64,000 nucleotides of DNA, from positions 3,532 through 67,531 of the forward strand of contig JBBDXN010000144.1 of NCBI GenBank assembly GCA_040902305.1. Direction: 5' to 3'. Under the pieces are notes generated by a model, which was not told the DNA's origin, searched no databases, and saw nothing but the letters and a program-made list of their open reading frames with translations. The translations under genes were made by a program, and so were the position numbers. Each line of letters begins with the position of its first letter. Positions within the stretch are counted from its first letter, which is position 1. Source of the stretch: Candidatus Rokuibacteriota bacterium (GTDB lineage Bacteria; Methylomirabilota; Methylomirabilia; Rokubacteriales; CSP1-6). Positions 1-64,000 of this stretch are shown here, in pieces.

Positions 1-2152
1 GGGGGGGGGGGCTATCGTAACCCCCCGTCTCCCCCGTGGGGGTTTGGGCCGGGTGAGGGGGGCCTTGCGGTGAGGGGCGCTGGACGACGCGCAGCGCCTG
101 CAGCGGCACCTTGACCGTCACCGCGCCCGCCCGCACGGAGGCGGTCGCGTCGTCGATCTGCAGCACGTCCCCTTTGAGCCCGAGATGCGCGATCTCGACG
201 CGATCCCCCGCCGCGACCGGGCCGGAGGCGGCCACCTCGGGCGCGGCCGCGCCCGCAGTCTGCTCCACCTTCTGCGCGGTTTCCACCAGACGCTTGCGCG
301 CGCGCTCCAGCTCCGGCCGGCTCTTCTCCGCGCGATTGAGCCGGTCCCACTCCTCGTTGACGTGCCGCCGCACCTCGGAGACGAGGCGCTGCGCCTCGGC
401 CCGGGCCCGGGCGACGGTCTCGCGCGCGCTGGCCCGGGCCGCCTGGAGCTCTTCCTGGGCCCGGGCCAGCAGCCCCGCGCTCTCCGCCTCGCGTCGCGCG
501 AGCTGCGCGGAGCGCTCCGCGTCCCGGCGATCGCGGTCGTCGAGGCGGGCCAGCAGCTCCTGGAGCTGCCGCTGCTGGGTGGAGCGGTGCGCGTGTGCCC
601 GCTCGATCAGCGGGGCGGGCAGCCCCAGGCGGGCGCCGATCGACAGGGCGTAGCTCTGGCCGGGTCGGTCGTAGATCAACCGGAAGGTCGGCGCGAGGCG
701 CTCGGGATCGAACTCGACGGAGGCGTTGCGCGCCCTCGGATGCGTGGACGCGAAGCCCTTGAGGGGCTCGAGGTGCGTGGACGCGGCGACCACCGCGCCG
801 CGCTCGGCCAGCGTCTCGAGCACGGCCTGGGCCAGCGCGGCGCCGTCGTCGGGATCGGTGCCCGCGCCCAGCTCGTCGAGGAGCACGAGCGACCGGGCGT
901 CCACCCGCTCGAGCACGTCCCGGAGCTGCTTGACGAAGGCGGAGAACGTGGAGAGGTTCTCGGCCACGCTCTGCTCGTCGCCCACGATCGCGAAGCACTG
1001 GGAGAACACGGGAAGCCGGGCCCCATCGCGCGCGGGCACGTGGCAGCCCGACTGCGCCATCAGCGCGAGCAGGCCGAGGGTCTTGAGCGCCACCGTCTTG
1101 CCGCCCGCGTTGGGGCCGGTGATGACCAGCAGCGGCCGCTCGGCGTGAATCTCGATGTCCATCGCGATGACCGGGCTCGCGTCGGGATTGTTCCATCTCT
1201 GGGCGAGGAGGAGGGGGTTGAGGGCGCCGGGCAGCACCACGTCGCGCTCTTCCGTGATCGCGGGCTCGACGGCCTCCATGCGCTCGGCGAGGGCGCCGCG
1301 GGCGAAGATGAAGTCGAGGTCGCCGATGCCGGCCACGAGGGCGTCGAGCTCGGGCAGCGCGGCCCGCACCGCGTCGGTGAGCGCGGCCAGGATGCGGACG
1401 ATCTCGGTTTCTTCCTCGCGCGCGGCCTGGACCAGGTCGTTGTTGGCGTCCACGAGCGCCTCCGGCTCCACGAAGAGCGTGGCGCCGCTCTGCGAGCGGT
1501 CGTGCACGATGCCGCGGAGGCGGCCCTTGGCCTCGGCGCGGATCGGCAGCACGTAGCGGCCGTGGCGGACGGTGACGTACCGCTCCTGGAACGTGGTGTC
1601 GGCGCCGGGGCCGGCGAAGTACGCCTCGAGCCGCTTGACGATGTCGCGCCGCAGGTCACGGATGCGCTGGCGCATCCGGCGCAGCCCCGGCGCCGCCTCG
1701 TCGCGCACCTGGCCGTCGGCGTCGAGCGAGCGCCGTAGCAGCTCGGCCAGCTCGGTCGGCCGGGGAAAGCCCGCGAGCGCCTCGGCGAGGTCCGGGGCCA
1801 CCGGCTGGATGGCGCGCCCGTAGGCCTGCAGGCGCCCCGCCGCCTCGAGCAGCGGGATCAGCGCGGCCAGGTCCGCGGCCTCGGCCACCGAGCCGGGCAC
1901 CCGCGCCGTCTCGAGCGTGGGGCGCACGTCCGGGATGCCGTCCCACGGCGGGGCGCCCGTCTGTCCGATCGCGGCCCGGGCCTGGCCGGTCTCCCCGAGC
2001 GCGCGACGGATCGCGGAGGGATCCGTGAAGGGCAACGTCGCCGCGGCCAGCTCGCGGCCCAGGGGCGTGCGCGCTTCGCGGGCGAGGAGGTCGAGCACCT
2101 GCGGCCACTCGAGACCGCCGCTGCCCACCGAGAGCCTGAACGCGCCGGCCAT
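1..2152 (-). CDS. mutS2: Endonuclease MutS2 (partial; C-terminal end, including the expected Smr domain, runs off the left window edge)
   Basis: This frame is absent from the ORF track because it has no in-window stop. My own translation from ATG (rev) at 2150-2152 gives MAGAFRLSVGSGGLEWPQVLDLLAREARTPLGREL... Walker A RPLLVITGPNAGGKTVALKTLGLLALMAQ lies at ~1050-1140. LLDELGAGTDP lies at ~850-895. KOW-like AAGDRVEIAHLGLKGDVLQIDD lies at ~150-230. The listed + ORF 185..1738 is its antisense shadow. Confidence 0.9.
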   Translation of the reverse strand, partial: MAGAFRLSVGSGGLEWPQVLDLLAREARTPLGRELAAATLPFTDPSAIRRALGETGQARAAIGQTGAPPWDGIPDVRPTLETARVPGSVAEAADLAALIPLLEAAGRLQAYGRAIQPVAPDLAEALAGFPRPTELAELLRRSLDADGQVRDEAAPGLRRMRQRIRDLRRDIVKRLEAYFAGPGADTTFQERYVTVRHGRYVLPIRAEAKGRLRGIVHDRSQSGATLFVEPEALVDANNDLVQAAREEETEIVRILAALTDAVRAALPELDALVAGIGDLDFIFARGALAERMEAVEPAITEERDVVLPGALNPLLLAQRWNNPDASPVIAMDIEIHAERPLLVITGPNAGGKTVALKTLGLLALMAQSGCHVPARDGARLPVFSQCFAIVGDEQSVAENLSTFSAFVKQLRDVLERVDARSLVLLDELGAGTDPDDGAALAQAVLETLAERGAVVAASTHLEPLKGFASTHPRARNASVEFDPERLAPTFRLIYDRPGQSYALSIGARLGLPAPLIERAHAHRSTQQRQLQELLARLDDRDRRDAERSAQLARREAESAGLLARAQEELQAARASARETVARARAEAQRLVSEVRRHVNEEWDRLNRAEKSRPELERARKRLVETAQKVEQTAGAAAPEVAASGPVAAGDRVEIAHLGLKGDVLQIDDATASVRAGAVTVKVPLQALRVVQRPSPQGPPHPAQTPTGETGGYDSPPP

Positions 2153-2162
2153 GCGGGGCGCC

Positions 2163-2705
2163 TCAGCGGCCCTCCACGAGGGCGAGCGTCTCCTCGGCCG
2201 CATCGTCGCAGGCGGCCTGGATCGCGTCGTGCTCCTCGGGGAAGAAGGGCGAGAGCACGTGGTCGGAGACCCGGTCGCGGTCCTCGCCGGGCCGGCCGGG
2301 ACGGCCGACCCCGATCTTGACGCGGCGGAGGGCATCGGTGCCGAAGGCCTCGATCAGCGAGCGCACGCCGTTGTGACCGCCCGCGCTGCCCTTGAGACGG
2401 ACCCGCACCTTGCCGAGCGGGAGATCGATGTCGTCGAAGACGATGACGAGATCGGCGGGGCCGAGGCCGAGCTTCCGGGCCAGGCGCGCCACCGGTGGCC
2501 CGGTGACATTCATGAAGCTGCCCGGCTTGACGAGATACAGCGGCTCGCCGTGCCAGCGGCCGGGCGCGCCGGCGTGGCCGCCCGCGCGCTCGAAGCGCGC
2601 ATGAATGCGGTGGGCGAGCGCGTCGACGACGCGCTGGCCCACGTTGTGGCGGGTATTGCGGTATTCCGGGCCCGGATTCCCCAGGCCGACGATGGCCTGG
2701 GCCAC
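2163..2705 (-). CDS. pth: Peptidyl-tRNA hydrolase
   Basis: 180-aa ORF with GLGNPGPEYRNTRHNVG and GSAGGHNGVRS motifs. The GTG start directly abuts the ctc stop. It sits in the conserved prs-ctc-pth order. Confidence 0.95.
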   Translation of the reverse strand: MAQAIVGLGNPGPEYRNTRHNVGQRVVDALAHRIHARFERAGGHAGAPGRWHGEPLYLVKPGSFMNVTGPPVARLARKLGLGPADLVIVFDDIDLPLGKVRVRLKGSAGGHNGVRSLIEAFGTDALRRVKIGVGRPGRPGEDRDRVSDHVLSPFFPEEHDAIQAACDDAAEETLALVEGR

Positions 2706-3407
2706 CTACTTCTTCTTCTCGCCGCCCTTGTCCTTGTCCTTGCCGTCGCCCTCGGCCGCTTCCTCCTTGGGTTTGCGCTCGGTGAGCACCTCGGGCTCGG
2801 CCGCCGCGGCTTCCGTCGTCACGGTGGGTGTCGCCACGACTTCCTCGGCCGCCGGCGGGGCGACCGTCACGACCGCCTGGTTGGGGTCGTTCAGCACGCG
2901 CACGCCCTCGGGCACCTTCAGGTCCTTGACGGTGAGCACGTCGTGGATCGCCAGGTTCGTGATGTCCGCTTCGAGGTACTCCGGGATATTCCCGGGCAAA
3001 CAGGAGACCCGCACCTCGCGGAGCACCATCTCGAGGATTCCCTGGGTGTCCTTCACGCCGATCGACTCGCCCACGTGGTGCACCGCCACGCTGACCTGGA
3101 TGGCGCGATCCATCGCCACTTCCTGCAGGTCCACGTGGATCAGATCCTCCGAGACCGGATCGAACTGCATGTCCCGGATGATGGCCATCTTGGCGTCCGT
3201 GGTCCCCTCGAAGGTCACGCGGAACAGCTGGGTGCTGCCCTCGTGGCCGTGGATGAGGCGGAGGACGTCCTTGGGGGCCACCGCCACGTTCACCGGGCTC
3301 GCCCCGCCGTAGAAGGTGGCCGGAACCTGACCGGCGCGGCGCAGCCGCCTGGCGGGCCCCTTGCCGATGCCGTCGCGCTTCCGGATCGTCAACTCACGCA
3401 TGTCCAT
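2706..3407 (-). CDS. rplY: 50S ribosomal protein L25 / general stress protein Ctc
   Basis: 233-aa ORF. N-terminus RKRDGIGKGPARRLRRAGQVPATFYG is typical of L25/Ctc. It has an acidic/Lys-rich C-terminal tail. AAGGAG SD lies just upstream. Synteny supports the call. Confidence 0.93.
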   Translation of the reverse strand: MDMRELTIRKRDGIGKGPARRLRRAGQVPATFYGGASPVNVAVAPKDVLRLIHGHEGSTQLFRVTFEGTTDAKMAIIRDMQFDPVSEDLIHVDLQEVAMDRAIQVSVAVHHVGESIGVKDTQGILEMVLREVRVSCLPGNIPEYLEADITNLAIHDVLTVKDLKVPEGVRVLNDPNQAVVTVAPPAAEEVVATPTVTTEAAAAEPEVLTERKPKEEAAEGDGKDKDKGGEKKK

Positions 3408-3420
3408 GACTCATCTCCTT

Positions 3421-3559
3421 TGTATTCGCTCGCCTTGCCTTGCGGCTGCAGCTTCGCCAAACTCGAATGTATTCGCTCGCCTCGCCTTGCGGCTGCAGCT
3501 CGCCAAACTCGAATGTATTCGCTCGCCTCGCCTTGCGGCTGCAGCTCGCCAAACTCGAA
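3421..3559. repeat. Three head-to-tail copies of a 46-47 bp unit (R2 family) filling the prs-ctc intergenic space
   Basis: Units are 3421-3467, 3468-3513 and 3514-3559. Units 2 and 3 are identical: TGTATTCGCTCGCCTCGCCTTGCGGCTGCAGCTCGCCAAACTCGAA. Unit 1 differs at a few positions. There are no spacers. The last unit abuts the ctc SD. Confidence 0.92.
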
Positions 3560-3571
3560 CTTTGCCTGCCC

Positions 3572-4510
<939 letters not shown>

Positions 4511-4530
4511 GCCGTCTCCTGTCGCGAGGG

Positions 4531-4604
4531 TGGCTGGGGCGGGAGGGATCGAACCTCCATCTCGGGCTTCAAAGACCCGGGTCCTGCCATTGGACGACGC
4601 CCCA
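4531..4604 (-). tRNA. tRNA-Gln (anticodon UUG), CCA encoded
   Basis: Hand-folded cloverleaf on the reverse strand. Acceptor TGGGGCG/CGCCCCA. D arm GTCC-AATGGCA-GGAC. Anticodon stem CGGGT/GCCCG with loop CTTTGAA. T arm GGAGG-TTCGATC-CCTCC. Discriminator G followed by CCA. Confidence 0.88.
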
Positions 4605-4657
4605 GTGACTCCCCCTCATCTGCGGACGACCCTTTAGTTCTTTCAGGCTGGTTACTG

Positions 4658-4723
4658 CCTTTAGGCTCTTTAGCTGCGGGGGCCCAGAGATGGCCCCCGC
4701 ACTCCCCCAGTTGGCGGACAATC
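4658..4723 (-). repeat. R1 dispersed GC-rich hairpin repeat, copy A (inverted relative to copies B and C)
   Basis: The reverse complement reads GTCCGCCAACTGGGGGAGTGCGGGGGCCATCTCTGGGCCCCCGCAGCTAAAGAGCCTAAAGG. The core stem GCGGGGGCC/GGCCCCCGC (4676-4700) has a 7-nt loop. It aligns with copies at 42613-42680 and 49234-49320. Confidence 0.8.
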
Positions 4724-4727
4724 GTTT

Positions 4728-4763
4728 GTCTCGTCAGTCTCGTCGGTCTCATCAGTCTCATCT
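4728..4763. repeat. Four tandem 9-bp units just 3' of the ispE stop
   Basis: GTCTCGTCA GTCTCGTCG GTCTCATCA GTCTCATCT, read directly from the sequence. Confidence 0.75.
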
Positions 4764-4775
4764 GTTTCGTTGGGC

Positions 4776-5642
4776 TCAGCGGGTCAGGCGGATTGTTGGG
4801 CCCGAGTTCGTTCTGACCGCCCAGCACGCCCAGCCGGCGCGGCTCACCCGCGTCCGGATCTGTCTCGCGTGGTCCACGGACCGCGCCATTCCGAACACCG
4901 TCGGGCCGCTGCCCGACATGATCGCTCCGAGGGCGCCCGCTGCCAAGAGCGCCGCTTTCATGCGGGCGATCACCGGCAGCACCGGCTCGACCACGCTCTC
5001 CAGGTTATTCGTCAGCGCCGCCGCCACTTTGTTCACGTTCCGCGTCCTCAGCGCCTCGATCACGCGCTCCGTGCCGCGGGGCTCCGCCCGCCAGCCCGCC
5101 GGCACCCGACCGTAGACCTCACGCGTGGACAGGGGGACCCGCGGGTTCACCAGCACCAGAGCATACCCGCCCCCGCCCGGCAGCGCGGCCAGCCGCTCAC
5201 CGCGCCCGGTGGCCACCGCCCGCCCGGTTCCGAGAAAAAACGGCACGTCCATGCCCAGCTCCACCGCCAGCTCCTGCAGCCGCGCCTTCGGCCACCCGAG
5301 CCCCCACAGCCGGTGGAGGCCCCAGAGCGTCGCGGCCGCGTCGCTCGAGCCGCCGCCCAGCCCGGCCGCCACCGGGATGCGCTTGGTGAGCCGGATCCGG
5401 GCCCCGGCCTCGATGCCGGCCGCCTTCTGGAGCAGACGGGCGGCGCGCATCACCAGATTGCCATCGTCGGTGGGCAAGTCGGGATCGTCCGTCTGCAGCG
5501 AGAGGGTATCGGCCGCTTCCAGCTTCAGGCGATCACAGAGGTCCACCGCCTGCAGCACCGTTGCGATCTCGTGATACCCGTCTCCCCGCTTGCCTAGCAC
5601 CTCGAGGGCCAGGTTCACTTTGGCGGAGGCGCGAAGCACCAT
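4776..5642 (-). CDS. ispE: 4-diphosphocytidyl-2-C-methyl-D-erythritol kinase
   Basis: GHMP-kinase motif IPVAAGLGGGSSDAAA. N-terminus MVLRASAKVNLALEVLGKRGDGYHEI is typical for IspE. The ORF track extends to an upstream ATG at 5690, which I consider less likely. It sits in lolB-ispE-prs synteny. Confidence 0.92.
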   Translation of the reverse strand: MVLRASAKVNLALEVLGKRGDGYHEIATVLQAVDLCDRLKLEAADTLSLQTDDPDLPTDDGNLVMRAARLLQKAAGIEAGARIRLTKRIPVAAGLGGGSSDAAATLWGLHRLWGLGWPKARLQELAVELGMDVPFFLGTGRAVATGRGERLAALPGGGGYALVLVNPRVPLSTREVYGRVPAGWRAEPRGTERVIEALRTRNVNKVAAALTNNLESVVEPVLPVIARMKAALLAAGALGAIMSGSGPTVFGMARSVDHARQIRTRVSRAGWACWAVRTNSGPTIRLTR

Positions 5643-5706
5643 CTGCCGGGTACCCCGTGACCGCTTCGACAAGGCAGTGAAGACTATCATGCGTCGCGCG
5701 GGAGTG

Positions 5707-6492
5707 TCAACGGAAGTCTTGAATTCTAACGTGTTCCGGGACAGTCAGCTTCAACAACGCGGGGTCGAGCCCGGTGTTCATCCGGGGGTTGCGGTAGGTG
5801 ACCGTGACCCGCAGCGCGCCATCCGGAGTTTCCAGCGTGAGCCCGGCCGGTGGGGCATCCGGTGGGGTCGGGGTGAACGTCACCCGCGCGGGGTTCTTGC
5901 CGGTCCACTCGACCTGTCGCGCCTGCCCGCTGTCGGGATCGAACCAGATGCGCTGCTCGACGTCGCGCCCGGTGAGCCGGAGCGAGGGGCCAAGCCCGTC
6001 GGGCGCCACCAGCTCCACCCCGGTCGGCTCCGGCACCGGCCGGGCACGGGCCGCGAGCAGCGCGACGAGATCCTCGCCGCCCAGCGCCAGCCCGAGCCAG
6101 CGGCGGTTGGCCTCGGGGGATGCGGGTGCGATGTACGCCCGGTTGTCGAGGACCTCCCAGAGCGTGACGCCGGTCGGCTCGCCCGCCACGATCAGCACCG
6201 GTGTGCCGAAGGGCGAGAGGGCCTCGAAGCGGAGCGAGGCGGGCTCGCCGAGGAGGAGCATGACGCCGGAGAGGCGCTGGGCCCGGCCGCTGCGGCGGAC
6301 GGTGATGTCGGCGAGGGATCGGAGATCGATCAGGGAGCGCCGATGCTGCTCGATCCGGGCGAGGGCGGCGCGCGCGTCCTCCGCGATGGGCGCGGGGGCC
6401 GGGGGGACGGTGGCGCAGGCGGAAAGGGCGGTGGCCAGCAGCACCGCGCCGGCCAGGCGGATGCTACTTCTGCTCGGCCTTGGGCGGCGCAC
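5707..6492 (-). CDS. LolB-like / DUF4292-like outer-membrane lipoprotein
   Basis: 261-aa ORF with GTG start. Signal peptide with lipobox LLATALSAC. Its position immediately upstream of ispE mirrors the classical lolB-ispE-prs arrangement. The family call rests on context and overall look only. Confidence 0.7.
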   Translation of the reverse strand: MRRPRPSRSSIRLAGAVLLATALSACATVPPAPAPIAEDARAALARIEQHRRSLIDLRSLADITVRRSGRAQRLSGVMLLLGEPASLRFEALSPFGTPVLIVAGEPTGVTLWEVLDNRAYIAPASPEANRRWLGLALGGEDLVALLAARARPVPEPTGVELVAPDGLGPSLRLTGRDVEQRIWFDPDSGQARQVEWTGKNPARVTFTPTPPDAPPAGLTLETPDGALRVTVTYRNPRMNTGLDPALLKLTVPEHVRIQDFR

Positions 6493-8707
6493 CCTTGACC
6501 CGGAGGTGGTTCTCCCGCGCGTCCCGGATCTTGATTCTCACCTGGGGAGCGCTGGGACTGTTCGGGTCCACCTGGAGCGATTTCTCCCACGCCTCGATCG
6601 CCTCGCTCGCGAGGTTGTTCTTGAGGTAGGCGTCGCCCAGGTGCTCGTAGAGCACGGGGTCTTCCTTGGCGAGGCTCACCGCGCGCTTCAGCTCGCGCAG
6701 GGCCTCGGGGTAGCGGCCCTGCTGATAGTAGGCCCAGCCGAGGCTGTCGATGAAGTAGCCGTTCGCGGGCTCCAGCGCGAGCGCCTGCTGGATGAGCTGG
6801 ACGGCCTCGGTGAGGTTGGTGCCCTTCTCCGCGTACATGTAGCCGATGTAGTTGTACGACTCGGCGTGCTTCGGATCGATCACGAGCACGCGCCGGAAGG
6901 AGCGGATCGCGTCGTCGAACCGGTGCTGCTTCTCCAGCACCACCCCGAGCTGGAAGTGGAGGTCCTTGTTCTTGTCGTCCACCGACAGGCCTTCGCCCAG
7001 CACGCTGGCCGCCCGGTCGTACTGGCTCGCGCGCTGGAGCGCGGTGCCGAGGTAGAGGAACAGCTCGGGCCGCTTGGGCTCGAGGTTCACCGCCTCCTGC
7101 AGCGTGGCCACCGCTTCGTCGTAGCGCTTGGCGCGTCCGTAGAGGAAGCCGAGCTGCACCCGCGCGTCCACCGAGCGTGGGTCGGCCTTCAGGATCTTCT
7201 CCAGCTCGCTGCGGGCCTCGTCGTCCTTGCCCGCGTCCATCAGGGCGGTGGCCAGGTAGTAGCGCGTCCGCATGTTGCCGGGCTCGAGCGAGACGGCCTG
7301 CCGGAAGGCGGCGACCGCCTTGTCGTACTGCTTCTGCTCGTAGTGGATGGCGCCCAGCTTCAGCCACACCCGGGGATCGCGGGGGAGCGAGTCCACCAGC
7401 GCCTCGATCTCGCTCTGGGCCTCGCCGTAGCGCCCCAGCTTGACGAGCAGGTCGCCCAGCCGCTCCACGAAGGCCGCGTTGTCCGGATTGGCCTTGAGCG
7501 CTTCCTTGTAGACGTCCACCGCGTCATCGAGCTTGTTCTGGGCCTCGTACACGAAGCCGAGCGCCGACCACGCCCCGTCGTGGTCCGGGTCGAGGTCCAC
7601 CGCGCGCTTGAGATTGGTCAGGGCCTCGTCCCACTGCTCCTTCTCGATGCCGATGCGGCCGAGCAGGTAGTGGCCCTGCGAGAGATTGGGCCGCGCGGCC
7701 ACCAGCCGCTGCAGCACCACCCGCGCCTTGTCGTAGCTCTTCTGCTCGAAGTGGAGCTGGGCCAGGGCCAGGTAGCCGTCCGGGGTCTGCGGATCCAGCG
7801 CGACCGCCTTCTCGAGCGCGGCCTCCGCCTCCGGCACCTTGCGCTGGCGCTTGTAGAGATCGGCCAGGGTTATGTGGGCGCCCGCGTTGTCGGGGGCGAG
7901 CGCGATGGCCTTCTGGACGGCGGTGAAGGCGCCCGCGGTGTCGTTGGCGCGGATCAGCCACTGGGAGAGCTGGATCCAGAGCAGCGCGGTGTTGGGATCG
8001 AGCTTGATGGCCTCGCGGAGCTGGGCGATGGCCTGCGGCATGCGGCCCGCGCGGGCCTCCATCTGCGCGACCACGTAGTGATCGTAGGCCTCGCCCTGGG
8101 CCGCGACGGCCCGGCGGCTGGGGGTGGTCAGGGTGATGCCCCCGAGCACCGGCCCGGGGTCGGCCTGACTGCTCTTCGTGGTGGCGCAGCCCGCGACGGA
8201 GCCGGCGAGCGCGCCGAGGGCGAGCAGCAGCCCGGCGAGCGCCCGGCCGCGGCGCGCGATCAGGTCCTTGGCCACGACGCGCCGGACGGTGGAGGCGAGC
8301 GCCTCGTCGCGCACGGGCGCGGCCGCGCCCTCGACGAGGGCCAGCTCGTCGGCGTCGAGCCGCAGCGAGGCGGCGTTCGGCGCCGCGGGCGGCGGCGCCG
8401 GCGCGGGGCCGGCCAGGCTCAGGCGCAGCGCGGTGACGGTCGGGCCGAAGTGGGCGCGGACCGCGTCGAGGACTTCCGCGGATCGCATGGAGAGCTCCTG
8501 GAGCCAGGGGGAATTGTCGACGGTCACCGTGAGGGTCCCTGCCCGCAACTCCCCGGGTCGGGTGCGATGGGCCAGCTCGGAGCCGATGGCTCCGCGCCAG
8601 CCTTGCCGGATGCGCTCGGCCAGCAGGCGCTCCTGGAGAGCGGGTAGGGCGGCGGTGAGCATCGTGCCCACGCGCACGGGAGGAGAAGAGCGGCGGGCCG
8701 AGCCCAT
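6464..8707 (-). CDS. DUF721 (DciA-like) N-terminal domain fused in-frame to a hydrophobic segment/lipobox and a long TPR-repeat domain
   Basis: ATG at 8707 is preceded by GGAG. Residues ~W..AIGSELAHRTRPGELRAGTLTVTVDNSPWLQELS match the DUF721 pattern. They are followed by RRGRALAGLLLALGALAGSVAGC (lipobox Cys codon 8186-8188). About 15 TPR-like repeats follow. An internal GTG at 8275 could give a separate lipoprotein. Confidence 0.78.
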   Translation of the reverse strand: MGSARRSSPPVRVGTMLTAALPALQERLLAERIRQGWRGAIGSELAHRTRPGELRAGTLTVTVDNSPWLQELSMRSAEVLDAVRAHFGPTVTALRLSLAGPAPAPPPAAPNAASLRLDADELALVEGAAAPVRDEALASTVRRVVAKDLIARRGRALAGLLLALGALAGSVAGCATTKSSQADPGPVLGGITLTTPSRRAVAAQGEAYDHYVVAQMEARAGRMPQAIAQLREAIKLDPNTALLWIQLSQWLIRANDTAGAFTAVQKAIALAPDNAGAHITLADLYKRQRKVPEAEAALEKAVALDPQTPDGYLALAQLHFEQKSYDKARVVLQRLVAARPNLSQGHYLLGRIGIEKEQWDEALTNLKRAVDLDPDHDGAWSALGFVYEAQNKLDDAVDVYKEALKANPDNAAFVERLGDLLVKLGRYGEAQSEIEALVDSLPRDPRVWLKLGAIHYEQKQYDKAVAAFRQAVSLEPGNMRTRYYLATALMDAGKDDEARSELEKILKADPRSVDARVQLGFLYGRAKRYDEAVATLQEAVNLEPKRPELFLYLGTALQRASQYDRAASVLGEGLSVDDKNKDLHFQLGVVLEKQHRFDDAIRSFRRVLVIDPKHAESYNYIGYMYAEKGTNLTEAVQLIQQALALEPANGYFIDSLGWAYYQQGRYPEALRELKRAVSLAKEDPVLYEHLGDAYLKNNLASEAIEAWEKSLQVDPNSPSAPQVRIKIRDARENHLRVKGAPPKAEQK

Positions 8708-8829
8708 CGTGGCTCCATGATACTTGACCGGGTATCTCCTCGCCAGCTTGAAGGCGGCAACCGCACCGTGGTCCATGGCCCCGGGGGCAAATTGACTCCC
8801 ATCGGGCCGACATTTATAGTGTCGCTACC

Positions 8830-10200
8830 ATGGCTCGACCCAAGCGCGGGGAGATTCTGTCCCTGACGATCGACGATCTGGCCTTCGGCGGCGAGGGTGT
8901 GGGACGGGCCGATGGCTACGTGGTCTTCGTGCCGGGCGGCCTGCCCGGCGATCGCCTGCGGGTCCGGCTCGTGCAGGCGCGGTCCCGCTTCGGGCGGGGG
9001 GTCATCGAGGCCGTCGAGCAGCCCTCGCCGCAGCGCGTAGAGGCGCCCTGCCCATACTTTGGGCGCTGCGGCGGCTGCCGGCTCCAGCACATGGCCTATC
9101 CGGCCCAGCTCGCCTACAAGGCCAAGCAGGTGGCCGATGCGCTGGAGCGTCTCGGTGGGCTCAAGGGTATCCCGGTGTATCCGATCATCGGCGCCGAGGA
9201 GACCTTCGGCTACCGCAACAAGATGGAGTTCACGGTGGCGCGCGCGGCGCGGGGAACGGTGGTGGGCCTGCACGAGGCCGATCGCTACGACTCGGTGCTC
9301 GACATCGAGCGCTGCCTGCTGCAGTCGGACCGGATGAACGGCCTCCTCGAGGAGGCGCGCGGGTTCTTCGCCGAGCGCGGGCTCACCGTCTACGAGCAGG
9401 ATGGAGGCGAGGGGCTGCTGCGCTTCCTCATGTTGCGGGAGGGCAAGCACACCGGCGAGCTGATGGCCAACGTGGTGACGTCGGCGCCCGCGGTCTCGGA
9501 GCTGGCGCCGCTCGCCCAGCGGCTGCAGGCGCGCGACGCGGGGACCACGAGCGTGGTCATGAACGTGAACCCGAAGAAGGCCAGCGTGGCCGTCGGGGTG
9601 GAGGAGCACCTGCTCGGCGGCCGCGACCACATCCGGGAAGGCGCGGGCGGACTCACCTTCCAGGTCTCCGCCAACTCGTTCTTCCAGACCAATACCCGGC
9701 AGGCCGAGCGCCTCTTCGAGCTGGTCGTCGACGCGGCGGGCCTGACCGGGAGCGAGACCGTCTACGATCTCTACTCGGGCACCGGCGCCATCAGCCTGCT
9801 CCTGGCCCGGCGCTCCCGCTGGGTGTACGGCATCGAGGTGGTGCAGGCCGCGGTGGACGACGCGGGGGTCAACGCGGCGGCCAACCGGATCACCAACTGC
9901 ACGTTCGTGTGCGGTGAGGTGCGCTTCGTGCTGCCCTCGCTGATCGCGAAGGGGGTGACCGCGGAGGTGGTGGTGGCCGATCCGCCGCGCGCGGGCTTTC
10001 ACCCCAAGGCGCTGCACGCGCTCGCCACCCTGGGCGCCCGCCGCATCGTCTACGTGTCGTGCAATCCCACCACCCTGGCCCGTGACCTGGGCGAGCTGGT
10101 GCGCGGCGGCTACCGGCTCGAGTGGGTGCAGCCGGTGGATATGTTCCCGCACACCCCGCACATCGAGGCGGTGGCCCGGCTGGAGCGCGCCGGCTCGTGA
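8830..10200 (+). CDS. rlmD: 23S rRNA (uracil-5)-methyltransferase, RumA/RlmD family
   Basis: 456-aa ORF. N-terminal TRAM-like domain. Fe-S Cys cluster CPYFGRCGGCRLQH. SAM-MTase motifs DLYSGTGAISL and VVADPPRAG. Catalytic region YVSCNPTTLARD. Confidence 0.9.
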   Translation: MARPKRGEILSLTIDDLAFGGEGVGRADGYVVFVPGGLPGDRLRVRLVQARSRFGRGVIEAVEQPSPQRVEAPCPYFGRCGGCRLQHMAYPAQLAYKAKQVADALERLGGLKGIPVYPIIGAEETFGYRNKMEFTVARAARGTVVGLHEADRYDSVLDIERCLLQSDRMNGLLEEARGFFAERGLTVYEQDGGEGLLRFLMLREGKHTGELMANVVTSAPAVSELAPLAQRLQARDAGTTSVVMNVNPKKASVAVGVEEHLLGGRDHIREGAGGLTFQVSANSFFQTNTRQAERLFELVVDAAGLTGSETVYDLYSGTGAISLLLARRSRWVYGIEVVQAAVDDAGVNAAANRITNCTFVCGEVRFVLPSLIAKGVTAEVVVADPPRAGFHPKALHALATLGARRIVYVSCNPTTLARDLGELVRGGYRLEWVQPVDMFPHTPHIEAVARLERAGS

Positions 10201-11114
10201 AGTCGTACCTGCTGCGGCGCCTCTGGCAGTCGCTGCTCGTGCTCTTCGGCGTCTCGGTGGTGGTCTTCCTCATCCTGCACCTGACCGGCGATCCCGCCGC
10301 GCTCCTGCTGCCGCCCGACGCCACCGCGGAGGACATCGCGAACTTCCGCACCGCGATGGGCTTCGACGATCCGGTGGCCGTCCAGTACGTCCGCTTCCTC
10401 AAGGGCGCGCTCCGCGGCGACTTCGGCGAGTCCCTGCGTCACGGCGAGCCCGCGATGGCCCTCGTGGTCGAGCGCCTGCCCGCGACCTTCCAGCTGGCGG
10501 GGGCGGGGCTGCTGATCGCCCTGTGCCTGGCCATCCCGGCGGGCATCATCTCGGCGGTGAAGCGCAATACCGCGGTGGATTACTTCGCGACGGTGGTGGC
10601 GCTGCTCGGGCAGGCCATGCCGACCTTCTGGCTCGGCATCATGCTGATCCTGGTCTTCTCGGTGCGGCTCAACTGGCTGCCGTCCTCCGGGCGCGGCACC
10701 CTCGAGCACCTGATCCTCCCCGCGATCACGCTCGGCCTCTTCACTACCGCGCGCATCACGCGGCTGACCCGCTCCGGGATGCTGGAGGTGCTCGGGCAGG
10801 ACTACATCCGCACCGCGCGCGCCAAGGGGGTGGGGGAGCCGCCGGTGGTCTGGAAGCACGCGCTCAAGAACGCGTCGATCCCGATCGTCACCATCGTGGG
10901 CATCGAGCTAGGCACGCTGCTCGGCGGCTCCGTGATCACCGAGACCATCTTCGCGTGGCCGGGCGTGGGCCGGCTCTCGGTGCAGGCCATCTTCAATCGC
11001 GACTATCCGGTCGTTCAGTCGGCCGTGTTCCTCCTGGCCAGTACCTTCGTCATCGTCAACTTCCTGGTGGACGTGGTCTACACCTACCTCGATCCGCGCA
11101 TCCGGTACCGCTGA
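10197..11114 (+). CDS. ABC transporter permease, DppB/OppB-type
   Basis: The GTG at 10197 overlaps the rlmD stop (GTGA). N-terminus VKSYLLRRLWQSLLVLFGVSVVVFLILHLTGDP. EAA-like loop YIRTARAKGVGE. C-terminal YTYLDPRIRY. The upstream part of the listed ORF is a shadow. Confidence 0.9.
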   Translation: MKSYLLRRLWQSLLVLFGVSVVVFLILHLTGDPAALLLPPDATAEDIANFRTAMGFDDPVAVQYVRFLKGALRGDFGESLRHGEPAMALVVERLPATFQLAGAGLLIALCLAIPAGIISAVKRNTAVDYFATVVALLGQAMPTFWLGIMLILVFSVRLNWLPSSGRGTLEHLILPAITLGLFTTARITRLTRSGMLEVLGQDYIRTARAKGVGEPPVVWKHALKNASIPIVTIVGIELGTLLGGSVITETIFAWPGVGRLSVQAIFNRDYPVVQSAVFLLASTFVIVNFLVDVVYTYLDPRIRYR

Positions 11115-12040
11115 TGGCCGTCTCGCGGCCCTCCACCATCGCCCCCGACGTCGTCCCCGTGGTTCCCCCGCGCCCGTGGGCGGAGCGCGAGTGGGTGACG
11201 CTGCTGCGGCGGCTCGTGCGCCGCCGCACCGCGCTCTTCGGCATGCTCGTGGTGGCGGCGGTTCTGCTCGCCGCGGCGTTCGCCCCGTTCGTGGCCCCGT
11301 TCGACCCCCTCGAGCAGGACATCGGCCAGCGGCTCAAGGAGCCGGGCTGGCAGGACGAGCAGGGGCGCGTGCGACTGCTCGGCACCGACCACCTCGGGCG
11401 CGACATCCTCTCGCGCATCATCTTCGGCTCGCGCATCGCGCTCGTGGTCGGGCTGGCCGCGGTGATGATCTCCGGCGTCCTCGGCATGTTCATCGGGCTG
11501 GTGGCCGGCTACTTCGGCGGGCGGCTGGACGACTTCCTGATGCGCCTGGCCGACATCCAGCTCGCGTTCCCGTTCATCCTGCTCGCGATCGCGGTGATCG
11601 GGGTGCTGGGGCCGAGCCTGCGCAACATCATCATCGTCATCGGCGTGTCGTCCTGGGTGGTCTACGCGCGCGTGGTGCGGGGCGAGGTGCTCTCCATCCG
11701 CGAGCGCGAGTACGTGCACGCGGCGGTGGCGCTCGGCAGCCGGCACTGGCGGGTCCTCGCGAGCCACGTGCTGCCGAACACCTTCACGCCCTGGCTGGTG
11801 GTGGCCACCCTCGACATGGCGCGCGTGATCGTGATCGAGTCCGCGCTGTCCTTCCTCGGGCTGGGTGTGCAGCCGCCCACGCCGACCTGGGGCGGCATGC
11901 TCGCCGACGGCCGCGTGTACCTCTCCACCGCGTGGTGGCTGGCCACCTTCCCCGGCCTCGCGATCCTCGTCACCGTGCTCGGCATCAACCTCTTCGGCGA
12001 CGGCCTCCGCGACACGCTCGACCCGCGGCTCAAGATCTAG
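11114..12040 (+). CDS. ABC transporter permease, DppC/OppC-type
   Basis: The ATG at 11114 overlaps the preceding stop. Motifs: GTDHLGRDILSRIIFG, EYVHAAVALG, and C-terminal NLFGDGLRDTLDPRLK. Only the last 308 codons of the listed 652-aa ORF look real. Confidence 0.9.
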   Translation: MAVSRPSTIAPDVVPVVPPRPWAEREWVTLLRRLVRRRTALFGMLVVAAVLLAAAFAPFVAPFDPLEQDIGQRLKEPGWQDEQGRVRLLGTDHLGRDILSRIIFGSRIALVVGLAAVMISGVLGMFIGLVAGYFGGRLDDFLMRLADIQLAFPFILLAIAVIGVLGPSLRNIIIVIGVSSWVVYARVVRGEVLSIREREYVHAAVALGSRHWRVLASHVLPNTFTPWLVVATLDMARVIVIESALSFLGLGVQPPTPTWGGMLADGRVYLSTAWWLATFPGLAILVTVLGINLFGDGLRDTLDPRLKI

Positions 12041-12084
12041 CCGTGCGTCGCCCTCGCGTCTGCGGTCATCGGCTGCGCGCGAGG

Positions 12085-12233
12085 CGGGTGGGTCCTGTCA
12101 CCGGGGGGCGCGTCCCGGCGGACGGCTCCGTCACCCACTCGCCGGAATCGCCGCTCTGCGAGCGGCGCACCGGACTCGGGGGGCCACTACACTCGTCCGC
12201 CGGGACGCGCCCCCCGGTGACAGGACCCACCCG
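12085..12233. repeat. Perfect 40-bp inverted repeat (arms 12085-12124 and 12194-12233) around a 69-bp spacer
   Basis: The left arm CGGGTGGGTCCTGTCACCGGGGGGCGCGTCCCGGCGGACG equals the reverse complement of the right arm base for base. The spacer carries its own hairpin CGCCGCTC-TGC-GAGCGGCG. Confidence 0.92.
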
Positions 12234-12291
12234 GTCACTCGTGAGTCCCACGATCAGGCCACTTCCACCCGTTCGACCACCCTCGAGGCCC

Positions 12292-13500
12292 ATGGCCAGA
12301 TCTGAAATGGCTGGTTCTGAAACTCTTGTGCTGAGTGGGGCGCGGATCATCGACGGGACGGGGGCGGAGCCCGTGCGCGGGCGGTCGGTCGTGGTGGAGA
12401 AGGGCATCATCACCGCGGTGGTGGAGGATGCGCGGGCGCCGCGCGGGAACGGGGTGGACCTGGCCGGCCACACGCTCTTGCCCGGGCTCATCAACTGCCA
12501 CGTGCACCTCTGCTTCGGGGCGGAGGCCGATCCGGTGCGGCCGATGCGCGAGGAGCCCCTGGCGCTCACCGCCATCAAGGCGCTGCTGCGAGCCCATGAG
12601 ACGGCGCGGGCCGGCGTGACCACCGTGCGCGACCTGGGCGGTCGCGAGTACGCGGAGATCGCGGTCCGCCGCGCCATCCAGGACGGCCTCGTCGACGGCC
12701 CGCGCATCATCGCGGCCGGGCGCCCGGTGTGCATGACCGGCGGGCACGGCCACTGGCTCGCGCGCGAGGCCGACGGGCCCGACGACGCGCGGAAGGCGGT
12801 GCGCGAGCAGCTCAAGGCGGGCGCCGACGTGATCAAGATCATCGCGACCGGAGGGGTGATGACCCCGGGGGTGGAGCCGGGCTCGCCCCAGCTCACGCTC
12901 GAGGAGATGCGCGCGGCCATCGAGGAGGCGAGCCGGGCGGGGCGCCGCACCGCGGCCCACGCGATGGCCGCCACCGGCATCAGCGACGCGGTCGCGGCCG
13001 GGATCACCTCGATCGAGCACGGCGTGTACCTCACCGAGGAGATCGTGGCCCACATGCGGCGGGCCGGGACCTTCCTGGTCCCCACCCTGAACGCTCCCGC
13101 GGCCATCGCGGCGGGCGGGCTCGCGGCGGGCATTCCCGAATACATGGTGCGCAAGTCGGAGCAGGTGGTGCCCCCGCACGTGGCGAGCTTCCAGCTCGCG
13201 CATCGCGCGGGCGTGCGGATCGCGGCGGGCGCCGACTCGGGCACCCCGCTGAATTTCCACGGCTCGCTGCTGCCGGAGCTCACCCTGATGGTGAAGTACG
13301 GCATGACCCCGCTCGAGACGATTCGATCCGCCACCGTGACCGCCGCCGACTGTCTCGGTCTCGGTGACGTGATCGGCCGGGTGGCCCCGGGCTACGCGGC
13401 CGACCTCATCGCGGTGGCGGGCGACCCGGCCGAGCGGATCGAGGCGCTCGCCGACCTCCGGCTCGTGCTGGTGAACGGCCGGACCATACGAGGAGCGTAG
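12292..13500 (+). CDS. Amidohydrolase-family metallo-dependent hydrolase (imidazolonepropionase/prolidase-like)
   Basis: Motifs: LLPGLINCHVHL (HxH), VIKIIATGGV, AAHA, SIEHG, and AAGADSG near the C-terminus. ATG at 12292, with an alternative ATG at 12307. Confidence 0.87.
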   Translation: MARSEMAGSETLVLSGARIIDGTGAEPVRGRSVVVEKGIITAVVEDARAPRGNGVDLAGHTLLPGLINCHVHLCFGAEADPVRPMREEPLALTAIKALLRAHETARAGVTTVRDLGGREYAEIAVRRAIQDGLVDGPRIIAAGRPVCMTGGHGHWLAREADGPDDARKAVREQLKAGADVIKIIATGGVMTPGVEPGSPQLTLEEMRAAIEEASRAGRRTAAHAMAATGISDAVAAGITSIEHGVYLTEEIVAHMRRAGTFLVPTLNAPAAIAAGGLAAGIPEYMVRKSEQVVPPHVASFQLAHRAGVRIAAGADSGTPLNFHGSLLPELTLMVKYGMTPLETIRSATVTAADCLGLGDVIGRVAPGYAADLIAVAGDPAERIEALADLRLVLVNGRTIRGA

Positions 13501-13501
13501 G

Positions 13502-14965
13502 TCAGCGGCCGGGGGCGGCGAGCAGCCCGAGCTGGGCGGCCGCCGCGAGGGCGGCCAGGGCGGCGAAGCCGACCCCGCCCAGGGCCACCACCGCCTCGCG
13601 CCAGAGCGGCGGCCGCAGCGCGTGCGGCAGCAGGGCGCGGTTGAGGCGCAGGGTGTGGAAGGACAGCACCGCGAAGTTGAGCGCCGCGATGTTCGCGCCG
13701 ATCACGATCAGGGTCAGCGGGTCGGCCACCGTCATGGCGAGGCATCCCGCCAGCACCAGGACCGCGACCACCGGGTAGTAGACCCGGCCCGCGGTCGCGG
13801 GCCGCACGCCGGCCGTCCACAGCATCTCGGTCACGTTGCGCGCGAAGCCCTCCACGACGCCGACCTGGGTCGAGAAGAAGATCCAGAATGCGGTCAGCAG
13901 GGCCGGCAGCCAGAGCATTGCCCAGTAGCGCCGGGCGAGCGCGCGGGCGAAGACGGCCCCGGCGCCGAAGCCGCCCATGTCGGCCCCCGGGGGCACCGCG
14001 TCGAGGGCGAGCAGCACGGGTAGCCCCATGCCGATCAGGCAGGCGGCCGTCCACAGGTAGGAGAGGTCCGCGCGGAGGTAGCGCCACCATTCGCGCCACT
14101 TGGCCAGGTTCGCCTCGCTGGGCGGGAAGATGGCGCCGTCGCGGGGCAGCAGGATGGTCTGATCACCGACCGGCGCCGGCTGCGCGCCGACGGTGCCCGC
14201 CATCCCGAAGCCCTTGTCCCGGAGCCAGTAGGTGAGCATGGCGTTGATGGTGCCGCCCGCGCCCGAGTAGGCGGCGAAGGCCGCGAGGAGCGCCCAGTCG
14301 ATGGCGCGGGCGGGGAGCGGCCCCGGCACCCAGCCCGGCTCCCAGAGCGGCCGTCCCGCGAAGCTCCAGGCGAGCGCGCCCCAGGCCGCCCCCGGCACGA
14401 AGAGCAGGCCCAGCACGACGAGGAGCAGCAGCATCCACGCCATCATGATCGCCTCGGTGATCTCGAGCGCGCGGCGGGCGCGCCGGCCGAGGAGCACGAG
14501 ACCCACCGCGCCGAGCAGGAGCAGATAGCCGAGTCCGATCACCGAGGCGCGGTCGTCCTCGCGCGGCACGCGGCCGAGCAGCAGCGCGGCCAGGGCGGAG
14601 CCGCCCGCCAGCGCCCAGCCGGGCCAGCCCACCTGGGCGAGGTGGAGGAGCGAGTAGCCGGCGGCCCAGAAGCGCGGGCCCGGGCGCTGGCGCATGAAGC
14701 CCGTGAAGATGGGCTCGCCGGTGGCGAGCGTATAGCGCGCCATCTCGGCGTTGAGCACGCCCTGGAAGAGGATCGACAGCGTGCAGATCCAGAGGAGGCT
14801 CGACCCGTACCCGGCGGCGATGGCCGGGCCGAGCAGCCAGTCGCCCGCGCCCAGCGAGAGCCCGAGCAGGATCGCGCCCGGCCCGATGACCCGGACCAGG
14901 TTGACCGCGCCGTAGGCGGGCGCGTGCGGCAGGTCACCCTGCCGCCACGCGGGCAGATCGCTCAC
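13502..14965 (-). CDS. Nramp-fold membrane protein lacking the canonical metal-site motifs
   Basis: The GTG at 14965 overlaps the upstream stop (GTGA). VIGPGAILLGLSLGAGDWLLGPAIAAGYGSSLLWICTLSILFQ...ARYTLATGEPI follows the Nramp TM1-TM2 pattern. DPGN is replaced by GAGD, and I see no MPH-type TM6 motif. The protein is multi-TM throughout. Confidence 0.7.
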   Translation of the reverse strand: MSDLPAWRQGDLPHAPAYGAVNLVRVIGPGAILLGLSLGAGDWLLGPAIAAGYGSSLLWICTLSILFQGVLNAEMARYTLATGEPIFTGFMRQRPGPRFWAAGYSLLHLAQVGWPGWALAGGSALAALLLGRVPREDDRASVIGLGYLLLLGAVGLVLLGRRARRALEITEAIMMAWMLLLLVVLGLLFVPGAAWGALAWSFAGRPLWEPGWVPGPLPARAIDWALLAAFAAYSGAGGTINAMLTYWLRDKGFGMAGTVGAQPAPVGDQTILLPRDGAIFPPSEANLAKWREWWRYLRADLSYLWTAACLIGMGLPVLLALDAVPPGADMGGFGAGAVFARALARRYWAMLWLPALLTAFWIFFSTQVGVVEGFARNVTEMLWTAGVRPATAGRVYYPVVAVLVLAGCLAMTVADPLTLIVIGANIAALNFAVLSFHTLRLNRALLPHALRPPLWREAVVALGGVGFAALAALAAAAQLGLLAAPGR

Positions 14966-15531
14966 GCGCGGGCGCGCCTCCGCCGCCAGAGCCAGAGGGT
15001 GAGCCACGCCGCGGGCACGCTCAGCCAGAGCCAGCCCGACGGCGCGGCGGCGGCCAGGTCGATCGCGAGCAGCAGGGTGCCGCCCGCGGCGGCCGCCCAG
15101 AGCAGGAGCCACGCGAGGCCGTCGGCGGCGCGCCGCGCCCCGAGCGCGGCCACGCCGAGGGCGGCGGCGGCCGCGCCGGTGTCGAGCAGGACGTCCGCGA
15201 CGCTTCCCTCGCGGGTGAGCGTGGTCGCCTGGTGCGCCTCGTCGAGCACGGCGGTGAGCAGGGCGAGCCCGAGCGGCCAGCGCCAGGACGCGGGCGCGGT
15301 CAAGGCGCGGCGCCAGAGCAGGGCCAGCACCGCGTACTCGATGACGTGGCCGGCCTTGCGCACCAGCCAGTGCGCTCCCGCGATCTGCTCCGGGGCGGCC
15401 CACGGCAGGAGCGCGCGCAGCCAGGGCTCGAACAGCGACGTGGTGGCGGCGCCGTGCCAGCCGGCGCCCGAGAACCACGCGATCAGGGCCGACCAGGCGA
15501 GCGGCGGCAGGAACTGGAGGGCCGTCGTCAC
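14962..15531 (-). CDS. VanZ-like family membrane protein
   Basis: Motifs LVRKAGHVIEYAVLALL and LDEAHQATTLTREGSVADVLLDTGAA. GTG at 15531 is chosen as the start because the upstream part of the listed ORF is Arg/Pro-rich and looks like junk. Confidence 0.68.
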   Translation of the reverse strand: MTTALQFLPPLAWSALIAWFSGAGWHGAATTSLFEPWLRALLPWAAPEQIAGAHWLVRKAGHVIEYAVLALLWRRALTAPASWRWPLGLALLTAVLDEAHQATTLTREGSVADVLLDTGAAAAALGVAALGARRAADGLAWLLLWAAAAGGTLLLAIDLAAAAPSGWLWLSVPAAWLTLWLWRRRRARA

Positions 15532-15578
15532 GAGGTCAAGCGTGGCACAGGGCCCCCGCGTTAACAACGGCGCGACGC

Positions 15579-15956
15579 TCAGGGGAGTGACCGCTCCACG
15601 AGCAGGACCGCGCCGACGAGCAGGATCGCCACCGATGTGCTCCGGATCACGCGCGTTTCCCATCGGGTGTCCCGGAGCAGGGCCAGCGCGGGTAACGCCA
15701 CGGCCACCACGAGGGCCTGCCCGAGCTCGACTCCCGCGTTGAATCCAAAGAGCGACAGCACGAGGCCCCGGGCACGCCGGATCTGCTCGCCGATCGGAGG
15801 CGGCAGCGTGGCCGGCCAGAGGGTGAGGCGGTACCGGACGCGGTCCCCGTCGATCGTGATCACGGCGTAGCCGTTGCTTCCGCCCGGGTGGGCCAGGGCC
15901 GGACCCGCGGTCGCGGCCGCGAGCAGAACGAGGGCGGCCGGGAGCATACGGCTCAT
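15579..15956 (-). CDS. HupE/UreJ-like small membrane protein, possibly an internally deleted remnant
   Basis: 125 aa. Signal peptide MSRMLPAALVLLAAATAGPALAHP. A short periplasmic segment follows, then directly GFNAGVELGQALVVAVALPALALL (terminal-helix-like). The middle TM helices expected for the family are absent. The ATG overlaps the upstream stop (ATGA). Confidence 0.45.
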   Translation of the reverse strand: MSRMLPAALVLLAAATAGPALAHPGGSNGYAVITIDGDRVRYRLTLWPATLPPPIGEQIRRARGLVLSLFGFNAGVELGQALVVAVALPALALLRDTRWETRVIRSTSVAILLVGAVLLVERSLP

Positions 15957-16573
15957 CGTCGGCCTGCTCTTTCCGCGGTGCCTGGGGCGGCTGCCCCGCC
16001 GGCCACCCGGACCAGGTCCAGCAGGTTGTCGATCTGATACTTCGGAATGGTCACCACGACCGGACTGCCCACCACCATCACGTACTGGCTCACCGTATCC
16101 GGCGCGACGTGACCCACCGCGTACTGGGCGAGCGGCTGGGACTGTCCGCGGCGGTACGCCAGGACGACGACTTCGGGCGTGGCGACGCCGTAGACGCCGG
16201 CCTCGCGCTCGAGCGGGAACTGCCGCTCGATACGCGCCCGGCCGAAGGCCGCGAAGGTGCGGGCGATGCGCTCCGCGAGCGCGGGATCGGGCGTGTGCGT
16301 GTGGGCCGCGGCGGCCTCCGTGTGAATGCCGTGATAGAACCAGGCCCCGGTCGCCTCCCGCTCGAAGCGATGCAGCCGCCCGCGGTCGGCGATCTCGATC
16401 GCCCCGAGCTCGTCCAGCGGCGCGGACAGCAGCCGGCGCGCGTCGGTCTCCTGCGCGCGCCCCGACGTCCCTCGCCGGTAGTCCCCGTACTCGATCGCGA
16501 CGACCACCGCGGCCAGGACCGCCAGCAGCAGCCACACCACCACGAACCGCCGGGGGAGGCGGACCGGGCTCAA
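15953..16573 (-). CDS. DUF4340-like accessory protein of the GldG/ABC-2 system (hypothetical)
   Basis: The TTG at 16573 overlaps the gldG-like stop. It has an N-terminal TM segment (RRFVVVWLLLAVLAAVVVAI). Its position after a GldG-like gene is typical for DUF4340. The family call rests on context only. Confidence 0.55.
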   Translation of the reverse strand: MSPVRLPRRFVVVWLLLAVLAAVVVAIEYGDYRRGTSGRAQETDARRLLSAPLDELGAIEIADRGRLHRFEREATGAWFYHGIHTEAAAAHTHTPDPALAERIARTFAAFGRARIERQFPLEREAGVYGVATPEVVVLAYRRGQSQPLAQYAVGHVAPDTVSQYVMVVGSPVVVTIPKYQIDNLLDLVRVAGGAAAPGTAERAGRR

Positions 16574-18141
16574 TGCTGCTTCCACCACACCGCGGTGCCC
16601 ACCACGGCCAGCAGGGCCGGGACGAGGAGCACGGAGAGGAAGAACGTGGCCTTCATCTGCCGGTTGGTGAGGTTGACCCGGGGCAGATCGGACGTGCGCG
16701 GCTGGAGGCCGATCAGGTTCTCCTGGGCGGCCAGGTAGTTGATCGTGTTCAGGAAGAGGGCGCCGTTGCCCATGATGTGGAAGAAGGAGTTGGTGGCGAA
16801 ATCCGAGTCGCCCACCACCGCGATCCGCGACCGGGGACCGTCGGGGGCCGCGCCGTCGGGGGTGACCGGGCGCCGGAGGGCGACCACCATCAGGGTCTTC
16901 GGCCCGGGCCGGTCGCGGCCCTTGACGAACCCGACGCGCTCCTGATCGGCCTGGCCCCAGCTGTTCTTGGACGAGTTGACGAGCGGGACCACCGACGTCC
17001 CCGGAACGCGCTGGGTCGTCGGAGAGAGCGAGCGCGCGCCCGGAAAGAACGCGAGCGGCAGGTCGCGCGTGACCTGATGGCGGTTGTAGTCGCTGACCGC
17101 GGGGGCGGAGACGTCCGCCCAGAAGTGGCTCGCCTGGTCGATGACGATGTCGTCGTCGACCACGACCCCGTACTCCAGGAGCACGGGCTCGAGGCCGGTG
17201 CGCACGAAGGGGTCGAGCATGAACAGCGCGTGGCCGCCCCCGGCCAGGTACGCCCGTACCGCCGCCGTCTCCACCGGCAGCAGCGGGACCTTCGGCCCCG
17301 CCACCACCAGCACCGCGCATCCCGCGAGCCCGTCCGCTCCCTGGAGCAGCAAGACCTTCTCGACGGTGTAGTTCAGGGTCTCGAGGGCGTGGCGGGCCTT
17401 GGCCATCCCGTGCCGCTCGTGCAGCACGTACTTGACGCCGAGGCCGTGCGAGTGCCCGGCCGCGCCTTCCAGGTGATCGTGGGACTCCAGGCTGAAGGGA
17501 TCCGGCTCGCGGTGACCGTCCAGGAAGCACAGTCGCTGGGTGGCGCTCCGGGACACCCGGAGAATTCCGTTGGCGATGTCGGTCTCGCGGCCTCCGTTCA
17601 CTTGGAGCCGGCGGCCCTCGCTCTCCATGACTCCGGTGCCCGCGAAGTTCACCCCGAGCATCCGCGCCTGGGCCGGGTTGATCGTGGGGTCGTAGAACTC
17701 GACGGTGAGCCGCGAGGTGTGCGCGGCCATGAGCTGGTAGAGCTCGACGGTTTCTCGCATCATCGGATCGTGAAAGAAGACGATGCGGACCGGCCGGTCC
17801 AGCCGCCGGAGCATGGTGACGGTGGACTCGGCCAGCGAGTAGCGCCCCTCGCCGGTGAGATCGAAGCGGAGCGGGTAGCGCACCGAGAGGTACGCCAGCG
17901 CGACCAGCACGCCGACGACGCCCACCGCGAACAGGGCGATCTCGGCGCGCCGGCCCCCCACCAGGGCCCCGAGCTCGGCGCGGAGGAGGAAGACGCCCGC
18001 CGCGGAGAGCGCGGCCCCCGCCGCCGCGATCCCCAGCGTCCACGCGACGGTCTCCAGGAGGATCGCGTGGAGGGCGAGCGCGGCGGCCAGGAGCGCGACG
18101 CCCGCCAGCAGAACCAGTCCGGCGCGGAAGGGGTGCGCCAT
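16570..18141 (-). CDS. GldG-like ABC-type auxiliary component (Gldg family)
   Basis: Start MAHPFRAGLVLLAG at 18141. N- and C-terminal TM anchors. Central region RFDLTGEGRYSLAESTVTMLRRLDRPVRIVFF...IAVVGDSDFATNSFF is typical of GldG. Confidence 0.83.
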   Translation of the reverse strand: MAHPFRAGLVLLAGVALLAAALALHAILLETVAWTLGIAAAGAALSAAGVFLLRAELGALVGGRRAEIALFAVGVVGVLVALAYLSVRYPLRFDLTGEGRYSLAESTVTMLRRLDRPVRIVFFHDPMMRETVELYQLMAAHTSRLTVEFYDPTINPAQARMLGVNFAGTGVMESEGRRLQVNGGRETDIANGILRVSRSATQRLCFLDGHREPDPFSLESHDHLEGAAGHSHGLGVKYVLHERHGMAKARHALETLNYTVEKVLLLQGADGLAGCAVLVVAGPKVPLLPVETAAVRAYLAGGGHALFMLDPFVRTGLEPVLLEYGVVVDDDIVIDQASHFWADVSAPAVSDYNRHQVTRDLPLAFFPGARSLSPTTQRVPGTSVVPLVNSSKNSWGQADQERVGFVKGRDRPGPKTLMVVALRRPVTPDGAAPDGPRSRIAVVGDSDFATNSFFHIMGNGALFLNTINYLAAQENLIGLQPRTSDLPRVNLTNRQMKATFFLSVLLVPALLAVVGTAVWWKQH

Positions 18142-18143
18142 CG

Positions 18144-18851
18144 TCAGCGCCGCCACTGGAGGTGGGCCGCGCTCAGGGTCAGGGCGATCGCCGAGACGAT
18201 CAGGTAGAACGCCACCGCCTCGGTGCGCACCAGCCCCTGGATGAAGTCGGCGAAGTGCAGGGCGAACGAGAGGTAGCCGAAGAGCCCGCGCAGGACCGCG
18301 GAGGCCTGGAAGCTCTGCAGGTGGCCGACGAACCAGAAGCCCAGCAGCACCGCGGCGGTGATCAGCGCGGCCACGATCTGGTTGTGCGTCACCGTGGAGA
18401 AGAGCTGGCCGACCGCCAGGCACGCCAGGCCGAGCAGCACGAAGCCCACGTAGCCGGCCACGATGGTCATGGTCTCCGGGGTGCCGAACAGGTACAGGGG
18501 GACGAGGTCGATCAGGGTGCCCGCGGTGATCAGCAGCAGGATGGTGACCGCGCCCAGGTACTTGCCCAGCACGATCTCCCATGGGCGGAGCGGCAACGTC
18601 AGGAGCAGCTCGGCGGTGCCCGCGCTGTACTCCGACGCGAGGAGGCGCATCGAGATCACGGGAGCGAGCGTCACCAGCAGGATGCCCATGTTCTGGAAGG
18701 TCCCTGCCATCGTGGTCTCGCCGGTCAGCACGATGTTGTACAGGAAGAAATAGCCGGTCCCGAGCAGGAACACCGAGACCACGTAGTAGGCGATGGGCGA
18801 CCGGAAGTAGGTCGACAGTTCCTTCCGGAGGACGGCGAGCGTGCCGTTCAT
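18144..18851 (-). CDS. ABC-2 type transporter permease
   Basis: 235-aa six-TM ORF. MNGTLAVLRKELSTYFRSPIAYYV is a typical ABC-2/GldF N-terminus. It overlaps the ATPase stop by 4 nt. Confidence 0.88.
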   Translation of the reverse strand: MNGTLAVLRKELSTYFRSPIAYYVVSVFLLGTGYFFLYNIVLTGETTMAGTFQNMGILLVTLAPVISMRLLASEYSAGTAELLLTLPLRPWEIVLGKYLGAVTILLLITAGTLIDLVPLYLFGTPETMTIVAGYVGFVLLGLACLAVGQLFSTVTHNQIVAALITAAVLLGFWFVGHLQSFQASAVLRGLFGYLSFALHFADFIQGLVRTEAVAFYLIVSAIALTLSAAHLQWRR

Positions 18852-19819
18852 GCCGCCGCGCCTCGGCCCGGGGGTTCCGTCACGTATTTGAGGAAGACAT
18901 TCTCCAGCGTGGGCTGCAGCCGCTCCAGCCGGTGCAGATCCCAGCGGGCGGCCACCGCGCGCGCGATCGCGGCCTCCGCGCCGCTCCCGGCGTCCACCTG
19001 GCAGACCGCGATGAGGGGGGCATCGCCGGGGGCCGCGTGGATCTCCACGTCCCGGACCCCGTCGACCGCCCGCAGCAGATCGCGCAGGGCCGGGGCCGGC
19101 GCGGTCACCTCCAGCGTCACCCGATTGGTCTGCTCCATGGCCCGCTGCAAGCCGTCCGGCGAGTCGATGGCGAGCAGCCGGCCGTGGTTGATGATCGCGA
19201 CCCGCCCGCAGATCAGGGTCGCCTCGGCCAGGATGTGGGTGCTGAAGAGCACCGCGCGGTCTCTCCCGAACGCGCGGATCACCTCGCGGGTCTCCTGGAT
19301 CTGGCCGGGATCGAGCCCCGCGGTGGGCTCGTCGAGCAGGAGCACTTGCGGGTCGCCGAGCAGGGCCTGAGCGAGCCCCAGCCGCTGGCGATAGCCCTTG
19401 GAGAGCTTGTAGATCTCGTGACCCAACACGGCTTCCAGATGGCAGGCGGCGGTGACACGCTCGAGCTCCGCGGAGATGGCGGGCCGGGAAACGCCCTTGG
19501 CCCGAGCCACGAACCGGAGGTAGGCGGAGACGTCGAGCGCGTCGTAGAGGGGCGGGCGCTCCGGGAGGTAGCCGATGCGCCGGGCCGCCTCGACGTTCTG
19601 GGTCGCCATGTCGTACCCCGCCACCATCACCCGTCCCGACGTGGCCGCGGTGAAGCCGGCGATCATCCGCATCGTGGTGGTCTTGCCCGCGCCGTTGGGA
19701 CCGAGGAACCCGACGATCTCTCCCCGGCCGACCGTGAAGGAGAGGTCGTGAATGACGGTGGCGGAGCCGTAGCGCTTCGACACCGACTCGAGCGAGATGA
19801 CCGCGGCCGAGGTGCTCAT
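18848..19819 (-). CDS. ABC transporter ATP-binding protein (ABC-2/GldA-like)
   Basis: Walker A GPNGAGKTT. Signature LSKGYRQRLGLAQAL. Walker B VLLLDEPTAGLD. H-loop STHIL. Confidence 0.94.
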   Translation of the reverse strand: MSTSAAVISLESVSKRYGSATVIHDLSFTVGRGEIVGFLGPNGAGKTTTMRMIAGFTAATSGRVMVAGYDMATQNVEAARRIGYLPERPPLYDALDVSAYLRFVARAKGVSRPAISAELERVTAACHLEAVLGHEIYKLSKGYRQRLGLAQALLGDPQVLLLDEPTAGLDPGQIQETREVIRAFGRDRAVLFSTHILAEATLICGRVAIINHGRLLAIDSPDGLQRAMEQTNRVTLEVTAPAPALRDLLRAVDGVRDVEIHAAPGDAPLIAVCQVDAGSGAEAAIARAVAARWDLHRLERLQPTLENVFLKYVTEPPGRGAAA

Positions 19820-19820
19820 G

Positions 19821-19858
19821 GCGGAAACAAGAAGGCCCCCGTCGCGGGGGGCCTTCTC
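19821..19858 (-). terminator. Intrinsic terminator after the MBL-fold gene, abutting the ABC ATPase start
   Basis: The minus strand reads AGAAGGCCCCC-CGCGAC-GGGGGCCTTCT followed by TGTTTCC. The stem is 11 bp. It ends about 10 nt before the ATG at 19819. Confidence 0.6.
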
Positions 19859-19879
19859 ACGCCTTCGTTTGCGGAGGGG

Positions 19880-20743
19880 CTACTTATACCACTTGCCGCC
19901 GCCGGCCTTCCACTGATCCTGGTCGTGCCCGAAGTAGATATCCGCATTCTCGAGGTCGCGGATCATCTTCAGACGGTTGACCGAATTGTTGTAGTCCTTG
20001 ACGCTGTAGTTGAGCCCGGCCGGATGGCCTTCCATGTTCTCCTTCATCCAGATGGCGTCCTGGGCCAGGACCATCGTCTTGCCGCTCGCGAGCTTGATCC
20101 GCACCGACTGGTGGCCGAGGGTGTGGCCCGGCGTGCTGAGGATCGTGACCGAGCCGTCGCCGAACAGGTCGTAGTCGCCCTCGAGCTCCAGGTAGTTGAA
20201 GTCGCGGGCGGGCCCGTCGAAGTCCGCCATCACGAAGGCCCCGCCCTCCCGCTGGAACTTCTCCGGCCACCACGCCTGATACAGCTCCTTCTTCTGGATG
20301 ACGTGGACCGCCTTCGGGAACATCTTGATGTTGCCGATGTGGTCCAGGTGCGAGTGCGAGGTGATCACCGCCTTGACCTGGTCGGTGGAGTACCCGAGCC
20401 TCTTCAGCTGCGAGTCGATGACGTCCTCGCGCTTCTGGCTGGGCTTGAGGAAGTCGCAGTTGCCGGCGGCCCAGTGGCTCTTGCACTTGCCGTCGGAGAC
20501 CGCGTTGTTGTTCCCGGTGTCGAAGACGACCAGGCCTTTCGGGTGGTCGATGACCCACATGCTGACCGGGATCGTGATGTCGCGCGCCTTCTCCTTGGGG
20601 ATGCTGGGAATCAGGCCCTGGATGTTGAACGGACCGAAGAGGCCGCTGCTCGCCCAGTACACACCTTTGACCTGCGCGTCGGCGGTGAGCGGGAGCGCGA
20701 ACAAGAAGCCGAGCAGCACCGCGAGGATTCCGAACTTCTTCAT
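19880..20743 (-). CDS. Secreted MBL-fold metallo-hydrolase (lactonase-like)
   Basis: ATG at 20743 follows AAGGGAGA. Signal peptide MKKFGILAVLLGFLFALPLTADA. Motifs HSHLDH, TPGHTLGH and HD. The gene is visibly more A/T-rich than its neighbours. Confidence 0.84.
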   Translation of the reverse strand: MKKFGILAVLLGFLFALPLTADAQVKGVYWASSGLFGPFNIQGLIPSIPKEKARDITIPVSMWVIDHPKGLVVFDTGNNNAVSDGKCKSHWAAGNCDFLKPSQKREDVIDSQLKRLGYSTDQVKAVITSHSHLDHIGNIKMFPKAVHVIQKKELYQAWWPEKFQREGGAFVMADFDGPARDFNYLELEGDYDLFGDGSVTILSTPGHTLGHQSVRIKLASGKTMVLAQDAIWMKENMEGHPAGLNYSVKDYNNSVNRLKMIRDLENADIYFGHDQDQWKAGGGKWYK

Positions 20744-20876
20744 GGCCGGATCTCCCTTGATCCTTCTCCGATCAAAGCACCGCACGACTTCTGCCCCGGC
20801 GCGACGATAGCGCGTGGGTTCGCCGCCTGTCAAGGCGGCCCGCGGCACCCCGATCGGCCCCGCCGCGGCCGCGAAG

Positions 20877-20906
20877 TTGACAACTTGCGCTCACTAAACA
20901 TAGGAT
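20877..20906 (+). promoter_or_regulatory. Candidate sigma-70 promoter of the mrfA-like gene (possibly a leaderless transcript)
   Basis: TTGACA (20877-82), 18-nt spacer, TAGGAT (20901-06). The ATG at 20913 lies 7 nt after the -10 and no SD is present. Confidence 0.4.
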
Positions 20907-20912
20907 GAGCCC

Positions 20913-23264
20913 ATGCAAATCCGGGAGCTCCTCGACGAGCTCTTGACGTCGCTCGAGAGCGGGCCGCTCATCACCGCCGTTCGCCACCTCCACGCCAAGC
21001 CCCCCGTCTTCGCGCCCTTTCCCTCCTCGCTCGACCCCCGCATCGTCGAGGCGCTCAAGGCGCGCGGCGTGCAGCAGCTCTACTCGCACCAGGCGAAGGC
21101 CTTCGACACGGTGGCCAAGGGCGAGCACCTCGTGGTGGTCACGCCCACCGCCTCCGGCAAGACCCTCTGCTACAACCTGCCCGTGCTCCAGGCGCTGGTG
21201 CAGCAGCCGGAGGCGCGGGTGCTCTACCTCTTCCCCACCAAGGCGCTCGCCCAGGATCAGCTCGCCGAGCTGATCGAGCTGTCGAAGTCGCTGCCCGACA
21301 TGCGCATGTTCACCTACGACGGCGACACGCCGCAGGACGCGCGGCGCTCGGTCCGCGCGCGGGCGAACCTGGTGCTGACCAACCCCGACATGCTGCACTC
21401 GGGGATCCTGCCGCATCACACCAAGTGGGTGAATCTCTTCCAGAATCTCAAGTACGTGGTGATCGACGAGCTGCACGCCTATCGCGGTGTCTTCGGCAGC
21501 CATCTCGCCAACGTGCTGCGGCGGCTGAAGCGCATCTGCCGGCACTACGGGGCCACCCCGCAGTTCATCATGGCCTCGGCCACCATCGCCAATCCGGGCG
21601 ACCTGGCCCAGCGCCTGACCGGGGAGACGGTGGTCGAGCTGAACGAGAGCGGGGCGCCCACCGGCGAGAAGACCTTCATGGTCTACAACCCGCCGGTGGT
21701 GAATCCCGAGCTCGGCATCCGCGCGCCCTATCTCGGCGAGGCCTCCAAGCTCGCCACCCGCTTCCTGAAGCAGAAGGTCGCCACCATCGTGTTCTGCCAG
21801 AGCCGGCTCTCCACCGAGGTCGTGCTGGCCTCGATCAAGAAGGGGGTCGAGGACAAGACCGGCGACTCCGGCATCGTGCGGGGCTATCGCGGCGGCTACC
21901 TGCCGCTGCGGCGGCGCGAGGTGGAGCAGGGGCTGCGCTCGGGCGAGGTTCTGGGCGTGGTGTCCACGAGCGCGCTCGAGCTGGGCATCGACATCGGGCA
22001 CCTCGACGTCGCGGTGCTCGCCGGCTATCCGGGCACCATCGCCTCCCTGTGGCAGCAGGCGGGACGGGCGGGGCGGCGCACCGGGGAGTCCGCCGCGGTG
22101 ATGGTGGCCACGAGCTCGCCCATGGATCAATACCTGGCCGCGCACCCGGACTATCTCTTCGGGGCGTCGCCGGAGCACGCGCGGATCAATCCGGAGAATC
22201 CGTTCATCCTGATCAACCACGTCAAGTGCGCGGCCTTCGAGCTGCCGATCGGGGCCGACGAGGCCTTCGGCGGCGACGTGTCGCCGCACCTGGACGCGCT
22301 CGAGGACGAGGGCGTGCTCCACCGGGCGGGCGCGCACTTCCACTGGAGCTCGGAGACCTACCCGGCCGACCACATCTCGCTGCGCACCGTCACCTCCGAC
22401 AACTTCCTCGTCATCGACACCACCGCCCGCGACGCCCAGCAGGTGAAGCGGCGGCAGATCATCGCGGAGGTGGACTGGAAGAGCGCCTTCTCGATGATCT
22501 ACCCGAAGGCGATCTACATGCTGGAGGGCGAGCCCTTCGAGGTGCAGGAGCTCCACTACCGCGAGGACGAGGAGAAGGTGGCCTACGTCAAGCGGGTGGC
22601 GGTGGACTACTTCACCGACGCGATCAGCGCCAAGGGGGTGTGGATCCTCCAGCGCTTCGGGCGGCAGGAGACGCCGGGGCTGCTGGCCGAGCAGGGTGAG
22701 GTGCTGGTGGCCGAGAAGGTCGTCGGCTTCAAGAAGATCAAGATGGGCACCCTCGAGAACGTGGGCTCGGGCGAGGTGGAGCTGCCGCAGCAGGAGATGC
22801 AGACCACCAGCGCCTGGCTCACCCTGGATCCCGCCCTGCTCGCCGAGATCTCGCCGCGCCGCGACGATCTGGTGGATGGGCTCCGCGCGCTCACCCATCT
22901 CATCCACAGCCTGGCCCCGATCTTCCTGCTCTGCGACATCCGCGACGTGGGGGCGTGGCTCGGGGACGGCTCGCCGTCCCAGGCCGGGCAGGTGGTGACG
23001 CGCGAGACCATGCGCGCGCAGCTCCTCCAGGGCGAGCACTTCACGCCGACCATCTACCTCTACGACAACCAGCCGGGCGGCATCGGGCTGGCCGAGCGGA
23101 TCTTCGAGGTGCTGCCGGAGCTGCTCGCGCGCGGGCTCGAGACGCTCGAGGCCTGCGGCTGCCGCAGCGGCTGTCCCTCGTGCGTGGGGCCCGTGAACGA
23201 GGTGGGGCGTCAGGCCAAGCCGATCACGCTCAGGATCCTCAAGCGCCTCGTGGCCCGGCGCTGA
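20913..23264 (+). CDS. DEAD/DEAH-box helicase with C-terminal DUF1998/MZB 4-Cys domain (MrfA/YprA-like)
   Basis: Motifs: TPTASGKT, VIDELH, SAT, QQAGRAGR. C-terminal CGCRSGCPSCVGP. 783 aa. Confidence 0.88.
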   Translation: MQIRELLDELLTSLESGPLITAVRHLHAKPPVFAPFPSSLDPRIVEALKARGVQQLYSHQAKAFDTVAKGEHLVVVTPTASGKTLCYNLPVLQALVQQPEARVLYLFPTKALAQDQLAELIELSKSLPDMRMFTYDGDTPQDARRSVRARANLVLTNPDMLHSGILPHHTKWVNLFQNLKYVVIDELHAYRGVFGSHLANVLRRLKRICRHYGATPQFIMASATIANPGDLAQRLTGETVVELNESGAPTGEKTFMVYNPPVVNPELGIRAPYLGEASKLATRFLKQKVATIVFCQSRLSTEVVLASIKKGVEDKTGDSGIVRGYRGGYLPLRRREVEQGLRSGEVLGVVSTSALELGIDIGHLDVAVLAGYPGTIASLWQQAGRAGRRTGESAAVMVATSSPMDQYLAAHPDYLFGASPEHARINPENPFILINHVKCAAFELPIGADEAFGGDVSPHLDALEDEGVLHRAGAHFHWSSETYPADHISLRTVTSDNFLVIDTTARDAQQVKRRQIIAEVDWKSAFSMIYPKAIYMLEGEPFEVQELHYREDEEKVAYVKRVAVDYFTDAISAKGVWILQRFGRQETPGLLAEQGEVLVAEKVVGFKKIKMGTLENVGSGEVELPQQEMQTTSAWLTLDPALLAEISPRRDDLVDGLRALTHLIHSLAPIFLLCDIRDVGAWLGDGSPSQAGQVVTRETMRAQLLQGEHFTPTIYLYDNQPGGIGLAERIFEVLPELLARGLETLEACGCRSGCPSCVGPVNEVGRQAKPITLRILKRLVARR

Positions 23265-23277
23265 CCCTTCCGCCCCG

Positions 23278-24531
23278 GTGGCGCGCGATCTCACCGAGCT
23301 GACCCGGATCATCCGCCGCATCGAGGCGAAAACTCGGACTCCAAATCCGCTCGCCTCGCCTTCGGCTCGCCCAACATTGGAAGCGCTGCTCGACGGCACC
23401 GTCGAGGAGACCGAGCGCGGGCGGCTCCTCGTGGTGCGCCGCCGGTTCCCGGTGGGGCACCGGCACGGCGCGCAGCCGCTCCTGGCCGCGCGCGAGGCCA
23501 CCCCGGCCGCGCTCGCTCTGCTCAGCCGCGGCGGCCTACCGGTGGCCGATGGGCGGCGGCTCCTCTATCTCGACACCGAGACCACGGGCCTCGCGGGCGG
23601 CACCGGCACTTACGCGTTCCTGGTCGGCGTCGGCTTCTTCGACGGCGACGATTTCGAGGTGCGCCAGTTCTTCATGCGGGACCTCGACGAGGAGCCGGCG
23701 CTGCTGACCGTCCTCGAGGAGACGTTCCGGAGGTTCGACGGCTTCGTCACCTACAACGGGGCCGGCTTCGACCTGCCGCTCCTCGAGACGCGGTTCGTGC
23801 TCGGCCGCCGCCGCTTCCCCGGCGAGGTCTTCCACGTGGACCTGCTCGGTCCGGCGCGCCGGCTGTGGAGCGGCCGTCTCGCCGACTGCCGCCTCGGCAC
23901 GGTGGAGCAGGACGTGCTCGGCTTCATGAGAGACGACGATCTGCCGGGCGCGCTGATCCCGACCGTCTACTTCGAGTACCTGCGACGGAAACGGCCGGAC
24001 GAGCTGCCGCGGGTGTTCGAGCACAACCGGCACGACATCCTGTCGCTGGCCGCGCTCACCGGCTGGGTCGCGGACGCGGTCGCGCGCGCCCCGCATCCCG
24101 CGCTCGACCCGGAGGCGCTGGCCGGACTCGGCCGGATGCTCGAGGGGGCCGACCCGGAGCGGAGCCTGGCCTGCTACCGCATGGCGCTCGACACGGGCCT
24201 GCCGACGCCCTCTCGCGAGCGCCTCTTGCTGCGGCTCGCCCTCCGCGAGAAGCGGCTGGCGCGCTGGGACGAGGCGCGCGCGCTCTGGGAGGACGCCGCC
24301 CACTCGGCGTGCGCGTTCGACCCGCGGCCGTGGGAGGAGATCGCCAAGGTCCACGAGCATCGCCGGCGCGACCTCCAGGCCGCGCGCGAGGTGGTGGAGC
24401 AGGCCCTCGCGCTCGCCCGGCGGCACCGGGCCTCCGAGCGCGTGCAGGCCTCGTTCGAGCACCGCCTGGAACGGCTGGGCCGCCGGCTCGATCGGGTGGT
24501 GGGCTTCAGCGGCGGTCGGCAGCCAGCCTGA
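23278..24531 (+). CDS. RNase H-like DEDDh exonuclease with TPR-like C-terminus (MrfB/YprB-like)
   Basis: GTG start. Exo motifs LYLDTETTGL, YNGAGFDLPLL and HNRHDILSL. It lies immediately downstream of the MrfA-like helicase. Confidence 0.8.
   Translation: MARDLTELTRIIRRIEAKTRTPNPLASPSARPTLEALLDGTVEETERGRLLVVRRRFPVGHRHGAQPLLAAREATPAALALLSRGGLPVADGRRLLYLDTETTGLAGGTGTYAFLVGVGFFDGDDFEVRQFFMRDLDEEPALLTVLEETFRRFDGFVTYNGAGFDLPLLETRFVLGRRRFPGEVFHVDLLGPARRLWSGRLADCRLGTVEQDVLGFMRDDDLPGALIPTVYFEYLRRKRPDELPRVFEHNRHDILSLAALTGWVADAVARAPHPALDPEALAGLGRMLEGADPERSLACYRMALDTGLPTPSRERLLLRLALREKRLARWDEARALWEDAAHSACAFDPRPWEEIAKVHEHRRRDLQAAREVVEQALALARRHRASERVQASFEHRLERLGRRLDRVVGFSGGRQPA
23326..23382. repeat. Diverged single copy of the R2 repeat unit embedded in-frame in the mrfB-like coding sequence
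   Basis: GCGAAAACTCGGACTCCAAATCCGCTCGCCTCGCCTTCGGCTCGCCCAACATTGGAA aligns with the 3421-3559 unit. There is an identical run CGCTCGCCTCGCCTT, matching flanks AAACTCG.A and CGCC.AAC, and a 6-nt gap. Confidence 0.6.
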
Positions 24532-25153
24532 CGCCGAGCGCGATCAGCACCGCGCCGCTCGCTCCTTCGAGCCGCGCCCGCCAGAGCCGGCTCTCCACCA
24601 GAGGCCGGATGCGCACGAGCGAGCAGGACAGGAGCGACAGCCAGACGATGCCGATGCCGACGTGCAGCGCGCCCAGGAGCAGCGATCGCGCGAGGATCGG
24701 ATCCTCCGGCCGGACGAACTGAGGCAGGAAGGCGAGATAGAAGAGTCCCACCTTCGGGTTCAGCGCGTTGGTGAGGAGCCCCTCCAGGAAGGATCGCAGG
24801 TGCCGCGTCCCCGACCGGCCCGCGTCCGCGGCCGCGGCGGCCGGCGCCCCCGCGTCGGCCCGCCACCAGCCGCGGATCGACTGGATCCCGAGGACGATCA
24901 GGTAGACCGCGCCGCCCCACTTGAGCGCGCGGAAGGCATCCGCCGAGCGGACCAGGATGAGCGAGACGCCGATCGCGGAGAGCGCGGCGTGGACGAAGCA
25001 GCCGGCGGCGATACCCGCGGTGGTCGCGAACCCGGCGGCGCGGCCCCGCCCGAGGACGTTGCGCACCACGAGCAGGGTGTCGGCGCCCGGGGTCACCGCC
25101 AGCAGGGTGGCCACCACCAGAAAGGTCCAGAGCTGCGGGTCCATGCGCTCCAT
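24506..25153 (-). CDS. LysE/RhtB family amino-acid exporter
   Basis: 215-aa six-TM ORF. Motifs TPGADTLLVVRN, NALNPKVGLFYLAFLPQF. The 3' end overlaps the mrfB-like 3' end by 26 nt (convergent). An alternative ATG is at 25144. Confidence 0.87.
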   Translation of the reverse strand: MERMDPQLWTFLVVATLLAVTPGADTLLVVRNVLGRGRAAGFATTAGIAAGCFVHAALSAIGVSLILVRSADAFRALKWGGAVYLIVLGIQSIRGWWRADAGAPAAAAADAGRSGTRHLRSFLEGLLTNALNPKVGLFYLAFLPQFVRPEDPILARSLLLGALHVGIGIVWLSLLSCSLVRIRPLVESRLWRARLEGASGAVLIALGVRLAADRR

Positions 25154-25257
25154 TGTAGCCGCGCCTGCCCTCTCGGTTTAGGTTTGACACATTCATATAA
25201 TTAGGGTAGCCTCACCCTCCGCTTCACCATCCACGGCACGGCGAGGGAGACACGAGC

Positions 25258-26280
25258 ATGGCGACACGGCGAGCGAGGCGAGGCGGGTCCCGGATCCTGG
25301 CGGTGGCGCTGGGCGTGGCCGCCTGGGGCCTGATCGCGGCGGCCCAGGCGGACGAGGTCATGGTGTACACGGCTCGGGCGCACTATGGGCAGGAGCCGGT
25401 GATGGAAGCCTTCACGAAGAAGACCGGCATCGCGGTCCGAAGCTTCGGCGGCGAGTCCGGCGCGCTGTTCGAGCGCCTGAAGGCCGAGGGCGACAAGACG
25501 CCGGCCGACGTGCTGATCAGCGTCGATGCGGGTAACCTCTGGAACGCGGCGCGCGCCGGGCTGCTCGGCAAGATGGATTCGCCCGAGGTCGTGGCCAACA
25601 TCCCGGCCCACCTGCGCGACCCCGAGAACCGGTGGGTCGGGCTCACGGTCAGGGCCCGCACCATCATGTACAACACCCAGAAAGTGAAGCCCGCGGAGCT
25701 CTCGACGTACGAGGCGCTCGGCGATCCCAGATGGAAGGGGCGGCTCTGCCTCCGTCCCTCCACCCACATCTACAATCAATCGCTGATCGCGACCATGATC
25801 AAGCGGCACGGCGAGGCCAAGGCCGAGAGCATCGTGAAGGGCTGGGTCGCCAACAATCCGACCCTGATCAACGGCGACACCAAGGTGCTGGAGGCGGTGG
25901 CGGCCGGGCAGTGCGACGTCGCCCTGACCAACAGCTACTATCTCGGGCGCATCCTCGCCAAGAACGCGACCTTCCCGGTGGCCGCCTTCTGGGCCAACCA
26001 GCAGACGACCGGGACCCACGTGAACATCTCGGGCGCCGGCGTCACCGCGCACGCCAGGAACCGGGCGGCGGCGATCAAGCTGATCGAGTTCCTGACGAGC
26101 CCCGAGGCCCAGCAGATGTTCGCCGACGCCAACTTCGAGTACCCGGCCAACCCGCAGGCGGGGGTGAACCCGGTCATCGCCAAGTGGGGCAAGTTCAAGC
26201 AGGACGACACCAACGTCGCGGCGGCGGGCGAGTTCCAGGCCGCGGCGACGAAGCTGGCGGATCGGGCGGGCTACAAGTAG
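25258..26280 (+). CDS. Fe(3+)-type ABC transporter periplasmic substrate-binding protein (FbpA/AfuA-like)
   Basis: SD GAGGGAGA. RR-containing signal peptide. Motifs VYTARAHYG..., ADVLISVDAGNLW, NSYYLGR. 340 aa. Confidence 0.85.
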   Translation: MATRRARRGGSRILAVALGVAAWGLIAAAQADEVMVYTARAHYGQEPVMEAFTKKTGIAVRSFGGESGALFERLKAEGDKTPADVLISVDAGNLWNAARAGLLGKMDSPEVVANIPAHLRDPENRWVGLTVRARTIMYNTQKVKPAELSTYEALGDPRWKGRLCLRPSTHIYNQSLIATMIKRHGEAKAESIVKGWVANNPTLINGDTKVLEAVAAGQCDVALTNSYYLGRILAKNATFPVAAFWANQQTTGTHVNISGAGVTAHARNRAAAIKLIEFLTSPEAQQMFADANFEYPANPQAGVNPVIAKWGKFKQDDTNVAAAGEFQAAATKLADRAGYK

Positions 26281-26287
26281 CTCCGAC

Positions 26288-27943
26288 GTGGCGGTAGGGC
26301 CCGCGGCCCGCGTGCTCGCCCGGCGGCCGGCGGGGCCGTCCCTCTGGACCTGGCTCGCGGTGGGCATCGCGACGGTGCTCGCGGTGCCCATCGCGGCGGT
26401 CGTTTCCTCGCTGGCCATTCCCTCGGGCGACGTCTGGCTCCATCTGTGGCGCACCCAGCTCCTCGAGCTGATCGGCCAGACCCTCATGCTGCTGGTCGGG
26501 GTCGGCGCCGGGACCCTGGTCGTGGGCGGCGGGCTCGCCTGGCTCGTCGTGCACCATCGCTTCCCCGGCCGCGGGGTGCTCGAGTGGGCGCTGATCCTGC
26601 CGCTGGCGGTGCCGGCCTACGTGATCGGCTTCGCGTTCATCGGGCTCTTCGAGTACTCGGGCCCGGTGCAGGGGGCGCTGCGCGGCTGGCTCGGCGCGGG
26701 CGCGCGGCTGCCCGAGATCCGCTCCTACGGGGGCGTGGTGGGCATGATGACGCTGGTGTTCTACCCCTACGTTTACCTGCTGGCGCGCGTCGCGTTCCGC
26801 GAGCAGGGGGCCGCCGCGGTGGAGATTGCCCGAATGTTGGGCCGCTCGCGTGCCGGCGCGTTCCTCCGGATCACGGTGCCGCTGGCGCGACCGGCGCTGG
26901 TGGCCGGCGTGGCCCTGGCGATGATGGAGGCTCTCGCCGACTTCGGCACCGTCGCCACCTTCGGCTACCGCACGCTCACCGAGGCGATCTACCGGGTCTG
27001 GTACGGGATGTTCGACCGCATCGCGGCCACCCAGCTCGCCAGCGTGCTGCTCCTCTTCGCGGCGGGCCTGCTGCTACTCGAGCGCCACTCCCGCGGCCGG
27101 GCGCGTTTCACCCAGACCGGGCGGCGCGGGCCAGCGGTGGAGGCGGTGCGCCTCTCCCGCTGGCGGGCCGCCGCCGCGACGGGCGCCTGCGTGGGGGTGC
27201 TCGCGCTCGCCTTCCTGCTGCCGGTGGGCCAGCTCGCGTGGTGGGCGGTCGCGGCGGTCCGCGCGGGGCAGGTGGCGCCGGACTTCGCGGGGCTCCTCTG
27301 GCACACCTGCGTCCTCGCGGGCATCACCGCCGCGGTCGCCTCCCTGCTGGCGGTGCTGCTCGCCTACGCGGGCCGTTTGCACGGCACCGCCACGGTGCGC
27401 GTGGCGGCCCAGCTCGCGTCCATGGGCTACGCGCTGCCCGGCGCGGTGATCGCGGTCGGGGTGCTGCTGCCGCTCGCGTGGGCCGACCACGCGCTCGTGC
27501 CGCCGCTCGAGCGGGCGCTGGGCCGGCCGCTGGGGCTACTGCTCACCGGCTCCGCCGCCGGTCTGATCCTCGCCTACGTGGTGCGCTTCCTCGCGGTCGG
27601 ACTGCAGACCGTGGACGCGAGCCTCGCCAAGATCCCGCCGAGCCTCGACGACGCGGCGCGGATGCTGGGGGCCCGGCCGGGGTCGGCGCTGCGGCGCGTG
27701 CATCTTCCGCTCGTGCGGGGCGGGCTGCTGACCGCGGTCGTGCTCGTCTTCGTGGAGACCATGAAGGAGATGCCGGCCACCCTGCTGCTCCGTCCGATCG
27801 GGCTCAATACCCTCGCGGTGGAGATCTGGGAGCGTACCTCCGAGGCGATGTGGCAGGAGGCCGCGGTGCCCGCGCTGACCCTGGTCGGGGTGGGCCTGCT
27901 GCCGGTGGTGTTGCTGATCCGGCTGACGTCGTCGCGCCGGTAA
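26288..27943 (+). CDS. Fe(3+)-type ABC transporter permease (duplicated 2x6-TM, FbpB-like)
   Basis: 551 aa. Two EAA-loop-like regions (AAVEIARMLGRSRAGAF and LDDAARMLGARPGSAL). GTG start is 8 nt after the SBP stop. Confidence 0.88.
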   Translation: MAVGPAARVLARRPAGPSLWTWLAVGIATVLAVPIAAVVSSLAIPSGDVWLHLWRTQLLELIGQTLMLLVGVGAGTLVVGGGLAWLVVHHRFPGRGVLEWALILPLAVPAYVIGFAFIGLFEYSGPVQGALRGWLGAGARLPEIRSYGGVVGMMTLVFYPYVYLLARVAFREQGAAAVEIARMLGRSRAGAFLRITVPLARPALVAGVALAMMEALADFGTVATFGYRTLTEAIYRVWYGMFDRIAATQLASVLLLFAAGLLLLERHSRGRARFTQTGRRGPAVEAVRLSRWRAAAATGACVGVLALAFLLPVGQLAWWAVAAVRAGQVAPDFAGLLWHTCVLAGITAAVASLLAVLLAYAGRLHGTATVRVAAQLASMGYALPGAVIAVGVLLPLAWADHALVPPLERALGRPLGLLLTGSAAGLILAYVVRFLAVGLQTVDASLAKIPPSLDDAARMLGARPGSALRRVHLPLVRGGLLTAVVLVFVETMKEMPATLLLRPIGLNTLAVEIWERTSEAMWQEAAVPALTLVGVGLLPVVLLIRLTSSRR

Positions 27944-27955
27944 CTTGAGGACCAT

Positions 27956-27999
27956 CCCTCACCCTGCCCTCTCCCCGGAGGGGCGAGGGGGATGAGGCG
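27956..27999. terminator. Imperfect GC hairpin between convergent genes (candidate bidirectional terminator)
   Basis: CCTCA-CCCTG-CCCTCTCCCC-GGA-GGGGCGAGGG-GGA-TGAGG. There is no clear U-tract on either strand. Confidence 0.4.
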
Positions 28000-28002
28000 G
28001 GA

Positions 28003-29031
28003 CTACCTTTCAAAGGCGACGACGTGGAGCACGTGGGCCTCGGGCCGTACCCGCATGCCGGTCGGGAGCACCGAGGCCGAGGGCTGCGAGGAGTGGACCC
28101 GATCGCCCGAGGGCAGCCGGATGCAGTACACCGTCTCCGAGCCCCGGAAGTACCGCCGGGTGATCACCCCGGTCCCGTCCGCCTGCGGCACGAAGGTGAT
28201 GTCGTCGGGGCGGATCATCACGTCCACCGGGCCGCCCTGCGGGAGCTGGTCCACGTTGGCGAAGGTACCCACCTCGGTCACGATCCCCTGCGAGGTCACC
28301 ACGCCGGGGAGGAAGTCGGCGGCACCCACGAACGCGGCCACGAAGCGCGTGGCCGGACGGTGATAGAGCTCCTGCGGTGGCGCGACCTGCTCGATGCGCC
28401 CGGCCTGGAGTACACCCACGCGATCGGCCAGCGTGAACGCCTCCTCCTGGTCGTGGGTGACGAACACCGCGGTGGTGCGGCTCGTCCGGAGGATGCGCTC
28501 CACCTCGTCGCGCATCTGGGTGCGGAGGTCGGCGTCCAGGTTGGAGAAAGGCTCGTCGAGGAGCATCAGGGCGGGGGCGGGGGCCAGGGCCCGCGCGAGG
28601 GCCACCCGCTGCTGCTGCCCGCCCGACAGCTCGTGCGGGTAGCGCGGACCGAAGCCGCCCAGCCCGACCAGGTCGAGGACCTCGTCGACCCGGGGCCGGC
28701 GGGCCGCGCGCGGCAGGCCGAACGCCACGTTGTCGTCGACGGTCAGGTGGGGAAACAGCGCGTACTCCTGGAAGACGATGCCGATGCCCCGCTCCTCGGG
28801 CGGCACCGCGCGGCCGGGCCCGGCCACCACCTGACCGCGCAGGGTGATGGAGCCCGCGTCGGGGGTCTCGAGGCCGGCGATGAGGCGCAGCGTGGTGGTC
28901 TTGCCGCAGCCCGAGGGGCCGAGCAGCGCGAGGATCTCGCCCTCGGCCACGCGGAGCGAGAGGCCGTCCACCGCGGGCGGCTCCGTCGCGCTGAAATGCT
29001 TGGTGACCCGGTCGAGGATCAGAGGATCCAC
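28003..29031 (-). CDS. ABC transporter ATP-binding protein, FbpC/PotA-type with TOBE-like C-terminal domain
   Basis: GTG at 29031, 2 nt after the upstream stop. Walker A GPSGCGKTT. Signature LSGGQQQRVALARAL. Walker B LMLLDEPFSNLD. Only the last 342 codons of the listed 585-aa ORF look real. Confidence 0.9.
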   Translation of the reverse strand: MDPLILDRVTKHFSATEPPAVDGLSLRVAEGEILALLGPSGCGKTTTLRLIAGLETPDAGSITLRGQVVAGPGRAVPPEERGIGIVFQEYALFPHLTVDDNVAFGLPRAARRPRVDEVLDLVGLGGFGPRYPHELSGGQQQRVALARALAPAPALMLLDEPFSNLDADLRTQMRDEVERILRTSRTTAVFVTHDQEEAFTLADRVGVLQAGRIEQVAPPQELYHRPATRFVAAFVGAADFLPGVVTSQGIVTEVGTFANVDQLPQGGPVDVMIRPDDITFVPQADGTGVITRRYFRGSETVYCIRLPSGDRVHSSQPSASVLPTGMRVRPEAHVLHVVAFER

Positions 29032-29033
29032 GG

Positions 29034-30029
29034 CTAGCCGCGCGCCAAGACCTCGGGATTGACCGGGGTCGGCGGCGTCTTGCCTTCCAGCACGGCCAGG
29101 CAGTTCTCCACCGCCAGCGTCGCCATCTTGAGGCGCGTCTCGTGCGAGGCGCTGGCGATGTGGGGAGCCAGCACCACGTTGGGCAGCCCGATGAGGCCCG
29201 GGTGTACCTTCGGCTCCTCCTCGAAGACGTCGAGGCCCGCGCCCGCGATCCGGCCCTCGGCGAGGGCCTGGACGAGCGCGGCCTCGTCCACCACCGGACC
29301 CCGCGCGGCATTGATCAGGTACGCGGTCTTCTTCATGGTCCGCAGCGACTCGGCATTGATCAGGTGGCGGGTCTCGGGGCTGAGCGGGGTGTGCAGGGTC
29401 ACGAAGTCGGACTCCCGCAGGAGGGTGGCGAGGTCGACGCGGGTGGCGTTGAGCTCGCGCTCGATGGCGGCGTCGGCGGCCACCGCGTCCTGGTAGAGCA
29501 CGCGCATGCCGAAGCCCAGGGCGCGCCGGGCCATGGCGCGGCCGATGCGGCCGAACCCGACCACCCCGAGGGTCTTGCCGTGGATGTCGCCGCCCAGCAA
29601 CAGCATGTATTCCCACTGGTCGAACCGGCCCTCGCGGGTGTAACGATCCGCCTCCACCAGCCGGCGGGCCGTCGCCATGAGCAGCGTCCAGGCGAAGTCG
29701 GCGGTGGTGTCGGTCAGCACGTCGGGGGTGTTGGTGACCACGACGCCGCGCCGGCTGCACGCGGCGACGTCGACGTTGTTGTAGCCCACCGCGACGTTGG
29801 AAACCACGCGCAGCGAGGGGCAGGCCGCGAGCAGCGCCTCATCGATGCCCTCGCTGATCACGCAGATGAGCCCGTGCTTGCCGGCCAGACGCGTCAGGAG
29901 CTCGGCGCGCGGCATGGGCGCGTCCTTGCCGTACGCATCGACCTCGGCCCGGCTGCGCGCGAGCCGGACGGCCGGCTCCGGTAGGAGACGGGAGATCAGG
30001 ATCGCGGGTTTGCCGGCGCCGGTGGTCAT
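29034..30029 (-). CDS. D-2-hydroxyacid dehydrogenase (glyoxylate/hydroxypyruvate reductase-like)
   Basis: NAD fold GVVGFGRIGRAMARR. Motifs INAARGPVVDE, LDVFEEEP, PHIASAS. 331 aa. Confidence 0.9.
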   Translation of the reverse strand: MTTGAGKPAILISRLLPEPAVRLARSRAEVDAYGKDAPMPRAELLTRLAGKHGLICVISEGIDEALLAACPSLRVVSNVAVGYNNVDVAACSRRGVVVTNTPDVLTDTTADFAWTLLMATARRLVEADRYTREGRFDQWEYMLLLGGDIHGKTLGVVGFGRIGRAMARRALGFGMRVLYQDAVAADAAIERELNATRVDLATLLRESDFVTLHTPLSPETRHLINAESLRTMKKTAYLINAARGPVVDEAALVQALAEGRIAGAGLDVFEEEPKVHPGLIGLPNVVLAPHIASASHETRLKMATLAVENCLAVLEGKTPPTPVNPEVLARG

Positions 30030-30072
30030 GGGCTATCTTCCCAAGGTGTTTATTTTAAAGGTCATTTTAGAT

Positions 30073-30100
30073 TTGACTTCGCCGAGACCGCTGTTATATT
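30073..30100 (+). promoter_or_regulatory. Sigma-70 promoter of groES-groEL
   Basis: TTGACT (30073-78), 16-nt spacer, TATATT (30095-30100). It overlaps the CIRCE element. Confidence 0.75.
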
Positions 30101-30125
30101 AGCACTCGGCGTGGTTGAGTGCTAA
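30099..30125 (+). promoter_or_regulatory. CIRCE operator (HrcA binding site)
   Basis: TTAGCACTC-GGCGTGGTT-GAGTGCTAA is a perfect match to the consensus TTAGCACTC-N9-GAGTGCTAA. Confidence 0.94.
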
Positions 30126-30187
30126 GCCCCGCAGAGCGGGACCAGCCCGCAAGGCCCAACATCTTACTATCGGGAGGCGCGTTGACT

Positions 30188-30475
30188 ATGAAGATTCGTC
30201 CGTTGCATGACCGAATCCTCGTGAAGCGGGAGGAGGAGAAAGAGGTCAAGAAGGGCGGGATCATCATCCCGGACACCGCGAAGGAGAAGCCCCAGGAGGG
30301 CAAGGTCGTCGCGGTGGGGGGCGGGAAGGTGAACGAGGACGGCAAGAAGATCCCCCTGGACGTGAAGGCGGGCGACAAGATCCTCTTCGGCAAGTACTCG
30401 GGCTCCGAGGTCAAGCTGGACGACGAGGAGTACCTGATCCTGCGTGAAGAGGACGTGCTCGCCATCATCGAGTAG
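30188..30475 (+). CDS. groES: Co-chaperonin GroES
   Basis: [44 protein letters not shown]... GGGAGG SD upstream. The upstream 23 codons of the listed ORF cover the CIRCE element and are not coding. Confidence 0.97.
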
Positions 30476-30578
30476 CCGGAGCAGCCGTCGCCGGAGATCG
30501 TCGAGCGCAACGAAACGAACCCGACCGGCCCCGCGTGGGCACGGTCAATTCCATCGAGTCGCGAGGAGGAGAACCAGA

Positions 30579-32198
<1,620 letters not shown>

Positions 32199-32231
32199 AC
32201 CCGCCGTAGACCGCGACCGGGTGCGGGAGGC

Positions 32232-32270
32232 GGCCCTTGCCGGAACACGGCAAGGGCCGTTCCCTTTTGT
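32232..32270 (+). terminator. Intrinsic terminator of groESL
   Basis: GGCCCTTGCCG-GAACA-CGGCAAGGGCC (11-bp stem) followed by GTTCCCTTTTGT. Confidence 0.78.
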
Positions 32271-32347
32271 CCACTCTTGACCCGGGTTGTCTTTGGCGGC
32301 AGGCTCTGGTAACGTTAGCGCTTCAAAGCGTCGAAATAGCTGAGGAG

Positions 32348-32707
32348 GTGAGTGTTCTGTACCCGTACGAGACCCTACTGATTTTCGACCCGCGGCTCCC
32401 CGAGGAGGACATGACCGCCCTCCTGTCCAAGCTGCAGGAGACCGTCAAGTCGCTCGGGGGTGAGGTGGCCAAGGCGGAGAGCTGGGGCAAGCGGCGGCTC
32501 GCCTACGAGATCCGCAAGCAGCGAGAAGGCACCTACGCGGTCATCGAGTGCAAGGCGGAACCGACCACGATCAAGGAGTTCGAGCGCCAGCTCAAGCTCA
32601 ACGAACAGGTCCTCCGGTACTTCACGACCCGCGTCCCCGCACCCAAGCGGATCCGGTCGGCGCCGAAGCCGTCGGCGCCGGCGCCGACGGTGGAGGAGGC
32701 TGTCTGA
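32348..32707 (+). CDS. rpsF: 30S ribosomal protein S6 (start codon ambiguous: GTG 32348 or CTG 32357)
   Basis: LYPYETLLIFDPRLPEEDMTALLSKLQE...WGKRRLAYEI matches the S6 pattern. The SD GAGGAGGTG sits directly on the GTG but at ideal distance from the CTG. Confidence 0.9.
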   Translation: MSVLYPYETLLIFDPRLPEEDMTALLSKLQETVKSLGGEVAKAESWGKRRLAYEIRKQREGTYAVIECKAEPTTIKEFERQLKLNEQVLRYFTTRVPAPKRIRSAPKPSAPAPTVEEAV

Positions 32708-33117
32708 TGGCGAACCTGAACCGAGTCTTCCTGATGGGTAACCTGACCAGGACCCCGGAGCTGCGATACACCCCCAGCGGCACCGCGGTGGCCGATCTCC
32801 GGCTGGCCGTCAACCGCAACTACACGACGCAGGGCGGGGAGAAGCGCGAAGAGACCTGCTTCCTCACGGTGGTGGTGTGGGGCAAGCAGGCCGAGAGCTG
32901 CGGCGAGTATCTCGACAAGGGCAGCCCGATCATGGTCGAGGGCCGCCTGCAGACCCGCGATTGGGAAACGAAGGACGGCCAGAAGCGCAGTGTCGTCGAG
33001 GTCGTCGCGGAGCGCGTGCAGTTCATGGGACGCAGCAAGTCCGCCGCCGCGTCCGCGCCCGGCGTACCCGAGCCGGTCGAGGCGGGTGGCGAAGCCGACG
33101 ACGAAGTGCCGTTCTAG
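32707..33117 (+). CDS. ssb: Single-stranded DNA-binding protein
   Basis: MANLNRVFLMGNLTRTPELRYTPSGTAVADLRLAVN... OB fold. Acidic tail ending DDEVPF. The ATG overlaps the rpsF stop. Confidence 0.95.
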   Translation: MANLNRVFLMGNLTRTPELRYTPSGTAVADLRLAVNRNYTTQGGEKREETCFLTVVVWGKQAESCGEYLDKGSPIMVEGRLQTRDWETKDGQKRSVVEVVAERVQFMGRSKSAAASAPGVPEPVEAGGEADDEVPF

Positions 33118-33147
33118 GCCGTCCCGTTCCAAGAGGAGGAACACGCC

Positions 33148-33393
33148 ATTCCGCCAGGTGGGAAGCCCGTCAAGCGGCGCCGATTCGGTCGCCGCAAGGT
33201 TTGCAAGTTCTGCGTGGACAAGGTCAGCCTGATCGACCACAAGGATATCCGCCGGCTCCGGAGCTTCGTGTCGGAGCGAGGCAAGATCACCCCGCGCCGT
33301 ATCTCGGGGAGCTGCGCCCGCCACCAGCGGCAGCTCACTCGCGCCGTCCGGCGCGCCCGCACGGTGGCCTTGCTGGCCCAGAGCTCGGACTGA
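33148..33393 (+). CDS. rpsR: 30S ribosomal protein S18, probable AUU start (not in the ORF track)
   Basis: My own translation gives (I)[86 protein letters not shown] (33134-39) lies 8 nt before ATT 33148. There is no in-frame ATG/GTG/TTG between the ssb stop and the conserved RRKxCxFC region. Confidence 0.85.
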
Positions 33394-33415
33394 GTGGGCG
33401 AGTGAGGAGCGGGTC

Positions 33416-33859
33416 ATGAAAATCATCCTGATGGACGATGTGCCGACCCTGGGGCGCCGCGGCGAGGTGCGCGACGTCTCCGACGGCTACGCGCGCAATT
33501 TCCTGCTGCCCCAGAAGCTCGCCCTCCACGCCACCCCCGCCAATCTCAAGAACATCGAGCAGATCAAGGCGCGCCAGGATGCCCAGGCCGTCAAGCTGCG
33601 GGCCGACGCGCAGGGCCAGGCCCACGCGATCGAGGCCCTGCACTTCGCCCAGCGCCGGCAGGCCTCCGACGAAGGCAAGCTGTTCGGCTCGGTGGGTCGC
33701 GCCGACGTGGCGAGCTTCCTGTCCCAGCACGGCATCGAGATCGAGCGGCGTCGGATCGGACTCGACGAGCCCATCAAGACGCTCGGCGAGTTCACGGTGC
33801 CGGTGCGCCTGCACGCCGACATCACCGCCCGGCTCAAGGTGTCCGTCGCCCGCGAGTAG
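33416..33859 (+). CDS. rplI: 50S ribosomal protein L9
   Basis: MKIILMDDVPTLGRRGEVRDVSDGYARNFLLPQKLA is a classical L9 N-terminus. 147 aa. Confidence 0.95.
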   Translation: MKIILMDDVPTLGRRGEVRDVSDGYARNFLLPQKLALHATPANLKNIEQIKARQDAQAVKLRADAQGQAHAIEALHFAQRRQASDEGKLFGSVGRADVASFLSQHGIEIERRRIGLDEPIKTLGEFTVPVRLHADITARLKVSVARE

Positions 33860-33861
33860 CC

Positions 33862-35220
33862 GTGGCCACGCTGACCGACCTGCTCACCTCCAAGATCCCT
33901 CCCCATAGCCTGGAGGCGGAGCGGGCCGTCCTGGGGGCGATCCTGCTGGAGCGGGAGAGCCTGCCCAAGGCCATCGAGCTGCTCAAGCCCGCCGACTTCT
34001 ACAAGGAAGGGCACCGGAAGATCTTCGACGCCACCCTCGCGCTCTTCGAGCGCAACGAGCCGGTCGATCTCCTCACGGTGTCGGAGGAGCTCAAGCGGAG
34101 CGCCGCGCTGGAGGAGGTCGGCGGCGCCGCGGCCCTCGCGAGCCTGGTCGAGGAGGCGGCCACCGCCGCCCATCTCCTCTCCTACGGGGCCATCGTCCGG
34201 GAGAAGGCGCTGCTCCGCGATCTCATCCGCATCGCCACCGAGATCATCGGACAGAGCTACGAGGCGCGGGACGACGTGGACAAGCTGCTCGACGACGCCG
34301 AGCGGCTGATCTTCCAGGTCTCCGAGCGGCGGATGCAGGGCTCGGCCTTCCCGGTGCGGGCGATCCTGAAGGACACCTTCGAGCACATCGAGAAGCTCTA
34401 CGATCGCAAGGAGCACATCACCGGGCTCGCCACCGGCTTCGACGACCTCGACCGCATGACGTCGGGCTTCCAGCCCAGCGACTTCATCATCATCGCGGGC
34501 CGGCCGTCGATGGGCAAGACCGCCTTCGCGCTGAACGTCGCCAAGTACGCGGGCGTGGAGGATCACAAGCGCGTGCTCGTCATGAGCCTCGAGATGTCCA
34601 AGGAGCAGCTCGTGCAGCGGCTCCTCTGCGCCGAGGCCAAGGTGGACTCGCACAAGGTGCGCACCGGCTATCTCGACCCTCGCGATTGGACGCGGCTCAC
34701 CAACGCGGCGGGGCGGCTGGCCGAGGCGCCGATCTACATCGACGACTCGCCCGCGCTCACGGTGCTGGAGGCGCGGGCGAAAGCGCGGCGCATGAAGGCC
34801 GAGCACGGGCTCGACCTGATCGTCATCGACTACCTGCAGCTGATGCGCGGCCGCCACCAGCAGGAGAACCGCCAGCAGGAGATCTCGGAGATCTCCCGGT
34901 CGCTCAAGGCCCTGGCCAAGGAGCTGAACGTGCCGGTGGTGGCGCTGTCCCAGCTCTCCCGCGCGGTGGAGACGCGCGAGCGCAAGGAGCCCCAGCTCTC
35001 CGACCTGCGGGAGTCGGGCGCGCTCGAGCAGGACGCCGACGTGATCCTCTTCCTCTACCGGCCCGAGCGCTATGGGCTGCAGTCGGAGGACGGGGACCGG
35101 GTGGCCGACGTCATCATCGGCAAGCAGCGCAACGGGCCAACCGGCAAGATCCAGGTGACCTTCATCCCCGAGTACGCCTCCTTCGAGCGTCTGGCCAAGC
35201 GCGAGGCCCAGCCCTTCTAG
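33862..35220 (+). CDS. dnaB: Replicative DNA helicase DnaB
   Basis: PHSLEAERAVLGAILL N-terminal domain. Walker A GRPSMGKTAFALN. Motifs IVIDYLQLM, SQLSRAVE, and the Arg finger region. Confidence 0.96.
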   Translation: MATLTDLLTSKIPPHSLEAERAVLGAILLERESLPKAIELLKPADFYKEGHRKIFDATLALFERNEPVDLLTVSEELKRSAALEEVGGAAALASLVEEAATAAHLLSYGAIVREKALLRDLIRIATEIIGQSYEARDDVDKLLDDAERLIFQVSERRMQGSAFPVRAILKDTFEHIEKLYDRKEHITGLATGFDDLDRMTSGFQPSDFIIIAGRPSMGKTAFALNVAKYAGVEDHKRVLVMSLEMSKEQLVQRLLCAEAKVDSHKVRTGYLDPRDWTRLTNAAGRLAEAPIYIDDSPALTVLEARAKARRMKAEHGLDLIVIDYLQLMRGRHQQENRQQEISEISRSLKALAKELNVPVVALSQLSRAVETRERKEPQLSDLRESGALEQDADVILFLYRPERYGLQSEDGDRVADVIIGKQRNGPTGKIQVTFIPEYASFERLAKREAQPF

Positions 35221-35263
35221 GCCGGCCGCCTGGACCGTGACTCCAGGAGCTTGAGTCTCCAGG

Positions 35264-36616
35264 ATGACCAAGGTCGTGATCGTCGGGGCGGGCAAGGGCG
35301 GGCGCGCCCTGCTCGAGATGTTCAGCGGCGATCCCACCGTCACGATCATCGGGGTCGCCGACGTGAATCCCTGGGCACCCGGGCTCGAGCTGGCCCGCCG
35401 CCTCAACGTCACGGTCAGCACCGACCTGGGCGAGCTGATCGCGGATCCCCGGGTCGACCTCATCATCGACGTGACCGGAAACGCGCAGGTGCAGGAGGCC
35501 ATCCAGCGGCTCAAGCCGGCCGGCGCCGAGGTGATGGGGGGCGCGAGCGCCAAGTTCATGTGGGATCTCCTGGCCGAGCGGAAGCGAACCGAGGAGCTGG
35601 AAGACCGCTACTCGCTGATGCTCCGTGAGCTGCAGGCCAAGGCGGAGGGCGACTTCATCATCGGGCAGAACCCGAAGATGCGCGAGCTGGCCGAGCAGAT
35701 CATCCGGGTGGCCCAGACCCCCACCACCGTGCTCATTCGCGGGGAATCCGGGACCGGCAAGGAGCTGGTGGCGCGGGCCATCCACCGCTATTCGAACCTG
35801 CGCGACAAGCCGCTCGTCACCGTCAACTGCACCGCGCTCACGCCCACTCTGATGGAGTCGGAGCTGTTCGGGCACAAGCGCGGGGCGTTCACCGGCGCGG
35901 TGGCCGACAAGGCGGGCCTCTTCGAGAAGGCGGACGGCGCGACCATTTTCCTCGACGAGATCGGGGACATGCCGCTCGAGATGCAGGGCAAGCTGCTGCG
36001 GGTGCTACAGGCGGGGGAGGTGAAGTCCGTCGGCGACGTCGTCACCCGCAAGGTGCGCGTGCGGGTGATCGCGGCCACCAACCGCGACCTCGAGAAGGCC
36101 CTCGCCGGATCCGAGTTTCGGGAAGACCTCTTCTACCGGTTCAACGCCTTCACGGTGCTCCTTCCGCCGCTGCGCGAGCGCAGCGAGGACATCCCGGTCC
36201 TGGCCTACCACTTCCTGCGCAAGGCGGAGGCCAAGGTGAACAAGAAGATGGATCGGTTCTCCCAGGACGCCCTCGACCTGCTGAAGCGCTATGCGTGGCC
36301 GGGCAATCTGCGAGAGCTGGAGAACATCATCGAGCGGGCGGTGGTGCTGTCCTCGAGCCAGCAGGTCGATGTTGCTCACCTGCCGCTCTATCTGCAGGAG
36401 TCGGGCCCGATCCGCGTCACCACCCAGGAAGGGTTCGTGCAGGCCAAGGCGCGGGTCGTGTCGATGTTCGAGAAGGAGGCCGTCGCTCGGTTCCTGTCGG
36501 AGGCCCGTGGCAATATCTCGGTCGCGGCTCAGAAGGCCGGAATCACCCGGAGAAACTTCCATCGCCTGCTCTCCAAGTACGCGGTCAACACGAAGAAATT
36601 CAAGAATGAGTCGTAG
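35264..36616 (+). CDS. Sigma-54-dependent transcriptional activator (bEBP) with a Rossmann-like N-terminal domain instead of a receiver domain
   Basis: AAA+ motifs GESGTGKE, GAFTGA, IFLDEIG. C-terminal HTH ISVAAQKAGITRRNFHRLLSKY. The N-terminal ~110 aa begin KVVIVGAGKGGRALLE (dinucleotide-binding-like). Confidence 0.9.
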   Translation: MTKVVIVGAGKGGRALLEMFSGDPTVTIIGVADVNPWAPGLELARRLNVTVSTDLGELIADPRVDLIIDVTGNAQVQEAIQRLKPAGAEVMGGASAKFMWDLLAERKRTEELEDRYSLMLRELQAKAEGDFIIGQNPKMRELAEQIIRVAQTPTTVLIRGESGTGKELVARAIHRYSNLRDKPLVTVNCTALTPTLMESELFGHKRGAFTGAVADKAGLFEKADGATIFLDEIGDMPLEMQGKLLRVLQAGEVKSVGDVVTRKVRVRVIAATNRDLEKALAGSEFREDLFYRFNAFTVLLPPLRERSEDIPVLAYHFLRKAEAKVNKKMDRFSQDALDLLKRYAWPGNLRELENIIERAVVLSSSQQVDVAHLPLYLQESGPIRVTTQEGFVQAKARVVSMFEKEAVARFLSEARGNISVAAQKAGITRRNFHRLLSKYAVNTKKFKNES

Positions 36617-36716
36617 ATAACTCATTGGTGGGTCGGATTAGACTCACTGGTTTCTGTACGGTAACTATGTAGGTTAGAATGGATTATCTCCAAGTGCGAA
36701 AGAGAATCCGGCTCCA

Positions 36717-36740
36717 GAGTGAGACAACGGTGTCTCATTC
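36717..36740. promoter_or_regulatory. Inverted repeat, candidate activator binding site (UAS)
   Basis: GAGTGAGACA-ACGG-TGTCTCATTC (core TGAGACA/TGTCTCA perfect) lies ~65-85 bp upstream of the candidate -24/-12 element. A related half-site AGACTCA is at 36641-47. Confidence 0.4.
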
Positions 36741-36800
36741 TCGATGTCGTCCGAGTGCACATAGCTAGCTGAATCAGGTAGTTCCAGCCGTTCTATCCCC

Positions 36801-36816
36801 TGGAACGCTTCTTGTC
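36801..36816 (+). promoter_or_regulatory. Candidate sigma-54 (-24/-12) promoter
   Basis: TGGAAC-GCTTC-TTGTC versus consensus TGGCAC-N5-TTGCW. GG and spacing are correct, but the -12 GC is GT. It lies 37 nt upstream of the ATG at 36853. Confidence 0.35.
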
Positions 36817-36852
36817 TCTTTCGTGAGCATCGCTTGCTCAAAGGAGGAGGCC

Positions 36853-37056
36853 ATGGGGGCCCACTGCCGTTGCGGAACCGCCGTCGAGTTTTCCTTCAAC
36901 CACCTGGGCTGTATCGCCTGCGGGGCCGCTTGCTGCCCCGCCTGCTCCTACCAGCTCGAGTCCACCAACTATTGCCCGGCCTGCGCGGAGGCGCTGCTGG
37001 ACCTGCCGTGGGCGAGGCTCGTCAGCTCCGTGCAGACCGCACCGGGCCTGGCCTGA
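36853..37056 (+). CDS. Cys-rich small protein (67 aa, 9 Cys; zinc-ribbon/B-box-like), hypothetical
   Basis: AAGGAGGAGG SD then ATG. MGAHCRCGTAVEFSFNHLGCIACGAACCPACSYQLESTNYCPACAEALL has CxC, CxxC, CCxxC and CxxC spacing. Confidence 0.6.
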   Translation: MGAHCRCGTAVEFSFNHLGCIACGAACCPACSYQLESTNYCPACAEALLDLPWARLVSSVQTAPGLA

Positions 37057-37090
37057 GCTGAACGAACCTCGATTTACAAGGAGGGTGAAC

Positions 37091-38062
37091 ATGGAATCCA
37101 AGGGAGCGACGTTCCGCCGGCTTCTCCGGGACGAGCCCTATCTCTTCACCGGCGGCATCTACTCGCCGCTCGACGCCCAGATCGCGGAGCAGGCCGGGAT
37201 GAAGTCCATCTACCTGAGCGGCTACTCGCTGGCCATGCTCAACGGCTGGCCCGACATGGGCTTTCTCACGATGACCGAGGTGACCAAGGCCGCCTCCATG
37301 GTGGCCAGCGCGGTCGACGTCCCGATCATCGCCGACGCCGACGATGGCTACGGCAACGCCCTCTCGACCATGCGCACGGTGCAGGAGTTCGTGAAGACCG
37401 GGGTGGCGGGTATCCATCTCGAGGATCAGCGCTTCCCGAAGCGCTGCGGCCACATCGCGGGGAAGACGATCGTGTCGCGGGAGGAGGCACTCGGCAAGTA
37501 CCGGTCCGCCCTCGTGGAGCGCGACCGGCTGGACCGCGACTTCGTGGTCATCGCCCGCACCGACGCCTACGGCGCGGTGGGCGGGAGCATGGAGGAGGCG
37601 ATCTGGCGCGGCCGGGCCTACGGCGACGCGGGGGTGGATCTCGTGTGGGCCGAGCTGTCGAATGCCGACCGCGGGCCCGCCATCGAGTTCGCGCGCGCCA
37701 TGAAGGAGACCCACCCGCATCTGCCGCTCGCCTTCAACTACTCCTCGTCGTTCCGCTGGCACCAGGACGCCAACCCGCTCACCTTCCGCGAGCTGGGCGA
37801 GCTCGGTTACCGCTTCATCTTCATCACGCTCTTCGGGGCCCACGCCGCGATGCACTCGGTGTGGAACTTCATGCAGGAGCTGGTGAAGAACGAGGAGCAG
37901 GCCCAGTGGACGCTCGAGCGCCTGAAGGCGGGGCATCCCACCGAGAGCCATCACGTGATGGCGCGGGTCTCGCACTTTCAGGAGCTGGAGCGCCGGTACA
38001 TTCCGGGCACCGAGAAGCGCCTGCAGGGCTCCGCGGGGTTCGGGGAGGACAAGGAGCACTGA
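37091..38062 (+). CDS. Isocitrate lyase/PEP mutase superfamily protein (short ICL-like)
   Basis: AAGGAGGG SD. Signature EDQRFPKRCGHIAGK (K[KR]CGH). IIADADDGYG. ICL-like C-terminal segment SHHVMARVSHFQELERRYIP. 323 aa from ATG 37091. Confidence 0.84.
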   Translation: MESKGATFRRLLRDEPYLFTGGIYSPLDAQIAEQAGMKSIYLSGYSLAMLNGWPDMGFLTMTEVTKAASMVASAVDVPIIADADDGYGNALSTMRTVQEFVKTGVAGIHLEDQRFPKRCGHIAGKTIVSREEALGKYRSALVERDRLDRDFVVIARTDAYGAVGGSMEEAIWRGRAYGDAGVDLVWAELSNADRGPAIEFARAMKETHPHLPLAFNYSSSFRWHQDANPLTFRELGELGYRFIFITLFGAHAAMHSVWNFMQELVKNEEQAQWTLERLKAGHPTESHHVMARVSHFQELERRYIPGTEKRLQGSAGFGEDKEH

Positions 38063-38072
38063 GACCTCAACC

Positions 38073-38109
38073 GCGGCGACCGGGGCCCCCGCCGAGTCCC
38101 GGCCGCCGC
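38073..38109. terminator. GC hairpin between convergent genes (weak terminator candidate)
   Basis: GCGGCGACCGGG / CCCGGCCGCCGC pairs 11 of 12 with a 13-nt loop. No U-tract. Confidence 0.3.
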
Positions 38110-38115
38110 AGGAGA

Positions 38116-38733
38116 TCAGGTCCCTTCGCGTCGGCGCACCGCCTGGGCGATGCGCACCGCGACCAGCGCGAGGACGCCGACCAGCACCACGACCAGCACG
38201 ATCCGCTCGACCTCGCCGACCGCGTAGCGCAGGCGCTCCACGTAAGCTCCGAAGCCGTAGCCCACCGCGTAGCCGGCGCCGACCATCACCGGCACGTAGA
38301 CCAGCGCGCCCGCCACGTTGGCGACGAGGAACGACGAGAGGCGCATCCCGAGCGCCCCCGCGAGCGGGCCCGCGGTGAATCGGACGCCGGGAACGAACCG
38401 GGCCACGAAGACCGCCACCGGTCCGCGCCGGCGCACGAACGCCTTCATGGTCTCGAGCCGCTCGGGGTGCCCGAGCACCCAGCGGGCGTAGCGCGGCAGC
38501 GCGGTCTGGCCGTAGCGCCGTCCGAGCCAGTAGCCGATATTGTCGCCGACGACCGCGCTGACGATGCCGACCGCCAGCACGAAGGAGAGACGGAGCTTGC
38601 CGCGCCAGACCAGGTAGCCGGCCAGGGCGAGGATGGTCTCCTCCGGCACGGGAAGGCCCACGTTGCCGAGCACCACCACCACGAAGATGGCGGCGTAGCC
38701 CCAGTGACCGACGAACTCTTGCAGGTCGCTCAC
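38116..38733 (-). CDS. DedA family membrane protein
   Basis: Motifs GYAAIFVVVVLGNVGLPVPEETILALAGYL and FVARFVPGVRFTAGPLAGA. 205 aa. Confidence 0.9.
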   Translation of the reverse strand: MSDLQEFVGHWGYAAIFVVVVLGNVGLPVPEETILALAGYLVWRGKLRLSFVLAVGIVSAVVGDNIGYWLGRRYGQTALPRYARWVLGHPERLETMKAFVRRRGPVAVFVARFVPGVRFTAGPLAGALGMRLSSFLVANVAGALVYVPVMVGAGYAVGYGFGAYVERLRYAVGEVERIVLVVVLVGVLALVAVRIAQAVRRREGT

Positions 38734-38885
38734 GAAGCCTCGAAGACGTAGCGGATGCGCTGGACGAGCATGGTCCGGAAGTTCATGAACGGGCCGCTCT
38801 CGCCTTCAGCATCGCACTCGTTCCGACGGATCGAGGCCGAATTTGATACGGCGGGACGGCCGCTCCCCCGGGGTGACGCGAATGC

Positions 38886-38915
38886 TTGACACCCAGGCGC
38901 CCCCGCCTCTAGCGT
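38886..38915 (+). promoter_or_regulatory. Candidate sigma-70 promoter of the tandem permease genes
   Basis: TTGACA (38886-91), 18-nt spacer, TAGCGT (38910-15). This leaves only a ~20-nt leader. Confidence 0.3.
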
Positions 38916-38937
38916 AGGTGGCTCAGAGAAGCTCGAG

Positions 38938-40755
38938 ATGAATATCAGCGCCGTCAAGAAGCTGTTCGTGGGATCACCGCTCGCAACGGCGCAGGCCCGA
39001 CACGAGCGGCTCTCGAAGACGTCCGCGCTCGCGGTGTTCTCCTCCGACGCGCTCTCCTCGGTGGCCTACGCGAGCGAGGAGATCCTGCTCGTCCTGGTGC
39101 TGGCGGGCGCCGCCGCGCTCGCCTATTCGATCCCCATCGGCATCGCGATCGTGATCCTCATCGCGGTGGTGGTGAGCTCGTACCGGCAGACCATCCTGGC
39201 CTATCCCCAGGGCGGCGGCGCCTACATCGTCACCAAGGACAACCTGGGCACGCTGGCCGGGCTCGTCTCGGCGGGGGCGCTGCTCATCGACTACGTGCTG
39301 ACGGTGGCGGTGAGCGTCGCGGCGGGCGTGGCCGCCATCACCTCCGCCTTTCCCGCGCTGTACGACTACCGCATCCCGCTCGGCGTGCTGTTCGTCGCGG
39401 GCATCGCCACCATGAACCTGCGCGGCCTGCGGGAGTCGAGCAATCTGTTCGCGGTGCCCACGTACCTCTTCGTGGTGAGCTTCGCGGGCATGCTCGCCTA
39501 CGGGTTCTTCCGCTGGGCCGCCGGGTGGGAGACCCCGCCGCCCCCCGCCGCCACCGTCGCCATGACCCAGGACCTGACCGTCTTCCTCGTGCTCCGCGCG
39601 TTCTCCTCCGGCTGCACCGCGCTGACCGGGGTCGAGGCGGTGTCCGACGGCGTGCCCGCCTTCCGGAGTCCGGAGGCGCACAACGCGCGGGTGGTCCTCG
39701 CCTGGCTCGGGGTCATCCTGATCGCGCTGTTCATGGGCGTCACGTTCCTGGCCCATCACTTCCACGTGATGCCGCGCGCGGAGGAGACGGTGGTCTCGCA
39801 GCTCGCCCGCCTCATCTTCGGCGGCGGGCTGCTCTACTACGAGATCCAGGTCGTCACCATGCTCATCCTCGTCTTCGCGGCCAACACCGCCTTCGCGGAT
39901 TTCCCGCGGCTGGCCTACTTCCTGGCCCGCGACGGCTTCATTCCTCGCCAGTTCGCCACCCGGGGTGACCGCCTCGTGTTCTCCAACGGGATCCTGATCC
40001 TGGGCGGCCTCGCCGCGCTGCTCATCGTGCTCTTCGGGGGCGCCACCCACGCCTTGATCCCTCTCTACGCGGTGGGTGTCTTCCTCTCCTTCACGCTCTC
40101 GCAGGCCAGCATGGTGCGGCGCTGGCTCTCACGGCGAGAGCCGGGCTGGCGCTGGCGCTGGGTCCTCAACGCGGCGGGCGCCGCCACCACCGGCCTCGTG
40201 ATGCTGGTGATCGCGGTCACCAAGTTCAGTCACGGGGCCTGGATGGTCGTGCTGCTGATCCCCCTGCTCGTGATGCTCTTCCTGATGATCCATCGCCACT
40301 ACGCCGACGTGGCCGGCCAGCTCTCGCTCGATGCCTACGGCGGCCCGCCTCCCATCGATCACACGGTGCTGGTGCTGGTGGGCGATCTTCACCGCGGCGT
40401 CGCGGCCGCGCTTCGCTACGCGCAGAGCCTGTCCGCCTCCGTGAAGGCGGTCTACGTGGAGCTGGATCCGGAGCGGACGCAGAAGCTCGAGGAGAAGTGG
40501 GGCAGGTGGGGGCTCGGCATTCCCCTGGTGGTGCTGAGCTCGCCGTACCGCTCGCTGCTCACCCCGTTCCTCGACTACGTCGACCACCTGCTGGCCCTCG
40601 GCGAGCGCCAGGTGGTCACGATCGTGATCCCCGAGTTCGTGCCGGCCCGCTGGTGGCAGCATCTCCTGCACAACCAGACCGCCCTGCTCATCAAGGGGGC
40701 GCTGCTGTTCCGCAAGGGCGTCGTGGTCGTGGACGTCCCCTTCCATCTTCGATGA
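38938..40755 (+). CDS. APC-superfamily permease with cytoplasmic C-terminal domain, KimA (YdaO)-like putative K+/H+ symporter, copy 1
   Basis: 605 aa. Motifs: KKLFVGSPLATAQARHERLSKTSALAVFSSDALSSVAYASEEIL, YPQGGGAYIVTKDNLG, FSSGCTALTGVEAVSDGVPAF, and C-terminal VVTIVIPEFVPARWWQHLLHNQTAL. Similarity to KimA is from memory of the family, not from a search. Confidence 0.8.
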   Translation: MNISAVKKLFVGSPLATAQARHERLSKTSALAVFSSDALSSVAYASEEILLVLVLAGAAALAYSIPIGIAIVILIAVVVSSYRQTILAYPQGGGAYIVTKDNLGTLAGLVSAGALLIDYVLTVAVSVAAGVAAITSAFPALYDYRIPLGVLFVAGIATMNLRGLRESSNLFAVPTYLFVVSFAGMLAYGFFRWAAGWETPPPPAATVAMTQDLTVFLVLRAFSSGCTALTGVEAVSDGVPAFRSPEAHNARVVLAWLGVILIALFMGVTFLAHHFHVMPRAEETVVSQLARLIFGGGLLYYEIQVVTMLILVFAANTAFADFPRLAYFLARDGFIPRQFATRGDRLVFSNGILILGGLAALLIVLFGGATHALIPLYAVGVFLSFTLSQASMVRRWLSRREPGWRWRWVLNAAGAATTGLVMLVIAVTKFSHGAWMVVLLIPLLVMLFLMIHRHYADVAGQLSLDAYGGPPPIDHTVLVLVGDLHRGVAAALRYAQSLSASVKAVYVELDPERTQKLEEKWGRWGLGIPLVVLSSPYRSLLTPFLDYVDHLLALGERQVVTIVIPEFVPARWWQHLLHNQTALLIKGALLFRKGVVVVDVPFHLR

Positions 40756-42575
40756 AGCTCTCCAAGCTCAAACGATGGTTCGTGGGCACGCCGATCGCGA
40801 CGGCCCAGGCTCACCACGAGCGGCTCGGCCCGGTCACCGGTCTCGCCGTCTTCGCCTCCGACAACCTCTCCTCGGTCGCCTACGCGACCGAGGAGATCTT
40901 GCGGGTGCTCCTCCTCGCCGGGGTGGGGGCCCTCGCGTTCTCCACCCCCATCGGCCTTTGCATCGCCGCGGTCATCTGCATCGTGATCCTCTCGTATCGC
41001 CAGAACATCGCGGAGTACCCGCTGGGAGCCAGCGACTACATCGTGTCCAAGGACAACCTGGGGGTGTTCCCGGGTCTCACCGCGGGCGCCGCGCTGCTCA
41101 TCGACTACACGCTCACGGTGGCGGTGAGCGTGTCCGCGGGCGTGGCCGCGCTGACCTCCGCGTTTCCCCTCCTGTACCCGCACCGGGTCGTGCTCGGTAT
41201 CGGGCTGGTCGTGCTGGTCGCGGTGGCCAACCTGCGCGGCCTCCGGGAGTCCGGGCGGATGTTCGCGGTCTGGAGCTACCTGTTCATCGGCGGCTACTTC
41301 CTGTTGATGCTGTACGGTTTCGCGGGCTTCGCCATCTGGGGCCCGCCGTCCGTCGAGAGCGCGGCGCCGCCCCCGCCGCCCCTGACCGAGATCGGCGTGT
41401 TCTTGCTCCTGCGCGCCTTCGCCTCCGGCGCGGTCGCCCTCACCGGGATCGAGGCGGTCTCGGACGGCACCCCCGCCTTCAAGCCCCCGCAGGTTCGCAA
41501 CGCCCAGACCGTGCTCGTCGTCCTCGGGCTGATCATGGTCACCCTGTTCCTGGGCATCACGATGCTGGCCGCCGGCCATCAGATCGTGCCGCGCGACGAG
41601 GAGACCGTGGTCTCGCAGCTCGCCCGCCAGGTGTTCGGAGGCGGCCTCCTCTACTACTTCATCCAGGGCGTCTCGATGGTCATCCTGGTGCTGGCCGCCA
41701 ACACCGCGTTCGCCGACTTCCCGCGGCTGGCCTCCTTCATGGCGCGCGACGCGTATCTGCCCCGCCAGTTCGCCAGCCGGGGCGACCGGCTCGTCTTCTC
41801 CAACGGGGTCATCATCCTCGGAGTCGCCGCCTCCGCGCTGATCGCGCTGTTCGACGGGAGCACGCACTCCCTGATCCCGCTCTACGCCCTCGGCGTGTTC
41901 ACGTCGTTCACCCTGTCGCAGGTCGGCATGGTGCGCCGCTGGTTCACGCGGCGGCCCGCGGGATGGCGGCCGAAGGCGGTCATCAGCGGCCTCGGCGCGG
42001 CCACCACCGGGCTGGTGATGGTGGTCACCGCGCTCGCCAAGTTCGCGGACGGGGCGTGGATCGTGGTCGTGGTCGGCGGCGCCCTGATCGTGGGCTTCGT
42101 GAGCATCAACCGCCACTACCGTGAGGTGGCGGGGCAGCTCTCCCTGGAGGATTTCGCGGGGCCGCCCCCGATGCAGCACACCGTGCTGGTCCTGGTCGGC
42201 GACCTGCACAAGGGGGTCGTGCAGGCGCTGCAGTACGCCCGGACCCTCTCGCCCTCGGCCAAGGCGGTGTACGTGGAGATGGATCCGGAGAAGACCCGAC
42301 GGCTCGAGGAGAAGTGGGGCAAGTGGGGCTTCGGCGTGCCGCTGGTGGTGCTGACATCACCCTATCGGCTGCTGCTGACCCCGCTGCTCGAGTACGTGGA
42401 CCACCTCCTGGCCCTCGGCGAGAACCACATGGTGACCATCGTCATCCCCGAGTTCATCCCGGCCAAATGGTGGCAGCAGCTCCTTCACAACCAGACCGCG
42501 CTGCTCATCAAGGGCGCGCTGCTCTTCCGGCGGAACGTGGTTGTGACGGATGTGCCGTACCACCTGAGGCGGTAG
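40752..42575 (+). CDS. APC-superfamily permease, KimA-like, copy 2 (diverged paralog)
   Basis: The ATG at 40752 overlaps the copy-1 stop (ATGA). It is colinear with copy 1 throughout but has YPLGASDYIVSKDNLG and FASGAVALTGIEAVSDGTPAF. 607 aa. Confidence 0.8.
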   Translation: MKLSKLKRWFVGTPIATAQAHHERLGPVTGLAVFASDNLSSVAYATEEILRVLLLAGVGALAFSTPIGLCIAAVICIVILSYRQNIAEYPLGASDYIVSKDNLGVFPGLTAGAALLIDYTLTVAVSVSAGVAALTSAFPLLYPHRVVLGIGLVVLVAVANLRGLRESGRMFAVWSYLFIGGYFLLMLYGFAGFAIWGPPSVESAAPPPPPLTEIGVFLLLRAFASGAVALTGIEAVSDGTPAFKPPQVRNAQTVLVVLGLIMVTLFLGITMLAAGHQIVPRDEETVVSQLARQVFGGGLLYYFIQGVSMVILVLAANTAFADFPRLASFMARDAYLPRQFASRGDRLVFSNGVIILGVAASALIALFDGSTHSLIPLYALGVFTSFTLSQVGMVRRWFTRRPAGWRPKAVISGLGAATTGLVMVVTALAKFADGAWIVVVVGGALIVGFVSINRHYREVAGQLSLEDFAGPPPMQHTVLVLVGDLHKGVVQALQYARTLSPSAKAVYVEMDPEKTRRLEEKWGKWGFGVPLVVLTSPYRLLLTPLLEYVDHLLALGENHMVTIVIPEFIPAKWWQQLLHNQTALLIKGALLFRRNVVVTDVPYHLRR

Positions 42576-42612
42576 GGCGGACAGACGGGCGCCTTCAGCT
42601 GCCAGGGCCCAG

Positions 42613-42680
42613 GAGTGTCCGCGGATTGGGGGAGTGCGGGGGCCATTTCTGGGCCCCCGCAGATGAAAGAGCCTGAAGAA
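42613..42680 (+). repeat. R1 dispersed GC-rich hairpin repeat, copy B
   Basis: GAGTGTCCGCGGATTGGGGGAGTGCGGGGGCCATTTCTGGGCCCCCGCAGATGAAAGAGCCTGAAGAA. Core stem GCGGGGGCC/GGCCCCCGC at 42636-42660. Confidence 0.8.
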
Positions 42681-42728
42681 GTAGACGGGCTTGCCCACGG
42701 CGGCAAGGCGAGTATTCTTGGGGCCCAC

Positions 42729-43700
42729 ATGAGCTCGACTCGGGCGCTGCAGGCACCGGTCGTCACGATCAGAACGGCGACGCCGGCCGATCATGATGCG
42801 CTGCAGGCGCTGGACGGCTCCGCCCCGGACGCGGGCGCCAGCCTGATCCAGGTCCGCCGGAACTTTTTCTCCCGTATGGCCGCCTACGACCGCACCCGGG
42901 TCCTGGTGGCCGAGCAGCAGCACCGTGTCGTGGGGGTCCTCTGTCTGGCCCTGACGCCGGTGCGGGTGGCGGGCCGCCCGTGCTCGGCCGGCTACATGTT
43001 CAATATCCGCGTCGAGCCGGGCCAGCAGACGCGGGGCGTGGGTACGCAACTGATGAAGGCGGGGTCCGACTGGCTCGAGAGCGAGGGTTGCCGCTACGCC
43101 ACCGGGTTGATCGGGGTCTCCAACGACGCGTCCATGAAGATGGTCGGGGCGCTGGGCTGGGAGCCGGTGGCGCGCTTCGACTATCTCATCCTGGACCTGG
43201 CCCGGTTCGAGCCCGACCCCGCCGTGAAGATCCGGAAGGTGGACGCGCTCGGCGATCCGGCCCATGCCGCGTGGCGCTTTGGTGAGGTGTCGCTGCACCA
43301 CTTCGTGCCGCGCTACCTCGTCTCCGAGCTCTTTCAGCCGCATCCGAAGGGGCCCTACATGGGCAGCCTGACCGCGTTCGGCCCCTCGGGCAGCGCCTGG
43401 GTCTCGCTCTGGGATGACCGGGTCCGGCGCGGCTTGGACCCCGAGCAGGTCCGGGCGGTGAAGGCCTATGACGTGACCCTCAAGGGGGAGGGAGGCTTCC
43501 GGGCGTTCTCGGCCATCGCCGCCACCCTTCGAGAGGCCGGGCTCGACCACGTGCTCATGCCCCTGCCTCACGCCGCCGCGGCGCGGGCGGTGCTCGAGCC
43601 GTACGCGGGCGAGATCGTGGAGTTCAACTTCGTGATCAAGCGCCTGAACGGCGCGGGCCCGCTTCCCGCGGGCCCGCTCTACTTCGATATCCGGCACTGA
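42729..43700 (+). CDS. GNAT-family N-acetyltransferase with an uncharacterised C-terminal domain
   Basis: N-terminal ~160 aa carry a GNAT-like core (VGVLCLAL...FNIRVEPGQQTRGVGTQLMKAG). ATG at 42729 is preferred. The track start at 42615 would add the R1 repeat as an N-terminal extension. Confidence 0.72.
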   Translation: MSSTRALQAPVVTIRTATPADHDALQALDGSAPDAGASLIQVRRNFFSRMAAYDRTRVLVAEQQHRVVGVLCLALTPVRVAGRPCSAGYMFNIRVEPGQQTRGVGTQLMKAGSDWLESEGCRYATGLIGVSNDASMKMVGALGWEPVARFDYLILDLARFEPDPAVKIRKVDALGDPAHAAWRFGEVSLHHFVPRYLVSELFQPHPKGPYMGSLTAFGPSGSAWVSLWDDRVRRGLDPEQVRAVKAYDVTLKGEGGFRAFSAIAATLREAGLDHVLMPLPHAAAARAVLEPYAGEIVEFNFVIKRLNGAGPLPAGPLYFDIRH

Positions 43701-43772
43701 GCCCCCGGGGCCCGGTGCCGCGGGCCGCCGCGTTCCGCTCACCGGATCCGTCTGGTACACTTGGGCGCCGTC

Positions 43773-44696
43773 ATGGAGGCAAGCTTCGTCGTCCCGGGCC
43801 CTCTCGACGTGGCCGGGACGCTCTCCCGGTTCCACCTCTGGGGTGAAGACCCGGCCAACCGCTTCGCCAACGGGGTGTTCCGTCGGGCCGTGAAGTGGGA
43901 CGGCCGATGGCGCGGCTACGAGCTGCGCTCGAGCGGGGGGTCTCATTCCCCGCGGCTCACCGTAGCGGTTCCCGGAGCGCGCCGCGCGGGGGCCGTCGAC
44001 GCGGCGGTCGCCGAAGTGCGGCGCCTCTGCGGGCTGGACCTGGACCTCGCGTCCTTCTATGCGGGCACCGCCGCCGACGCGGTCCTGGGCGGGCTCGCGC
44101 CGCAGCTCTACGGGCTCCGCCCGACCTTGTCGCCGGCGCCCTTCGAGATGCTGGTAGGCTCGGTGTGCGCGCAGCAGGTCAACCTGACCTTCGCGTTCAC
44201 GGTGCGGGCCCGGCTGGTGCGGCGCTACGGCGAGCCCGTCGGGTCGGGCGGGCAGGGGCTCTACGCGTTTCCGGAGCCGGCGGTGCTGGCCCGCGCGCGG
44301 GTAGCGGACCTGCGGCGGTTGCAGTTCACCACGAGGAAGGCGGAGTACGTTGTGGGCCTGGCTCAGCAGGTGGAGACGGGAGCGCTCGATCTCGACGGTC
44401 TCGCGCGGCTGTCCAATGACGAGGTGATCGAGCGATTGACCGCGGTCCGCGGATTCGGACGCTGGAGCGCCGAGTGGTTCCTGGCCCGCGGTCTCGGGCG
44501 GGGCGACGTCTGCCCGGCGGGCGATCTGGCCGTCCGGCGGGCGTTCGAGCATTTCTACGGACGCGGCCGCGCGATGAGCGAGCCGGCGATCCGCCGCCGC
44601 GCCGCCGCGTGGCGCGCCCATCAGAACGTGGCCGTCCACTATCTCTTGGCCGGCCGCCGGCTCGCCGCGCGGGCCGCCGCAGGGGGCGGAGCGTGA
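43773..44696 (+). CDS. DNA-3-methyladenine glycosylase II (AlkA-like, HhH-GPD)
   Basis: HhH motif VRGFGRWSAEWFL followed by PAGDLAVRRA (catalytic Asp). N-terminal AlkA_N-like region. An alternative TTG start is at 43761. Confidence 0.84.
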   Translation: MEASFVVPGPLDVAGTLSRFHLWGEDPANRFANGVFRRAVKWDGRWRGYELRSSGGSHSPRLTVAVPGARRAGAVDAAVAEVRRLCGLDLDLASFYAGTAADAVLGGLAPQLYGLRPTLSPAPFEMLVGSVCAQQVNLTFAFTVRARLVRRYGEPVGSGGQGLYAFPEPAVLARARVADLRRLQFTTRKAEYVVGLAQQVETGALDLDGLARLSNDEVIERLTAVRGFGRWSAEWFLARGLGRGDVCPAGDLAVRRAFEHFYGRGRAMSEPAIRRRAAAWRAHQNVAVHYLLAGRRLAARAAAGGGA

Positions 44697-45022
44697 GCCC
44701 GCTGGGCAAGTTCCTCCCGATCCTGGGACAGCCCGATCCCGCCCAGCCCAAGGACGTCCATCTGGTCGGCCGCTACGCGATCGGCGTGACCTGGGCCGAC
44801 GACCACGGCAGCATCTATCCGTTCGATCGGCTACGGCTGGACGACACGGCCGCCGGCGGCCCCGGTGAGGCCGGCCTCACGCAGGAGATGACGTGGCCGA
44901 AGGAGATCAAGAAGCTGCCCGACGCGCTCCGGGTGGTGTGGCTGGACGGGCGCGAGAGCCTCTACCCGTACCCCGCGCTGCGCGCGCTCTGCCGCTGCGC
45001 GGGCTGCACGGGGGGCCACTGA
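44693..45022 (+). CDS. DUF971 family protein
   Basis: The GTG overlaps the AlkA-like stop (GTGA). Motifs YAIGVTWADDHGSIYPFDRLR and a C-terminal CRCAGC. 109 aa. Confidence 0.72.
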   Translation: MSPLGKFLPILGQPDPAQPKDVHLVGRYAIGVTWADDHGSIYPFDRLRLDDTAAGGPGEAGLTQEMTWPKEIKKLPDALRVVWLDGRESLYPYPALRALCRCAGCTGGH

Positions 45023-46578
45023 TGGCCTCGGAGCTGAGCCCGGGCGCTCGGCGCGGGCTCGTCCTGAGCGGCGTGATGGCCGCGGTGTTCCTGGCCGCGA
45101 TGGAATCCACGGTGGTCGCCACCGCGATGCCCACCGTGATCGCGAGCCTGGGCGGCATCCGGATCTACTCGTGGACGTTCTCCGCCTTTCTCTTGACATC
45201 CACCGTGACGATGCCGATCTGGGGCCGGCTCGCCGACCAGGTGGGGCGCCGGCGCGCTTATCTCGCCGGGCTCGCGCTCTTCCTTCTCGGCTCCGCGCTG
45301 GCCGGCCTCTCGCACAGCATGGGGCAGCTCATCGCCTTCCGCGCGCTGCAGGGCCTGGGCGCGGGCTCGCTGATCTCCATCGGCATGACCATCGTCGGCG
45401 ATCTCTACGGGGTGGAGCGGCGGGCGAAGATGCAGGGCTACTTCTCCAGCGTCTGGGGGGTGGCCTCGCTGGTGGGGCCGCTCATCGGCGGGCTGCTCAC
45501 CGATCGGGTGTCCTGGCGCTGGGTCTTCTACATCAACCTCCCGTTCGGCCTGCTGGCCGCCGCCGCCATCGGGGTCGGCCTGCGTGACGAGGAGCGCGAT
45601 CGGCCGCGCGCGTCGTTCGACCTGCTCGGGATGGCGGTGTTCGCGTCCGCGATCTCGACCCTGCTGGTGGGCCTGGTCGAGATCGGGGCGGGCGAGTCCC
45701 GGCGGTGGACCGGTATCGGACTGCTCGCGCTCTCCGCGGCCTTGCTCGTGCTGTTCGTGCGGGTCGAGCGGCGGGTGGCCGAGCCCGTGATTTCGCTCCC
45801 GCTGTTCCGGAATCCGGTCCTGCGCGCGGCGGCGGTCACCGGCTTGCTCTCCGGCATGGCCATGTTCGGCGCCATCACCTACGTGCCCCTTTACCTGCAG
45901 GCGGTGACCGGGAGCACCGCGACGCAGGCCGGCTGGGTGCTGATGCCCTTCGTGCTCGGATGGGTGGTCTTCTCGGTGGTGGGCGCCCGTCTCGTGCTCC
46001 GGGTCGGCTACCGACGCGTGGTCCTGGCCGGGATGGGCGCGCTGGTGCTGGCGTTCGTGCTCCTGGCGGGCTGGGACGAGTCGCTCACCCGCACGATCGC
46101 CGCGCGCGACATCGCGCTCGCGGGCATCGGCATGGGCCTGGTTTTCGTGCCCATGCTGATCGCGGTGCAGAACGCGGTCCCGCGCTCGCTGCTCGGCTCG
46201 GCCACGTCGCTCACCGGCTTCTTCCGGATGGTGGGCGGGGCGGTGGGCGTGGCGGTCATGGGGGCCGCCATGACGCACCGGCTCGAGCGGGCGCTCGCGG
46301 GCGTGGTCACGAGCGCCCCCGCCGATCTCCAGGAGCCCCTGCGCTGGCTGGCCGCCCACCCCGACCTCGCGGTCAATCCGATCACCCGCGCGACGCTCGA
46401 CGAGGCGGTGCTGGGCCAGATGCGCCCGGTGCTGGCCCACGCCATCGGCGGCGTCTTCGAGGTGGGCCTCGCGATCGCGGTGGCGGCCCTGCTGTCCGCC
46501 TTCCTCGTCCCGGCGGGCCGGGTGCGAGACCTGGCCGTCGGCCGGGAGCCGGTCACGCCGTCGGGGACCAAGGCGTGA
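45022..46578 (+). CDS. MFS transporter, DHA2 (EmrB/QacA-like, 14-TM) family
   Basis: Motifs FLAAMESTVVATAMPTI..., GRLADQVGRRRAYL (motif A), WRWVFYINLPFG. 518 aa. Confidence 0.88.
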   Translation: MASELSPGARRGLVLSGVMAAVFLAAMESTVVATAMPTVIASLGGIRIYSWTFSAFLLTSTVTMPIWGRLADQVGRRRAYLAGLALFLLGSALAGLSHSMGQLIAFRALQGLGAGSLISIGMTIVGDLYGVERRAKMQGYFSSVWGVASLVGPLIGGLLTDRVSWRWVFYINLPFGLLAAAAIGVGLRDEERDRPRASFDLLGMAVFASAISTLLVGLVEIGAGESRRWTGIGLLALSAALLVLFVRVERRVAEPVISLPLFRNPVLRAAAVTGLLSGMAMFGAITYVPLYLQAVTGSTATQAGWVLMPFVLGWVVFSVVGARLVLRVGYRRVVLAGMGALVLAFVLLAGWDESLTRTIAARDIALAGIGMGLVFVPMLIAVQNAVPRSLLGSATSLTGFFRMVGGAVGVAVMGAAMTHRLERALAGVVTSAPADLQEPLRWLAAHPDLAVNPITRATLDEAVLGQMRPVLAHAIGGVFEVGLAIAVAALLSAFLVPAGRVRDLAVGREPVTPSGTKA

Positions 46579-47105
46579 GCCCGTCGAGCGGGGCCGACGT
46601 CCCGTTGCTGGAGCGGCTGGCCGGACTGCCGGCCGTCTCGCTCTCGGAGCTGGTCCAGCTCCTGGAGGCGATGCCCGACTTCTCGAAGGAGCCCCTGCTG
46701 GCGGGGCTGGTCGGTGTCGACGAGCAGGGCGAGCCGGCCGCCCATCCGCTACTCGGGCTGGTCGTCGAGCATCTCAAGGAACGGCCGGCTGGCACCTGCT
46801 ACGCGGTGCTGATCGAGGCGCTGACCGGGATCTGGAACGCGGCGGTGCGGGGAGCGGTCGTGGCCAGGCTGCGGGCCTCCGGGCTCCCGGCCGACGACCT
46901 GCTGCTGCGTCTGCAGGCCCTGTCGCCTACCCTGGGCCTGCAGGCCGAGAAGCGCGAGTGGGCGCAGCACTGGATGGCGGACCCGACGGCCCAGGACGCG
47001 CAGCTCGTCCAGCAGTGCCTGGTACGGCTGCTGCTCGCGGTCCGCGGACTCGCGGAGGCGCGCGCGCGGCTGCTCACCGACGGCAGACCCGGCGAGGCCG
47101 GCTGA
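46575..47105 (+). CDS. Hypothetical protein
   Basis: The GTG overlaps the MFS stop (GTGA). Non-shadow-like composition. No motif recognised. Confidence 0.5.
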   Translation: MSPSSGADVPLLERLAGLPAVSLSELVQLLEAMPDFSKEPLLAGLVGVDEQGEPAAHPLLGLVVEHLKERPAGTCYAVLIEALTGIWNAAVRGAVVARLRASGLPADDLLLRLQALSPTLGLQAEKREWAQHWMADPTAQDAQLVQQCLVRLLLAVRGLAEARARLLTDGRPGEAG

Positions 47106-47134
47106 GAGACCGATACCCGAAAAGGAGAAGAGCC

Positions 47135-47530
47135 ATGGCCAACATTCCCGACGGATACAAGGACATCCTGCAGAAGAAGGCCTTCGCCAACCTGGCCACC
47201 GTGAACACGGACGGCACCCCCCAGGTGACGCCGGTGTGGGTGGACTGGGACGGCACGCACGTCCGCTTCAATACCGCCAAGGGGCGGGTGAAGGACAAGA
47301 ACCTGCGGCGCAATCCGGTGGTAGCCCTGTCCATCCTGGATCCGGACAACCCCTACCGCTATCTCCAGGTGCGCGGCCGCGTGGCCGACATCACGGAGGC
47401 GGGCGCCGATGCCCACATCGATTCGCTCGCCAAGAAGTACCTCGGCCAGGACACGTATCCGTATCGCAAGCCGGGTGAGGTGCGCGTCATCTACAAGATC
47501 GCGCCCGACCGCGTCCAGACGATGGGGTGA
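47135..47530 (+). CDS. Pyridoxamine 5'-phosphate oxidase-fold protein (PPOX-class, probable F420/FMN-dependent)
   Basis: AAAGGAGAAG SD. FANLATVNTDGTPQVTPVWVDWDG...RNPVVALSILDPDNPYRYLQVRGRV is typical of the split-barrel family. Confidence 0.8.
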   Translation: MANIPDGYKDILQKKAFANLATVNTDGTPQVTPVWVDWDGTHVRFNTAKGRVKDKNLRRNPVVALSILDPDNPYRYLQVRGRVADITEAGADAHIDSLAKKYLGQDTYPYRKPGEVRVIYKIAPDRVQTMG

Positions 47531-47554
47531 GAGCAGGGGAATGAGCCGGCGGCG

Positions 47555-49596
<2,042 letters not shown>

Positions 49597-49600
<4 letters not shown>

Positions 49601-49908
49601 GCGAGGAGCGCTACACGCGCGAAGTCGACGACGACACTCTGCGCCGGGAGAAGGCGCGGGCGCGCGAGCTCCGCGGGACCGCGTGGTGGCGGCGGCGCAT
49701 CGCCACCGGGCTCTGCCACTACTGCCGGCGCGCGGTCGGCGCGAAGGCGCTGACCCTTGACCACGTGATCCCGCTCGTGCGGGGCGGCCGTTCGATTCGC
49801 GCCAACCTGGTCGCCGCCTGCAAGGACTGCAACAACAAGAAGCAGTCGCTGCTCGCCTGGGAGTGGCGAGCCTACCTCGACACGCTCGACCCCTCCGCCG
49901 ACCTCTAG
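49597..49908 (+). CDS. Small HNH endonuclease
   Basis: The GTG overlaps the ABC-F stop (GTGA). CHYCRR...LTLDHVIPLVRGGRS...NLVAACKDCNNKK is an HNH/zinc-finger pattern. 103 aa. Confidence 0.8.
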
Positions 49909-50005
49909 ATACACCGCGCCGTCTGAAATTGTCCGCATTGACCGCCCGCGTCCCGCGGCGTCCAATCGCGTGAGCAGGTCATCTCAATTCCAGGAGGAGG
50001 CGGAC

Positions 50006-50308
50006 ATGAAGACGCGGTGGCTGGGCGTGCTGGTGGTGGCGATGTGGTGCCTGAGCGGCGGCGCGGTATGGGGCGACGAGAAGCCGGCCAAGGTGAAGGT
50101 GGAGGGCAAGGAAGCCAAGGTCAACATCAACGAGGCCTCGAAGACGGAGCTCATGAAGCTCGCGGGCGTGGGTGCGGGCGGCGCGCAGAAGATCATCGAG
50201 TACCGGGGCGCCCACGGGCCCTTCAAGAAGGCGCAGGATCTGGAGAAGGTCGACGGCATCGGCAAGGGCGTAATCGAGAAGAACGCGGGGCGGATCGTCG
50301 TGAAGTAA
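50006..50308 (+). CDS. ComEA-like helix-hairpin-helix DNA-binding protein, secreted
   Basis: AGGAGGAGG SD. Signal peptide MKTRWLGVLVVAMWCLSGGAVWG. VNINEASKTELMKLAGVGAGGAQKIIEYR...DLEKVDGIGKG contains two HhH motifs. Confidence 0.8.
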   Translation: MKTRWLGVLVVAMWCLSGGAVWGDEKPAKVKVEGKEAKVNINEASKTELMKLAGVGAGGAQKIIEYRGAHGPFKKAQDLEKVDGIGKGVIEKNAGRIVVK

Positions 50309-50349
50309 AAATGCTTCCCCGTTGGGTCACCCTCATGTACGATGGCCCC

Positions 50350-50694
50350 GAAATCGGTCGGAGCGCACACAGGCTCCTTTGAGCGTTCCGTTTCGGCAAT
50401 TTCGCCGGACGCAACGTGACCGAGCCTCGCGCCGGGAGTCGGCGTCCGGAGCGAGGTGAGCGGGTCCTGGGCCCCAGGTCGGGCCGCGCCGAGAAAGGGA
50501 GGTGATCCAGCCGATGTGTACCCCTACGGTGATCTGTGAGGTGGTCGCCTCCTAAGGCCCGGATGTAGCAGTTGCAGGTGGCCCTGGAGGACCCAGGAAC
50601 CACCGGCCCCGACGGACCCGCTCTTCACCAGCGGGGCGGCCCGGCAGCGAGAAGCACAGCACTGCCGCCGCAAAGTCCGTCGGGGCTCTTTTTT
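50350..50694 (+). ncRNA. Candidate structured RNA (or comEA 3' UTR) ending in an intrinsic terminator; it contains an anti-16S-3'-end segment and a 13-codon mini-ORF
   Basis: The 5' end is uncertain. 50494-50513 AAAGGGAGGTGATCCAGCCG. Mini-ORF at 50514-50555. Hairpin at 50577-50604. Closing stem 50607-17/50675-85 followed by CTCTTTTTT. No match to RNA families I can recognise by eye. Confidence 0.3.
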
Positions 50695-50703
50695 CGATTC
50701 GGC

Positions 50704-50741
50704 GAGAAAGAAAACGGCCCGCCGGGTTTCCGACGGGCCGT
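50704..50741 (-). terminator. Intrinsic terminator of csp copy 1
   Basis: The minus strand reads ACGGCCCG-(12-nt loop)-CGGGCCGT followed by TTTCTTTCTC. Confidence 0.65.
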
Positions 50742-50758
50742 CAAGTGGTCGGCGACGC

Positions 50759-50962
50759 TTACGCCGACTTCCGAACGTTGGAAGCCTGAAGCCCCTTGGG
50801 CCCCTTCGTCACCTCGAACTCGACCTTGTCGCCCTCGGCCAAGCTCTTGAAGCCCTGGGCCTGGATGGCGCTGTAGTGGACGAAGACATCCTCGCCGCCC
50901 TCGACCTGGATGAAGCCGTAGCCCTTCGCGTCGTTGAACCACTTGACCGTGCCCTGTGCCAT
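50759..50962 (-). CDS. cspA: Cold-shock protein CspA family, copy 1
   Basis: [33 protein letters not shown] with RNP1 KGYGFI and RNP2 VFVHY. 67 aa. The upstream part of the listed ORF is the leader, not coding. Confidence 0.95.
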
Positions 50963-51053
50963 ACGTCTGTTCCCTCTCTGTTGGGCGGGGATGGACCGCC
51001 CGCTAAGCCCCTCGCCACCATGGCTGGGGATTCCCCCCGGAAGCGGGGGGGAC

Positions 51054-51091
51054 AAAAAAAGCGCCGTGGAGGACCGAGGTCCTCACGGCGC
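51054..51091 (-). promoter_or_regulatory. Terminator-like hairpin plus U-tract inside the csp copy 1 leader (candidate attenuator)
   Basis: The minus strand reads GCGCCGTGAGGACC-TCG-GTCCTCCACGGCGC followed by TTTTTTT. It lies ~95 nt upstream of the ATG at 50962 and downstream of the candidate promoter. Confidence 0.5.
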
Positions 51092-51162
51092 TACCATTCC
51101 CTGGAACCGAGGCTCGTTCACGTACGGGAGAAACAGCCCTTCAGGATCCTGAAATCGCGCGC

Positions 51163-51192
51163 AGGTTAGCAAAGGAGCGGAAGGACTGTCAA
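51163..51192 (-). promoter_or_regulatory. Candidate sigma-70 promoter of csp copy 1
   Basis: Minus strand: TTGACA (51192-87), 18-nt spacer, TAACCT (51168-63). Confidence 0.45.
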
Positions 51193-51256
51193 GGCTGTTT
51201 CTGGCGGGAAGAACGGACCGGGCCCCCGCCGAAACCCGGGCCCCGAGGGTGCGGCG

Positions 51257-51457
51257 CTAGACCTTGCGGACGTTCGCGGCCTGGAGGCCCTTCGGGCCCC
51301 GGGTGACCTCGAACTCGACCTTGTCGCCCTCGGCCAGGCTCTTGAAGCCCTGGGCCTGAATGGCGCTGAAATGCACGAACACGTCCTCGCCATCCTCCTG
51401 AGAGATGAAGCCGTACCCCTTCGCGTCGTTGAACCACTTCACGTTGCCCTGAGCCAT
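51257..51457 (-). CDS. Cold-shock protein CspA family, copy 2
   Basis: [41 protein letters not shown]. 66 aa from ATG 51457. Confidence 0.95.
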
Positions 51458-51537
51458 CAACTGACCTCTTTCGTAAGGCGTCTAGCGCCTCGGTGATTCC
51501 CCGTCACCATGACGGGGGCGCCCTCCAGGAGTGGAGG

Positions 51538-51577
51538 ACAAACAAAAACGCCGCGGGACTTGAGGTCCTCACGGCGT
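51538..51577 (-). promoter_or_regulatory. Terminator-like hairpin plus U-tract inside the csp copy 2 leader (candidate attenuator)
   Basis: The minus strand reads ACGCCGTGAGGACCTCAAGTCCCGCGGCGT followed by TTTTGTTTG. It shares the 15-nt run CGCCGTGAGGACCTC with the copy 1 leader. Confidence 0.5.
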
Positions 51578-51629
51578 TGGTCTCGAATCTCTGACTCCAT
51601 CTCCCGGGTGAACCTACAACCTGAACTGG

Positions 51630-51658
51630 AGCCTAGCGGAGCCCGCCAACCGTGTCAA
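51630..51658 (-). promoter_or_regulatory. Candidate sigma-70 promoter of csp copy 2
   Basis: Minus strand: TTGACA (51658-53), 17-nt spacer, TAGGCT (51635-30). It overlaps the 3' end of the upstream gene. Confidence 0.45.
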
Positions 51659-52686
51659 GGAATATCCCGGATGGCTACCGTGACCGGCCGGGAGCCGTTC
51701 CGGGTCCCCAGCCAGCCGGGAATGGCCATCGAGAAGCGGCCGGCGGTGCCGCCCGCCACCACCACGTGCAGCTCGTCTGGGGAGGGGAACTTGGGGATCG
51801 CCTCCCCGGGGGCGGGCGCGCCTCCCTTGGCGAAGCGCAGATTGGTGCCTTCCCCGTTATCTTCCGCCGGCTGCAGGCTCCGGTAGGGGGCGCGGATCGT
51901 CTCGAAGAGATGGCGCGTGAGATCGCGCTTGCTCCAGCCGTCGTCGCCGAAGGTGCGCGCGTGCTCCGGGCCCACCACCAGCATGGTGTGCGAGTAGAGC
52001 GGGAAGTGCTTGGCGTTCCAGAGCCCGGCCATGGACCAGCCGAGCGAGCCCGCGAGCGCGCGGGCGGTGCGGCTGGCGTGGTCGGAGATGCCGTGGGGCG
52101 CCTCGCCCGCGAACACCGTCACCGCGCTGTCGGTTTTCGCGAGCCCGCGGTCCGCGTGATACGGCGGCCAGGGGCTGGCCTCCTCGTGCTCGCCGATGCA
52201 GTAGGTGTAACGGCCCGGGTGGCCGAACGTGGACATCGACGTCTCGCCCGCTTTCGCGCCGCCCACGTTGATCATCACGAGGCGCAGGGCGCGGCCGATG
52301 GTCGCGTTGGCGCGGTGGCCGGGGCCGAACACGCCGAAGGAGCAGTTGAGCCCGATCCGCCCGCGGATGGGCCCGTGTACGACGATCAACGGGGCCGAGA
52401 AGTGCGTGGACGTCGACACCCCGTGCAGGTTGAAGGCGGGATCGCTCGCGGCCTGGACCGCGGCGAGCACGACGGGCAGGTACTCGGGCCGGCAACCCGC
52501 CATCACCGCGTTGATCGCCACCTTCTCCACCGTGGCCCGGCCGTAGTTGGGCGCGACCTCTCCCACGAGCTCGTGGGGATCGCGGGTGGTGCCGCCCAGC
52601 ATCCGGTCCACCCGCGCGCGCGCGGGTGGAACCACCGGCAGGCCGTCCGTCACGCCCTTGTCGAACCAGATCTCCAGGTCGTCCAC
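51655..52686 (-). CDS. Conserved-looking hypothetical protein
   Basis: The real-looking part of the listed 614-aa ORF starts near VDDLEIWFDKGVTDGLPVVPP. GTG 52686 is preceded by GAAAGGA; an alternative GTG is at 52722. The upstream 260 codons are the antisense shadow of ppa. No family recognised. Confidence 0.6.
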   Translation of the reverse strand: MDDLEIWFDKGVTDGLPVVPPARARVDRMLGGTTRDPHELVGEVAPNYGRATVEKVAINAVMAGCRPEYLPVVLAAVQAASDPAFNLHGVSTSTHFSAPLIVVHGPIRGRIGLNCSFGVFGPGHRANATIGRALRLVMINVGGAKAGETSMSTFGHPGRYTYCIGEHEEASPWPPYHADRGLAKTDSAVTVFAGEAPHGISDHASRTARALAGSLGWSMAGLWNAKHFPLYSHTMLVVGPEHARTFGDDGWSKRDLTRHLFETIRAPYRSLQPAEDNGEGTNLRFAKGGAPAPGEAIPKFPSPDELHVVVAGGTAGRFSMAIPGWLGTRNGSRPVTVAIRDIP

Positions 52687-52854
52687 CGTCGGGTCCTTTC
52701 GCCACCGCCGGCATGGTGCCACATCGAGGCCGGCAGATCCAACCGGGCCGCGCGCGCATAGACCCGGGTAACAAGGACGTCTTCTCGCTCCGGAAGCTGA
52801 TCGGCGCGAAGTAGTCGCCGGCGCATCGCCGGGGCGCGGCGCTATACTCGGGCC

Positions 52855-53415
52855 GTGAATCCGTGGCACGACGTGGAGCTGGGCGACGACATCACGCGGG
52901 ACTTCCGCTGTGTGATCGAGATCCCGAAGGGCTCCAAGGTGAAGTACGAGCTCGACAAGCAGACCGGCCTGCTCTGGCTCGACCGCGTGCTCCACTCGGC
53001 CGTCCACTACCCGGCCAACTACGGCTTCCTGCCGCGCACCTACTGCGGCGACGGCGACCCGCTCGACGTGCTCGTGCTGGGCCAGGAACCGGTGGTGCCC
53101 CTCTGTATCCTCCGGGCTCGCGCGATCGGCGTTCTCACGATGCGCGACGACAAGGGGCGGGATGACAAGATCATCGCGGTCCACGTCGACGATCCCGAGT
53201 ATGCCCACTACCGGGACGTCGCCGAATTGCCTCCGCACCGCCTCAAGGAGATGCAGCGGTTCTTCCTCGACTACAAGGTCCTCGAGAACAAGGCGGTGGA
53301 CGTCGAGGACATCCGGGGGCGGGCGACCGCGGAGCAGGTGATCCGCGACGCGGTCCAGCTCTACCGGGACCAGATCGCGCCGGCGGAAGCTCGCCGCGGG
53401 ACGGAGTCTTCCTAA
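52855..53415 (+). CDS. ppa: Inorganic pyrophosphatase (family I)
   Basis: Motifs [50 protein letters not shown] start. Confidence 0.95.
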
Positions 53416-53523
53416 CTGACCGAAATCCCGCCCGTTTTGCCGACGCCTGCCGCCGACCGGCGTGCGCCCCCCGATGCCGGGTCGTGCAATGACGTCCATC
53501 TTGCCGAAAAGCCTAGGATTTTC

Positions 53524-53552
53524 TTGTTGCGAAAAATTCAGGGTGCTAGACT
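53524..53552 (+). promoter_or_regulatory. Candidate sigma-70 promoter of mreB
   Basis: TTGTTG (53524-29), 17-nt spacer, TAGACT (53547-52). Confidence 0.5.
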
Positions 53553-53561
53553 CAGCCGTGA

Positions 53562-54635
<1,074 letters not shown>

Positions 54636-54638
54636 GTT

Positions 54639-54725
54639 GGGGTCAGGTCTTGCATTACGACATTTCCTCGCGCGCGCCCTTCCGACGGCCAGCCAGAGAA
54701 ATGTCGTAATTCAAGACCTGACCCC
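54639..54725. repeat. 28-bp inverted repeat (one mismatch) with 31-nt GC-rich spacer, filling the mreB-mreC gap
   Basis: Left arm GGGGTCAGGTCTTGCATTACGACATTTC (54639-66). Right arm GAAATGTCGTAATTCAAGACCTGACCCC (54698-725). The arms are more A/T-rich than their surroundings. Confidence 0.88.
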
Positions 54726-54739
54726 GAGGTGACGGAGCG

Positions 54740-55579
54740 GTGAGAGTTCGCAGATACGGGATCCTTCTCGCGGTGCTACTCGTGTCCCTCCTGCTGCTGA
54801 CGGTGCAGACTCGCGGCGGCGGCACGGGGCGAGCGAGCGAGCTGGTCGCGATCGCGGTCACCCCGGTCCAGAGCCTGCTGGTGCGGATCCATCGCGGCGC
54901 CCTCGACTTCTGGGCCAACTACGTCGATTGGAAGTCGGTGCGGCGGGAGAACGCGACTCTCCGCGGAGAGAACGAGCAGTTGCGCGTGCAGGCGCTCCAG
55001 GCCGGCGAGAACCAGGCGGAGAACGCGCGGCTCCGCCGCCTCCTGGTCCTGCGGGACCGGCTGCCCCTCGCCACCGTGGCCGGCGAAGTCATCGGGCGCG
55101 AGGCCGGCGGCTGGGTGCGCTCCCTCACCGTCAATCGCGGGCGGGGCGACGGCATCGCCCAGCAGACGCCGGTCATCGTGCCGGACGGGCTGGTGGGGCG
55201 AGTCGTCCAGGCGCATCGCAGCGCCGCGGTCATCCAGCTCCTGAACGATCCGGCTTCCACGGTGGGCGCGGTGGCGCAGCGCACCCGCACCGCCGGGCTC
55301 GTGGAAGGGGATGCGGGGGGCGCGGTGCGCTTCAAGTTCATGGCCCGTGACGGCTCCAGCGTCGCCGCGGGCGATCTCGTGGTCACCTCGGGCCTGGGTA
55401 CCCTCTTCCCCAAGGGCCTTCCGGTCGGGCGGGTCGTGAAGATCGAGGACAAGGGCTCGGCCCTCTTCCACTTCGCGGTGCTCGCGCCCGCGGTCGATTT
55501 CTCTCGCGTCGAGGAAGTGCTGCTCATCACCGGGCAGACCATCCAGGACCTCGCCGCGCTGTTCCCCGCGGACGGCTAG
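54740..55579 (+). CDS. mreC: Rod shape-determining protein MreC
   Basis: N-terminal TM, coiled-coil ENATLRGENEQLRVQ, motifs PVIVPDGLVGRV and TSGLGTLFPKGLPVGRV. Confidence 0.92.
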   Translation: MRVRRYGILLAVLLVSLLLLTVQTRGGGTGRASELVAIAVTPVQSLLVRIHRGALDFWANYVDWKSVRRENATLRGENEQLRVQALQAGENQAENARLRRLLVLRDRLPLATVAGEVIGREAGGWVRSLTVNRGRGDGIAQQTPVIVPDGLVGRVVQAHRSAAVIQLLNDPASTVGAVAQRTRTAGLVEGDAGGAVRFKFMARDGSSVAAGDLVVTSGLGTLFPKGLPVGRVVKIEDKGSALFHFAVLAPAVDFSRVEEVLLITGQTIQDLAALFPADG

Positions 55580-55581
55580 TC

Positions 55582-56076
55582 ATGCTGCGCCTGCTCCTGC
55601 TCCTCGTGATCGTGGGGGGCGGCGTCCTGCAATCGACGGTGGTCGCGGTCGCCGGGGTCGGGGGGATCATGCCCGACGTGCCGCTGATCCTCACCGTGCT
55701 CATCGCCCTGCGGTACGGTCCGGAGTCGGGTTGTCTCGCCGGCTTCGTCGCCGGGCTCCTTCAGGACGCGACCGGGGGCGGCCTCGTGGGGGTGCAGGCT
55801 CTCACCAAGGGCCTGGCCGGCTTCGGCATGGGCCTCCTGGTAGGGCGCTTCTGGGTCGGCAATCCGCTCGTCCAGGTGCCCGGGCTGGTGCTGCTCAGCG
55901 TGGTGGAGGGGCTCGGGCGGTTTCTCCTCCTGCAGATGTTCCACTACCCGGCGGCGTTCGGCGACCTCATGCTCCACGTGATCCTGCCCCAGGCGCTCTA
56001 CAACGGCCTGATCGGCACCCTGTGCATCCTGGCCGAGGCGGGCTACGAGCTGATGCGGAGGCGAACGTGGAGGTGA
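55582..56076 (+). CDS. mreD: Rod shape-determining protein MreD
   Basis: 164-aa polytopic ORF between mreC and mrdA. Motifs PDVPLILTVLIAL and GLLQD. Confidence 0.85.
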   Translation: MLRLLLLLVIVGGGVLQSTVVAVAGVGGIMPDVPLILTVLIALRYGPESGCLAGFVAGLLQDATGGGLVGVQALTKGLAGFGMGLLVGRFWVGNPLVQVPGLVLLSVVEGLGRFLLLQMFHYPAAFGDLMLHVILPQALYNGLIGTLCILAEAGYELMRRRTWR

Positions 56077-57875
56077 ACCCGACGCCCTCGAATCGCCGCG
56101 AGGCCTGGGGCCGGCGGGTCCTGGCGCTCGCGGTGGTCAGCTCCATCGGGTTCGTCGCGCTGCTGGGCCAGCTCTGGTATCTGCAGGTGCTGGAAGGCGG
56201 GCGCCTGCAAGAGCTGTCGGAGAAGAACCGGATCCGCATCCGGCCGGTCGCCGCGCCCCGCGGCATCCTGTTCGACCGGAACGGGCTCGCGCTGGTCGAC
56301 AATCGCCCCGCCTTCACGCTCTCGCTGATCCCGCGCGAGATGGAGGACCGCCACCAGGTGGTGGCCCGGCTGTCCGTCCTGCTCAAGATGCCGGTGACCG
56401 AGCTGCTGGAGGCGCTGGAGCGCGTCCCCGCGGATTCGATCCGCCCGGTGCGGGTCCGCCGCGGCCTCTCGCTGGAGGACGTCACCAAGGTCGAGGAGCG
56501 CAAGCTCGAGCTCCCGGGCGTCATCGTGGAGGTCGAGCCGCAGCGCACGTATCCCACCAGCACGTTCGCCGCTCATCTCCTCGGTTATGTTCGAGAAGTC
56601 AGCGACGAGCAGATGAAGCAGGGCCGGTACCGCCGAGGCGACATGATCGGGCAGTCCGGCCTCGAGCGGCTCCTCGACGAGTACCTGCGCGGGCGGGACG
56701 GCGGCGAGCGGATCGAGGTCGACGCGTTCGGCCGGCCGGTGCAGGTCATGCGGCGCGAGGAGCCCGATCCGGGCGCGCAGGTCGTCACCACCATCGATCG
56801 CCGAATCCAGGAGGCGGCGGAGCAGGCGATGGCCGGGAAGGCCGGCTCGGTGGTGGTGCTGGACCCGCGCACCGGCGATGTCCTCGCCCTGACGTCGAGC
56901 CCGGCCTTTTCCCTCGACCGGTTCACCGGGAACCTGGATCGCGACGAGTGGGTGCGGCTCGTGCGCGATCCGATGACCCCGCTGCTGAACCGGGCGCTCC
57001 AGGGGCAGTATCCGCCCGCCTCGGTGTTCAAGATCGTCGTCGCGGCCGCCGGGCTCCAGGAAGGCTCGCTCACGCCGATGGACCGCGTGTACTGCAACGG
57101 GGAGTTCAGCCTGGGCAACTGGACCTTCAATGACTGGAAGCCGGGCGGGCACGGTCACCTGGACTTCGCCGGGTCCGTCGCGCAGTCGTGCGACATCTTC
57201 TTCTACCAGGCCGGGCTCAAGGTGGGCGCGGACGTCATGGCGAAGTACGCGCAGGCCTTCGGCCTGGGGGCGCCCACCGGCATCGATCTGGGCGGGGAGC
57301 GGTTCGGGCTGGTGCCGCTATCCCCCGCGCAGCGCCAGCGCAGCAAGCGGCGCTGGCTGCCCGGTGACACCGTCAACATGTCGATCGGGCAGGGCCAGCT
57401 CCTGGTGACGCCGCTGCAGATCGCGCGCATGATGGGGGCGGTGGCCAACGGCGGGATCCTCTGGAAGCCCCGGCTGGTCCAGCGGGTGGAGCGCGCGGAC
57501 GGGACGCTCGCCTACGCCTCCTCCAGCCAGATGACCGATCGGGTCGAGCTGTCGCCGGTGGTCTGGGCCTTCCTGCGCCACTCCCTGACCGCGGTGGTCA
57601 AGGACGGCACCGGGGCGCTGGCCCGGGTGCCCGGCGTCGACATCGCGGGCAAGACGGGCACCGCTCAGACCGTCTCCAAGAGCGACTCCTCGAAGGGACA
57701 GGACCACGCGTGGTTTGCCTCCTTCGCCCCCGCCGACGACCCGCAATACGTGGTGGTGGTGCTGGTGGAGCGCGGCGGCAAGGGCGGGCAGGTCGCGGCG
57801 CCGATCGCGCGGCAGATCTACGAAGCCATCTTCCTCCAGAAGGTGGCCCAGGTGACGCTCGGCGAGTCCAGCTGA
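56067..57875 (+). CDS. mrdA: Penicillin-binding protein 2 (elongation transpeptidase)
   Basis: GTG 56067 (or 56073) overlaps the mreD end. The PBP dimerisation domain is followed by SVFK (SxxK), SIGQG and KTGTA motifs. Confidence 0.92.
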   Translation: MEVNPTPSNRREAWGRRVLALAVVSSIGFVALLGQLWYLQVLEGGRLQELSEKNRIRIRPVAAPRGILFDRNGLALVDNRPAFTLSLIPREMEDRHQVVARLSVLLKMPVTELLEALERVPADSIRPVRVRRGLSLEDVTKVEERKLELPGVIVEVEPQRTYPTSTFAAHLLGYVREVSDEQMKQGRYRRGDMIGQSGLERLLDEYLRGRDGGERIEVDAFGRPVQVMRREEPDPGAQVVTTIDRRIQEAAEQAMAGKAGSVVVLDPRTGDVLALTSSPAFSLDRFTGNLDRDEWVRLVRDPMTPLLNRALQGQYPPASVFKIVVAAAGLQEGSLTPMDRVYCNGEFSLGNWTFNDWKPGGHGHLDFAGSVAQSCDIFFYQAGLKVGADVMAKYAQAFGLGAPTGIDLGGERFGLVPLSPAQRQRSKRRWLPGDTVNMSIGQGQLLVTPLQIARMMGAVANGGILWKPRLVQRVERADGTLAYASSSQMTDRVELSPVVWAFLRHSLTAVVKDGTGALARVPGVDIAGKTGTAQTVSKSDSSKGQDHAWFASFAPADDPQYVVVVLVERGGKGGQVAAPIARQIYEAIFLQKVAQVTLGESS

Positions 57876-58969
57876 TGATGTTGAAGATGGACCGGCGTCT
57901 GCTCCAGAACGTCGACTGGCCGTTGCTGGGCGCCGCCTTCTTCATCATCGGGCTCGGCTTCGTCTGCCTCTGGAGCCTCAATCCCGGCCGCGGCATCTCG
58001 ACGCTGATGTGGCGCCAGCTCTCGTGGGTGGGCGTCGGACTCCTCGGTCTCCTCGTGGTGGTCAGCGTGGACTACCGGAATCTGGTGCGGTTCGCCCCGG
58101 TCTTCTACGTGGTCGGCCTCGGCCTGCTGATCAGCGTGTTCGTGCTGGGTCGTACCGTCTCGGGCGCGCAGCGCTGGATCCACCTGGGGCCTTTCACGGT
58201 GCAGCCGTCGGAGGTCTTCAAGCTGATCTTCATCATCACGCTGGCGTGGGCGCTGACCTCCGGCCGCGGAGAGCGATTGGGCCGCGGCGCCCTGATCGGA
58301 GCCTTCGTGCTCCTGGGCGTGCCGTTCTACCTGGTGGTGCGCCAGCCGGACCTGGGGACCGGGCTGGTCCTGGTGCCGGTGCTCGCCGCGACCCTGGTGG
58401 GCCTCGGCCTGCGGATGAAGGTGCTGGGGGGGCTCGCCCTCGCGGCGGTGGCCGCCATGCCGCTCGCCTGGCTCGTGCTCAAGCCGTACCAGCGGGACCG
58501 GCTGCTCGTCTATCTCGATCCGTTCCGCGATCCGCTCGGAACGGCCTACAATGTCATTCAGGCGAAGATCGCCATTGGTTCGGGCCAGCTCCTGGGGAAG
58601 GGCATCGGCGGCGCCACGCAGAGCCGCCTCGCTTTTCTCCCCGAGCGGCACACCGACTTCATTTTTGCCGTATTCGCGGAGATGTGGGGGTTCCTCGGTT
58701 GTCTGGTGCTGATCGTGGCCTACGCGCTCCTGGTGTTGCGGGGGTTCGAGATCGCGGCCGGCACGCGTGAGATGCGGGGGCGCATTCTGGCTCTCGGAGT
58801 GACGAGCGTGTTCGCGGTCCAGATCCTGGTCAATATCGGCATGGTGACGGGCCTGCTCCCCATCGTGGGGATTCCGCTGCCGCTCATGAGCTACGGCGGC
58901 TCCTCCATGGTGGTCTCACTGACAGCGCTGGGCCTCCTGATCTCGATCCGAATGCGGCAGTTCCACTAA
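57875..58969 (+). CDS. rodA: SEDS-family peptidoglycan polymerase RodA
   Basis: The ATG overlaps the mrdA stop. Motifs QPSEVFKL, FLPERHTDFIFAV, LPLMSYGGSS. Confidence 0.93.
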   Translation: MMLKMDRRLLQNVDWPLLGAAFFIIGLGFVCLWSLNPGRGISTLMWRQLSWVGVGLLGLLVVVSVDYRNLVRFAPVFYVVGLGLLISVFVLGRTVSGAQRWIHLGPFTVQPSEVFKLIFIITLAWALTSGRGERLGRGALIGAFVLLGVPFYLVVRQPDLGTGLVLVPVLAATLVGLGLRMKVLGGLALAAVAAMPLAWLVLKPYQRDRLLVYLDPFRDPLGTAYNVIQAKIAIGSGQLLGKGIGGATQSRLAFLPERHTDFIFAVFAEMWGFLGCLVLIVAYALLVLRGFEIAAGTREMRGRILALGVTSVFAVQILVNIGMVTGLLPIVGIPLPLMSYGGSSMVVSLTALGLLISIRMRQFH

Positions 58970-59022
58970 CCGCATAACTGCTGGCCGGGTCTCCCTCGCG
59001 GGACCCCGGATCGAGGTCGGCC

Positions 59023-60561
59023 GTGGGTAAGCGCATCGTCGTCAACGCCGGTGTGACGGAAACGCGTCTCGCCGTCCAGGACGGGAATCTCCTCACCGAG
59101 CTCTACATCGAACGCGCCGACCGGCGCTCCATCGTCGGCAACATCTACAAGGGCGTCGTCACCAACGTGCTGCCCGGCATGCAGGCCGCGTTCGTGGACA
59201 TCGGGCTCGCCAAGGACGCCTTCCTGTACGCGGGGGACTACACCGCCAACCTCGGAGCGGAGGACTCCGTTCCCTCCGAGGACGACGAGACGTCCGACGT
59301 GGACGAGGGGGAGGGTGAGGCCGAGGGCGACGCGGAGGCGGAGCCGCGGCGCCAGGCGGTGGCCCCGATCGAGGAGATGCTCCGCAAGGGCCAGGAGGTT
59401 CTGGTGCAGGTGTCGAAGGAGTCCCTGGGCACCAAGGGGGCGCGGGTGACCTCGTTCGTGTCCATTCCCGGTCGCTACATCGTCTACATGCCGCACTCGC
59501 GCCACGTCGGAGTCTCGCGGCGGATCCACGACGACGCGGAGCGCGATCGGCTCCGCGCCATCGTCAAGGGACTCCCCGCGCAGCCCGGCGGCTTCATCGT
59601 GCGAACCGTCGCGGAGGGAAAAGGGGAGGAGGAGCTGGCCGCCGACATCCAGTTCCTGAGCCGGCTCTGGGCCCAGGTGCAGGCGCGCTTCGACTCGGCC
59701 AAGGCCCCGTCCCTGCTCCACGCGGAGATGGACGTCACCTTCCGGGTGGTGCGGGACCTCTTCTCGGCCGAGGTGGAGGAGTTCCTGGTGGACAGCCCGG
59801 CCGCCTACGCGAAGTGCCTCGAGTTCGCCACCTCACTCGTGCCGCAGCTCGCCCCCCGGGTCAAGCAGTGGGACAAGGACACCCCGATCTTCGAGGCCAC
59901 CGGCATCGAGCGCGAGATCGACAAGGCGTTGCGCCGTCGCGTGTGGCTCAAGTCGGGCGGCTACATCGTCATCGACCACACCGAGGCCCTCGTGGCCATC
60001 GACGTCAACACCGGCAAGTACGTGGGCAAGCGGGACTTCGAGGAGACGGTGCTCAAGATCAATCTGGAGGCGGCCACCGAGGTGGTCCGCCAGATCCGGC
60101 TGCGGGACCTGGGCGGGATCATCATCATCGACTTCATCGACATGGAGCGGGCCGAGCACCGAGACCAGGTCTTCAAGGCGCTGACCCGCGCGCTCGCGGA
60201 CGACAAGGCCCGCACCAACGTGCTGGAGATCTCGGAGCTCGGGCTGGTGGAGATGACGCGCAAGCGCGTGCGGCAGAGCCTGCAGTCCCTCTTCTGCGCG
60301 CCGTGCCCGACCTGCAAGGGCAGCGGCGTGGTCAAGTCGGACGCCACGCTCTCCGCCGAGATCTTCCGCAAGATCCAGGCCCAGAGCGGGGAGGGCGGCG
60401 CCGGGGACGTGGTGATCCGCGTCCACCCGGAAATGGCTCATCAACTGGAATCGAGCCAGCGCGAGGGGGTCGATCGCCTGCAGGCCCTGATCGGACGCAA
60501 GCTCGTGATCCAGGCGGTGCCGTCGTATCATCGCGAGCAGTACGAGCTGACCGTCAAGTAG
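59023..60561 (+). CDS. rng: Ribonuclease G (RNase E/G family)
   Basis: S1 domain IYKGVVTNVLPGMQAAFVDIG with an acidic insert. Catalytic core ALVAIDVNTGKY, GGIIIIDFIDM. Zn-link CPTCKGSG. Confidence 0.9.
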   Translation: MGKRIVVNAGVTETRLAVQDGNLLTELYIERADRRSIVGNIYKGVVTNVLPGMQAAFVDIGLAKDAFLYAGDYTANLGAEDSVPSEDDETSDVDEGEGEAEGDAEAEPRRQAVAPIEEMLRKGQEVLVQVSKESLGTKGARVTSFVSIPGRYIVYMPHSRHVGVSRRIHDDAERDRLRAIVKGLPAQPGGFIVRTVAEGKGEEELAADIQFLSRLWAQVQARFDSAKAPSLLHAEMDVTFRVVRDLFSAEVEEFLVDSPAAYAKCLEFATSLVPQLAPRVKQWDKDTPIFEATGIEREIDKALRRRVWLKSGGYIVIDHTEALVAIDVNTGKYVGKRDFEETVLKINLEAATEVVRQIRLRDLGGIIIIDFIDMERAEHRDQVFKALTRALADDKARTNVLEISELGLVEMTRKRVRQSLQSLFCAPCPTCKGSGVVKSDATLSAEIFRKIQAQSGEGGAGDVVIRVHPEMAHQLESSQREGVDRLQALIGRKLVIQAVPSYHREQYELTVK

Positions 60562-60577
60562 CCGGAGCGGAGCCCGC

Positions 60578-60907
60578 ATGACGCGACCCTCGCGCATCAG
60601 CCGCGCGGTCATCGTCGGCCAGCTCCGGGTGGCCGCCACCCGAGGGGACCGTGCGGCCCTCACGCTCGCGATCGATCAGATGAAGACGTGGGCGTACTCG
60701 CCGCGGTACTGGCAGAAGTACATGCAGCTTCTGACGCATCCCTTGGCAAGGCTCGTCGACCTCACCGTGATCAAGCAGGGAGACAAGATCGCGCACCAGA
60801 AGGGGTGGGTGAAGCCCAAGCGCGAGCCGCGCAAACCCAAGCCCAAGCGTGCCCGCCGCGCCGCGCGGTCGGTCCCCGCCCAGCCGTCGCTGTTCCCGGA
60901 GCTCTGA
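60578..60907 (+). CDS. Hypothetical small protein with basic Pro/Lys/Arg tail
   Basis: 109-aa ORF following rng. The tail KPKREPRKPKPKRARRAARSVPAQPSLFPEL ends in a QxSLF-like motif. No family recognised. Confidence 0.45.
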   Translation: MTRPSRISRAVIVGQLRVAATRGDRAALTLAIDQMKTWAYSPRYWQKYMQLLTHPLARLVDLTVIKQGDKIAHQKGWVKPKREPRKPKPKRARRAARSVPAQPSLFPEL

Positions 60908-60968
60908 CCTGGCCCTCGATCCGGGCTGCCCGCTTGACTACCCGGGTAGGGTATAAGCGGGAGGGGCC

Positions 60969-61736
60969 ATGGGACGAGCGCGCGCGATCGGGCTGATCGG
61001 AGGACTCGCGGCGCTGGCCGGCGTGGCCGCGCTGCTGGCTCCACCCATCCCTCAGGATCCCGCCTATCATCGTCTGGCGGATGCGCGCGGATGGCTCGGC
61101 ATCCCCAACACCCTGAACGTGCTGTCCAATGTCGGCTTCCTGCTGGTCGGCGCGCTCGGATTGGGCTACCTCCGCGGGGCCGGGGACTCGGGTCGGGCCT
61201 TCCGGGAGCCGGTCGAGCGATGGCCGTACGTGGTCGTCTTCGGCGGCCTGCTCCTGACCGGAATCGGCTCCGCCTACTACCACTGGGATCCCGACAACGA
61301 GCGGCTGGCGTGGGACCGGCTCCCGCTCGCGATCACCCTGATGGGCCTGCTCGCCGCCACGATCGCGGAGCGGATCGGGGTGGCGGTGGCGCTCTGGCTC
61401 CTGGGGCCCCTCGTCGCGCTCGGGGCGGGCTCCGTCGTCTACTGGCACTGGACCGAGCAGCAGGGCGCGGGCGATCTGCGCCTGTACGCCCTGGTGCAGT
61501 TCTATCCGATCGTGGCCGTCCCGCTCATGCTCTGGGCGCTGCCGCCTCGCTATACCCGGGGCGGCGCCCTCCTCGCGGCCGCCGCGACCTACGCGGTGGC
61601 GAAGGTGGCGGAGGCCCTGGACGGCTGGATTCTCTCGGCGACCCGCGTGGTGAGCGGGCACACCCTCAAGCATCTGCTGGCCGCGCTGGCGGGGTACTGG
61701 GTGCTGCGCATGCTCCGGCACGGCCGGCCGGCCTAG
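60969..61736 (+). CDS. Ceramidase-like (alkaline phytoceramidase family) integral membrane protein
   Basis: GGGAGGGG SD. 7-TM pattern. NTLSNVGFLLVG, SAYYHWDPDNERLAWDRLP and SGHTLKHLLAA resemble the bacterial ceramidase-domain family. Confidence 0.68.
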   Translation: MGRARAIGLIGGLAALAGVAALLAPPIPQDPAYHRLADARGWLGIPNTLNVLSNVGFLLVGALGLGYLRGAGDSGRAFREPVERWPYVVVFGGLLLTGIGSAYYHWDPDNERLAWDRLPLAITLMGLLAATIAERIGVAVALWLLGPLVALGAGSVVYWHWTEQQGAGDLRLYALVQFYPIVAVPLMLWALPPRYTRGGALLAAAATYAVAKVAEALDGWILSATRVVSGHTLKHLLAALAGYWVLRMLRHGRPA

Positions 61737-61751
61737 AATGGGGACACGACG

Positions 61752-62030
61752 ATGGACAGCCAGACGAAAGCGAAGGCGCTGGGCCGGCTGCGCCGGATCG
61801 AGGGCCAGGTGCAGGGCATCCAGCGGATGGTCGAGGAGGACAAGGACTGCGTCGACATCCTCCTCCAGCTCACCGCGGTGCAGGGCGCGGTGGAGCAGGT
61901 GCAGAAGCTCTTGCTGGGCCAGCACCTCGAGTCGTGCGTCGCGGACGCAGTGCGCACGGGCAGCTCGCGCGATCGCCAGCGGAAGCTCGACGAGCTGCTG
62001 GATGTCTTCTCCCGGTTCTCCGGACGCTAG
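61752..62030 (+). CDS. csoR: CsoR/RcnR/FrmR-family metal-sensing transcriptional repressor
   Basis: 92 aa. LRRIEGQVQGIQRMVEEDKDCVDILLQLTAVQGA...HLESCV contains the C-H-C ligand pattern. Confidence 0.88.
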   Translation: MDSQTKAKALGRLRRIEGQVQGIQRMVEEDKDCVDILLQLTAVQGAVEQVQKLLLGQHLESCVADAVRTGSSRDRQRKLDELLDVFSRFSGR

Positions 62031-62112
62031 GAGCGGGTATGCTCGATCCGATCACCCATAGCCAGCGGCCCGGCCGCTTCCGCCCGAATGGGCGGCGAAA
62101 GGAGCGATGACG

Positions 62113-62259
62113 ATGGCCAAGGATCCGGTGTGTCAGATGGACGTGGAGCCGAAACAGGCGGCGGGGGAGTCGAAGTACCAGGGGCAGACGTACTACTTCT
62201 GCGCCGTCGGCTGCAAGACCAAGTTCGACGCCGACCCCGGGAAGTATCTCGGCAAGTGA
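62113..62259 (+). CDS. YHS-domain metal-binding mini-protein (below the ORF-track size cut-off)
   Basis: My own translation gives MAKDPVCQMDVEPKQAAGESKYQGQTYYFCAVGCKTKFDADPGKYLGK*. AAAGGAG SD. An alternative ATG is at 62107. Confidence 0.8.
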   Translation: MAKDPVCQMDVEPKQAAGESKYQGQTYYFCAVGCKTKFDADPGKYLGK

Positions 62260-63149
62260 TCGATTCGCCGTTCCTCGCCGGCCGCGACCGGTACGAGCGG
62301 GTGATGGAAGGGTGGGTGGACAACACTCACGAGGCCGCCTTTACTCACACCGTGCAGATCACCGACCCGGCCGGCGGGGTCGAGGTGAGCCTGGTCTGTA
62401 CTCCGTCGCCCGGCTACGAGGTCCGGGCCGCGAGCGCTCGGGCCCTGTCAGGAGCTGTCGATCCGGGCATCCCCGCGGACTTCCCGGAGCTCGGCGGCAC
62501 GCGCATGGTCGGCGGGTTCACCAAGCGCCTGGCCGAGCTGTGCAAAGCCCGGCCGGGCGCCGGTCTGTTCGTCGACGCGGGTATCGAGGTGGCGCGGCTG
62601 GCGCGTCAGGTCACCAAGCTGCCCGTTGCCGCCGTCACGCGGCTCGACCCGGGGGATGCGCTCGCGTGCTGGCGGCTCGACACGACGGGCTGGGTAGATC
62701 TGCCCGACTCGTGCTTCACCTACAGCCCGGCCGGCCGCGCTCTGTTCGGAACGCGGCCGGTGTCCACGCCGATGGTGCCCGCGCTCTACAGCCCGCCCCC
62801 GGGGGCCCGGAAGATCTTCGCGAGGAAGAAAGTGGCGCGCCTCGTCCTCACGGGCCGCCGGTTGCATCTCTTTCACTCCATGCATGACAACGTGCACGGC
62901 TTCGACCTGCACTACGAGCTGGATCTGGACCGCGGGGTGATCGTGGCCGCCGACTCGGTTACCTCGCGACTGCCATATGCCGGGATCTGCACCGAGCCCC
63001 AGGGCAAGATCACCTCGCTGATCGAGCAGCCGGTCGACGCGTTGCTGCGCAAGCGGATCCAGACCTTGCTCGGGGGACGCTCGGGCTGCGCCCAGCTCTA
63101 TGACCTGACCGCCGACCTGCTCAAGCTGCTATCGCTTCCATCTCCGTAA
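62256..63149 (+). CDS. DUF2889-like protein (two-lobed)
   Basis: The GTG overlaps the YHS stop (GTGA). C-terminal part HSMHDNVHGFDLHYELD...ICTEPQGKI...GRSGCAQLYDLT resembles DUF2889. The first 56 codons of the listed ORF are out-of-frame overlap with the YHS gene. Confidence 0.68.
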   Translation: MIDSPFLAGRDRYERVMEGWVDNTHEAAFTHTVQITDPAGGVEVSLVCTPSPGYEVRAASARALSGAVDPGIPADFPELGGTRMVGGFTKRLAELCKARPGAGLFVDAGIEVARLARQVTKLPVAAVTRLDPGDALACWRLDTTGWVDLPDSCFTYSPAGRALFGTRPVSTPMVPALYSPPPGARKIFARKKVARLVLTGRRLHLFHSMHDNVHGFDLHYELDLDRGVIVAADSVTSRLPYAGICTEPQGKITSLIEQPVDALLRKRIQTLLGGRSGCAQLYDLTADLLKLLSLPSP

Positions 63150-63180
63150 ACACCGGTAATACCTCCGATATTCGCAAAGT

Positions 63181-63209
63181 TTGACAAGCCAGTTTGACCC
63201 CGATATTAT
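63181..63209 (+). promoter_or_regulatory. Sigma-70 promoter of the TetR-family gene
   Basis: TTGACA (63181-86), 17-nt spacer, TATTAT (63204-09). Confidence 0.6.
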
Positions 63210-63213
63210 TCTG

Positions 63214-63229
63214 TACCGACTGGTTGGTA
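63214..63229. promoter_or_regulatory. Candidate TetR operator (imperfect palindrome just after the -10)
   Basis: TACCGAC-TG-GTTGGTA pairs 6 of 7 positions. Confidence 0.4.
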
Positions 63230-63249
63230 TAGAGGGAGAGGAGCGAGAG

Positions 63250-63915
63250 ATGGCGCCCGCAAGCCCGGTGGTGACCGAGACCAAGAGCCAGCTTGAGAAG
63301 AGCCAGCCTGAGACCAAGAGCCAGAAGGGCGCGGCGACTCGCGATCAGATCCTCAACGCGGCTTCTCGCCTCATCCACGTGCAGGGGTACCAGTCCACCT
63401 CGCTCGACGACGTGCTGAGAGAGAGCGGGGTCGGCAAGGGCAACTTCTACTACTACTTCAAGAGCAAGGAAGACCTGGGCTACGCCATCATCGATCGCAT
63501 CACGCGCGCCTTCGTCGAGCGTGGCCTGGGGCCGGCCTTCGCGGACACCGAGACCGATCCGATCGCGCAGCTCCACGCCTTCTTCGATCGGGTGGTGGAT
63601 GCCCAGCGGCAGCGCAACTGCGTGGGCGGCTGCGTGATGGGCAACCTCGCGTGCGAGCTCTCCGACGTGCACGAGGGCTTCCGCCAGCGGCTGGCCGGTA
63701 TCTTCGACGTCTACCGGACCCATCTCGCGGAGGCGATAGGCCGCGGCCAGCAAAGCGGTCGGCTCCGGCCGGACGCGGACGCCTCACGGGTTGCCCAGTT
63801 CCTCGTGGCCGGCCTCGAGGGCGCGATCCTGCTCAGCAAGGTCACCCGGGACATCACGGTCATGGAGCGATGCGTGATGGAGCTCAAAGAGCACCTCGCG
63901 CTCTACAGGATATGA
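63250..63915 (+). CDS. TetR/AcrR family transcriptional regulator
   Basis: GGGAGAGGAG SD. HTH TSLDDVLRESGVGKGNFYYYFKSKEDL. 221 aa. Confidence 0.9.
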   Translation: MAPASPVVTETKSQLEKSQPETKSQKGAATRDQILNAASRLIHVQGYQSTSLDDVLRESGVGKGNFYYYFKSKEDLGYAIIDRITRAFVERGLGPAFADTETDPIAQLHAFFDRVVDAQRQRNCVGGCVMGNLACELSDVHEGFRQRLAGIFDVYRTHLAEAIGRGQQSGRLRPDADASRVAQFLVAGLEGAILLSKVTRDITVMERCVMELKEHLALYRI

Positions 63916-64000
63916 GGATGACGACGCTACACGCCCCGAACGGACATCAGGATACGGCGGGCGGGCCCCGGAAGCCGGATCGGGATGCCCTACTGGTGGA
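63912..64000 (+). CDS. Start of an unidentified ORF running off the right window edge
   Basis: The ATG overlaps the TetR stop (ATGA). MRMTTLHAPNGHQDTAGGPRKPDRDALLV... has no stop before the window end. It is too short to classify. Confidence 0.3.
   Translation, partial: MRMTTLHAPNGHQDTAGGPRKPDRDALLV

Follow-up and report, generated by a model that had tools for sequence, protein, structure and literature searches.

We identified a coherent and real regulatory unit in a 64-kb window of soil Rokubacteria DNA (the window being the whole stretch analysed, 64,000 nucleotides), made up of a sigma-54 activator, three palindromic sites, a sigma-54-type promoter, and the genes of a Cys-rich mini-protein and a compact isocitrate lyase (ICL)-like enzyme. 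The parts of the unit are recognized by sequence, fold and conservation; its signal, its transcription start and the activity of its enzyme we infer. On balance we favour the reading that the activator represents an NAD(H)-responsive family with a truncated Rossmann input, which controls carbon and redox genes through the three sites and the sigma-54 promoter; here it probably switches on the mini-protein and ICL-like genes by way of these elements. The features are as follows.

35264-36616, forward strand: sigma-54 activator (bEBP), 450 aa, with Rossmann-type N-terminal domain, helical linker, AAA+ domain, lid and Fis-type HTH (Pfam, NCBIfam, orthologous clusters)
35264-35539, forward strand: Rossmann domain of the NAD(P) type with five strands (residues 1-92), carrying GAGKGG and with Asp33 ending strand 2 (AlphaFold2, Foldseek, profile, conservation)
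35540-35656, forward strand: long helix (residues 93-128, invariant W100) and short linker, from sensor to AAA+ (AlphaFold2 secondary structure, W100 conservation)
36607-36624, unstranded: predicted enhancer site 1, TGAGTCGTAGATAACTCA, overlapping the activator stop codon (motif scan; position relative to the stop codon kept in several orthologous loci)
36629-36646, unstranded: predicted enhancer site 2, TGGGTCGGATTAGACTCA, its centre 22 bp from site 1 (motif scan, ortholog layout)
36720-36737, unstranded: predicted enhancer site 3, TGAGACAACGGTGTCTCA, with the -24 GG about 74 bp downstream (invariant columns in a 12-locus alignment)
36801-36816, forward strand: candidate sigma-54 -24/-12 promoter, TGGAACGCTTCTTGTC, with GG (36802-3) and TTG (36812-4) invariant in 12 loci
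36853-37056, forward strand: 67-aa mini-protein with nine Cys, eight of them conserved (ortholog alignment, fold search)
37091-38062, forward strand: 323-aa compact ICL-like lyase of the ICL/PEP-mutase superfamily (Pfam, NCBIfam and PDB matches)

The proteins most similar to those of the window carry Methylomirabilota (Rokubacteria) names, which places its genome there. The gene order is rpsF-ssb-rpsR-rplI-dnaB, the activator, a 236-bp A/T-rich spacer, the 67-aa ORF, the 323-aa ORF, and a convergent DedA gene; the groES-to-DedA stretch is syntenic as a whole in the related genomes examined. Every feature listed in a preliminary description of this DNA was found at its coordinates, including the A/T-rich 236-bp region 3′ of the activator, where G+C falls to 0.43-0.52 (over 36580-36820) against about 0.68 in the flanks. 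Beyond the DedA gene, the window holds a tandem pair of paralogous permease genes, each about 605 aa (38938-42575), which are AA_permease_2 in orthologous loci.

The activator has the domains of a bEBP: Sigma54_activat (PF00158, 2e-68), AAA_lid_14 and HTH_8 were all matched in Pfam. The Walker A motif GESGTGKE and the GAFTGA loop are both intact in the AAA+ sigma-54 interaction domain, and the C-terminal Fis-type HTH scores 23.3 bits for HTH_8 (cut-off 22), so that the motifs described earlier were all recovered; upstream of the -24/-12 element there are three conserved palindromes, and the element itself is a conserved GG-N8-TTG with a variable C at -12. In NCBIfam the activator stays under every equivalog cut-off, and its N-terminus matches Rex models weakly. 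Orthologs make up more than 120 full-length clusters (78-93% identity). Scanning genomes with the full-length activator gave just two true orthologs; other matches that seemingly aligned from residue 1 were rejected, being ordinary receiver-domain NtrC types. There is no rpoN within the 64-kb window, and further bEBPs are encoded on other Rokubacteria contigs.

The N-terminus of the activator had been read as a dinucleotide-binding fold rather than a receiver, GAF or PAS domain, and Pfam, AlphaFold2 and Foldseek agree with this. Residues 1-92 or so (3-91) pass the Pfam cut-offs of GFO_IDH_MocA and NAD_binding_3, and the AlphaFold2 model, for which 38 diverse homologs were used, is confident (pLDDT 95.3), with five strands and flanking helices (2-92) followed by one helix (93-128). 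Foldseek matched the model to NAD-bound DmpF, GenD2/KanD2 and other Gfo/Idh/MocA enzymes, with a Rex-family protein (3wg9) at rank 30; a profile search against the PDB placed acylating acetaldehyde dehydrogenase first (4e-7; Rex, 1e-3), and by sequence, residues 1-129 match the Rex NAD(H) domain best among PDB entries (5zz5, 3.5e-4). The NAD-binding domains of DmpF-type acylating acetaldehyde dehydrogenases and of Gfo/Idh/MocA proteins are the best structural and profile matches, but those enzymes add a catalytic domain that the activator lacks: PF01408 scores 27.9 (cut-off 24), but the remainder of the protein is AAA+ and HTH. The regulatory sensor of Rex is likewise a Rossmann domain that has GxGxxG and an acidic strand-2 end (in our protein the sensor role is predicted); Rex differs in having an N-terminal winged helix, in repressing sigma-70 promoters, and in lacking an ATPase, whereas the Rokubacteria domain is shorter, with five strands, and is coupled to an AAA+ activator. 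In our protein the Rossmann fold begins at residue 2, and only the C-terminal domain of Rex, not its winged helix, aligns.

Several residues of this domain are invariant or nearly invariant among homologs: G8, G10, G12 and G13 (the GxGxxG), D33 at the end of strand 2, G72, and W100. GxGxxG with an acidic residue ending strand 2 is the pattern typical of NAD(H)-binding Rossmann folds, and since it is conserved here NAD(H) is the favoured ligand. The CoA_binding family (PF02629) also matches the domain (2e-4 to 9e-4), which makes CoA or NADP(H) a possible ligand; the acylating acetaldehyde dehydrogenases, the best profile match, use both NAD and CoA. We consider it rather unlikely, given the conserved NAD(H)-type pattern, that the architecture and target are as proposed and the ligand is instead CoA/acyl-CoA, NADP(H) or another nucleotide; the predicted targets, discussed below, bear on this reading as well.

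An exhaustive search with residues 1-129 yielded 1,133 clusters at E <= 1e-3, with the match nearly always N-terminal, in proteins of 340-1,291 aa. Among 75 long members with the Rossmann domain, HATPase_c was found in 49, HisKA in 48, GGDEF in 13 and Sigma54_activat in six, and PAS or GAF also occurs in many of them. Judged by these domain combinations (histidine kinases 49/75, diguanylate cyclases 13/75, sigma-54 activators 6/75), the domain is a reusable input module, and its presence at the head of kinases and cyclases supports a sensor role in the activator too. A compact 349-aa HisKA_3 kinase with the domain is common. This kinase, highly conserved and accompanied by a NarL-type response regulator, lies after rplI-glyA-nrdR at loci within L103-L163 (e.g., L109:4929-6708); an activator of a third lineage described below (L119) is likewise downstream of glyA-nrdR. 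The source names for proteins with the domain are kinases or regulators, apart from one N-terminal fragment named "Gfo/Idh/MocA family oxidoreductase, partial". The domain matches no family dedicated to it in Pfam or NCBIfam, and the open-access literature searched describes neither a Rossmann/NAD-binding regulatory domain in a bEBP nor this domain as a sensor.

The preliminary description had one palindrome, TGAGACA-N4-TGTCTCA at 36720-37, and a related half-site at 36641-47. The palindrome is real and conserved in orthologs (its sequence, TGAGACAACGGTGTCTCA, has its sole exact match in the window at 36720-36737), but it is one of three: the half-site sequence is there as described, but it is the right half of a full palindrome (36629-36646), and a third palindrome (36607-36624) overlaps the activator stop codon. 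All three are 18-bp palindromes of the form TGRGWC-N6-GWCYCA and fall in a span of 131 bp across the activator end and the intergenic region. When we scanned the 64 kb for this pattern, allowing at most one mismatch, there were five matches against 2.1 expected by chance, three of them in the 131-bp cluster; the Poisson chance of such a three-site cluster is estimated at about 1e-7. The other two matches, each with one mismatch, overlap each other at 4734-4760 (starting at 4734 and 4743), between tRNA-Gln (4531-4604) and the next minus-strand ORF, and are probably due to chance. Most Methylomirabilota orthologs, and relatives of 56-60% identity, have a similar layout of two or three sites whose offsets from the stop codon agree (about -9 to +3, +9 to +25, and +91 to +117), although three sites are not seen at every locus. 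A comparable arrangement is described for the E. coli activator NorR, which has three enhancer sites upstream of a sigma-54 promoter and is an NO-sensing AAA+/HTH activator with a non-receiver sensor domain (PMC2831303). The sensor of NorR is an iron-containing GAF domain, whereas that of our activator is Rossmann-type, and the site motif and target genes also differ.

The -24/-12 element that had been noted as TGGAAC-N5-TTGT at 36801-15 was located there (TGGAACGCTTCTTGT, 36801-36815). In the 12-locus alignment the sole invariant blocks are the proximal palindrome, GG-N8-TTG, a GGAGG ribosome-binding site and the ATG; the base after TTG varies, being C in five of the 12 loci, T in five (the window included) and A in two, so that the TTGT of the window, against TTGC in five orthologs, departs from the GC consensus. 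The transcription start is predicted near 36826, which would give a leader of about 27 nt. A scan of the intergenic region gave no sigma-70-like promoter, and Rfam gave no match there. A weak terminator-like stem (36789-36807) that overlaps the -12 element was also considered, and rejected as not conserved in orthologs. It is improbable, in our judgement, that the downstream link is only inherited gene order, the -24/-12 match a chance occurrence or part of a terminator, and the real target elsewhere: the synteny of the whole groES-DedA stretch, the imperfect -12 element and the overlapping stem would fit such an account, but GG-N8-TTG and the three palindromes are conserved where the stem is not, and the palindromes follow the activator gene even where the operon downstream differs.

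The first gene past the promoter, preceded by a strong ribosome-binding site (AAGGAGGAGG), is the 67-aa ORF with nine Cys at 36853-37056, as previously described. Eight of the Cys positions are invariant or nearly so (C5, C7, C20, C23, C27/28, C31, C41 and C44). The family comprises 331 clusters, all unnamed, and the organism names, given for only a few, are almost always Methylomirabilota; no Pfam family matched. The model has a pLDDT of 63.8, and its weak fold hits are all two-zinc cross-brace fingers. The mini-protein is probably a two-zinc finger, which we treat as a lead and not a result, because of the pLDDT and because Foldseek with the model gave no match at E 0.001.

The second gene encodes the 323-aa enzyme, whose KRCGH motif and lack of the ICL insertion were both borne out. 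Over its full length it matches, in the PDB, oxaloacetate acetylhydrolase, PEP mutase, dimethylmalate lyase and methylisocitrate lyase (about 1e-37 to 1e-33), while for the C-terminal half alone ICL is best (1e-15, vs. 7e-4 for methylisocitrate lyase). The enzyme resembles AceA and PrpB in its KRCGH loop, in the metal-binding motifs DADDGYG and EDQ, and in the ICL-type NYSSSFRW and FITLFGAH, so the catalytic K-K/R-C-G-H loop and the succinate-binding N-x-S-x-S-F-x-W and T motifs of ICL are all present (KRCGH, NYSSSFRW and FITL align to ICL 1igw and others), and the ICL-specific motifs are kept in the C-terminal half. In detail, it has NYSSSFRW for NCSPSFNW, FITLFGAH for FITLAGFH, and WAELS for WCETS, and it differs from ICL in its size (323 aa, vs. 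about 430 aa in the matched bacterial PDB chains) and in the missing insertion. All NCBIfam equivalog cut-offs exceed its scores, both for ICL (NF011645, 145.5 vs. 562; TIGR01346, 143.4 vs. 276) and for the methylisocitrate lyase PrpB (TIGR02317, 181 vs. 354). We read it from these motifs as a compact ICL-type C-C lyase, putative as to substrate. The homologs among the 120 matches listed all share at least 78% identity, and all those with organism names are Methylomirabilota/Rokubacteria; this search thus provided no distant gene context for the enzyme.

The association of the three genes, which the preliminary description had drawn from adjacency, holds within Methylomirabilota, and only there is the order of activator, mini-protein and ICL-like gene conserved; activators of this type that are more distant stand before other operons. 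In ten Methylomirabilota loci with enough downstream DNA both genes are kept, and at some the mini-protein gene is duplicated. At one locus (L099:6341-6670) a permease-like frame comes straight after the enhancer sites, without the mini-protein or ICL-like gene, and the contig ends there. A second lineage (56-60% identity; L085-L088, e.g., L086:5001-10426) lacks both genes and lies directly before cbbL-cbbS-cbbX-prk, with a CBS protein and a TrxR-like reductase coming before the cbb genes in L085; this position, together with the shared palindromic site layout, suggests sigma-54 control of a Calvin-cycle operon in this lineage, and the intervening element is TGGAAY-N5-ATTGCC. In a third lineage (44-46% identity; L102, L106, L107, L119 and L123) the order is mdh, the activator, a strong promoter (TGGCAT-N5-TTGCW), and then genes for a 66-aa CxxC Cys-rich protein (with no sequence similarity to the mini-protein of the window), a NuoF-like and an IscA-like protein. 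In a Bacteroidota member, the activator faces an acyl-CoA synthetase gene, with TGGAAGCTTGTTGGCA 28 nt before its start. Thus the adjacent operon differs by lineage while a sigma-54-type promoter adjoins the activator gene in every lineage examined, and in each the apparent target of the regulator is the operon next to it.

These targets bear on the nature of the signal. Two of them, the ICL-like lyase and the acyl-CoA synthetase, belong to C2 or acyl metabolism, as a CoA-type ligand would have it, but a redox signal is better suited to the RuBisCO and NuoF-like targets. A small Cys-rich protein is also the first gene past the promoter in two lineages, with unrelated sequences, and partner-controlled activators have precedent, as PspF is controlled by PspA; the N-terminal domain could then serve structure or dimerisation only, with activity constitutive or set by a partner such as the mini-protein. 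This we regard as distinctly unlikely, since conservation is highest in the residues that line the nucleotide-binding site and the domain recurs in the input position of kinases and cyclases. In the NAD(H)-responsive reading that we prefer, activator dimers would bind the three palindromic sites at or just beyond the activator's own stop codon (as the conserved sites suggest); the sensor domain and long helix would set the assembly of the AAA+ ring according to the bound dinucleotide, with the NADH/NAD+ state as the most likely signal; and the active ring would open the promoter at 36801-36816, giving the mini-protein and ICL-like genes as one transcript. A bypass of the isocitrate-lyase type leaves out the TCA-cycle steps that form NADH, and for this reason an ICL-type target fits a redox input.

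More broadly, and more tentatively, the truncated Rossmann domain of about 92 residues with its helix may be a cytoplasmic NAD(H) input module, widespread but hitherto undescribed, for kinases, cyclases and sigma-54 activators, which in the activators would couple redox state directly to the transcription of carbon and redox genes. The outputs of the activators would then differ by lineage: an ICL-type bypass here, a RuBisCO/Calvin-cycle operon in another, and a NuoF-like module in a third. The main known case of bacterial transcription responding directly to NADH/NAD+ is, to our knowledge, the Rex repressor; another NAD-type sensor, modular and present in more than 1,000 protein clusters, would give a broader picture than Rex alone. 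It would also provide testable regulators of how uncultured soil phyla direct their carbon flow, among them a sigma-54 route to the control of RuBisCO, and Pfam-style libraries would gain a domain that is now filed under oxidoreductases only.

Several sequencing runs with coded organism labels contain 65-72% of the words of positions 35000-38400 of the window; these could be contaminant reads of this bacterium in unrelated datasets.

Follow-up and report, generated by a model that had tools for sequence, protein, structure and literature searches.

The question raised by this locus is why an intergenic segment of bacterial DNA should carry, on its + strand, a nearly perfect complement of the 3′ end of 16S rRNA. 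The segment lies in a 64,000-nt stretch of contig JBBDXN010000144.1 from a Candidatus Rokuibacteriota bacterium, referred to below as the window. Inspection confirmed the presence of AAAGGGAGGTGATCCAGCCG at positions 50494–50513 (+ strand), and the match to the reverse complement of the 16S 3′ end covers 21 of 22 positions. The 16S 3′ tail is assumed here, from established knowledge, to be GGAUCACCUCCUUU, the host's own 16S gene lying outside the window. The exceptional anti-SD complementarity noted in an initial annotation of this DNA was borne out: the core of the match (named SD1) pairs with the 16S 3′ tail at the longest possible length. The window has a single exact copy of the 16-mer GGAGGTGATCCAGCCG; shuffled sequences gave 0.19 matches with two or fewer mismatches. 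The other sequence features listed in that annotation were all found where it had placed them.

The same annotation had seen the complementarity continue into helix 45 of the 16S rRNA, and had suggested that the region might be a decayed 16S 3′-end fragment on the minus strand. The helix-45-like CCCCTACGG is present at 50521–50529 (+ strand), and a 21/22 match followed by an 8-mer matching helix 45 is what this reading has in its favour. However, no SSU rRNA model matched even at E ≤ 10, the similarity breaks off sharply at both edges, conservation does not extend to the helix-45-like 8-mer, and a block made of promoter, ORF frame and terminator has been kept, as a gene would be, in four phyla at loci unrelated to rRNA. 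The idea of a 16S relic can thus be practically dismissed. The continuation into helix 45 is best seen as a coincidence, since CCCTACGG is unconserved and only two of the seven bases between it and the SD1 complement match 16S. CCCTACGG makes up codons 4–6 of the mini-ORF described below; the deeper branches carry TGATGG, TAAGG or CCCCGG, and the Actinomycetota and Acidobacteriota members lack it.

Comparison with related sequences delimited a conserved block at 50337–50694 of the + strand, in which a sigma-70-type promoter precedes an RNA about 345 nt long that ends in an intrinsic terminator (Table 1). Positions 50337–50343 showed 85–93% identity across 96 relatives, among the matches listed, and conservation starts there, not upstream; the position of the -10 element implies a transcription start at about 50350–50351. 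At the level of sequence, the putative -35 hexamers of every subgroup of relatives line up with one another, upstream of the -10 element and 17 nt from it. A simple promoter scan with a strict cut-off detected nothing at this site. At the other end, the terminator is closed by CCCCGACGGAC and GTCCGTCGGGG and followed by CTCTTTTTT, the U-tract ending at 50694; a terminator scan also pointed to the 50605–50694 site, and in the terminator helices (helices 13–15) 15 pairs changed on both sides, with 90–99% paired. The promoter and the terminator are both conserved and bound the conserved block, as expected of an independent intergenic unit, and the element can be taken as a stand-alone transcription unit with predicted boundaries that are well defined. 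The + strand, terminator-ended structured RNA proposed initially is supported by the sharp edges of the block and by covarying helices. While the sequence features of that description held, it had overlooked the promoter, a 140-nt 5′ domain and the kinship with a known RNA family.

Table 1. Positions in the window of the predicted RNA and of its constituent features.
Feature	Position	Strand	Remarks
Putative -35 element, TTCCCC	50315–50320	+	TTTGGC, TTGGAC or TAGACA in relatives; preceded by an A/T-rich stretch
-10 element, TACGAT	50338–50343	+	TAGGAT, TACGAT or TATGAT in relatives
Whole predicted RNA, ~345 nt	50350–50694	+	Sharp conservation edges at promoter and U-tract; covariation-supported structure
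Structured 5′ domain	50351–50493	+	Rokubacteria-type lineage only; ~140 nt
5′-domain closing helix	50354–50359 with 50418–50423	+	
5′-domain hairpin	50360–50377	+	Conserved loop ACACAG
5′-domain hairpin	50383–50417	+	
5′-domain hairpin	50424–50457	+	Conserved GGGAGUCGGCG
5′-domain helix adjoining SD1	50467–50472 with 50488–50493	+	
SD1, AAAGGGAGGUGAUCC	50494–50508	+	Complementary to the entire single-stranded 16S 3′ tail except for one extra G
Mini-ORF (ATG to TAA), 13 codons, MCTPTVICEVVAS	50514–50555	+	Frame conservation
GGUGA in ORF, candidate 5′ partner of pseudoknot	50528–50532	+	Partner: UCACC loop, 50625–50629
SD2, GUGAGGUGG, SD-like box inside ORF	50536–50544	+	5 nt upstream of last sense codon
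SD1-masking 3′ strand, UGGUCGCCUCCU	50542–50553	+	Pairs with 50497–50509; internal anti-SD CCUCC, 50548–50552
Hairpin GGUGG-C-CCUGG / CCAGG-AA-CCACC	50577–50604	+	
Branched intrinsic terminator	50605–50694	+	Outer stem 50605–50617 with 50675–50687; second, variable hairpin
Terminator inner hairpin	Within 50605–50694	+	Loop bears UCACC at 50625–50629

Comparison with Rfam, conservation in relatives, and covariation were among the checks proposed in the initial annotation. The only Rfam family that the element resembles is Ms_IGR-5 (RF02471), whose full-length model (1–184) aligns to 50488–50691 with 21.8 bits (E = 0.0074 in a search of 651 nt). This is below the gathering score of 45 bits, and the window gave no hit at gathering level. 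The assignment therefore rests on a continuum of scores against this model (57–176 bits in Actinomycetota, 43–52 in Blastocatellia, 25–37 in Rokubacteria-type sequences and 21.8 in the window) and on a shared architecture. A junction of a CACC box with the terminator, CACC-GGCCCCGA, is common to the window and RF02471, and it formed part of neither search pattern. Two collection scans brought the number of relatives above 230, spread over Actinomycetota, Acidobacteriota, Rokubacteria and Thermodesulfobacteriota; conservation at so many loci indicates that the block is not a product of chance. Among the matches listed, the closest relatives from the genome collection were in Candidatus Rokubacteria MAGs (L082, L116). 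Both scans used motifs derived from the element, so that SD1 and SD2 are present in these relatives by construction, as are CCUCC and the TA of the stop codon in the metagenome set. Judged by its sequence, the element is a divergent, 5′-extended relative of the Ms_IGR-5 sRNA family.

Ms_IGR-5 was reportedly first described in M. smegmatis by Li et al. in 2013. The literature searched yielded no published function, target, phenotype or interaction partner for it and no mention of a mini-ORF; its name and Rfam accession were encountered only as an Rfam annotation or in a Ribo-seq remark. Family members in Streptomyces are transcribed sRNAs with mapped ends (PMC8079986, PMC8780764), and ribosome-protected reads fall on those of M. 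abscessus and M. smegmatis (PMC4974804). The M. smegmatis member (ncMSMEG15794c) is listed as IGR-5, a transcript of 179 nt whose fold-change value is 1.84 after 5 h of cold, on a scale that is not given but is presumably log2 (PMC10454040, Table S4).

In all the family, SD1 appears as GGAGGTGRTCC preceded by purines, and the A and G variants both pair with the U of the 16S tail. The extra G of the window (AAAGGGAGG) is specific to its subclade, other members having AAAGGAGG or AATAGGAGG. The proposal that SD1 serves as the SD of a 13-codon mini-ORF was strengthened by the conservation of this frame across phyla. Of the 153 distinct cores among the matches listed, 152 carry a start codon (ATG, GTG or TTG) in frame, whereas the counts for the two other frames are 41 and 17; a stop codon lies exactly 15 nt after the GAG of SD2, again in 152. 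In the genome-scan set, for which the search pattern left the stop codon free, all three stop codons occur. The ORF was retained in 123/123 Rokubacteria-type and 114/114 genome-scan members (again among the matches listed), with a length of 11–17 codons. The first stops in the two other frames are scattered, and neither a slippery sequence nor an alternative frame is conserved.

The encoded peptide behaves differently from the frame. Its only constant residues are Glu-Val, which are dictated by the GAGGUG box; an NGU codon, for Arg, Cys, Ser or Gly, precedes GAG, and elsewhere the changes are radical (compare MYSNRTREVAVS, MIDLWTCEVAAR and MSILSDSSHRPSEVAEA with the peptide of the window, MCTPTVICEVVAS). 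Substitutions are radical at most positions, not the pattern of purifying selection on an amino-acid sequence, and changes in the last codons go with changes in their RNA partners and do not preserve residues. Literature searches with the mini-ORF peptides and with core DNA and RNA strings returned nothing relevant, and the peptide is absent from a supplement on the M. tuberculosis small proteome. A micro-protein gene, in which the 13-residue peptide would be the functional product and the RNA structure would only tune its expression, would account for the strong SD, the conserved ORF and the dedicated promoter and terminator; it is nevertheless very unlikely given the free variation of all residues but those imposed by GAGGUG, the covariation of the C-terminal codons with an RNA partner, and the lack of conserved partner genes. 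The comparisons indicate that the ORF is conserved across phyla as a frame, the peptide apparently not being what selection keeps. On the reading favoured here, the conserved core works as a module for translation and does not encode a functional peptide.

The SD-like box SD2 lies 5 nt before the last sense codon, which a terminating ribosome would have in its P site, with the stop codon in its A site. The presence of SD2 in the relatives is due to the search patterns, whereas its distance to the stop codon and its pairing with the CACC box were not forced by them. In 59 of 113 loci scored (among the matches listed), GGUGGCUGNN can pair with NNCAGYCACC over 10 bp. This long-range helix formed in 52% of the loci with their own sequence as against 6% with swapped sequences, among the matches listed, and compensatory pairs include CTGTC/GACAG, CTACG/CGTAG, CTTCC/GGAAG, CGGCG/CGCCG and CTCGC/GCGAG. 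Further upstream in the ORF, GGUGA could form a pseudoknot with the UCACC loop of the terminator domain, each motif being at least 90% conserved. The pairing at the equivalent position in Actinomycetota covaries perfectly: among the matches listed, GGAC was accompanied by a GUCC loop in 52/68 cases and never by AUCC, while GGAU was accompanied by AUCC in 12/14 and never by GUCC. In the clade of the window both SD2:ACCACC and GGUGA:UCACC are invariant on both sides, and hence give zero covariation signal there. Compensatory changes in the relatives thus point to pairing of the 3′ half of the ORF both with the CACC box beside the terminator and with the loop of the terminator domain.

When RNAalifold was applied to the whole MAFFT alignment a sparse structure was obtained, and the alignment was refolded with RIBOSUM scoring. 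In the alignment of relatives the tested structure is 89.5% paired, and the covariation sought by the initial annotation was found: 48 pairs changed on both sides, compared with 36.4 ± 2.5 in shuffled alignments (none of 500 reached the observed value), and the covariation score was 0.228 versus 0.135 for shuffles and 0.05–0.075 for slid controls. Helices 1–7, which form the 5′ domain, contribute 31 pairs changed on both sides, their loops and junctions being conserved. This domain matched no Rfam family, and no relevant riboswitch aptamer model was hit at E ≤ 10; it may act as a lineage-specific sensor that gates access to SD1. In the hairpin at 50577–50604, CCACC is invariant, yet some subgroups lack GGUGG as its local partner. 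The ACCACC box (50599–50604), the counterpart of the actinobacterial CAGUCACC box, is predicted to have an alternative partner in the GGUGGU of SD2 (50541–50546).

The helix that sequesters SD1 (consensus helix 8) is 99% paired and invariant, and hence has no covariation support. In a single-sequence ensemble the predicted probability of SD1 being unpaired was 0.001, and opening 50494–50530 would cost about 18 kcal/mol. The almost complete sequestration predicted for SD1 suggests that the ORF may be translated only rarely or under certain conditions. For actinobacterial members, the accessibility of SD1 calculated from single sequences was noisy (median unpaired probability 0.39) and was given no weight.

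These observations bear on two further explanations. The first is that the RNA titrates ribosomes or 30S subunits: a 14-nt SD would capture the 16S tail and hold 30S or 70S particles (for hibernation, buffering or shielding of the anti-SD), and the mini-ORF would merely free trapped ribosomes. Pairing of SD1 along the whole 16S tail, with A/G variation that preserves it, agrees with this, as do the ribosome-protected reads on family members (PMC4974804) and the increase of the M. smegmatis member as growth-arrested cells acclimate to cold (PMC10454040). Against it, a single-copy gene would have to be expressed at very high levels, the SD1 of the window is predicted to be self-masked, and the conserved start, stop and SD2 spacing, together with the pairing between the ORF and the 3′ domain, exceed what a sponge needs. 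We consider this explanation improbable.

We regard as equally improbable that the element is a purely non-coding, base-pairing sRNA, in which the SD-like and anti-SD-like boxes would be structural or serve as a seed, the C-rich boxes would target the SDs of mRNAs, and the ORF would go untranslated. CCACC, UCACC and CCUCC are similar to the SD-targeting seeds of other sRNAs. The conservation of nucleotides but not of amino acids, and the participation of the 3′ half of the ORF in a helix with compensatory changes, fit such an RNA. Pairing does not explain, however, why 152 of 153 cores among the matches listed keep ATG, GTG or TTG in frame (41 and 17 in the other frames), nor why a stop of any type lies exactly at +15 in ORFs of 11–17 codons; the ribosome footprints on family members (PMC4974804) also speak against an untranslated RNA.

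The genes around the element were inspected as well. In the window, a ComEA-like gene ends upstream at 50308, and a convergent csp gene lies downstream, its own strong terminator on the - strand (50742–50713) facing the element. The initial annotation had suggested that the element might be a leader-peptide attenuator, with read-through running antisense to two csp genes. A mini-ORF followed by a terminator is indeed the classical layout of an attenuator, and csp was convergent downstream in 50 of 86 loci of the clade of the window, among the matches listed. The ABC-F / HNH / ComEA / RNA / csp synteny was, however, confined (among the matches listed) to one Rokubacteria-like clade whose ABC-F proteins share 62–86% identity, so that common ancestry is enough to explain it; among the matches listed, the 113 genome-scan loci had no cold-shock-domain protein encoded up to 2.5 kb away. 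In the family as a whole, 72 of 97 downstream genes were convergent, among the matches listed, and their identity varied. A 5′ leader of the downstream gene was rejected on this ground, and in the window no gene on the same strand follows as the regulated one, csp being convergent. Conserved regulatory codons are absent, the peptides varying freely apart from the Glu-Val imposed by SD2, and the strong terminator of csp faces the element. In a search for attenuator structures, alternative pairings were present for SD2, CCACC and SD1, none of them including the terminator stem. Attenuation of antisense transcription into csp is therefore highly improbable, and a functional link between the RNA and csp was rejected because of the restriction of this neighbour to one clade.

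All-against-all clustering of the flanking ORFs produced only clade-specific neighbours, plus many spurious high-GC ORFs. A scan of viral contigs for a phage-borne element gave three matches, all inside coding sequences and devoid of family features. ARAGORN found no tmRNA or tRNA-like genes, and no Rfam tmRNA model matched.

Taken as a stand-alone Ms_IGR-5 relative of about 345 nt, the element is, with a chance a little better than even, a riboregulator that is translated and remodelled by translation. A constitutive promoter would drive a small RNA with a full-length SD site to which the 16S 3′ tail would dock, the start codon following at a fixed distance. A short ORF of 11–17 codons and unconserved sequence would be translated, and the ribosome would halt at the fixed stop codon, 5 nt past the optimal point for re-pairing of GAGGUGG with the anti-SD. 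In the resting RNA, SD2 and the next codons would be paired with the CACC box adjoining the terminator, an internal mimic of the 16S tail, and the upstream segment of the ORF with the loop of the terminator domain; in the lineage of the window SD1 would also be masked by CCUCC from the last two codons. With the 3′ half of the ORF base-paired at rest, the passage of a ribosome would have to melt the fold, which would then reset after each ribosome. The conformation of the RNA, the exposure of its anti-SD-like boxes and/or its stability would in this way be coupled to ribosome availability. We infer the translation of the ORF, the switching of the fold by translation and the action of the switched RNA, and any physiological role of the family is conjecture.

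Ms_IGR-5 and the element in the window share the order of their parts (5′ GGAGGUGRUCC, start-codon hairpin, GUGAGGUGG, CACC box, and a GC-rich terminator beginning with GGCCCCGA), and both are stand-alone intergenic transcription units, that of the window as predicted. The window differs in that its host is Rokubacteria-like rather than actinobacterial and its score (21.8 bits) falls below the gathering score of 45 bits, in its additional 140-nt structured 5′ domain and SD1-masking CCUCC, and in its pseudoknot motifs, GGUGA/UCACC as opposed to the actinobacterial GGAY/RUCC.

Other systems are more distant. The E. coli rpsO/S15 pseudoknot is a translational operator that acts in cis on a protein-coding gene and has a known effector; as in this and other SD-sequestering platforms, the SD and start region of the window are predicted to lie in a helix or pseudoknot competing with 30S binding, although the ORF thus controlled has no conserved product. 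The prfB and dnaX recoding sites have internal SD-like stimulators, comparable to the SD-like box inside the mini-ORF, whose short distance to a critical codon, in this case the stop codon, is fixed. Unlike them, the window has no conserved slippery sequence or alternative frame, and its box is also a helix strand. The tmRNA, SgrS/SgrT and RNAIII/hld likewise hold a short ORF in a stable, highly structured RNA, and in the window too the ORF is predicted to be embedded in a structured, pseudoknotted RNA; initiation there would differ from that of tmRNA in using a normal SD and start codon, and its peptide, in contrast to those of SgrS/SgrT and RNAIII/hld, is not conserved. As for the trp and erm leaders and the regulatory upstream ORF of E. 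coli TopAI (PMC12121999), the analogy is that the act of translating a very short ORF, and not its product, would remodel the RNA adjoining a terminator. The window, however, has neither a co-directional downstream gene nor conserved sensing codons, and its element is a self-contained gene whose conservation spans phyla.

Rfam has listed Ms_IGR-5 among the actinobacterial sRNAs for more than ten years, and no published function was found for it. The analysis extends the family to Acidobacteriota, Rokubacteria and Thermodesulfobacteriota and describes an invariant core: a maximal SD, a mini-ORF conserved in frame but free in sequence, an SD-like box inside it and a fixed stop codon, the ORF apparently being woven into the tertiary fold of the RNA by covarying helices. 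For annotation, it serves as a warning that intergenic matches resembling the 16S 3′ end can be extended SD sites of small genes. An orphan sRNA thereby gains precise hypotheses open to experiment in M. smegmatis or Streptomyces, 50351–50493 becomes a candidate new sensor domain, and the family may represent a general bacterial route for coupling RNA conformation to ribosome activity. A more doubtful, tentative proposal is that Ms_IGR-5-type RNAs are ancient ribosome-operated riboregulators of at least four phyla, equipped with a full-length docking site for the anti-SD, an expendable mini-ORF and an internal mimic of the 16S tail, in which the translating ribosome mechanically toggles a pseudoknotted fold and the RNA reads ribosome availability, perhaps feeding back on it, the Rokubacteria-type RNAs having gained an undescribed aptamer-like 5′ domain and an SD-masking CCUCC. 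If so, the Rokubacteria-type RNA would be a riboswitch with the translation of a non-coding ORF as its sole output.

The RNA element lies in a 450-bp gap that is flanked on one side by a ComEA-like helix-hairpin-helix gene (50006-50308, + strand) and on the other by the first of two convergent cold-shock-protein (csp) genes (50759-50962, - strand). The features described for this gap in the initial annotation were all confirmed by inspection of the sequence (see table). The exact 16-mer GGAGGTGATCCAGCCG occurred once in the window; shuffled sequences gave 0.19 hits with up to two mismatches. A tRNA gene (4534-4604, - strand) was the sole Rfam match at curated thresholds in the 64 kb, and at these thresholds the window contained no rRNA genes.

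Features of the RNA element and its surroundings (RNA-level pairings in RNA letters)
Feature	Position	Strand	Basis or remark
AAAGGGAGGTGATCCAGCCG, containing SD1, the maximal Shine-Dalgarno (SD) site	50494-50513	+	sequence check
Mini-ORF, ATG to TAA, encoding MCTPTVICEVVAS	50514-50555	+	sequence check
Hairpin	50577-50604	+	sequence check
Branched stem CCCCGACGGAC/GTCCGTCGGGG, then CTCTTTTTT	end at 50694	+	sequence check
-10 element TACGAT	50338-50343	+	TAGGAT, TACGAT or TATGAT in relatives
GGUGA with UCACC loop	50528-50532 with 50625-50629	+	position-equivalent in window
GGUGGU with ACCACC	50541-50546 with 50599-50604	+	position-equivalent in window
Terminator of csp itself	50742-50713	-	opposite strand to RNA

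Conservation across 96 relatives began abruptly at 50337 and ended at 50694. The upstream edge of the conserved block is a sigma-70-type promoter, with a -35-like hexamer 17 nt upstream of the -10 element and an A/T-rich stretch before it, an arrangement seen in all subgroups of relatives. The conservation edges and the promoter position thus predict an RNA of roughly 345 nt (∼50350-50694). In the actinobacterial and acidobacterial members, a TAnnnT box followed by ACAC stands ∼10 nt before the SD site, so the 140-nt 5′ domain is a lineage-specific addition. Four loci (L002, L155, L180 and L193, one of them from a Thermodesulfobacteriota MAG) have the core common to the family and a promoter equally far upstream, while their 5′ domain differs in sequence; this suggests that the 5′ extension is a swappable module.

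No Rfam family matched the RNA region at curated thresholds. A permissive scan aligned the whole model (1-184) of RF02471 (Ms_IGR-5, 'Actinobacteria sRNA') to 50488-50691 with 21.8 bits (E = 0.0074), and the RF02471 consensus likewise starts with GGAAGGAGGUGGUCC and includes GUGAGGUGG. The same scan returned no SSU rRNA model, and the earlier proposal of a decayed 16S relic is effectively excluded. In a collection with one genome for each species, the pattern GGAGGTGRTCC-N15-40-GTGAGGTGG matched at least 120 loci, 113 after removal of seven chance matches in coding DNA; with the window's own copy these make 114 genome-scan members. The loci listed were mostly from Actinomycetota, with 11 from Acidobacteriota, two from Candidatus Rokubacteria (L082 and L116, the nearest to the window among the matches listed) and one from a Thermodesulfobacteriota MAG. 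A metagenome scan with the window-type motif TGTGAGGTGGTNNCCTCCTA found at least 120 loci; the 120 listed, the window and three loci of this type from the genome scan make 123 Rokubacteria-type members. The element was not present in viral contigs. Since both patterns were taken from this element, the presence of the searched motifs is by construction; the results on boundaries, structure, ORF and helices rest on features absent from the patterns. RF02471 scores formed a continuum (Actinomycetota 57-176 bits, Blastocatellia 43-52, Terriglobia 33, Rokubacteria-type 25-37, window 21.8), each match among the relatives scored covering the full model. The window's RNA is therefore, with high confidence, a distant RF02471 relative below the formal threshold.

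In S. lividans and S. avermitilis, Ms_IGR-5 is on record as an sRNA that is expressed and whose ends have been mapped (PMC8079986, PMC8780764); in M. abscessus and M. smegmatis, ribosome-protected reads map to it (PMC4974804). The M. smegmatis member, ncMSMEG15794c, is a 179-nt transcript (PMC10454040) with a fold-change value of 1.84 (scale unstated, presumably log2) after 5 h of cold, lower again by 24 h (PMC10454040 Table S4). This response is intriguing beside the window's csp neighbours, but may be a coincidence. Our literature search found no functional study of Ms_IGR-5 and no mention of a mini-ORF or peptide.

All 114 genome-scan and all 123 Rokubacteria-type members listed had an in-frame start ∼10-12 nt past GGAGG, opening an ORF of 11-17 codons. 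The in-frame start was present in 152 of 153 distinct cores, versus 41 and 17 for the other two frames, and in 152 of 153 the first in-frame stop lay exactly 15 nt after GAG, the stops of the other frames being scattered. In the genome-scan set, whose search pattern left the stop codon entirely free, the stop was TAG (90), TGA (15) or TAA (9). Actinobacterial members mostly used TAG; the commonest stop in high-GC genomes is TGA. Start codons in the 114 members listed (L003-L121 and the window) were TTG (55), ATG (43) and GTG (16), a TTG share that is unusually large for these phyla. Glu-Val, encoded by the GAGGUG box, was all that the peptides had in common, and the codon before it is NGU (Arg, Cys, Ser or Gly); that the element is a micro-protein gene is highly improbable. 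When the stop codon occupies the A site, 5 nt separate the end of GAGGUGG, at the SD-like box inside the mini-ORF (SD2), from the codon in the P site; this is optimal SD spacing. The element thus carries a mini-ORF whose frame is conserved and which follows a maximal SD site. We consider this ORF probably translated, and a purely non-coding sRNA unlikely.

The consensus structure was tested on 66 non-redundant relatives, in which 89.5% of the cells were standard pairs. Pairs changed on both sides numbered 48, versus 36.4 ± 2.5 in shuffles (none of 500 reached 48), and the covariation score was 0.228, versus 0.135 in shuffles and 0.05-0.075 with partners slid by 1-3 columns. The pairs that carried this support belonged to helices 1-7, in the 5′ domain, and helices 13-15, in the branched terminator. 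The element is a stand-alone structured RNA gene. SD1 is complementary to the whole 16S tail, A or G at the variable position keeping an A-U or G-U pair; the tail sequence is taken to be the established one, the organism's own 16S being absent from the window. SD1 (50497-50509) forms a helix, 99% paired, with the ORF end (50542-50553), which contains CCUCC; both strands are invariant, so covariation lends this helix no support. In the window's own predicted ensemble, the unpaired probability of SD1 was 0.001, and opening 50494-50530 would cost ∼18 kcal/mol. That the RNA serves as a ribosome sponge seems doubtful.

Nucleotides of the ORF also form one side of long-range helices that covary. In the Actinomycetota/Acidobacteriota set, GGUGG and the following 5 nt pair with an NNCAGYCACC box directly 5′ of the terminator. 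Of the 113 loci scored, 59 formed an uninterrupted 10 pairs; Acidobacteria retain this SD2:box helix with one bulge. Compensatory changes included CTGTC/GACAG, CTGCT/AGCAG, CTGCG/CGCAG, CTACG/CGTAG, CTTCC/GGAAG, CGGCG/CGCCG and CTCGC/GCGAG, and 10 bp formed within a locus's own sequence in 52% of loci versus 6% with swapped sequences. Since GUCACC resembles the 16S tail AUCACC, the box effectively mimics the anti-SD from within the RNA and holds SD2. The 9-10 nt that directly precede the CACC box form a further conserved motif (L003-L121), which reads GGCGAAUCC in the Actinomycetota and GGCCAAUCCC in the Acidobacteria; its equivalent in Rokubacteria-type RNAs is GGAGGAUCC, GGAGGACCC or GGGAGUCC (window 50587-50594). 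A pseudoknot joins the apical loop of the inner terminator hairpin to the part of the ORF that lies 2 bases upstream of GUGAGG: of 68 GGAC cases, 52 had a GUCC loop and none an AUCC loop, and of 14 GGAU cases, 12 had AUCC and none GUCC. Alternatively, GGAY can pair with RUCC of SD1 (66 G-C, 11 A-U and seven non-Watson-Crick), and so has two mutually exclusive partners. The window's equivalents (see table) give no covariation signal in its clade because all are >90% conserved and none varies.

The initial annotation had also proposed an attenuator of antisense transcription into csp. This is effectively excluded: no csp gene lay near genome-scan members among the loci listed, the downstream gene was convergent in 72 of 97 loci, and synteny is clade-limited, flanking genes varying from clade to clade. 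The order ABC-F/HNH/ComEA/RNA/csp/MreB was found only in close Rokubacteria-like contigs (ABC-F identity 62-86%); it is lost in deeper relatives, and so seems to reflect common descent, not a functional link, although ABC-F proteins are factors that associate with ribosomes. Many soil-metagenome contigs (L122-L162) keep the order PNPOx-like, ABC-F ATPase, HNH endonuclease, ComEA-like, RNA, convergent csp and MreB (window 47555-50308 for the genes upstream). The HNH gene apparently starts at GTG 49597, as called on the identical contig L001, overlapping the ABC-F stop TGA by 4 nt (GTGA, 49597-49600), which suggests translational coupling. The two tandem csp genes (50759-50962 and 51257-51460, - strand; upstream regions to ∼51130 and ∼51600) each have a long 5′ untranslated region and their own strong terminator (e.g. 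51059-51090). The Rfam cspA thermoregulator RF01766 scored 36 bits, versus a threshold of 78, over the 3′ part of the first csp gene and its terminator.

Taken as a whole, the reading of an RF02471-kin RNA with a translated mini-ORF and a translation-remodelled fold is favoured by a little over even chances; translation-driven refolding, taken by itself, is somewhat likelier. Ribosomes would dock on SD1, translate the mini-ORF and terminate at the fixed stop, where SD2 would be placed to re-engage the anti-SD; their passage would briefly open both the SD2:CACC helix and the pseudoknot. The conformation of the RNA would then track ribosome activity, as perhaps would its stability or the exposure of the CACC and CCUCC boxes. 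In the window's lineage, the SD1-masking CCUCC and the covarying 5′ domain adjoining SD1 resemble an expression platform and a sensor added to the RNA.
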